A stretch of 33,585 bases of DNA from NCBI RefSeq assembly GCF_000315625.1, contig NW_005434598.1, forward strand, positions 177,052 through 210,636. Direction: 5' to 3'. Origin of the DNA: Guillardia theta CCMP2712. Its lineage: Eukaryota > Protista > Cryptophyta. Numbering within the stretch: position 1 is the first letter of the stretch; every line of letters starts with the position of its first letter. The position numbers and the translations under genes were made by a program. The notes beneath the pieces were generated by a model. It did not search any database, was not told the DNA's origin, and saw only the letters and a program-made list of their open reading frames with translations. Of this stretch, positions 1-33,585 are shown in pieces.

Positions 1-863
1 TCCTCCTCCTCCTCCTCCTCCTCCGTCCAACTCTGCTCACTCATTCTATCCTGCTCTTGCATTGCACACTTGTGAAACTTCTGCCCCTACCCCTCCTCCC
101 TCCTTCCTCTCCTTCTTCTCCTTCCTCTCCTCCCTCCCTCCCTTCCCTCTTTTCCTCTTCGCCCTCCACTCCTCACATCATATTAGGTTCTGGTCGTTCC
201 CAGCGGATGGACTACCTCCGAGGGCAGCGCGTGTAGATTTCTCCCTCCTATCCTTCCCATGTCAATACATTCCGAATGACTCACTGTCTCCGTCCTCCTC
301 CTCCGAGCCCCAGTGAGTCGTCAGGCTCGGATCACAGTGACTAGGCACGGTAGTTCCTTCAAGGCTCCGAGGCTTCCTCACAGACGGTTGTCCGTCTGTT
401 GTCCGTCACAAATAACAATTCTTGCTCCACAAGAACCCTCCTCGATCGTTGGAGAAGAGTTGAAGGGGCTTGCTGTTGAGCTTGATTCGAGTCAAGCATG
501 ATGACGCAGAATGACAGCCGAGGAAGAGACGTCTGAGCTAAGAGCTCTCCCCTTAATGTCCTTCCTCCTCCGACCTGATTTCTTTCATGCTGCGACTCCG
601 CTATATCGCAGTTCAGGATGTGTGAATCCAAACAAGGTCAAACCCCCGTTAAAATTAAGTTACTAGCAAAAGAGAAAAACATCTAGAGTAAAGCCTTGTC
701 CTAGCCTTTTTGAGCAACTAAAAGTCTTGCCTCGTGTCCTAGCCTTAAGTCTTGGAATCAATTAGGAATTTGAATCCATCCCTTCCTGGAAAAGTGAGAC
801 TTTCGGGCGCTTTCTGCGCACATGGTCTTCTAGCTCCTAGCAAAGCAAAGGCGTCAGAGGAAT

Positions 864-1172
<309 letters not shown>

Positions 1173-1307
1173 TTACGTGAGTAAAAGTATTATAAAACGT
1201 CACAGAAAGGTTCTGCTGTTCACTGTAGTACAGTCACTGAGAGACCCGGGCCGGGCCGCGCACGGTGGCAGCCGCGGGCCCAGTGGCCAGCATGGCGGCA
1301 CTAGTTC

Positions 1308-1416
1308 ACTGATTTTTAACTTAACTTTGAGTAAAACGTTTACTCAAAGTTAACCTGGCAGGCGGCGACTCTCCTGATTGTCCTCGTACTGATTTTTAAC
1401 TTAACTTTGAGTAAAG
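1308..1416 (+). promoter_or_regulatory. Two direct copies of ACTGATTTTTAACTTAACTTTGAGTAAA (1308-1335, 1388-1415) upstream of ATG 1505
   Basis: Exact 28-bp direct repeat 80 bp apart; a third copy lies at 18886-18919 on the minus strand. Regulatory role is inferred from position only. Confidence 0.55.
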
Positions 1417-1504
1417 ATCTTGAACATTGTCACTGGGTGGTGGCGGCGCCCGGACCTCTCTGTCAGGCAACAAGTGGCGGAGCCTTGAAGCCGCTTAGCT
1501 CTCA

Positions 1505-2886
1505 ATGCAGGAAAAGAAAGAAGATGAACCGCAGGTGAGGAGGAGGAGGAGGAGGAGGAGGACTGAGGAGGAGGAGGAGGTACAGTATCGTACTGAGCTA
1601 GAGTTGAACAGATGGGAAGGCCTTGCTCGCTGCTGCACCAGGTCAGTCAAAGACAAGCAAGAGGATGCTAGGTACTACCCAACACCTGATTTCTTCAATC
1701 ATCCCATTGATCTACTGGAAGTGATTGAAAGTGACCAGAAGACCTCACGGAGATGGGCGAGAAGCTCTGATGTTGATATCACATGGTGTTATCTGAGCTC
1801 GGAAGCGTGAGAGATGGCGACATTAACATCTTCGAAACAAAAGACCTGTTGTCCGTGAGCTGGCTTTGATCAACAGAACAATCAAAGTTGAGATCAAGAC
1901 AGGGCACAGTGAAGAATAATTCCATCTAGCAGCGACTAGTGTCATCTACTCGAGGACCATTGAGAACATAATCTTCTTCCTCGACCAAGTTTTCATCAAG
2001 ATTGATCGCCGATGATCGTCTAAAAGGACAGGTTGTTCCGATGCTCAGTCCTAGAAGTTTCTGGAGCTATAGGAAAGACAGCTCCCTCGCAAGGAAGAAG
2101 AAAAACACCCGGCAGAGTGAGAAAGTCGACTCCTACCTTAATGATGAGGAAGAGTCGGAAGCAAGAACACCGGACACTACCATTGACACGTCAAAGAGCG
2201 TTGTTGGCAACACTGACTCCATGGCGGAAGCCGGCGAGAGCTCCAAAGCTGAGCTCGTAGGGAGTGATGGAACAGTAAGTGACGGGGATGAGGAAGACAA
2301 CAACAAGCCGGATCTCAGATCGAGGTTGCAAGAATCTTTCTACAGATCAGCAAGTTTGTCGCGGAGAGCAGAGAGCGTTTCCTTGCCGAGACCACTGGCC
2401 TTGACGTCTGGCAGCAGCAGCCAAGACAAGTTCACTCTGATCCAAGAGTTGACGCTGTCGAGGAAAGAGAACGAGGAGGTCAGCAGCAAGGCAGCAGCGA
2501 TGGAGGAGAAAGTGATCGAGATGCATCAGAAGCTTGCAGGAGCCGAGCACCGGGAAAGGAGCATGAGAGCGTTTATTCGCGAGCTCAGAGACATCAACAA
2601 GGCCCTGCAGCAGCGGGTGACTTTCCTCGAAGAAACCATGAGCAAGATTTCTATGAGGGACGCGCAGTGGGAGAGAATCTGTAGTCGGCTGCAAGCAGAT
2701 CTCAGCAAAGAGCAGGAACGACGAAAGTTGTTGGAGGCAGTCATCGAGATGGTGAGAGTGGTAATGAGAGGGGCAGACCTAAGGCTGAAATCATTGCAGG
2801 CACTCTCTGATGAAAAAGAAGCCTTGACAGTTGACGACAAGGAGGGCAACAAGGAAGAGAGCGGGCGTTCAAATCTTTCATTTTAG
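1505..2886 (+). CDS. Multi-exon hypothetical protein with C-terminal coiled coil
   Basis: Long terminal exon (about 2032-2886) with acidic region and heptad-like helices (ELTLSRKENEEV...LQQRVTFLEE...LSKEQERRKLLE). Upstream exons from MQEKKEDEPQ|gtgagg are not fully resolved. Confidence 0.65.
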
Positions 2887-3010
2887 TTTTCCCGCAGTGG
2901 ATGAAAGTGGATCTCATATTCCTCAATGTGCTCCTTTCATAAGAGATTGCCGAAAGCATCGGATATGATGCAAACTGACTTGATTGTCTTCAATGATTTG
3001 CCTTGGACGC

Positions 3011-4612
3011 TTATTGGTCGCAGATGACTTCAGTGATCTGAAGATACGTTAGCAAGAACATACTATCATGCCAGACCCACCTTTGCAAGGTCGGCATCGA
3101 GGTAGTCTTTCAATTCCTCTTGAAGGAGCCACACCTATCACGACAAGTCACAAGCTCTCTCTCCACACTCTTACACTCACATGGTCCTTGGCGATCTCCT
3201 TGACAGGAGTCAACGATCCCTCGATGTACTGTTCGAACAACCAAGTCAACAAACTCCGAAACAACAAACGCGCGCAAGGCAACAATCATGCACACCACCT
3301 CCCCAGTTTCAACAAAACACAAACATCATATGAGGCATTTCATACACGAAGGATGATTGCGTACCTGAACTTTGTAATAAAACACCCTCGACCGATCATC
3401 TCCAGTCCCTTTTTCACTGTCAGCAGGTAGACATCAGTCTGCGATCCTCTACCTCGGTCGACGTAGCCCATAGGACAGAACCCGACGGGAAACAGCTGAG
3501 CAGTATCTTGAACCTGTACATGTTGAGATCAAACGAGGAGAGAACAGCTGCAATGACATCACCAGCGTTGTCATGGTGCGCATAACAGCGTCTCGCATCG
3601 TCTCTCCCTCTTGTCTGCATGACAGTGAGGCAAACAAGAAGGAGAAGAGTGAACAGCATCAATCAATCAATTTTCATTGTTCCTCACCTCAGACTCTGTG
3701 GAAAGTTCCACTCAGTCTCGCCTTGTAGAATATCGGCAGGCTTGTTCCGTTGGATGACAAGGAAAACTCTCCGGTCCAGCCTCCTCCAGGCCGCACTGAC
3801 AAGAATATCACCCACCTCACCATCAGTCTTGTGAGCAGAACCGTTTGTCGCCTTTCAAATCCGCCTCAGTCTTTCGGGGATACGCGGTTGCGATAATCTG
3901 CGATGCCTCTTGTCAAGGGAGCTTCAAGGCGTGAGGCGGGCTTGACCTCCTCGTCCGTCATGGCCTCGTACTCGTCTGCCTCTGTCTTGTGCAGCTCCTA
4001 CGAAGCAAGCAATCAACAAGAAGGGAAGAGACTACTTGTCAAGACTCTACGTGCGGTTTGTATTCCATCTCAGGGGGCAGCCTCTTTCCTATAGCTTCAA
4101 GTTTCCGCATCTGCAAGTCCAACATGGCCTCTTCCCTACAAGACGCCATCAGTAGCTGGCGTATGGATCGCGCAAGAAGGAGACACGAGGCAAGACGCGT
4201 ACCAGTCTCTCATGTCAGGAGTTATCAACGGAAGACGCTCAACCACCGCGGCTGCTACTATCTTCTTAGGGGGAGGCGTCCAAGTCTAACACTCAACGTC
4301 AAAGGTCTTCGCCTCTCCTCAATATGCAACGGGGAGTTACCGGGACGACATAGACTGGTTTGACGCGCTTCCAGGTCTACAGGATACATGCCGGTCAGTC
4401 AAGTTTCAGCAATTCCCATAGCAGATCACCGGCCTGGCCGCGGCCTCCTCTCCCTTACTGACGTCTGCGGCGGGAGAGCTCGACTGCGATGAGAGGGAGC
4501 GGAGAGGCTGCTAATGCTGCACGTCAGCCCTCGCTCGCGCGTTGGTTCGGGGTAATGGCACCTGGAGTGAATTTATAGACCTGCATCCAATGCCGACCAG
4601 GCTCCTGTACAT
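3011..4612 (-). CDS. MRPL46: Mitochondrial large-subunit ribosomal protein mL46, multi-exon
   Basis: Hand-spliced peptides: MYRSLVGIGCRSINSLQ (presequence-like), KIVAAAVVERLPLITPDMRDW, PRKTEADLKGDKR, WRRLDRRVFLVIQ, WNFPQ, EGETMRDAVMRTM, RVFYYK, VWLLQEELKDYL, ITEVICDQ*. These match mL46 motifs (RxTEADxxxDxxSLxRxLD, WxxP, ETLR, VFF, WxxxEEL). Confidence 0.85.
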
Positions 4613-5417
4613 GGGCAGATGCATGTTAGAGAGGTCCTACCTTCCTCCCATCCCTGTCCTTCTCCCTTCTTCCTCTATTACTATTGCTTTCAGTCTGATT
4701 CTGTCTTCACCTCAGCTCGCAGCATTCTGCCGTTGATTTCACCGCACCCGGTCTATTCGCTGCAACACTCTTCCACCCCTTCTACGTCCTCACTCCTCCG
4801 ACCCCACTCCGGTTTCCAGAGCACTCTGCTCATCGTTTCATCACATTCGAATTCTCTTGCTTTCTTCCGGTTGCGCCTCCGCCTCCACCCGCTTCCTCCT
4901 TTCCTCCCTGTATTCCCACTCCCAACGTCCTCCTATCTATCATGCTGCTTCCCCTTCCTTGGCGTCGGCGCCATCCTTACCAACCTTCTTCCTCTCCTCC
5001 TCTCATCTCATCCATCATCATCATCTACCATCCTATCCTCTTCCTCCTCTTCCTCCTCTTCCTCCTCTTCCTCCCCTTCCCTCCATCGCACCTTCTTATT
5101 GCCAGCATCACGCGCGTCGCAAATCCTCGCAGATGTACCCCTCATCCCACCGCAGCCCCGCCTCACTCTGAACTGAGTGATCGGGCTTGTGATCGGGCCC
5201 GGGCCGCAGCCGGCCCGGAGCTCAAATTTGTGGACGCACACCTCTGACTATTTTTGTACATTCCCGGTGCACCGATAAATTCCTAGATGTATGTCTGAGA
5301 ATGTTCCAGATTTTGATCAATTTATCATCAAACTTTGATATTCTAGTTAAATATTTCGAAACATCATTGAAATAGTAGAATTTGGGACCCTTGCACTCTA
5401 TTTGTGGTGTACAAACC

Positions 5418-6306
5418 ATGTTTGCCCTCGTTCGCCGCTTCCATGCTCTTCGCGTCTCCCTGCTCCAGCTCGAGCTCGGTAACCTCCTCCCCCCTCTTGT
5501 CCTCCTTCCCCCTCTCCTCCTTCCCCCTCCCTCTCCTCGTCCTCCTGCCTCTCTTCATCCTCCTCGTCCTCGTCCTCCTCCCTCCTTCATCCTCCTCGTT
5601 TTCCTCGTCCTCGTCCTCCTCCCTCTCGTCCTCCTCGTCCTCGCCCTCGCCCTCCTCCTCCTACCCCTTCTACAACATTGTCTATCAATTTCCTCCTCCT
5701 CCATTTCCTGCCGCAGACCTCTCGTTCTGCCTTATACCCCCCCCTTCATCTCACCCCACTCCTGTTCTGCTTTGCCCTGCCTCGTCTTCTTCTTTCTCTG
5801 ATCCTGTTCCCGCTCGTCCCTTTCCTGTCTCGGCTCCACATGCTGCTTCCATTTTTCTGCTCAAACTGTGCGGGCGTTGAAAGCTTGTAGGACCCAACGG
5901 ATATCCTATCAGCCCGATCCACGATTGTGTCGACGAGGTCCCTCCAGAGGAATGGCTGTCTGCATACACCGATACCATCGATCAGGTTTGACCTCCGTGT
6001 CATGTAGTCGCGCATGCACGTTGAGTTGAATCTTGTATGCTCTGTTGGTCAGTTCGTTTCAGCCTTTCCATGTTTCTCAGTTTGTTTCGTCGACTGTTTT
6101 TCTCATTTGCTGTAGGCTGACGCCATGAACGCCAACGGTGTCACTGCGAACATCCCAGAGTGGGCGGACAGCACTCCTGCTGGAAACAATGCCATCCGAA
6201 TGTGCAAGAAAGGTGAGGACGGGAGAGTTTGCTGTGAATCATGCGGGAGGATCGGAGGACAGCGGAGTTTGATATGCAGCCGATGACAATGATGTCAGGT
6301 TACTAG
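5418..6306 (+). CDS. Small multi-exon hypothetical protein (about 85 aa)
   Basis: Phase-consistent splicing gives MFALVRRFHALRVSLLQLEL|GPNGYPISPIHDCVDEVPPEEWLSAYTDTIDQ|ADAMNANGVTANIPEWADSTPAGNNAIRMCKK|GY*. No family recognised. Confidence 0.5.
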
Positions 6307-6736
6307 AATGGGGAGCATATCTCATTGTTGGAAGATAGCATAACACGTCATGCTCTGTCTCTGCCCCATCTCACCTGTTGATTGTAGATCGAACATTTGC
6401 CGATCAGGTGCGGCACTGAGAGCTCGTACGTGCGGTGAAGTCGATCGTTATGAATGAATGCTGGACGATTGTTACTGCATTTGCCGCATCCTGTTTCTCC
6501 TCCTCCTCCTCCTCCTCTCTTCTGTTCAACTTCGCTTTTCATTTTCCTCTGTCCTGCACACTCCATCCTTCCCCTTCCCCTTCGTTTCTCCACTCATTCA
6601 TCTTAGGCTGGTCCGTTCCTCTTTCCTGGTTGCTCACCTCCCCTCCCCCTCTCCCTCTCCCTCCCTCTCCCCCTCTTTTCCTCTCCCTCCCTCCCCCTCT
6701 CCCTAGCATACTTTCCCCTTCCTGTCTCCTGCATGT

Positions 6737-7229
6737 NNNNNNNNNNNNNNNNNNNNNNNNNNNNNNNNNNNNNNNNNNNNNNNNNNNNNNNNNNNNNNNN
6801 NNNNNNNNNNNNNNNNNNNNNNNNNNNNNNNNNNNNNNNNNNNNNNNNNNNNNNNNNNNNNNNNNNNNNNNNNNNNNNNNNNNNNNNNNNNNNNNNNNNN
6901 NNNNNNNNNNNNNNNNNNNNNNNNNNNNNNNNNNNNNNNNNNNNNNNNNNNNNNNNNNNNNNNNNNNNNNNNNNNNNNNNNNNNNNNNNNNNNNNNNNNN
7001 NNNNNNNNNNNNNNNNNNNNNNNNNNNNNNNNNNNNNNNNNNNNNNNNNNNNNNNNNNNNNNNNNNNNNNNNNNNNNNNNNNNNNNNNNNNNNNNNNNNN
7101 NNNNNNNNNNNNNNNNNNNNNNNNNNNNNNNNNNNNNNNNNNNNNNNNNNNNNNNNNNNNNNNNNNNNNNNNNNNNNNNNNNNNNNNNNNNNNNNNNNNN
7201 NNNNNNNNNNNNNNNNNNNNNNNNNNNNN
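6737..7229. other. Assembly gap (N run); further 100-N gaps at 10480-10579, 12224-12323 and 14387-14486
   Basis: Runs of N, mostly flanked by polypurine/polypyrimidine low-complexity DNA. Confidence 1.
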
Positions 7230-7385
7230 CATCAAGTTCTCCACATGTTACATTCTTAGACTCTTGTAGAGAACCTGTGATGCTCAACGCCGTTACTGCT
7301 ATGCCCTCGTTCTATCCTCCTCTATTTTACTTGTTTAGTCAAAAAGAACGACAATTCTCTATGAGGTGGAGGATGTGAAAGTTCT

Positions 7386-7810
7386 TTACGACAAACAAGA
7401 GGCATAAGAATGAGTCTGAGGAGTTCCTCTGAGCAGCATGATAATCATTAGTGGTGGTGGAGGAGGAGGAGGAGGAGGAGGAGGAGGAAGCAAACGGGAG
7501 GCACAGGATATGATGAGAAGGAGAGAAGAATAGAGCAAGGGAAGGAGAGAGCTGATGGGAGGCAGGAGGAAAAGAGAGAAGAAGAGAGGAGGAGAAGAAA
7601 GGAGTAGAATAGAGTAGAAGAGGAAGGAGCAGATTAACGATCTAGAAAAAGGGAGAGGGAGGAAAAGGATTACCATCTCACGGGTCCATCCTTCTGCAGT
7701 TTCATCGATAAATCCCTTCACCTTTGTCAAAATCTCCTTGACATCACCATCCCACCTGAATTACCACGTCAATCATCAACGTCGGAACAATCCTCCTCCT
7801 TCACATTAAC

Positions 7811-7852
<42 letters not shown>

Positions 7853-9413
7853 ACATCGTCATCATTTCATCTTCATCCTCTCCATCTCTTTGAACATCTC
7901 CATTCCATCATGACAGTCTCCGTCATCATGGTTGTTGTTGCCATGTTGTCATATTTTCACGTTCATGTCTTCCAACTCCTCACTTGTAAAATTCAAAAAG
8001 ATGCCCATCAAAGACCGAGTCCATAACTTGCTTTCCTGTTCAGCAATTAGCGACATCTTCAACACTTTCAACGAGCAAACCGATCATCCTTCCGCCTGCA
8101 GTATGCGCAAAGTAGTAATTGTAGAAGTGAGTAAGGAAGACCTACGGGATGTAAACATGACAAACGTTTGCGAGAAAAATCTCACAGGAATGCTGAGAGT
8201 CGAGAGGTATTGCGCGTATTCCTTTGACTGCTCAACAAATCAGGTTCATTGCTGTTTTCTCTTTCCAATCAAAGTGTGAAGATTATCAATCGCAAGACAA
8301 AACTTTCTTTACATTACAATCTCCCTTCACAGCCTCCCTCTGCTCCTCCTACTCCTGCTCTTCTCCCTCCTGCTCCTACCCCTTTCTCCACCTCCACCTT
8401 CATATCCTCCTCCTCCTCCGTTCGTCCTCCTCCCTCTCTTCCTGTCACCATCGCGCTCTTGTTCACATCACAGGGACATCACTAAGAGCCCACCTGATCT
8501 GTTGCCTTGAGCGGTTTGATGTTGAAAGACTTCTCAATCCATTCGATGTCTTTCTCCAGACCCCTCACTCGCTCCAGCCCTGTACATCTGTCATCTACAT
8601 GCTCAACAGCTCGACTCCGTCCGACATCAGCTGTCTCACACCATCAACGTCTCATACGAACATCTATTCTACGTGTACACTGGTCGACCAACACACCTGT
8701 GTTTCTGAACTTCTCCAGTCCTGACCGCTGGACTTCTTTCTCAAACGCCTCGTACACCACCTTGCTGTAACTTCGTCGTCAGAGAACATACAGAACATAC
8801 AGTGCTCTCTGACTCCCAAAACCTCCTCACCTGTCAACAAGAAATTGAAGGTAGTCCTCCTTTGTTGTCTCCCACTGATCCACAACCGTGTTTGCAGACT
8901 GCAATCGTATTGTGAGATATCGAACAATGCACGGCAAGAGGACCAATCTCATGTTCAAAACACATCAACCCACGTACCACACAAGAAAATCTCAACAAGA
9001 CAACCAACATACGACATCTTCAACAAACAAAACACAACCGATACAACACTTCAACACGAAGACATGCAAAATCTTACAGCATCCTTCTGCTTTCCCTCCC
9101 TCGGGGCCTGAGAGAAAGTATGAAGGCTCATAGCCTTCTGCCTCATCTCTTGCGTGAAGGGAACAGACGCGACCTCGGCAGACGGCGTGCTCTTGGCACA
9201 CATCATGGGAGCTAGCGAGACAGTCAGCCCCATTCCTCCACATGCTCTCACCTTCTCACCTGCGTTTCTGAGTAGAAGCGATGTTCGCAGCGATGGCTTC
9301 AAGGCATGAGTGAGTTGCCATCGGCCCTCCGCACGTCCACCTACCTGCATGAACGCCGTTGTCGCGGTGATGGAGCATAGGGAGCAGAGCAGGGCAGGAA
9401 TCAAAGAGCGCAT
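7386..9413 (-). CDS. HO1: Plant-type (HY1/HO1-like) heme oxygenase with bipartite plastid leader; last exon uncertain
   Basis: Exons: FTQEMRQKAMSLHT..EGK, WETTKEDYLQFLVDS, KVVYEAFE..FRNT, GLERVRGLEKDIEW, FLTHFYNYYFAHTAGGRMIG, FEFYK, WDGDVKEILTKVK..GWTRE. N-terminus MRSLIPALLCSLCSITATTA-FMQ is a signal peptide with +1 Phe, followed by an S/R-rich transit peptide. Confidence 0.9.
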
Positions 9414-10937
9414 CTGCACCGGCCATAAGCATCATCAGCGCAAACTCAACGACATATCGAAGGCTTCTTCGCGCCGTCAAAAGTAAGTTGCAGAGAAGAG
9501 AAGTAAGTAAGTGGGTGGGAAAGATTCCTTTCAGAATCTTGTATCAATCTTACTCCCATTGCCTCATGCAGATTTTTTCATGATAAACATCTCTGGACCA
9601 CTACGTATATCTCCTATAATGCAACTCTGCAAGGATTCGCCATAGAACGCAGCTCCTTTCCCTCCTTCCTCTTTCTCTCATCAACAACAATGTCTTCGCT
9701 TGTCTCTCTTTTCCAATATCCTGCTCTCCTGCTCTCCCCCTCTTCCTCGTCCTCCCCGTCCTTCTCTTCACATCTCGTAAACGTATCGTCTTGCCATGTT
9801 CGCTTGCTGACTAAATAGCGGTTTCCCCTCTTTTCAACCCTTTTACATCTAAATTTGTACCAAGTATAACGTATATATTGTGTAATAAGGTATATATTGC
9901 TTGTTGCCCCCGACACATCAGCATCACCGGTATGTTTCACCCTTTAAAAGGGGGTACTTCTGGTGTAAGACATGGGGTGGCTGATTCCTCAGCAGAGGCA
10001 TAAAGAGGGGGTGGTGGCCTCTGAGGCAGGCTAGGTTCACTTGGGGTTGAGGGGGTAGTGTGAGTGAAAAACGGGGGTAGTTGAGGGATTTTGAGGTCCA
10101 ACAGTCGATGAGGGGGGTAATGAACTGGAAAGTACGGGGTAGGAGTAAGGGTGGGCCTAAGGACGGTCATGAAGGGGTAGAGGAACATGTGAAATAGGGG
10201 GTAGGTAACAGGGGTAGTATTTTTGTTTCAGTCAAGTAGTAGTGAAGAAAAGGCAGCAAGTCGTAATTAGACCATGGACATTGACTCAATCATGGGCAAA
10301 AAAGGGGCAGGGGTTAAATCGATGGGGGTAGGTCATTCAAATAATCACTCAAACCGGTGCTTTCGAAGGGATAAATGAGGGTAGGGGTACTTGTAGAGGG
10401 GGTCAGGGTGACATTTGTCGGAGAAGGGATTTTGTGCCTCCTGCTCCTGCTCCTAATTTGCGCCTCCTCCCCCCCCCCTNNNNNNNNNNNNNNNNNNNNN
10501 NNNNNNNNNNNNNNNNNNNNNNNNNNNNNNNNNNNNNNNNNNNNNNNNNNNNNNNNNNNNNNNNNNNNNNNNNNNNNNNCCTTCCGCCGCCGCCGCCGCT
10601 CTTGCTGCTGCATTGGCTCCTTCTCCTCCTCCTTCTCCTCCTCCTTCTCCTCCTCCTGCCAGTGCCGTTGGCCATGTTACTCCAGTCTTCAATGTTCGCT
10701 CCTGGCAACTCCCTTCTTTACCTCTGTGCATGAAATTATCCTACCTTACCACAATCTCTCTCTTCCCTGCAACGTCTACTTCTGTACCCTGTTCCCACCA
10801 ACCCACCATTGCTTGTTTCCTCTTGCGCTTGCAGTTCTCGAGCTCCTCTACTTCATTGGTACACGTCTCTAGTCTTGCCATGACTTGATCTCCTTCGCTT
10901 TATCCTCACTGATATCCTCATGTTTCGTCTCCTGGCA

Positions 10938-12105
10938 GCGCATCCTCTGCATTGCGCTTCCTCCCCACCATCGCAAGCATCGGAGGTGCAGCATCGCTCC
11001 CAAGCAGCTCTGCTCGTGCTGCTCCTTCAGGACACGGCAGTCACCGCCTCATCTTCCGCTACCCGGAAGGATCGCACCCCGTGCGGAGCATGATGGATGA
11101 CGCCAACTTCACGCAGGGAGCTACCTACACTGTGCACCTCAAGAGAAGTTATGGTGAGCGAGGAGCGTGGGGGCGGGGAGGTTGGGGATTGTAGCCAAGG
11201 AAGAAGAGAAAGATTAAGAGAAGCGGGGGAGGATAGAAGGAAAAAGGAGAACGAGAGAGAAGAGAGGGGAAGGGGTTGATGAGGAGGATGATTGAGGGGA
11301 TGGGAGGAATGTGTGTGTGAAGGGTGGAGAGTGGGGTTGGGGGAGGAGGAAGACAGAATAGGAAAACATGGGGTAGGGAGGAGCAGGTTGAGGAGGAGGT
11401 GGTTCTCAGGGAGTGATTGTGTTGTGCAGGCTTTGGTCAAGGAGTTCGCGGATACGGTTTGCAGTTCGAACCTCGAGCAGAAGGCCCGATGGTGACTAAG
11501 GTAGAGGAGCAGCAGCGAGAGGGAGGAGGGAGGGGAAGGGGGAAGGGGGACGGAGAAAGGGGGAGGAAGAAGGGAAAGGAGAAGGCAGGAGGGGGAGAGG
11601 GAAGTGAAGAATATGAGGGAAGGGGGAGGGAGGAGGTTCTATGAGTGTTGGAGGAAGGAGGGGTATGGGGAGTGAGGATGGGATTCAGGTTTTTGAGAAC
11701 GGCGAGGCTCATCGAAGTGGACTGATCGAGGTAAGGGAGGAAATGGGATTGCTGGGGTTACAGATATGGAGGATGAGGATGCGGATGAGGAGGAGGAGGA
11801 GGGACAAGAAAGCAAGAACGATGCGGACGAGAGAGATATAGAGAATTTGGAGGGGGGGAGGGTGTAGACACGAAGAAAAGAGGGAAGAAGTGGAGAAGAT
11901 AGAAAGGAAAGCAAAGGAAAAGAGGAGAAATAAGGAAATGGGGACCAGGGAGGAGAGGAGATGGTGACTAAGAGCACATGTGCAGACTGGGGATGTTCTG
12001 GTTGAAGTGAATGGAGAATCGATTGCCGGAGAGGAGTTCCTTCAAGTGATGGATAGGATAGTCTCTACCGACAGCTGCAGCTTTACTTTCAAAGGGTCCT
12101 CGTAG
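10938..12105 (+). CDS. PDZ-domain protein; 5' end unresolved
   Basis: Spliced YTVHLKRSY|GFGQGVRGYGLQFEPRAEGPMVTK|VFENGEAHRSGLIE|TGDVLVEVNGESIAGEEFLQVMDRI..FTFKGSS*. Shows the GLGF-like loop (GYGL), GxAxxSG and GDxxxxVNG hallmarks of PDZ. Confidence 0.8.
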
Positions 12106-12360
12106 TCCTCTCCTCCTCCTCCTCCTTCAGTCGCCCTTCCCTTTCCCCCTACCCCTCCTCCCTCCTCCCTCCTCCCTCCTCCCTCCTCCCGCCTCCCTTC
12201 TTCTCTCTCTACTCGTACGTCCCNNNNNNNNNNNNNNNNNNNNNNNNNNNNNNNNNNNNNNNNNNNNNNNNNNNNNNNNNNNNNNNNNNNNNNNNNNNNN
12301 NNNNNNNNNNNNNNNNNNNNNNNGGAGGGAGGGAGGGAGGGAGGGAGAGGGAGAGAGGGT

Positions 12361-14203
12361 TGTTCTTGTCGTTGGTGAGACTTGACAGAGTTGGCAGGAA
12401 GGAGGAAGGAGAAGTTCTTCTTGCCTGATTTCGGCTGCCAATCTCCTGCAGCAGCTCTTGGATGTGATCGTTTGTCATTCCCAGCTCCTGTCCAGCAGTC
12501 AAGCCAAGAGAAGGAACGAGGAGGAGGCAAGGGACAAGGGTCGGAAGGGATGGAAGAAGGGGAGGGAGAAGGAGGAGGGTAAAGCAGTTGCGGAGGAGGA
12601 AGCAGTGGTGGCAGTAGCTGAGGAGGAGGAGGAGGAGGAGGAGGAGGAGGAAGAGGAGGAGGAGGAGGAGGAGGAGGAGGAGGAGGAGGAGGAGGATACT
12701 TGCTCTGCTTCGTTGGCTTTCTCCTCATACTGAGAAGTTCAGAAACATCAGAAGAGAGAGAACAGTGGAGAGAAAGAAATCGAACTCACAGTCACACTCT
12801 GAGCAAGAGCTTCGAGCCTTCTCTGGAAGAAGATCATCGGCAAGAGACAAGAAGGAGAAAGTGAGTGAGTGAGTGAGTGAGTGAGTGAGTGAGTGAGTGA
12901 GTGATTGATTGATTGAGTGAGTGAGTGAGTGAGTGAGGAGAGGATGGAGGAGGCAGGCAAGGAGCAGGTGCTACACTAGATCAACAACAAACACGCGAAA
13001 GACGAGACAGATTCATCTCACACTTTGCTTTCTATCTCATCAATTGTCTTTCTTGTTGTCTTCACTCTCATCAATGTTCATCTCAAACCTGTTCGGAGTA
13101 GTTCAGGTCTCGCTCGAGCTTCAGATTCCTCTGCTTTAACTTGGCAAGCTTGTTTGGCATGAGAACCAACACAGAGATAGAAGAAATCGATACACCTCCT
13201 CATCCTTCTCTTTCATCTTTTGCTTTACTATATCGCTGTAAATGTTTATCAGCATTCGTCTTGTTGTTGCAACAAAATTTTGCAATAGAATTCGGACAAA
13301 ACAAAGAGCTACAACTCATCAGAGAACTAGCAATCACAGCAAACGCTCCTTATCGCAAACACACGTTTGACTCTACAAGAAGTCACCTGCAAACATTGGA
13401 GATGAAATTTTCTTCAGCTTGTCCATGGAGAAAGGAGATTATACTCTGCAAAATCGACAGATTGTTTGAGAAAAAGCATCATCATTCCACCAGCGTCTCA
13501 AATTTCTTACATCAACGTGTACTCCGCCGATCATATCTGAAAATAACATGAGAGGTTTGAAGGATGCCAACTGAAGCAATTACTTGCTAGCCAAAGGAAA
13601 AAGACGCCGATCTTTTCGAGCAGGAAACTTGCAACGGAGAAATTGCGGATCTGGTAACAACCATGAGATAAGATGGTAAGACGCTGAAGACTAGAAAAGC
13701 ACTGAGAGATGAACAAAAGCATAAAATCAATGCATTCTTCTTTGAACAATCAAAATTCTTTCTAAATTTTTCTTCCTTCTTCAATATTTTCTCCATTTCT
13801 CCATCCCTTGTCGTCTGTCTCCCCAACCTCCCCTCTTACACTTCTGTTCACCTTGATGCTTTTCCTCGCCTCCTTCTCAGCGACCTGAATCCCATGAAGT
13901 TCTGCTAGCTCTCTATGCATCTTGACATGCAGCTGTAAAGTGTCGCCATCACCCCCACCATCACCACAAGAAGACAACTACGTTGAAAGCTTCTGACGGG
14001 TCCGAACATTCAGACAGGAAAGGGATCGAACGAGGTAGTTTCCTTGACTGCTTCTTGTTCAGCCTCCGCCAAAACTTTACAGCACCGCTCACCGCCTCTG
14101 CAAAGAACTCCCGGTCCTTCTCGTCTGACTCGATTCCCCCGATCGCTCCCTGAGGCATTTAGTAAACAGATAGCTCCCTCATGCTCCTCCTCTGCTTCCT
14201 TCT

Positions 14204-14273
<70 letters not shown>

Positions 14274-16196
14274 TCTCTCCTGCTCTTTCTCTTCGTCCTC
14301 GTCCTCGACCATCCTTGCCCCAGTCCTCTTCGTTCTCCTTGCTCATATCCTGTTCCTCAAATTCCTCCTCCTCCCCCTCCCTTCCTNNNNNNNNNNNNNN
14401 NNNNNNNNNNNNNNNNNNNNNNNNNNNNNNNNNNNNNNNNNNNNNNNNNNNNNNNNNNNNNNNNNNNNNNNNNNNNNNNNNNNNNNTCTTCCTCCTCCTC
14501 CTCCTCCTCCTCCTCCTCCTCCTCCTCCTCCTCCTCCTCCTCTGACCTGCCAGCATTCAGCATGATGCGACGTAATGCTCAAACAAAGAGGTGTCCCTAC
14601 AACCAATTACAACGCATCATGATAATCTCAGACAAATGCTTTCAAACCAAGTTCAAATCTCCCGCTCTGCGTTAGAAAAATAACACGAGGAGGCTAAAAA
14701 AGATCATATCAAAAGTGAGCAAAATCTAACAACGTTGGACCTTCATTGGATAATCCCTGTCAAGTTGTATTCTGCCATGATATAACCCTCTTGCGAAAGG
14801 AGATTCTGCCAAACTCGTGAGAATTTACTCACATCCACCCTCCCTGCGCTTTCCTCCTCTCTTCCTCTCCTCCTTCTCTCCCCTCTTTCTCTCCTCCTCT
14901 CCTCTCTTTCTCTCCTCGTTCTCTCCTCTCCTCCTCGTCCTCGCTCCTTGTGCTCTTTAATCTCCTTTGCATCTCACCTGGCGCTCCAAGAAGAACAAAA
15001 TGCCAATCAAGAATATCATCTTCCATGGGCCTGAGAAAAATATCATTGTTTCCATCATCATCACATCGTTATTGTCATCCTCGTGTCATCATAATATCCA
15101 GCAGCAGCACCTGCACTGGTACCTGGACCTGGACCTGGACCTGGACCTGCACTCCATTCTCCTCCTCCTCCTCCTCCTCCTCCTCCTCCCCACCTACTGC
15201 TCGTCCTGCTCGTCCTACTCGTCATCTCTCCCTTCCAGTCCTGCTCCTTGCTCCTTGCTCCTCCTCTACATCGAGATCACAATGATCGCTTGTCTCACTT
15301 TGCACGGAAGAAATCAGGCGGGTCTTCTTGTAGCGCTGCAAGCTCGCTATGCACTCTTTTGATCGCAAGCGGACTCGGAGGACCTTGACTGCAACCAGGA
15401 CACGTCAGAGAAGACAAGAACACATCAAACAACATGTTCAGAGTCAACACCACGGGATAGAATGTCATAGAGTGTATATGAAGTACACAGTACGAGTTTG
15501 ATCGAAAGCGAAACATGAAGATAACAACATGCCAAGTTCACTTGATGAGTTTGAGTTCAAATGATGTTACAGCTCCTCTTGTCGCGTCGCACATCTCACC
15601 TGAACCCGTCATTCAGCTGGTCCAGACCTCCTCTAAGTCTCAGCGAGGAAGGTCTGTTCCTGTCCACTGATATCCTTCCACCGTATGCTAGCTCGACGCC
15701 CGAGATGCTGAGAGCAGCGAGAGGGAGTGAGGCAGAAGAGGAGAGGAGAGGAGAGGAGAGGAAAAAGAAGAAAGGGAGAAAGATGAGATGTGATGAGATG
15801 AGAGGAGAGGAGAGGAGAAAGAAGAAAGGGAGAAAGATGAGATGTGATGAGATGAGAGGAGAGGAACAAGAAGAAAGGGGAAAAGATGAGATGAGATGAG
15901 ATGAGAGGAGAGGAACAACCAGAAAAGGGAAAAGAGGAGAGGAGAGGGAAAAGAAGAAAGGGGAAAAGATGAGATGAGATGAGATGAGATGAGATGAGAT
16001 GAGAGGAGAGGAGAAGAACAACCAGAAAGGGGAAAAGAGGAGAGGAGAGGGAAAAGAAGAAAAGGGAAAAGAGGAGAGTAGTTCTCGTCAGAAAGATATT
16101 CGAATCTTGTCAATGAAAAATAAACCTCAAGGACCATATTTCCCCTGTACAACAGCAAAACATGACGACAAGGCTGAAGATCTTGACGGATTTCAT
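12361..16196 (-). CDS. Ubc6/UBE2J-family ubiquitin-conjugating enzyme with N-terminal leader and C-terminal hydrophobic plus coiled-coil extension; 3' end approximate
   Basis: Phase-consistent exons: MKSVKIFSLVVMFCCCTGEIWSL|SISG..SSLRLRGGLDQLNDGF|SQGPPSPLAIKRVHSELAALQEDPPDFFRA|KPMEDDILDWHFVLLGAP|ESPFARGLYHGRIQLDRDYPMK|PPRVIFLTQSGRFEL|GTPLCLSITSHHAECWQ (catalytic Cys)|gap|GAIGGIESDEKDREFFA...FFLWLA|NMIGGV...LKQRNLKLERDL|RRLEALAQ|YEEKANEAEQ|ELGMTNDHIQELL. Confidence 0.85.
12860..12936. repeat. (GAGT)n microsatellite, intronic
   Basis: GAGT run interrupted by GATT units. Confidence 0.9.
15721..16080. repeat. Composite purine-rich tandem repeat (GAGAG/GAGAT/GAAGAAAGGG units) in intron 1 of the E2 gene
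   Basis: Roughly 50-bp unit (...gaagaaagggagaaagatgagatgtgatgagatgagagg...) repeated with degeneration. Confidence 0.85.
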
Positions 16197-16757
16197 CTCT
16201 TTCTTGTTGTCTTCTCTCCAAGATTCACATTATCTCCATGTTCATCTTCACATCGTCGTCATAAACTATCCCTTGCCATCGCCCGTTTCCCACTGGTCTT
16301 CGAACACTGAAGTTCCTCCCCAATGTTCACACCACCACATGCACATTTCTTTATCTCTCTCCCTCCCCCCCCTCCTCTCTCTCTCTCTTCCTCACTCGGC
16401 CACTGTCACGCTCCCTCCCCTCCCTCCCCTCCCTCTTTCCCTTCTCCTCCCCTGCGGCCCCCACCTGCATTTTTCCCTGCCCGCTCCGGGAATTTGTTTT
16501 TCCGCTTTTTGGTAGGAACAGGAACACGGGGGAAGGGAAGAGAGGGGAGAGGAGCAAGAGGGAGGGAGAGAGGGAGAGCAAGGGGTGCATGTCAGGGGAA
16601 TGGAGGAGGCGATGGGAGAAGGGGACGAGAGTGGAGAGGGGAAGGGGTTGGGGACGGGAGAGGGGGAGAGGGGGGGGAAGGGGAGGGGAGGGGACGGGAA
16701 GGAGCAGAGATCTTGAGTCTTTATCAGGTTCAAACGATTATTCATGATGCATGCCGT

Positions 16758-18686
16758 TCAGTCAGCGACATAGCACGTAGAGGCACTTCGAACAATCTCC
16801 TCCGGTTCGCATGCACACATGCATATCCTGTAGATGAGGTCGAGGAGCGGGAAGCGACCAACAACCTGTTTGTCTCGTAGCATCTGCACACGGAAGGACA
16901 GCTCAACGCCGCTGCCCTTGTACAACCCTCCTCCTCTACCTTGTGCACATGCTCGATGGTCGACACTCCTTGTAGCTTCTGCCCTCCGAGCATGCTTGCT
17001 TCGAGCTGCTTCCAGTCTCGCGGTCCTCTCGCAAACTGTTCCGCGCACCTGGAAGGTGTCGTGAATGATTGGGATCTGCGCACGACACAATGATTACTTC
17101 CTGTTTCTCCCCCCGAAGCATGTCGTGATGAGGTCAGCAACGCCGCAAGATTCCAAGATAGTGTCTTTCTGACAGGTGTACCAAGGTTTTCAGAGATGTG
17201 GTAGAGAAGAAAGGAAGATGCTATTACCATCATCTCAGGGAAGAAAGTCTCCCCAAATCTCAACATCTCATGCATCCCAATGCGCATGATTGCCGCTTTT
17301 GTGTTTGTTCCATACCTGTTGTCACATGATTATGATGATGTTGACATGCACATCGGCGCACCCAAGTCCATCTACAAAACCTGCTCCCAGTGCTATGACA
17401 TTCTTCAGCGTTCCAAAAATCTCAACGCCCACAGGGTCAGGAATGAGCCTTAGCTGTAAATGTTTCAGAAACCAATACCAATACGCTGCTTGCAACAGTG
17501 ACATCGGAAGGACCTGAAAAGTCGGTTGCTCAAACAGCGTCTTGATGAGTTCCGCATTCCCCTTCGACCTGTATCCAATGGTTGCCTCACAGAAGTCTCC
17601 TGCATGTAACTTTAAGGCTCGTAAAGAACAATCTTACTCTTTGATCGCACCACGTGCAACCTCATCAGCAACGTTTGCTCCCATCAAGACAGAGATGTCA
17701 CATCCTTCCAGCCCATCTGAGATCTGACAACACGTTGAGTTCTTCACCCCTTTGTCTTCTCCGTACCTGCTGCGAGATTCGAACTAAATTGCCATCCTTG
17801 TCTGTTGGACGGTCAGTACAACACCGAGAAAAAACGGTGGAAGGAGAGGAAAATATTTGCGGCGAGTTGCGGAAAGAAAGGATACACGTGCATTACCTGT
17901 CGCCATTCCTTTGATCAACGATACTGCAATCGCGTTGGAGCTCCTTGCTTGTTGGATGGTGGGAAGAAGTCTGAACAATACGTCAGCAGGTCTAATCTTG
18001 ATCTGCAAGTTGTGCTGGTGACTTTGGAAGAAACTGGTGAGGGAGCGCGAAGACAAGGATCTGTGCATCAACATCAAATTTGCAAGCAGGTGTCGAGATC
18101 CATTTGACTGAGAACCCACAGTTGCTCCCGACGCTGCTTGTGCGAGATCTGGGACCGCGATCACATTGGATGGCAACTCGACACCTATTAGTAAACGATC
18201 ACGACACCACGGATTGACATTGCAAGAGCAAGACCTGGGAGGTATTTCACATTTTCATGCCGCGTATTTATGATCTCAGTAAGTTTCTGTCCGTCAACAA
18301 TCTCCTCGTACCTTTCTCGGCAAAATCATGCAACGAACCCCCGCCCTCAAAACTTACACCCACATCTTGACCGACCTGTCGAACCTGTCTCCAAGCCTCT
18401 CTGTGTTCTGCCCGATGATTCTTGCAACTGTACTGCCCCAGTTCCCAGACCCAACTACACACACACGCTCCACATCTGGTCTTTCGCCCACTCCACCCCT
18501 CAATCTTTCCCATCCATAAATCTGCCGCAACGTTCCCACATGCTCACGGATCAACCCACCAGCCAGCACTACCCGCCCTTGGACTGCAGCAACCTGAGAT
18601 AGGGGAAGATGGCCGGCATGAGAGCACACTTGAAGTAGCGACATGGCAAGCAGAGGTATTTGCAACCTTTGATGAGGAAGACGCAT
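16758..18686 (-). CDS. GPD1: NAD-dependent glycerol-3-phosphate dehydrogenase (eukaryotic GPD1 type) with N-terminal leader; alternative start 18881, possible extra last exon ending 16266
   Basis: [106 protein letters not shown]. Confidence 0.95.
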
Positions 18687-18885
18687 GGAGGATTGCCGAA
18701 AGAGGCGGCAGGCTGATCTGGATGCAACAGACGATGGAGACGATGCCGTTAGAGACGAGGATGATGATGATGATGAAGATGATGCCAATGATGATGATGA
18801 TGATGACGACGACGACGACGATGAGGGGCAGGATTGCGCGCCTGGCTGTCCCACAGCCATTTTGCTGGCCGTCTCAGGCATGATG

Positions 18886-18919
18886 CTTTACTCAAAGTTA
18901 AGTTAAAAATCAGTACGAG
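18886..18919 (-). promoter_or_regulatory. 34-bp element CTCGTACTGATTTTTAACTTAACTTTGAGTAAAG upstream of GPD1
   Basis: Reverse complement is identical over 34 nt to 1383-1416, in the same orientation relative to the downstream gene. Confidence 0.55.
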
Positions 18920-21018
18920 TTCATACATATAAAAGGGAGCCTGGCCCGCCTCCGATTTGGGGCTGCCAGACCCCGGGCCCGACTCCGGACCCGGCCGAGC
19001 GCTCCCGGGGATGGACCAGCGAACTAAAAAAACATCTCTCTCGGAATAGGCTTAACCAACATTACCACAAGTTTTACTCATCATCAGAGGACCGGTGGCA
19101 TTATCGCCACCCCCGGTTAGTAGTGACAGCTCGACTACCCCTCTATCCCCTTAAAGTAGAGCTCATACGTTACCGTTGGGGTAGGGGCTGTAGCACCAAC
19201 AAGTACAACAGGTGTATCCAATAAAACCCCTATCTCAGTACCCCACCTCTCTAGAGGTGTTTGCGGGAATCAGCAGGGTATTTACCTGGGTCTTTTTTGA
19301 CTACCCTACCCTTGAGTGATCTACAGGATCGCCGGGTGGTCAGGGTCACCATGCTGAGGTACGCAATCACCGGGTTCAATATTGACGGAGTCCTGAACGT
19401 CCTGTTTACTACACGCTCTGAAGAACACTAGGGGTACTGATGTCCAGAAAAGTGTGGGTAGGGGTGGTAATTGCTATCCCGCCCTCTTCGCAATAGTCCT
19501 CGGAATCGGCGAGCAACTCAGGCAGTTATGTCCGTTACATCTGTTTACTACACATCTTCACCTTTGAACATGTCCGTTGGTTGACCGTTTTAGATCGTTA
19601 CAAACCGTTCTTTCCTCTTCAACGGTTGCGAACGCTTCGCCCCCGTTTCGAAAGGAGGTTTTTTCGAGATATGGATAGAGATATACGACCTCCCTTCCTA
19701 CCCCACCCCCTTCCTCATCTGTACCCTACCAGAAGAGGTCTGGTCGCCTTGCAATCCGGCCTGCACCCCACCCTTGGGCTGAAAGGGGCTACAATTATCC
19801 AGTCAATCACTAACTTCAAAATGTGATTCAATTCCCAGTTATGTCAAACAAAGTTTGGAATTTGATACAAATATTTAATGTGTCAATTTCTGGTTGTCCA
19901 CCCAAATTTCCTGCACTTCCCGGACCCAACCCATCCCAGACCACCACCCCTCATTTGGACTTCCCACTGCCATGTACCCCTACGATCTTACCCTTAAGTC
20001 CTCTGACTCGCCGCAGCATGGACTGCTGTGCAATGGGGTATACCTTGAGAGTTTTATATTTCTCTTGAAGTAGAAAATGGTTATCATGATATCCTCTCCC
20101 TCCTACCATGATCTCCAAGATCAACTACCCCACCCCACAGCATCGTTTGTCTGGATCCTTCGGAGCTCTTTGCTGACTTTATGGACTTGGACTGGTACCC
20201 CACCCCTCAGATTGAGCGACGTTGGTATAACCCCACCCCCTGCCTCCATAATTTTCATGATTTAACACCCTACCTATCTTTTCCCATCCGTTTCCAGTAT
20301 AAACAACCAGTACTCAGGATCGCCGCCTACTAGTCACGATACCGGATTTCTGCCCAAGGACCACCCCTACCCCCATACGTTGGCACTCCGCATACTCCAC
20401 CCACCCCGCGGTCCCCTAATTGTAACTAAGCATAAGCCTAGCATGCTGCGAGGCTGCGACTGGTCGTTGGCCATGCTCTCCCCCCTTCCTGTAACTTGAT
20501 TGCGTTCCATCATGGTCGATCACTTGTTCCGATACTTCTCTTCTCCACTTCTATACCTTCCAGCATGTCAGATTCAGCTCGATCTCCAAGTTTTCATCAT
20601 ACGTAGTCACGAGAACTTGTAGTGATAGACTGAGCAAGTCACGAGCTCTGGAGCATGTTTCTGCCGTCATATCCATTGCTCGTGCTTGTACTTTTGCAAA
20701 CTGATTACCAAGTAATCGATTGTTCACAACCTCCCAATGCATGAACTCTGCTCCTTCGAGCTATTGTTTCTTGTTTCGTGTTCTTCGTAGACCATGACCT
20801 CATACCTTGTTCCAACCATGCTTCTCTGACCTGATTGCAGGCCCAGCCTTTGGACCACCAGCGATAAACACCTTTGTTGGGGTGCTTCAATTTGGTTGGG
20901 AACTATCATGCTCTATTGATTCAGGCACGCAAAACAAAAGGGTCAATTACTTATTGTTGGACTGCTGCCATACAACCTGGTGTTGTGCTATAAGGATTAC
21001 TTGTATTTAACAGCTGAT

Positions 21019-24000
21019 ATGTCGTCCATACTGTTTTTCCCAAGCACACATCTCTGTGCCTTTACATGCTTTCTCGTCATTTTATTGACCAGCTTCAGTT
21101 GTCCTTGTCGAGCCGACGTTACACCCAGGTCGGACATTTACGTTGGAGTGATGCTGGCAGAGGCCTTCGAGATCGATCGACACGTCAAGAATTTCATCGA
21201 GGCCCTTGTTCTTGATATCAATAATGACGACAAGTTGCTTCCCAATCATACCATTCGGCTGATGTTTGCCGACCTGACAGTTCTTCGAATGATCAACCCG
21301 CATCCAAGTGGAAGGAGGAGAGAACACTCTCAGAAAGTTGTTGAGATGCAGAAACAATCTATCCTGCGGTCTTTCTCGATTCCGAAGCAGCGAAGCTTGT
21401 CAAAGGAGCAAGGCTGCGCGGCGCGTCAGTCTGAGTTCCCTATTGCGATCCTTGGGCCCCGATCTAGCGCGGACATATCGGTGTATGACCAGGTGCAACT
21501 TGCAAACGAATCGATCTCGATCAGCTTCAGTGCTACTGCTTCCTCCTTGTCGACAAGTCCTTTCATCGCCCGTGTTGTTCCTTCCGATCACTTCCAAGGA
21601 AAGTGCCTGGTGGACGCGATGTTGAGTTTGAATGTGCAGAGTGTCGATATCATCCAGTGTAGAGACAGCTACTGCCAGGGGTTGGCCAAGGATTTCCTGC
21701 ATCATGCTCATCGCAAGATCAGGGCAATAGTGCATGAAAATTCCTTCAGAGACTATGAGGCAACAAAAGCTGCTCTGTCCCTCATCTCGAAACGCTGCGA
21801 GGGTTCGCGCGTGATCTTGCTCGCTATGCATGCGCAGCATGCTCAGGATATCTTGGATGCGGCAAGGGAGCTCAAGATAGTCGATGACTTCTTCTGGTTC
21901 GGCAGTGAGTCTGTCAGCACCCTTCCCATCGACGTCCTCCCTCGAGGATACATCGGCGTCCAGCTCAAGACGAGGATGAGGCGTCCCGAGCTGCTGGAGA
22001 AGGCGGAGAGGACATGGAAGTCCTTGGGAGGGGATACGTATCCTGGAAGGGAAGCTCTTCTTTCAGACGCAGTCTTCAGCTATGCCCATGATGCCGTGAT
22101 GTCTCTGTCGTTCGCCTTGGACGCGATGGCTCGGTCGAGCTCGCCCTTGGATGCTCAGAGTCTCAAGCGGGAGCTGCGCAACGTTGCCTTCGAGGGTATT
22201 TCACAGGCCATCTCCTTCGACTCGAACTTGGACCTGCGATCTGTCAAGTGAGCAACTGCTTTCTGTGAAGCTTCTTGTCCTCAAAGATGCATCTTCGTGA
22301 CTTGTATCTTGTGTTGCAAATCCGTTCTTGGCTCTTTCCTTTTTTCTTGCTCTTCTCTCTTCTCCTCCTTTCCTCCGCTCCGCTTCTCTTCCTCCATCTC
22401 GTCTACCCACATCATCCTGTTCCATTTTGCACTTGTTTGCTGGTCTTGCATCATTGACTCGGTCCAGCATCATTGACTTGGTGATTCAGGTATGACATAA
22501 TCGCAAAGCTTGATTTCGAAGGCATCCTTCAAATCGCCGAATGGGGAGAGAACAACCAGGATCCTTTGTTCATCAACAACTCTCAGATCTTGGAGAGCTT
22601 CTCCATCTTCTATGATCGGATCGTCAGCTCGAAGTCATACTCAACATGTCCTGTGCTGAACATCCGCAACATGGTTGCCTTGGTCCTGATCGCAGCAGGA
22701 GTGACCTTGTACTTGATCCGATCGCTGGTCATCTACAATGATGGTGCAGACTCTTACTGGAAGATCAAAGAGAGCGAACTGGAGTTTGATGACCCTGTCA
22801 AGATTCTAGGACAAGGGACATTTGGTGAGGTAATTCGAGCAGAGTACAGAGGGACGACCGTGGCGGTGAAAGGAGCTCTTCCCAAGAAGCTCAAAGACGA
22901 CGATTCTTCCCAGCACAGTGGACAGTCAGCATCATCCTCCTCCTCCGCCTGTGCCTCCAACTGCCCTCTCCCTCGCTTGCTGAGGAGAGACTCATCAATA
23001 TGGGAGAGAATCTCGTCCAGCTTGTTCCTCCACGTCTCGTCCTCGTCGCCCCTGGAGCCAGATCCGATCTCCTCCTCTCGACTGCGAGCTCAGTTCCTGC
23101 AGGAGATGAAAGTTCTTTCCAAGCTGCGCCATCCCTGCATCACGACGATCATGGGCGCTGTCATCGAGGACGGGAAGGAGCCGCGGCTGGTCACGGAGCT
23201 CATGAACTTCGGCTCCCTCAACGACTTTCTACACAACGATACTCTCCTCATCGAGCCAGAGATCATCCTCAACATTCTCATCGACGTCTCTCGAGGTGTT
23301 ACGTTCCTCCACTCCTCCCGCCCTCCCATTGTCCACGGAGACCTCAGGTCGCACAACGTGCTCGTGGACCACAACTTTCACGCCAAGGTCTCAGACTTTG
23401 GTCTCTCGCAGAAGCAGAAGCTCGGTTTCTGCTCCCCCCAGTGGCTCTCCCCCGAAGTGCTCCAGGGTCAGAAGAGGAGCACAGCCTCAGATGCGTACGC
23501 TTTCGGCATCCTGCTGTGCGAGGCGTACAGCAGGAGAGAGCCGTACGAGGGAGAGGACGTCACTGCTATCCTCCAGCAGGTGGCTGACACGAGCTTGCCC
23601 GTTCCGAAGCGCCCTCCTCATCCTGACGGGATGCCCAAGGAGGTCAAGGCGATCATGGAGGCATGCTGGGACAACTCGCCCGCTCTCCGTCCCCCCTTCT
23701 CCTCCATCTGCTCGCAGCTCAAGGCGCTTGACCTTAAGGACGAGTTTCTTAGTCCTATCCTTCGCTCTCGCCAGCGGGAGAAGTCCCTGAGGGAGGGAAT
23801 GGACCGCACCAACGACCTGCTCTACGACGTGCTTCCCCGGCACATCGCAGACGCTCTCAAGGAAGGCAAGAAGGTCGAGCCCGAGCACAGGGAGATCGTC
23901 ACCATCTTCTTCTCCGATATCGTCAACTTCACTCTCCTCAGCGCTTCCCTGCCTCCTGCCAAAGTCTCCGACATGCTCGACTCGCTCTACTCTCAGCTGG

Positions 24001-24813
24001 ATGCCCTAGCGAAGCAGCACGGCGTCTTCAAGCTCGAGACCATCGGCGACGCCTACATGGCCGTGACCAACCTGGTGGAGAAGCAGGAGGATGAGCACGC
24101 AGTAAGGATGGCCGCCTTTGCCCTCGCAGCCATAGAAGCAGCGGCCTCTATCCCCTTGGACCGAGAGCGTCCGGAGGAAGGAAGCATCCAGCTTCGAGTT
24201 GGAATTCACTCAGGGCCAGTAGTGGCGAGTGTGGTAGGGCGACAGCGACCCAAGTACACGCTGTTTGGGGATACGGTCAACACAGCATCTAGGATGGAGT
24301 CGAACTCCTTTCCTGGTAGGATACAGTGCTCTCAGGTGAGCAAAACTGCTCTTTCCTCTATACCCTCTCCCCTTCCCCTACTTCGCTTTCCTCATTCTCC
24401 TCCCTCACCGCCTGTCGTAGTAGCGCCCTTCCCATTCCTTCCTGCGTCATCGCCGCGTTCTACTCCTTACCCTCCTTTCCTTCTTCGCTACACTCCTTCC
24501 TCTCCTCTTCCTCCACCTGCCTCTTCCTCTCCCCTCTCTCCTCTTTAATCTTCTCACTCTGACTTTTCTTCATCAGCGAACTGCTAGTTTGATCTCCGAG
24601 CAAATGAAACTCAACGAAGACTTCATGGGCTCCGTCCACCTTACTTCAAGGGGAGAGATCCCAGTCAAGGGGAAGGGCATGATGAAAACCTTCTGGGTCA
24701 CTTCAGAGAAGTTCTGCTGCTCCTTTAAGGATCGGCCTCGCTCCTGCTCCTCCGAGAGCATGCAACCTCTCTCTCTCTCCCGCGCTCAGGACGAAGTGCC
24801 GGTTTCTTCCTAA
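21019..24813 (+). CDS. Receptor-type guanylyl cyclase-like protein: signal peptide, ANF-receptor/type-1 periplasmic-binding domain, TM, TKL-like kinase, class III cyclase (3 exons)
   Basis: Exon 1 (21019 to about 22247): IAILGPRSS, SFSATASSLS..FIARVVPSD. Exon 2 (about 22490-24335): TM MVALVLIAAGVTLYLI, kinase GQGTFG/VAVK/HGDLRSHN/DFG/WLSPE, cyclase VTIFFSDIVNFT, KLETIGDAYM, RVGIHSG, LFGDTVNTASRMES. Exon 3: RGEIPVKGKGMMKTFW. Confidence 0.93.
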
Positions 24814-24990
24814 TCTCCTTCCTCCCTCCTCCTCCCTCCCTCCCTCCGCTCTCTTGTATACATAAGGTTTGCAGCATTTGTACATACCATCGCATTCATT
24901 ACAAACTTTTTCCTTGTGTCCTCTTTGCATCTCCTCAGACATGCTTCTGCCGCACTCCCTCCCTCACATACACATCGCAACCCTCGTCCC

Positions 24991-28667
<3,677 letters not shown>

Positions 28668-29119
28668 GCCGTATTGTAACCGAGGGAAACTACCCTACCT
28701 TGCGTCTGACCGCTGAGATGGGAAAAGAGGGGGGTAGGGGTGTCCACTTTCCTTTTGTTTTAGAGCTCCAAATGGTGGGTGAGGGTGGTCATTTGAACCA
28801 AGAGGGAGGGTAGGGGTTAATCAAGATCCGGTAATCTGATGCAATTTTACATAGTTAAGGGGTAGGGTACAAGACCCAAAATATGGACCCCACAGGGGTC
28901 CAGATAAATTGTAAGGGTGGGGGTAGTCGACGGGCGGTAGGAATGCAGGAATACAGGGCATGGTGGGAGGAGGGGCAGGGAGAGGAAGGAAGAGGAGGAG
29001 GACGATGAAGGACATCAGAGGACGATGTGGACTGTTAGACCTGGTGAGGGGAGGAACTAGGTATGGAAGCAGGGATGAAGGGGGATGGCGAGGGGGGGGA
29101 GGGAGAGGAGGAGAGCGAG

Positions 29120-33585
<4,466 letters not shown>

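Follow-up and report, generated by a model that had tools for sequence, protein, structure and literature searches.

Guillardia theta carries, on the minus strand of the 33,585-nt stretch of DNA analysed here (the window), a nuclear gene for a ubiquitin-conjugating enzyme (E2) of the UBE2J1/Ubc6e type. We propose, with a probability of about 0.7, that this enzyme has been redirected into the periplastid compartment, which is what remains of the cytoplasm of the red-algal endosymbiont. This localisation is inferred from a two-exon import leader, which consists of a signal peptide, a short spacer and an LRLRGG box and probably carries the E2 there. Counting for such a destination are the transcription of the gene, the leader exons, a J1-type core with its catalytic Cys, a leaderless copy elsewhere in the genome and the recurrence of the leader design; counting against it are an upstream open reading frame (uORF) before the ATG, acidic residues in the spacer, a possible Leu at +1 and an HAE motif beside the active site.

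The gene is expressed: about 20 exons with GT-AG introns are connected by spliced transcript contigs that come from two studies (Table 1). Fifteen GT-AG joints, including those leading from exon 1 through exon 2 to the core, are reported by transcript contigs of two runs from the two studies, with joints 15707/16126 and 15388/15600 seen in both runs X1 and X2. The reading frame stays open throughout the 18 coding exons present in the assembly, the introns are matched collinearly by a genomic run, and the mRNA is assembled in several runs. The last donor, after exon 12487-12425, is GC. The raw-read RNA run X16, of which 6% was read, gave no reads on the window.

Table 1. Exons and assembly gaps of the G. 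theta Ubc6-type E2 gene, in positions of the window.
Feature	Position	Strand	Basis or remark
5'-UTR exon, 3' end	16465..16483	minus	joins 16245/16247 over a GT-AG intron
Exon 1: 5'-UTR and CDS (16196-16126), encodes MKSVKIFSLVVMFCCCTGEIWSL	16126..16247	minus	transcripts, translation
Exon 2: leader spacer including LRLRGG, then LDQLNDGF; ISGVELAYGGRISVDRNRPSSLRLRGGLDQLNDGF	15600..15707 (108 nt)	minus	transcripts
Exon 3: first helix of the E2 core, QGPPSPLAIKRVHSELAALQEDPPDFFRA	15299..15388	minus	transcripts, translation, paralogue comparison
Exon 4: PMEDDILDWHFVLLGAP	14978..15030	minus	transcripts, translation
Exon 5: SPFARGLYHGRIQLDRDYPMK	14741..14805	minus	transcripts, translation; weak UQ_con match
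Exon 6: PPRVIFLTQSGRFEL, GRF replaces the HPN motif as in Ubc6-family E2s	14648..14693	minus	
Exon 7: TPLCLSITSHHAECWQ, catalytic Cys codon 14583-14585	14547..14596	minus	donor 14546 inferred
Assembly gap with hidden 63-nt (21-codon) core exon, counterpart of paralogue PGWDIRTALTAIQSFMPTPGN	14387..14486	minus	
Exon 9: GAIGGIESDEKDREFFAEA, J1-type segment following the core	14093..14149	minus	acceptor inferred
Exon 10: SRKLPRSIPFLSECSDPSEAFN, linker	13982..14047	minus	transcripts, translation
Exon 11: LHVKMHRELAELHGIQVAEKEARKSIK	13852..13932	minus	transcripts, translation
Exons 12 (13650-13584) and 13 (13536-13511): weak internal hydrophobic segment FSVASFLLEKIGVFFLWLANMIGGVHV	13511..13650	minus	
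Exons 14-19: charged heptad-patterned tail	12425..13445	minus	transcripts, hydropathy script
Exons 14-19 individually	13445-13387, 13235-13196, 13148-13089, 12822-12790, 12729-12700, 12487-12425	minus	
Assembly gap presumed to contain the rest of the 3' end (368 nt or more of transcript)	12224..12323	minus	

Exon 1 had been predicted to encode a signal-peptide-like start and to splice directly, in phase, to the E2 core. Exon 1 and the signal-peptide-like start it encodes are confirmed; the exon has an in-frame stop upstream of the ATG at 16196 and a GT donor at 16125, and it occurs in the transcript contigs of both studies. The direct splice fits arithmetically in phase, but its junction is absent from the observed transcripts, in which the 108-nt exon 2 intervenes. 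Upstream of exon 1, the 5'-UTR exon was placed by eye from 18 unplaced letters that run X2 carries at 16247 and that match 16467-16483; a uORF (MQMNMEIM, then stop) spans this exon and exon 1 and ends 28 nt before the main ATG. At the other end of the gene, the hydrophobic stretch (13584-13650 and 13511-13536) and the coiled-coil exons described in the original prediction all lie within one spliced transcript, and the gene extends beyond position 12361, its transcript continuing for at least 368 nt past exon 19 in letters absent from the window and the assembly.

Two parts of the gene fall outside the assembled sequence. A single 1565-nt transcript contig flanks the gap 14387-14486 on both sides and carries 216 nt between exons 14047-13982 and 14805-14741. 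The assembled exons account for 153 of these, so that 63 nt (21 codons, phase 0 to phase 0) must be hidden in the gap, and the leaderless paralogue has exactly 21 residues at the matching position; RNA depth is zero in the flanks of the gap. The hidden piece is read as a single in-frame 63-nt core exon. The 30 transcript letters after exon 19 have no match in the window or in the assembly, and the missing 3' exons presumably lie in the gap 12224-12323. The public assembly thus conceals one core exon and the 3' end of the E2 gene.

A close examination of the N-terminus showed that the leader claimed in the original prediction is real and transcribed, and that it is longer and more organelle-like than was claimed, with a signal peptide, 22 further residues rich in Ser, Gly and Arg, and LRLRGG spread over two transcribed exons. 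The signal-peptide-like start consists of two Lys followed by an 11-residue hydrophobic core with a heuristic mean KD of 2.81; since the positive charges are N-terminal to the hydrophobic core, the remaining chain is predicted to be translocated. By heuristic count, the spacer contains 6 Ser, 6 Gly and 5 Arg. It also holds four acidic residues (five across the whole segment between signal peptide and core), and acidic residues are unusual in transit peptides. LRLRGG occupies residues 46-51 (codons 15643-15626), 15 residues ahead of the first core helix, and the distance from signal peptide to core is about 37 residues including this box. The -3/-1 rule permits cleavage after G18, S22, S24 or S26, which would leave E, L, I or G at +1; none of these sites has an aromatic +1, and a cut after IWS would leave Leu. 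For bipartite signals, the aromatic +1 rule holds that aromatic residues or Leu at +1 allow passage of the inner membranes, Leu at +1 permitting stromal import in diatoms (PMC4494062).

In the leaderless paralogue only 9 residues precede the first core helix; compared with it, the leader amounts to about 60 extra residues, and the gene thereby departs from the leaderless N-terminus that goes with a cytosolic catalytic domain in the Ubc6/UBE2J family. The only in-frame Met between start and core is M12, inside the signal peptide, and the next Met (PMEDD) would truncate the fold. Leader and tail exons searched singly against Pfam and NCBIfam gave no match. Proteins 90-283 residues long, searched by words for the open frame that surrounds the leader exon, gave none either.

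The leader belongs to a class marked by a signal peptide, a spacer of 15-30 residues and LRLRGG just ahead of the mature domain. Genome-wide, the LRLRGG pattern has 353 matches, as against 255 in a reversed control, and a true LRLRGG is encoded in 73 of the 100 matches listed, where about 32% would be expected (binomial 3e-17). Of 20 sites sampled, at least 13 share their open frame with a Met and a hydrophobic signal some 20-45 residues before the motif, and EF-1alpha is one of these sites with signal peptide, spacer and LRLRGG. The cytosol-type nature of the cargo suggests that LRLRGG leaders denote periplastid targeting. No such motif was found within 1.5 kb of the remaining three Ubc6-family genes, nor L.LRGG within 1.5 kb of two UFD1 loci, the NPL4 locus on contig C8 and the UBE2W-type gene on contig C25; the leader exons of the UFD1, NPL4 and UBE2W-type genes may lie further away than this. 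The E2 gene offers a clean case for the class, with a host copy that has no leader and a retargeted copy that has one.

The catalytic Cys is kept, as had been stated, with its codon in the context LCLSITSHHAECW. The core shows the motifs GLYHGRI, YPMKPP, SGRFE and CLSI..HH.E.W, the latter with the catalytic Cys, and GAIGG after the 21-residue segment; the UBC-fold core is recognisable in the translation (SGRFELGTPLCLSITSHHAECWQ), with the Cys in a CLS[IM]..H..E.W context and GRF for HPN. The catalytic-exon pattern occurs at exactly four G. theta loci, this gene included, and at none in the control. Beside the active site HPE is changed to HAE, so that conjugating activity is assumed only.

In a local tblastn of two joined halves against the three paralogue loci, the exons are 53-58% identical to the J1 gene on contig C9 (E 1e-23); identity is 46% to the J2-type gene on contig C4 and 29-48% over separate pieces to the locus on contig C17, a weaker and patchier match. 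Against the PDB, the catalytic exon of the C9 gene scores 1e-12 to 1e-8 with Ubc6 and UBE2J2 structures and 0.17 or worse with other E2 families, and a relative 95% identical to C9 bears the JGI name UBE2J1. For exon 5 of the E2 gene, UBE2J2 entries are the sole PDB matches, and weak ones, and Pfam gives a weak UQ_con match (E 0.13); exon 3 (31 residues) gave no match in a large representative set. A profile built from exons of the C9 and E2 genes retrieves proteins named UBE2J1 or UBC32. On these sequence comparisons, the core is of the UBE2J1/UBC32 (J1) type and not of the J2 type. Exon by exon, it is 47-54% identical to cryptophyte, plant, animal and fungal J1 enzymes alike, with no preference; about 117 residues, in six pieces, can be aligned. 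No red alga could be identified among the named profile matches, the gene's own protein was not among the profile-search matches (proteins of at most 345 residues), and profile and exon searches recovered no orthologue in another cryptophyte.

A second, leaderless paralogue, which the original prediction had proposed to look for, is the canonical J1 gene GUITHDRAFT_157123 on contig C9. It belongs to the same genome and the same E2 subfamily as the leader-bearing gene and shares with it the core-exon identity given above. It differs in starting with MSSQLNTNNPAIRR, without a leader and without LRLRGG within 1.5 kb, and in being conserved: across cryptophytes its catalytic exon shows 91-95% conservation, orthologues being present in Hemiselmis, Baffinella and Rhodomonas, whereas the leader-bearing E2 gene is divergent.

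UBE2J1/Ubc6e of animals and UBC32 of plants are tail-anchored ERAD E2 enzymes. The internal hydrophobic segment of the G. theta protein is weak, with a best KD19 of 1.72 against 1.9-2.5 for the terminal anchors of six canonical J1 enzymes, and is followed by a charged, heptad-patterned, coiled-coil-like tail of at least 100-104 residues. The known part shows no C-terminal tail anchor; the final 368 nt or more of the mRNA lie outside it and could still encode a terminal membrane anchor.

A signal peptide followed by a later hydrophobic segment is also the layout of a type I membrane protein, and the gene could accordingly encode a host ER or secretory protein, membrane-bound or luminal, with its E2 domain in the ER lumen, perhaps non-conjugating and never crossing the periplastid membrane. 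We consider this unlikely, as we know of no supply of E1, ubiquitin or ATP for an E2 in the ER lumen. In addition, canonical J1 anchors are more hydrophobic than this segment, and the leader puts about 37 residues between signal peptide and core and ends in the LRLRGG box that cytosol-type cargo such as EF-1alpha also carries. That same cargo argues against import beyond the periplastid compartment, into the intermembrane space or stroma of the plastid proper, for which a cut after IWS would provide a suitable start, Leu and aromatic residues permitting inner-membrane passage (PMC4494062). The other permitted cuts give Glu, Ile or Gly at +1. A plastid-internal destination therefore appears extremely improbable; to our knowledge no ubiquitin system exists inside plastids.

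The protein could instead be an ordinary host ERAD E2 facing the cytosol, its leader being untranslated or an artefact of annotation or assembly. The uORF upstream of the ATG would fit such a view, as would the fact that transcript contigs are blind to transcript starts and minor isoforms; yet exons 1 and 2 are in frame with the core in contigs of two studies, an in-frame stop precedes the ATG, neither M12 (inside the signal peptide) nor PMEDD (which would truncate the fold) offers a useful later start, and a canonical leaderless J1 gene is already present elsewhere, which together make it very improbable. Scarcely better placed is a decaying or catalytically dead duplicate, an E2-like pseudoenzyme that would conjugate nothing in whatever location. 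HAE for HPE, the want of the usual tail anchor in the known part, the one exon not seen as sequence and the long branch implied by 47-58% identity to other J1 enzymes are all in its favour. Against these, no stop interrupts the 18 coding exons in the assembly, the length of the hidden exon is precisely what the paralogue predicts, and the protein retains the Cys, GRF and the His residues on either side; mRNA is found in several runs, and we regard inactivity as decidedly unlikely.

If the E2 is indeed periplastid, its signal peptide would direct the growing polypeptide through Sec61 in the outermost membrane of the plastid (the ER membrane), the transit-peptide-like spacer would mediate SELMA passage over the periplastid membrane, and the leader would be cut off at or near LRLRGG. 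The mature enzyme could then be charged by the periplastid E1 and serve a membrane RING ligase in the periplastid compartment, either in preprotein import or in a residual ERAD-like quality control there. UBE2J1 and UBC32 enzymes partner HRD1 or DOA10 in animals and plants, and for this reason the nucleomorph-encoded s_Hrd1 is the obvious candidate ligase and, by analogy, a plausible partner. Speculatively, the weak internal segment and the coiled coil would allow the protein to pass two translocons before membrane attachment or oligomerisation.

A more elaborate version is tentative and, in our judgement, rather doubtful: a second, Ubc6-type periplastid E2 arm dedicated to s_Hrd1, in which the tail anchor was traded for the weak internal segment and coiled coil to pass two translocons, and in which a ubiquitin-type protease clips the leader at LRLRGG as a mimic of the ubiquitin tail. 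Were it true, the E2 would be at once a client of a ubiquitin-based system for import and quality control and one of its components.

The gene bears on the E3/E2 pairing of the periplastid ubiquitin machinery. s_Hrd1 is found only in cryptophyte nucleomorphs and has no known function, and the SELMA E3 was called 'elusive' in 2025 (PMC12412216). As J1-type E2s partner HRD1 elsewhere, a leader-bearing UBE2J1-type E2 is a concrete candidate partner for s_Hrd1, and suggests that, around the plastid, cryptophytes have retained a fuller ERAD-like pathway than an import-only model of SELMA calls for. The original prediction of a SELMA E2 does not stand in that form. The SELMA E2s published so far all belong to the UBC15-18/UBE2W-like 'Atg7' group (PMC12412216), in contrast to the Ubc6 group of the present gene, which is therefore an additional periplastid E2 candidate rather than 'the' SELMA E2. 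This difference of family leaves any part that the enzyme may play in SELMA itself unproven. A literature search found no paper naming Guillardia together with Ubc6.

In comparison with known systems, the G. theta E2 shares with UBE2J1/Ubc6e and UBC32 the core motif set with its catalytic Cys and 47-54% identity per exon, and differs from them in its additional signal-peptide leader of about 60 residues, in HAE for HPE and in having a weak internal hydrophobic segment and a coiled coil, with no tail anchor in the known part. The s_Ubc of CASH algae and apicomplexans (e.g. Toxoplasma TGME49_295990) is likewise a nucleus-encoded E2 with a bipartite leader and is thought to act at the second membrane, on its periplastid face (PMC12412216, PMC3681736); it belongs to the 'Atg7' group, whereas the G. 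theta gene belongs to the Ubc6 ('Atg14') group. In stramenopiles, a Ubc6-group clade ('Atg14.1') is predicted to be plastid-targeted (PMC12412216), and 'sUbc6' is listed for Phaeodactylum (table 2, PMC6610115). Like the G. theta gene, 'Atg14.1' is an E2 of the Ubc6 family from a lineage with a red plastid, and its leader is predicted to be of plastid or periplastid type; it is reported for stramenopiles only.

The cryptophyte Guillardia theta has retained both a nucleomorph and a periplastid compartment, and the minus-strand UBE2J1/Ubc6-type ubiquitin-conjugating enzyme (E2) gene described here was examined in its nuclear genome, in an assembly of 87.1 Mb in 669 contigs whose contig C76 holds the window at 177052-210636. 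Contigs of public sequencing runs aligned to 12324-16400 provide the transcript evidence. The 15 splice joints listed in this interval are all CT..AC on the plus strand, that is, GT..AG on the minus strand, and they occur in contigs from both X1 and X2, two runs of different studies; a single 1565-nt contig of X2 covers all of the message known so far. An older run, X12, matches straight through the introns and is therefore genomic. The joined translation gives a single open frame across all assembled coding exons; database searches were run exon by exon, with joined translations used only in local computation. The original prediction proves largely right but incomplete, as it leaves out a second leader exon, a core exon hidden in a gap, and the 3′ end of the gene.

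Exons of the E2 gene (window positions)
Feature	Position	Strand	Evidence
5′-UTR exon	3′ end near 16465	minus	transcript contigs
Exon 1 (5′-UTR + start)	16247-16126, ATG 16196	minus	transcript contigs
Exon 2 (108 nt, leader)	15707-15600	minus	transcript contigs
Exon 3	15388-15299	minus	transcript contigs
Exon 4	15030-14978	minus	transcript contigs
Exon 5	14805-14741	minus	transcript contigs
Exon 6 (46 nt)	14693-14648	minus	transcript contigs
Exon 7 (50 nt; donor predicted)	14596-14547	minus	transcript contigs
Exon 8, hidden (63 nt)	inside gap 14387-14486	minus	transcript-length arithmetic
Exon 9 (57 nt; acceptor predicted)	14149-14093	minus	transcript contigs
Exon 10	14047-13982	minus	transcript contigs
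Exon 11	13932-13852	minus	transcript contigs
Exon 12	13650-13584	minus	transcript contigs
Exon 13	13536-13511	minus	transcript contigs
Exon 14	13445-13387	minus	transcript contigs
Exon 15	13235-13196	minus	transcript contigs
Exon 16	13148-13089	minus	transcript contigs
Exon 17	12822-12790	minus	transcript contigs
Exon 18	12729-12700	minus	transcript contigs
Exon 19, last assembled	12487-12425	minus	transcript contigs

Both sides of the assembly gap within the core are spanned by one X2 contig, which holds 216 nt between exon 10 (contig 828-893) and exon 5 (contig 1110-1174). Exons 6, 7, and 9 account for 153 nt of these, and the remainder, 21 codons, is in phase 0 at both ends. The low-complexity sequence on either side of the gap has no RNA coverage, which places the remaining exon inside the gap. 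At the equivalent place, between ...ELWQ and GAIAAL..., the paralogue on contig C9 has exactly 21 residues (PGWDIRTALTAIQSFMPTPGN), and the E2 gene reads ...ECWQ, gap, GAIGG...; the in-phase remainder and the paralogue together show that the two gap sides belong to one gene, in frame. The assembly thus lacks one conserved core exon, which is inferred from transcript length and not from its letters. The transcript continues for at least 368 nt past 12425, and the first 30 letters of this continuation have no match in the window or the whole assembly; the 3′ boundary first proposed, 12361, only reflects the border of the next gap (12224-12323). Exon 19 has a GC rather than a GT donor (…AATCAG|GCAAGA), and the exon with the matching acceptor is not in the assembly. 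Introns at 15710-16110, 12850-12950, 12600-12700, and 14150-14545 are full of simple repeats of (CTCAT)n-like, (CACT)n, (TCC)n, (GAG)n, and (GCAGGA)n types. As both gaps are flanked by such repeats, these probably caused them.

The core reads ...PMEDDILDWHFVLLGAPESPFARGLYHGRIQLDRDYPMKPPRVIFLTQSGRFELGTPLCLSITSHHAECWQ[21]GAIGGIESDEKDREFFAEA, where [21] denotes the residues of the hidden exon. The catalytic exon of the Ubc6 family, written as a degenerate pattern, occurs at four places genome-wide and nowhere in the control: in the E2 gene, on C9 (CLSISQHHPELW), and on contigs C4 and C17, the last two both J2-like (CLSMSD.HPE.W). The latter places, C4:789850 (L016/L031) and C17:210010 (L022/L033), are two J2/Ubc6-type E2 genes. 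The E2 exons share 53-58% identity with C9 (E 1e-23) and 46% with C4; the match to C17 is weaker (29-48% over separate pieces). Among structures, the C9 catalytic exon matches those of yeast Ubc6 and of human UBE2J2 at 1e-12 to 1e-8, all other E2 families scoring 0.17 or worse, and relatives of C9 bear the name UBE2J1. A profile of C9 and the E2 exons, one row per exon, retrieves proteins named UBE2J1/UBC32 from animals, plants, fungi, and protists, to which the E2 is 47-54% identical exon by exon, with no preference for cryptophyte copies; the gene may derive from a host duplication or from the endosymbiont.

The leaderless second copy that had been called for does exist. The C9 gene, 100% identical to hypothetical protein GUITHDRAFT_157123, starts MSSQLNTNNPAIRRILSELKKL... 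after an in-frame stop, as in the NCBI model; in Hemiselmis, Baffinella, and Rhodomonas, conservation of its catalytic exon is 91-95%. Being the sole host-type Ubc6, named beforehand as a ground for rejecting the prediction, therefore does not apply to the E2 gene. The public model of GUITHDRAFT_157123 (C9:875119-878154, L032) has 139 aa, stops at ...DYSDEERR, and looks truncated, as it lacks the linker and tail anchor of full-length J1 enzymes.

Translation of the transcribed first exon bears out the signal-peptide-like MKSVKIFSLVVMFCCCTGEIWSL, in which two Lys precede a hydrophobic core of 11 residues (mean Kyte-Doolittle 2.81), and an in-frame stop lies upstream of the ATG. Its proposed direct splice to the core does not hold, however, as transcripts join it to exon 2 instead. 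The N-terminus thus runs signal peptide, SISGVELAYGGRISVDRNRPSS, LRLRGG (residues 46-51), LDQLNDGFSQGPPSPLAIKRV..., an extension of ~60 residues, and C9 begins 9 residues ahead of the equivalent helix. The 5′-UTR (16197-16483, minus) holds a GT-AG intron at about 16464-16246 and, across its junction, an 8-codon uORF (MQMNMEIM then stop, four in-frame ATGs) ending 28 nt before the main ATG; we take it as a reason for caution rather than as an argument against translation. The −3/−1 rule allows cleavage after G18, S22, S24, or S26; the +1 residue would then be E, L, I, or G. The +1 residue is used to distinguish periplastid from stromal targeting (PMC4494062), and the absence of an aromatic residue among these fits the former rather than the latter, although Leu would be ambiguous. 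Periplastid targeting is the best-supported reading of the sequence, with a probability of roughly 0.7.

The signal, spacer, and LRLRGG design, which the E2 gene fits, recurs, and LRLRGG-coding sites are over-represented in the genome. The corresponding DNA pattern has 353 matches genome-wide vs 255 in a reversed control, and 73 of the 100 matches listed encode true LRLRGG, whereas the degeneracy of the pattern predicts 32% (binomial 3e-17). At least 13 of the first 20 true sites (L041-L060) have, in the same open frame, a Met and hydrophobic stretch located ~20-45 residues ahead of the motif, and these include EF-1alpha (GTP_EFTU, 3e-11; L053) and a methyltransferase (L049). From such leaders on cytosol-type cargo we infer a periplastid location; we found no paper linking LRLRGG with periplastid targeting. 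No L.LRGG motif occurs within 1.5 kb of the other three Ubc6-family genes (the first exons of C4 and C17 being undefined) or in the 3 kb fetched at the NPL4 and UFD1 loci, of which six-frame Pfam searches gave only one (C8:745557-749536, L038-L040) and two (C10, L036; C5, L037), respectively. The upstream same-strand neighbor (16700-18690, minus) looks by eye like an NAD-dependent glycerol-3-phosphate dehydrogenase (VVGSGNWG start), whose hydrophobic leader ends in ERLRGG, ten residues ahead of the Rossmann motif, and is a second candidate periplastid protein, adjacent to the E2.

Core and linker are followed by FSVASFLLEKIGVFFLWLANMIGGVHV, an internal segment that holds a Glu-Lys pair and whose best 19-residue hydropathy is 1.72. 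In six canonical J1 enzymes, the last 30 residues contain a terminal anchor scoring 1.9-2.5. Beyond the internal segment, the known sequence goes on for at least 104 residues. Along a 75-residue stretch in one heptad register, 67% of a/d positions are hydrophobic vs 19% elsewhere, 40% of residues are charged, and only two are Pro/Gly; the tail, in which Pfam matches no exon, is coiled-coil-like as judged from these features.

UBE2J1/UBC32 enzymes work with HRD1/DOA10-type ligases, which would make the E2 a natural candidate partner of the nucleomorph-encoded ligase s_Hrd1. Known only from the nucleomorphs of cryptophytes, this ligase has no clear role, and cryptophyte nuclear genes for SELMA, the import machinery of the periplastid membrane, are often duplicates of host ERAD genes (PMC12412216). 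Within the Ubc6 group, a stramenopile clade (“Atg14.1”) is predicted to be plastid-targeted (PMC12412216), and “sUbc6” is listed for Phaeodactylum (table 2 of PMC6610115); we found no paper mentioning Guillardia together with Ubc6. Of the proposed SELMA assignment, the leader-bearing ERAD-type E2 stands and the canonical SELMA E2 does not, as every published one, including the experimentally supported Toxoplasma gene, belongs to the UBC15-18-like “Atg7” group (PMC12412216). The Ubc6-type gene, with its putative E2 activity, is thus a new cryptophyte member of the leader-bearing ERAD-type factors.

Follow-up and report, generated by a model that had tools for sequence, protein, structure and literature searches.

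Two adjacent genes with a ubiquitin-tail leader ending

The window analysed here is a 33,585-nucleotide stretch of the Guillardia theta CCMP2712 genome (contig NW_005434598.1, positions 177,052 to 210,636), and all coordinates below are numbered within it. Two adjacent genes on its minus strand, encoding an E2 ubiquitin-conjugating enzyme and a glycerol-3-phosphate dehydrogenase (GPD1), were examined because the original prediction had claimed that the leaders of both close with the tail of ubiquitin. This ending is confirmed: LRLRGG lies at 15643-15626 in the E2 and RLRGG at 18506-18492 in GPD1, the predicted coordinates were right, and the spliced transcript contigs agree. Gene structures were taken from such contigs of two runs (X1 and X9), in which both motif exons are part of the mature mRNA and in frame, with the motif downstream of the start codon and ahead of the catalytic domain. 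Expression of the two genes is read from these assembled contigs, in which transcript starts are not visible; raw RNA reads (X18) gave zero coverage over both at the sampled depth. The features are as follows:

9051..9419, minus strand: contrast leader (the heme oxygenase of the original prediction), lacking RGG, in which a signal peptide is present and Phe comes immediately behind TATTA (sequence, hydrophobicity rule)
near 14556-14606, minus strand: E2 catalytic-Cys exon GTPLCLSITSHHAECWQ, in frame, predicted junctions (translation)
14978-15029, 14741-14805 and 14648-14693, minus strand: further E2 exons and introns (transcript joints, translations)
15298..15388, minus strand: E2 exon 3, in which the UBC domain begins, SPLAIKRVHSELAALQEDPP... 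(transcript contigs, UBE2D2 match)
15600..15707, minus strand: E2 exon 2, encoding the linker (transit-peptide-like), the motif LRLRGG and seven residues beyond it (transcript contigs, translation)
15626..15643, minus strand: E2 LRLRGG codons CTG AGA CTT AGA GGA GGT (sequence)
15708..16125, minus strand: E2 intron 1, GT..AG, non-coding (transcript joint, sequence)
16126..16265, minus strand: E2 exon 1 (transcript contig X1 joins 16126 to 15707; spliced translation)
16126-16196, minus strand: part of exon 1 encoding the E2 signal peptide MKSVKIFSLVVMFCCCTGEIWSL (spliced translation)
16196-16194, minus strand: E2 start ATG (spliced translation)
16245-16225, minus strand: upstream open reading frame of six codons in the 5'UTR, E2 exon 1 (sequence)
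16710..18308, minus strand: GPD1 exons 2-13 (twelve GT..AG joints)
18355..18816, minus strand: GPD1 exon 1, leader and first 45 residues of the NAD-binding domain (transcript contigs; PF01210 at residues 75-109)
18492..18506, minus strand: GPD1 RLRGG codons AGA TTG AGG GGT GGA (sequence; kept in five relatives)
18615..18686, minus strand: GPD1 hydrophobic, signal-peptide-like segment of 24 residues (passes the hydrophobicity rule)
18686-18684, minus strand: first GPD1 ATG within the transcript contigs (transcript contigs)
20980..22251, plus strand: contrast protein of secretory type with a signal peptide and an ANF-receptor ligand-binding domain, without the motif (hydrophobicity rule, Pfam)

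The spliced E2 reads MKSVKIFSLVVMFCCCTGEIWS, a 29-residue linker, LRLRGG, 14 residues and then SPLAIKRVHSEL, the first UBC helix. Its N-terminal signal peptide, MKSVKIFSLVVMFCCCTG, was assigned in exon 1 by a heuristic rule, not by SignalP; at the crude +1 position stands a non-aromatic residue, E or L, and LRLRGG begins 52 residues after the start Met. The predicted order (hydrophobic N-terminus, linker, LRLRGG, UBC domain) stands, with the correction that the signal peptide has an upstream exon of its own (ATG at 16196), outside the range given for the finding. The intervening intron 1 (418 bases) consists almost entirely of a purine-rich tandem repeat with a 49/103-base unit. A hydrophobic, repeat-derived frame upstream of the motif (15708-16021) was considered as coding sequence and rejected, since it is without an ATG and is spliced out; no ATG was found in the motif-holding frame across 15708-16125.

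As to its type, exon 3 aligned with residues 1-28 of UBE2D2 chains (the first helix, E = 0.014), the only PDB match of exon 5 was a weak one to UBE2J2 (E = 1.4), and the enzyme may be an E2 of the Ubc6/UBE2J type. The E2 proposed for the cryptophyte SELMA system (s_Ubc) is of Ubc7 type, in the Ubc7/Atg7 family, and its candidate falls in the Atg7 group (PMC12412216); because the only subtype signal of the window E2 points to Ubc6/UBE2J instead, there are no grounds for naming it "the" SELMA E2. A PF00179 profile search of its own genome did not detect it, because its exons are small, and no relative was found in metagenome contigs searched with the 73-residue E2 open frame.

GPD1 comprises 13 exons (16710 to about 18816) with a complete spliced frame in the transcript contigs. 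Exon 1 encodes, in order, the hydrophobic leader, a linker, WERLRGG, the eight residues VGERPDVE and the NAD-binding motif; RLRGG begins 60 residues after the Met at 18686, and the crude +1 residue is G, non-aromatic. PF01210 is found in exon 1, the nearest full-length relative (the Hanusia-type P0144) has both PF01210 and PF07479, and the product is an NAD-dependent glycerol-3-phosphate dehydrogenase. The start codon is uncertain: the frame is open upstream as far as ATGs at 18860 and 18881, the transcript contigs end in a masked repeat near 18816, and a long Ser-rich extension ahead of the hydrophobic segment may leave the signal peptide recessed.

The motif recurs in five relatives of GPD1 as WERLRGG (P0001, a near relative), RRIRGG (Hanusia phi), CRLRGG (Rhodomonas), LRLRGG (P0013) and QRMRGG (P0091). 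In GPD1 and these five, R-[L/I/M]-R-G-G stands 7-10 residues ahead of VC[VLI][VI]GSGNWG, at the end of leaders that are otherwise unalignable; the relatives P0008 (Rhodomonas) and P0091 open with clear signal peptides. In GPD1, judged from these orthologues, the motif has been kept across cryptophyte genera while the remaining leader diverged. A homologue search with the Hanusia GPD1 protein yielded one near-identical addition, all other hits being leaderless GPDs.

Neither leader contains a ubiquitin fold, in agreement with the prediction. PF00240 gave no match in either at E up to 10, the window was not among 50 genomic ubiquitin-family matches, and BLASTP against G. theta ubiquitin produced no alignment for the GPD1 leader and aligned only the LRLRGG heptad of the E2 leader. 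A by-eye likeness of the GPD1 leader to the C-terminal half of ubiquitin, as a hidden remnant of it, was rejected on the lack of both a BLASTP alignment and a Pfam match. The leader at 9051-9419, offered originally as a contrast, does combine a signal peptide and a +1 Phe with the absence of RGG, but a Pfam search of this first exon gave no match and so did not confirm it as a heme oxygenase.

A genome-wide class of signal-peptide leaders

Across the G. theta genome, a degenerate LRLRGG DNA pattern gave 353 matches, against 255 for a reversed control, and true L-R-L-R-G-G codons were present in 73 of the first 100 pattern matches (expectation 32%). A Met and a signal-peptide-like segment preceded the motif in the same open frame at 35 of 60 sampled LRLRGG sites, compared with 3.5% of background positions, which corresponds to a 17-fold enrichment (binomial p about 2e-35) as measured by crude rules for signal-peptide (hydrophobicity) and +1 assignment, not by SignalP. 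The distance from the Met/signal-peptide start to LRLRGG ranged from 29 to 82 residues among the 35 leaders (median 46), basic residues exceeded acidic ones in the linkers, and the codons used for LRLRGG varied widely among sites. A stromal Phe occupied the crude +1 position in none of the 35. Throughout the genome the motif is thus characteristic of signal-peptide leaders of the non-Phe kind, and the site and pattern counts bear out the claim that it marks a large class of bipartite leaders. Extrapolated from the sample, the genome would contain at least about 150 LRLRGG leaders encoded in a single exon, plus variants and split-exon cases; the evidence on this class spans cryptophytes only.

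The cargoes include EF-1alpha, ribosomal protein L22e, HAT1, histone H2A, a methyltransferase and a RETICULATA-like protein, and they are cytosol- or nucleus-type housekeeping proteins. Where the native N-terminus can be recognised, the motif adjoins it: in EF-1alpha, GKEK, with which the native protein begins, comes directly after GG. Pro was found directly after GG in none of the 35 leaders, a sample too small for significance, and its absence fits the expectation for ubiquitin-type cleavage.

The periplastid compartment as probable destination

A transit-peptide-like sequence with no aromatic residue at +1 points to the periplastid compartment or the nucleomorph as its destination (PMC5443833). 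The leader class carries the features of such targeting, as originally proposed, with no +1 Phe in the 35 leaders, cytosol- or nucleus-type cargo and a leader-bearing H2A. Among the H2A loci, only L098 has a leader (a signal peptide and LRLRGG), the three canonical H2A genes being leaderless, and we take L098 to be the leader-bearing H2A that was immunolocalised to the nucleomorph (PMC5443833). The best reading of a motif-ended leader is that of a periplastid-compartment leader, the end of which would be a processing site.

Proposed leader processing and its alternatives

In the proposed mechanism, the E2 and GPD1 pre-proteins would be destined for the periplastid compartment, which is what remains of the red-algal cytoplasm and contains the nucleomorph. 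The signal peptide of the bipartite leader would bring the chain into the ER lumen, and a short linker rich in Ser, Ala, Arg, Gly and Pro, without a +1 Phe, would convey it across the periplastid membrane. The leader ends in R-[L/I/M]-R-G-G, the ubiquitin tail, a few residues ahead of the mature domain, and there a resident deubiquitinase-type cysteine protease would recognise L-R-G-G like the end of ubiquitin and cut after the second Gly. This cut would free the mature enzyme and strip off its leader, along with whatever ubiquitin SELMA-type import had added to it.

We hold it rather probable that both pre-proteins go to the periplastid compartment and that their R-[L/I/M]-R-G-G ends are cut by a deubiquitinase-type protease. 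A ubiquitin-type protease probably cuts the leader at RLRGG inside the remnant endosymbiont cytoplasm; here we infer the protease class, the link to ubiquitin removal and, from the position of the motif, cleavage after GG. Viral papain-like proteases, e.g. coronavirus PLpro, double as deubiquitinases and cut their polyprotein at LXGG without a ubiquitin fold, which makes the proposed chemistry feasible. Of twenty USP loci scanned in G. theta, one (L085) itself starts with a signal peptide and LSLRGG, which makes it probable that the compartment receives one deubiquitinase or more. Cryptophytes are reported to lack ptDUP, the import deubiquitinase of the diatom type, and must have another enzyme (PMC12412216).

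Less probably, the motif is functional and conserved without being cut by a ubiquitin-type protease. It may then serve in sorting or retention, with a ubiquitin-tail-binding import component or a factor retaining proteins in the periplastid compartment as its reader. In another version a different peptidase may cut there: with a cut between the two glycines, Arg would stand at -2, as an M16-type processing peptidase would also have it. Conservation and position show constraint, not an enzyme. Ordinary deubiquitinases require a ubiquitin fold for efficient cutting, and leaders without one count against deubiquitinase cleavage. A comparable RGG has been tested once in published work, in Toxoplasma PUBL, and the outcome also opposes cleavage after GG: lying directly before the mature domain, this RGG is neither needed nor processed (PMC5487736). 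Against these points, the motif exactly copies P4-P1 of ubiquitin (L-R-G-G), and often P6-P1; ubiquitin-type and viral LXGG proteases have a narrow active-site channel that demands Gly-Gly; and the motif lies at the mature-domain boundary while its spacing from the signal peptide varies, like that of a cleavage site.

Two further explanations question whether the motif has a function at all. An evolutionary leftover, in which exon shuffling copied the leaders out of a precursor gene for ubiquitin or polyubiquitin, the tail having no present function, would account for the identity of LRLRGG with the end of ubiquitin and for the RGG ahead of the ubiquitin-like domain of PUBL. It is nevertheless very improbable, as the leaders otherwise resemble neither each other nor ubiquitin, the GPD1 relatives keep the motif in diverged surroundings, and the codons differ widely between sites. 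A chance match within Arg/Leu/Gly-rich leader sequence finds some support in the shorter RLRGG DNA pattern, which is not over-represented (2240 matches versus 2653 in the control), but is refuted by the enrichment behind signal-peptide-like starts (17-fold), the excess of true codons (73% versus 32%) and the conservation of the motif across genera in GPD1, and we give it almost no credence.

Extending the favoured reading of deubiquitinase-type cleavage, cryptophytes may mature the proteins of their remnant cytoplasm by means of a ubiquitin-tail mimic, a resident deubiquitinase-fold protease reading L-R-G-G in the absence of a ubiquitin fold and excising the leader and any attached ubiquitin in one cut; this we advance tentatively, with somewhat more doubt than belief. 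If true, leader excision by a deubiquitinase fold would constitute a new class of organelle presequence peptidase and take the place that the absence of ptDUP leaves vacant. How periplastid-staying proteins are distinguished from stromal ones, and how leaders are removed, are questions common to all algae with red complex plastids. An invariant, short and easily mutated motif would allow the proteome of the periplastid compartment and nucleomorph to be predicted by a sequence rule, along with the exact mature N-terminus of each protein, and LRGG-ended peptide substrates or activity-based probes would provide a handle for finding the protease. As cargoes, GPD1 would imply glycerol-3-phosphate or redox metabolism in the periplastid compartment, and the E2 a second, probably Ubc6-like, E2 alongside the Ubc7-type SELMA candidate.

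Ubiquitin fusion precursors (polyubiquitin and ubiquitin-ribosomal protein, cut by deubiquitinases after RGG) likewise have LRLRGG directly before the released protein and, as in our sample, no Pro after GG; the leaders here differ in lacking a ubiquitin fold and in spanning only about 29-41 residues after the signal peptide. Viral LXGG sites share a ubiquitin-tail tetrapeptide that is cut, without a ubiquitin fold, by a deubiquitinase-fold enzyme, but they belong to a viral polyprotein, not an organelle presequence, and no homologous enzyme was identified here. For ptDUP, the periplastid deubiquitinase of diatom SELMA, the proposed substrates are likewise pre-proteins imported into this compartment. 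It is reported absent from cryptophytes (PMC12412216) and is thought to strip ubiquitin, not leaders. Toxoplasma PUBL, a plastid ubiquitin-like protein that belongs to the apicoplast import machinery and to the periplastid space of a red complex plastid, has an RGG directly before its mature domain that its authors flagged as a potential deubiquitinase site; it is, however, a single protein, not a class, and mutation of the site had no effect, with no processing seen (PMC5487736). In the literature searched, this uncleaved RGG was the nearest case to a ubiquitin-tail leader ending, of which we found no description, and within the same literature a fixed motif of this kind at the leader end is absent from the published definition of periplastid bipartite signals. 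With those signals, as known from complex red plastids, the leaders share the signal peptide, the basic Ser/Ala-rich linker, the lack of a +1 Phe and the cytosol- or nucleus-type cargo, and the nucleomorph H2A (PMC5443833), which we equate with L098, is itself a member of the class.

The ubiquitin-tail motif and its leaders

The ubiquitin-tail motif (L)RLRGG closes the import leaders of a ubiquitin-conjugating enzyme (E2) and an NAD-dependent glycerol-3-phosphate dehydrogenase (GPD1), both encoded on the minus strand of the window:

15643-15626, minus strand: LRLRGG of the E2 leader
18506-18492, minus strand: RLRGG of the GPD1 leader

Five relatives with leaders emerged from an exhaustive profile search that took GPD1 exon 1 as its reference. 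These leaders read WERLRGG in the close relative P0001, RRIRGG in Hanusia phi, CRLRGG in Rhodomonas, and LRLRGG and QRMRGG in the two others; the nearest named relatives are the cryptophytes Hanusia phi and Rhodomonas sp. CCMP768. In each of these five proteins the motif lies 7-10 residues ahead of VC[VLI][VI]GSGNWG, while the remainder of the leader is unalignable, P0001 excepted, and the motif is absent from GPDs that have no leader, such as those of animals and fungi. Such conservation is what would be expected of a site under constraint in a presequence that otherwise drifts freely.

The original prediction held that neither leader contains a ubiquitin fold, and our searches agree. A Pfam search of both leaders returned no ubiquitin domain, even at E = 10, and the window is not among the 50 ubiquitin-family matches in the genome. 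BLASTP against the genome's own ubiquitin aligned only seven residues of the E2 leader (LRLRGG plus one) and gave no alignment for that of GPD1. With 29 (E2) and about 41 (GPD1) residues after the signal peptide, the available room is too small for the 76-residue fold.

Across the genome (87.1 Mb in 669 contigs, with the window on contig 76), a degenerate DNA pattern for RLRGG was not enriched (2240 matches versus 2653 for the reversed control), and the corresponding pattern for LRLRGG was (353 versus 255). Among the first 100 LRLRGG matches, 73 carried true Leu/Arg codons at all four degenerate positions, against a random expectation of about 32%. Taken in contig order, the first 60 of the true-codon sites were then scored for a leader, defined as a Met and an uncharged hydrophobic stretch upstream in the same open frame. 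Such a signal-peptide-like start was found at 35/60 sites, 29-82 residues upstream (median 46), compared with a background of 3.5% of 80,470 positions within those loci (binomial p ~2e-35), which upholds the earlier proposal that the motif marks a class of leaders; none of the 60 sites was a ubiquitin gene. The resulting 58% is a lower bound, since the rule misses signal peptides located on another exon, as in the E2. Scaled from this sample, the genome would hold roughly 150 single-exon LRLRGG leaders, with xRLRGG and LRGG variants in addition.

Gene models of the E2 and GPD1

Gene structures were derived from spliced transcript contigs of sequencing runs X1 and X9; contigs of run X14 represent unspliced DNA. 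Once translated, the spliced contigs reproduced the predicted motif coordinates and spacings in both genes and carried both motif exons in frame, so that the cDNA check for untranslated exons did not refute the prediction. The E2 transcript contig comprises 16245-16126, 15707-15600, 15388-15298, 15029-14978, 14805-14741 and 14693 downward, with all junctions GT..AG on the gene strand. Its spliced frame reads from the ATG at 16196 through MKSVKIFSLVVMFCCCTGEIWS and a 29-residue linker to LRLRGG; SPLAIKRVHSELAALQEDPP, reached 14 residues past the motif, aligns with helix 1 of E2 enzymes of solved structure (E = 0.014). The two leader exons are separated as follows, and no ATG occurs in the motif's frame across this repeat:

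E2 exon 1 to exon 2, minus strand, 418 bases: purine-rich tandem repeat, an intron

The E2 5'UTR (16225-16245, minus strand) holds a 6-codon upstream ORF, MNMEIM plus stop, within the transcript contig, ending 29 bases 5' of the main ATG. Runs of N (assembly gaps) lie in low-complexity tracts at 14380-14490, 6730-7240, 10480-10580 and 12240-12340. One such run falls in the E2 intron adjoining the catalytic-Cys exon, and the model downstream of 14600 is therefore putative. In a subtype comparison, only UBE2J2 matched, and only weakly (E = 1.4); the catalytic-Cys exon is presumably J-type-like. Since this weak resemblance differs from the Ubc7 type of the cryptophyte E2 candidate (PMC12412216) for SELMA, the ERAD-derived import machinery, the E2 of the window is more aptly called a further putative periplastid E2 than the SELMA E2.

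The transcript contigs resolve GPD1 into 13 exons with 12 joints. Exon 1 encodes, in order, a 24-residue leader segment, a 36-residue linker, RLRGG, VGERPDVE and an 11-residue mature-domain stretch; residues 75-109 match PF01210. As a whole, the gene specifies a complete NAD-dependent glycerol-3-phosphate dehydrogenase. Its frame stays open upstream via a Ser-rich stretch (18687-18881, minus strand) that holds two further ATGs, at 18860 and 18881. Given also that the transcript contigs stop inside a masked repeat near 18816, the signal peptide may be recessed. The frame is likewise open in P0001, and the Hanusia protein has a Ser-rich extension of about 65 residues and no Met beside its hydrophobic segment. 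This suggests that the signal peptide is recessed or that translation can begin at more than one site, with dual targeting of GPD1 as a possibility.

Just upstream of GPD1, a 34-base AT-rich element (18886-18919) has contig depths that sum to thousands in DNA-type and RNA-type runs alike and is adjoined by many different flanks, and some raw RNA reads run from it into GAC and poly(A). These features suggest the core of a transcribed repeat with dispersed copies; the original prediction places a second copy at about 1308. Within a GPD1 intron, one X14 DNA contig (depth 3.4) is short by one base at 17109, probably an error or an allele.

Leader type, cargoes and probable destination

By a crude +1 rule, none of the 35 motif leaders has Phe at +1 after the signal peptide; Ser, Leu, Ala, Arg, Gly and Pro abound in their linkers, where basic residues outnumber acidic ones. 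In cryptophytes, delivery to the stroma requires an aromatic +1, and its lack is a mark of periplastid or nucleomorph proteins (PMC5443833). The in-window contrast proposed earlier also holds, as the leader at 9051-9419 has a signal peptide and Phe after TATTA and lacks the motif. The motif is likewise absent from an ANF-receptor protein (20980-22251), though a signal peptide is present. The region 20980-24548 (plus strand) encodes this ANF-receptor ligand-binding domain with its signal peptide (PF01094, E = 1e-30); in the ORF that comes next, a membrane segment and domains resembling a kinase and a nucleotide cyclase were recognised by eye. Together they may form a single receptor-cyclase gene, the first domain being assigned by Pfam and the rest by eye.

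Domains found after the motif include EF-1alpha, HAT1, ribosomal protein L22e, a methyltransferase and a RETICULATA-like protein; these cargoes are of cytosolic or nuclear housekeeping types. Two loci with such cargoes are the following:

L025:532-699 and upstream (contig 3, ~1065284), minus strand: EF-1alpha copy with signal peptide and LRLRGG leader
L098:430-1460 (contig 4, ~101179-102210), plus strand: divergent H2A with LRLRGG leader

In the EF-1alpha copy, GG abuts GKEK, the native N-terminus, making it a clean case for mapping any cut. An antibody against the sole nucleus-encoded H2A with a bipartite leader located that protein in the nucleomorph (PMC5443833). The three canonical H2A genes of the genome lack a leader, and the sole divergent H2A locus (L098, identical to sampled site L027) encodes a signal peptide, linker and LRLRGG, with the histone-fold exon 300 bases downstream. 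As the only leader-bearing H2A locus in the genome, it is probably the source of the immunolocalised protein.

Proposed processing at the motif and candidate enzymes

Within the full-text literature, subscription-only papers excluded, we found no LRGG motif for Guillardia and no description of the motif among cryptophyte periplastid targeting motifs; for periplastid and RGG, only the paper on PUBL, a Toxoplasma plastid ubiquitin-like protein, was retrieved (PMC5487736). The conservation of the motif among GPD1 relatives speaks, at the sequence level, for a processing site at which the leader would be cut, as does its place at the mature boundary, which varies in distance from the signal peptide. 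Given its identity with ubiquitin P4-P1 and the demand for Gly-Gly, we propose that a protease whose active-site channel is of deubiquitinase type would cut the leader at this motif. Viral LXGG proteases offer a precedent, as enzymes of this kind that can cut a tail motif in the absence of the ubiquitin fold. A role as a sorting signal, or as the site of a different peptidase, stays a serious rival, because the comparable site of PUBL, the sole experimental test of such a site, is dispensable and unprocessed (PMC5487736); a cut between the two glycines would place Arg at -2, which suits an M16 enzyme.

For the proposed deubiquitinase-type cleavage, one candidate enzyme itself carries a leader:

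L085:4572-5885 (contig 13, ~4753-6066), plus strand: leader-bearing USP-family gene, with the USP domain from 6182

At its start this gene, probably Ubp6/USP14-like, encodes a signal peptide, a linker and LSLRGG. Next comes an open frame of 382 residues that gives a weak ubiquitin-like match, and the USP domain begins 116 bases beyond it; the product is a candidate periplastid deubiquitinase. The diatom periplastid import deubiquitinase, ptDUP, is reported to be missing from cryptophytes, where another enzyme must substitute for it (PMC12412216). A further candidate for the motif is the UfSP/ZUFSP-type peptidase with no assigned role whose gene is reported from each of the four cryptophyte nucleomorphs sequenced (PMC6559170).
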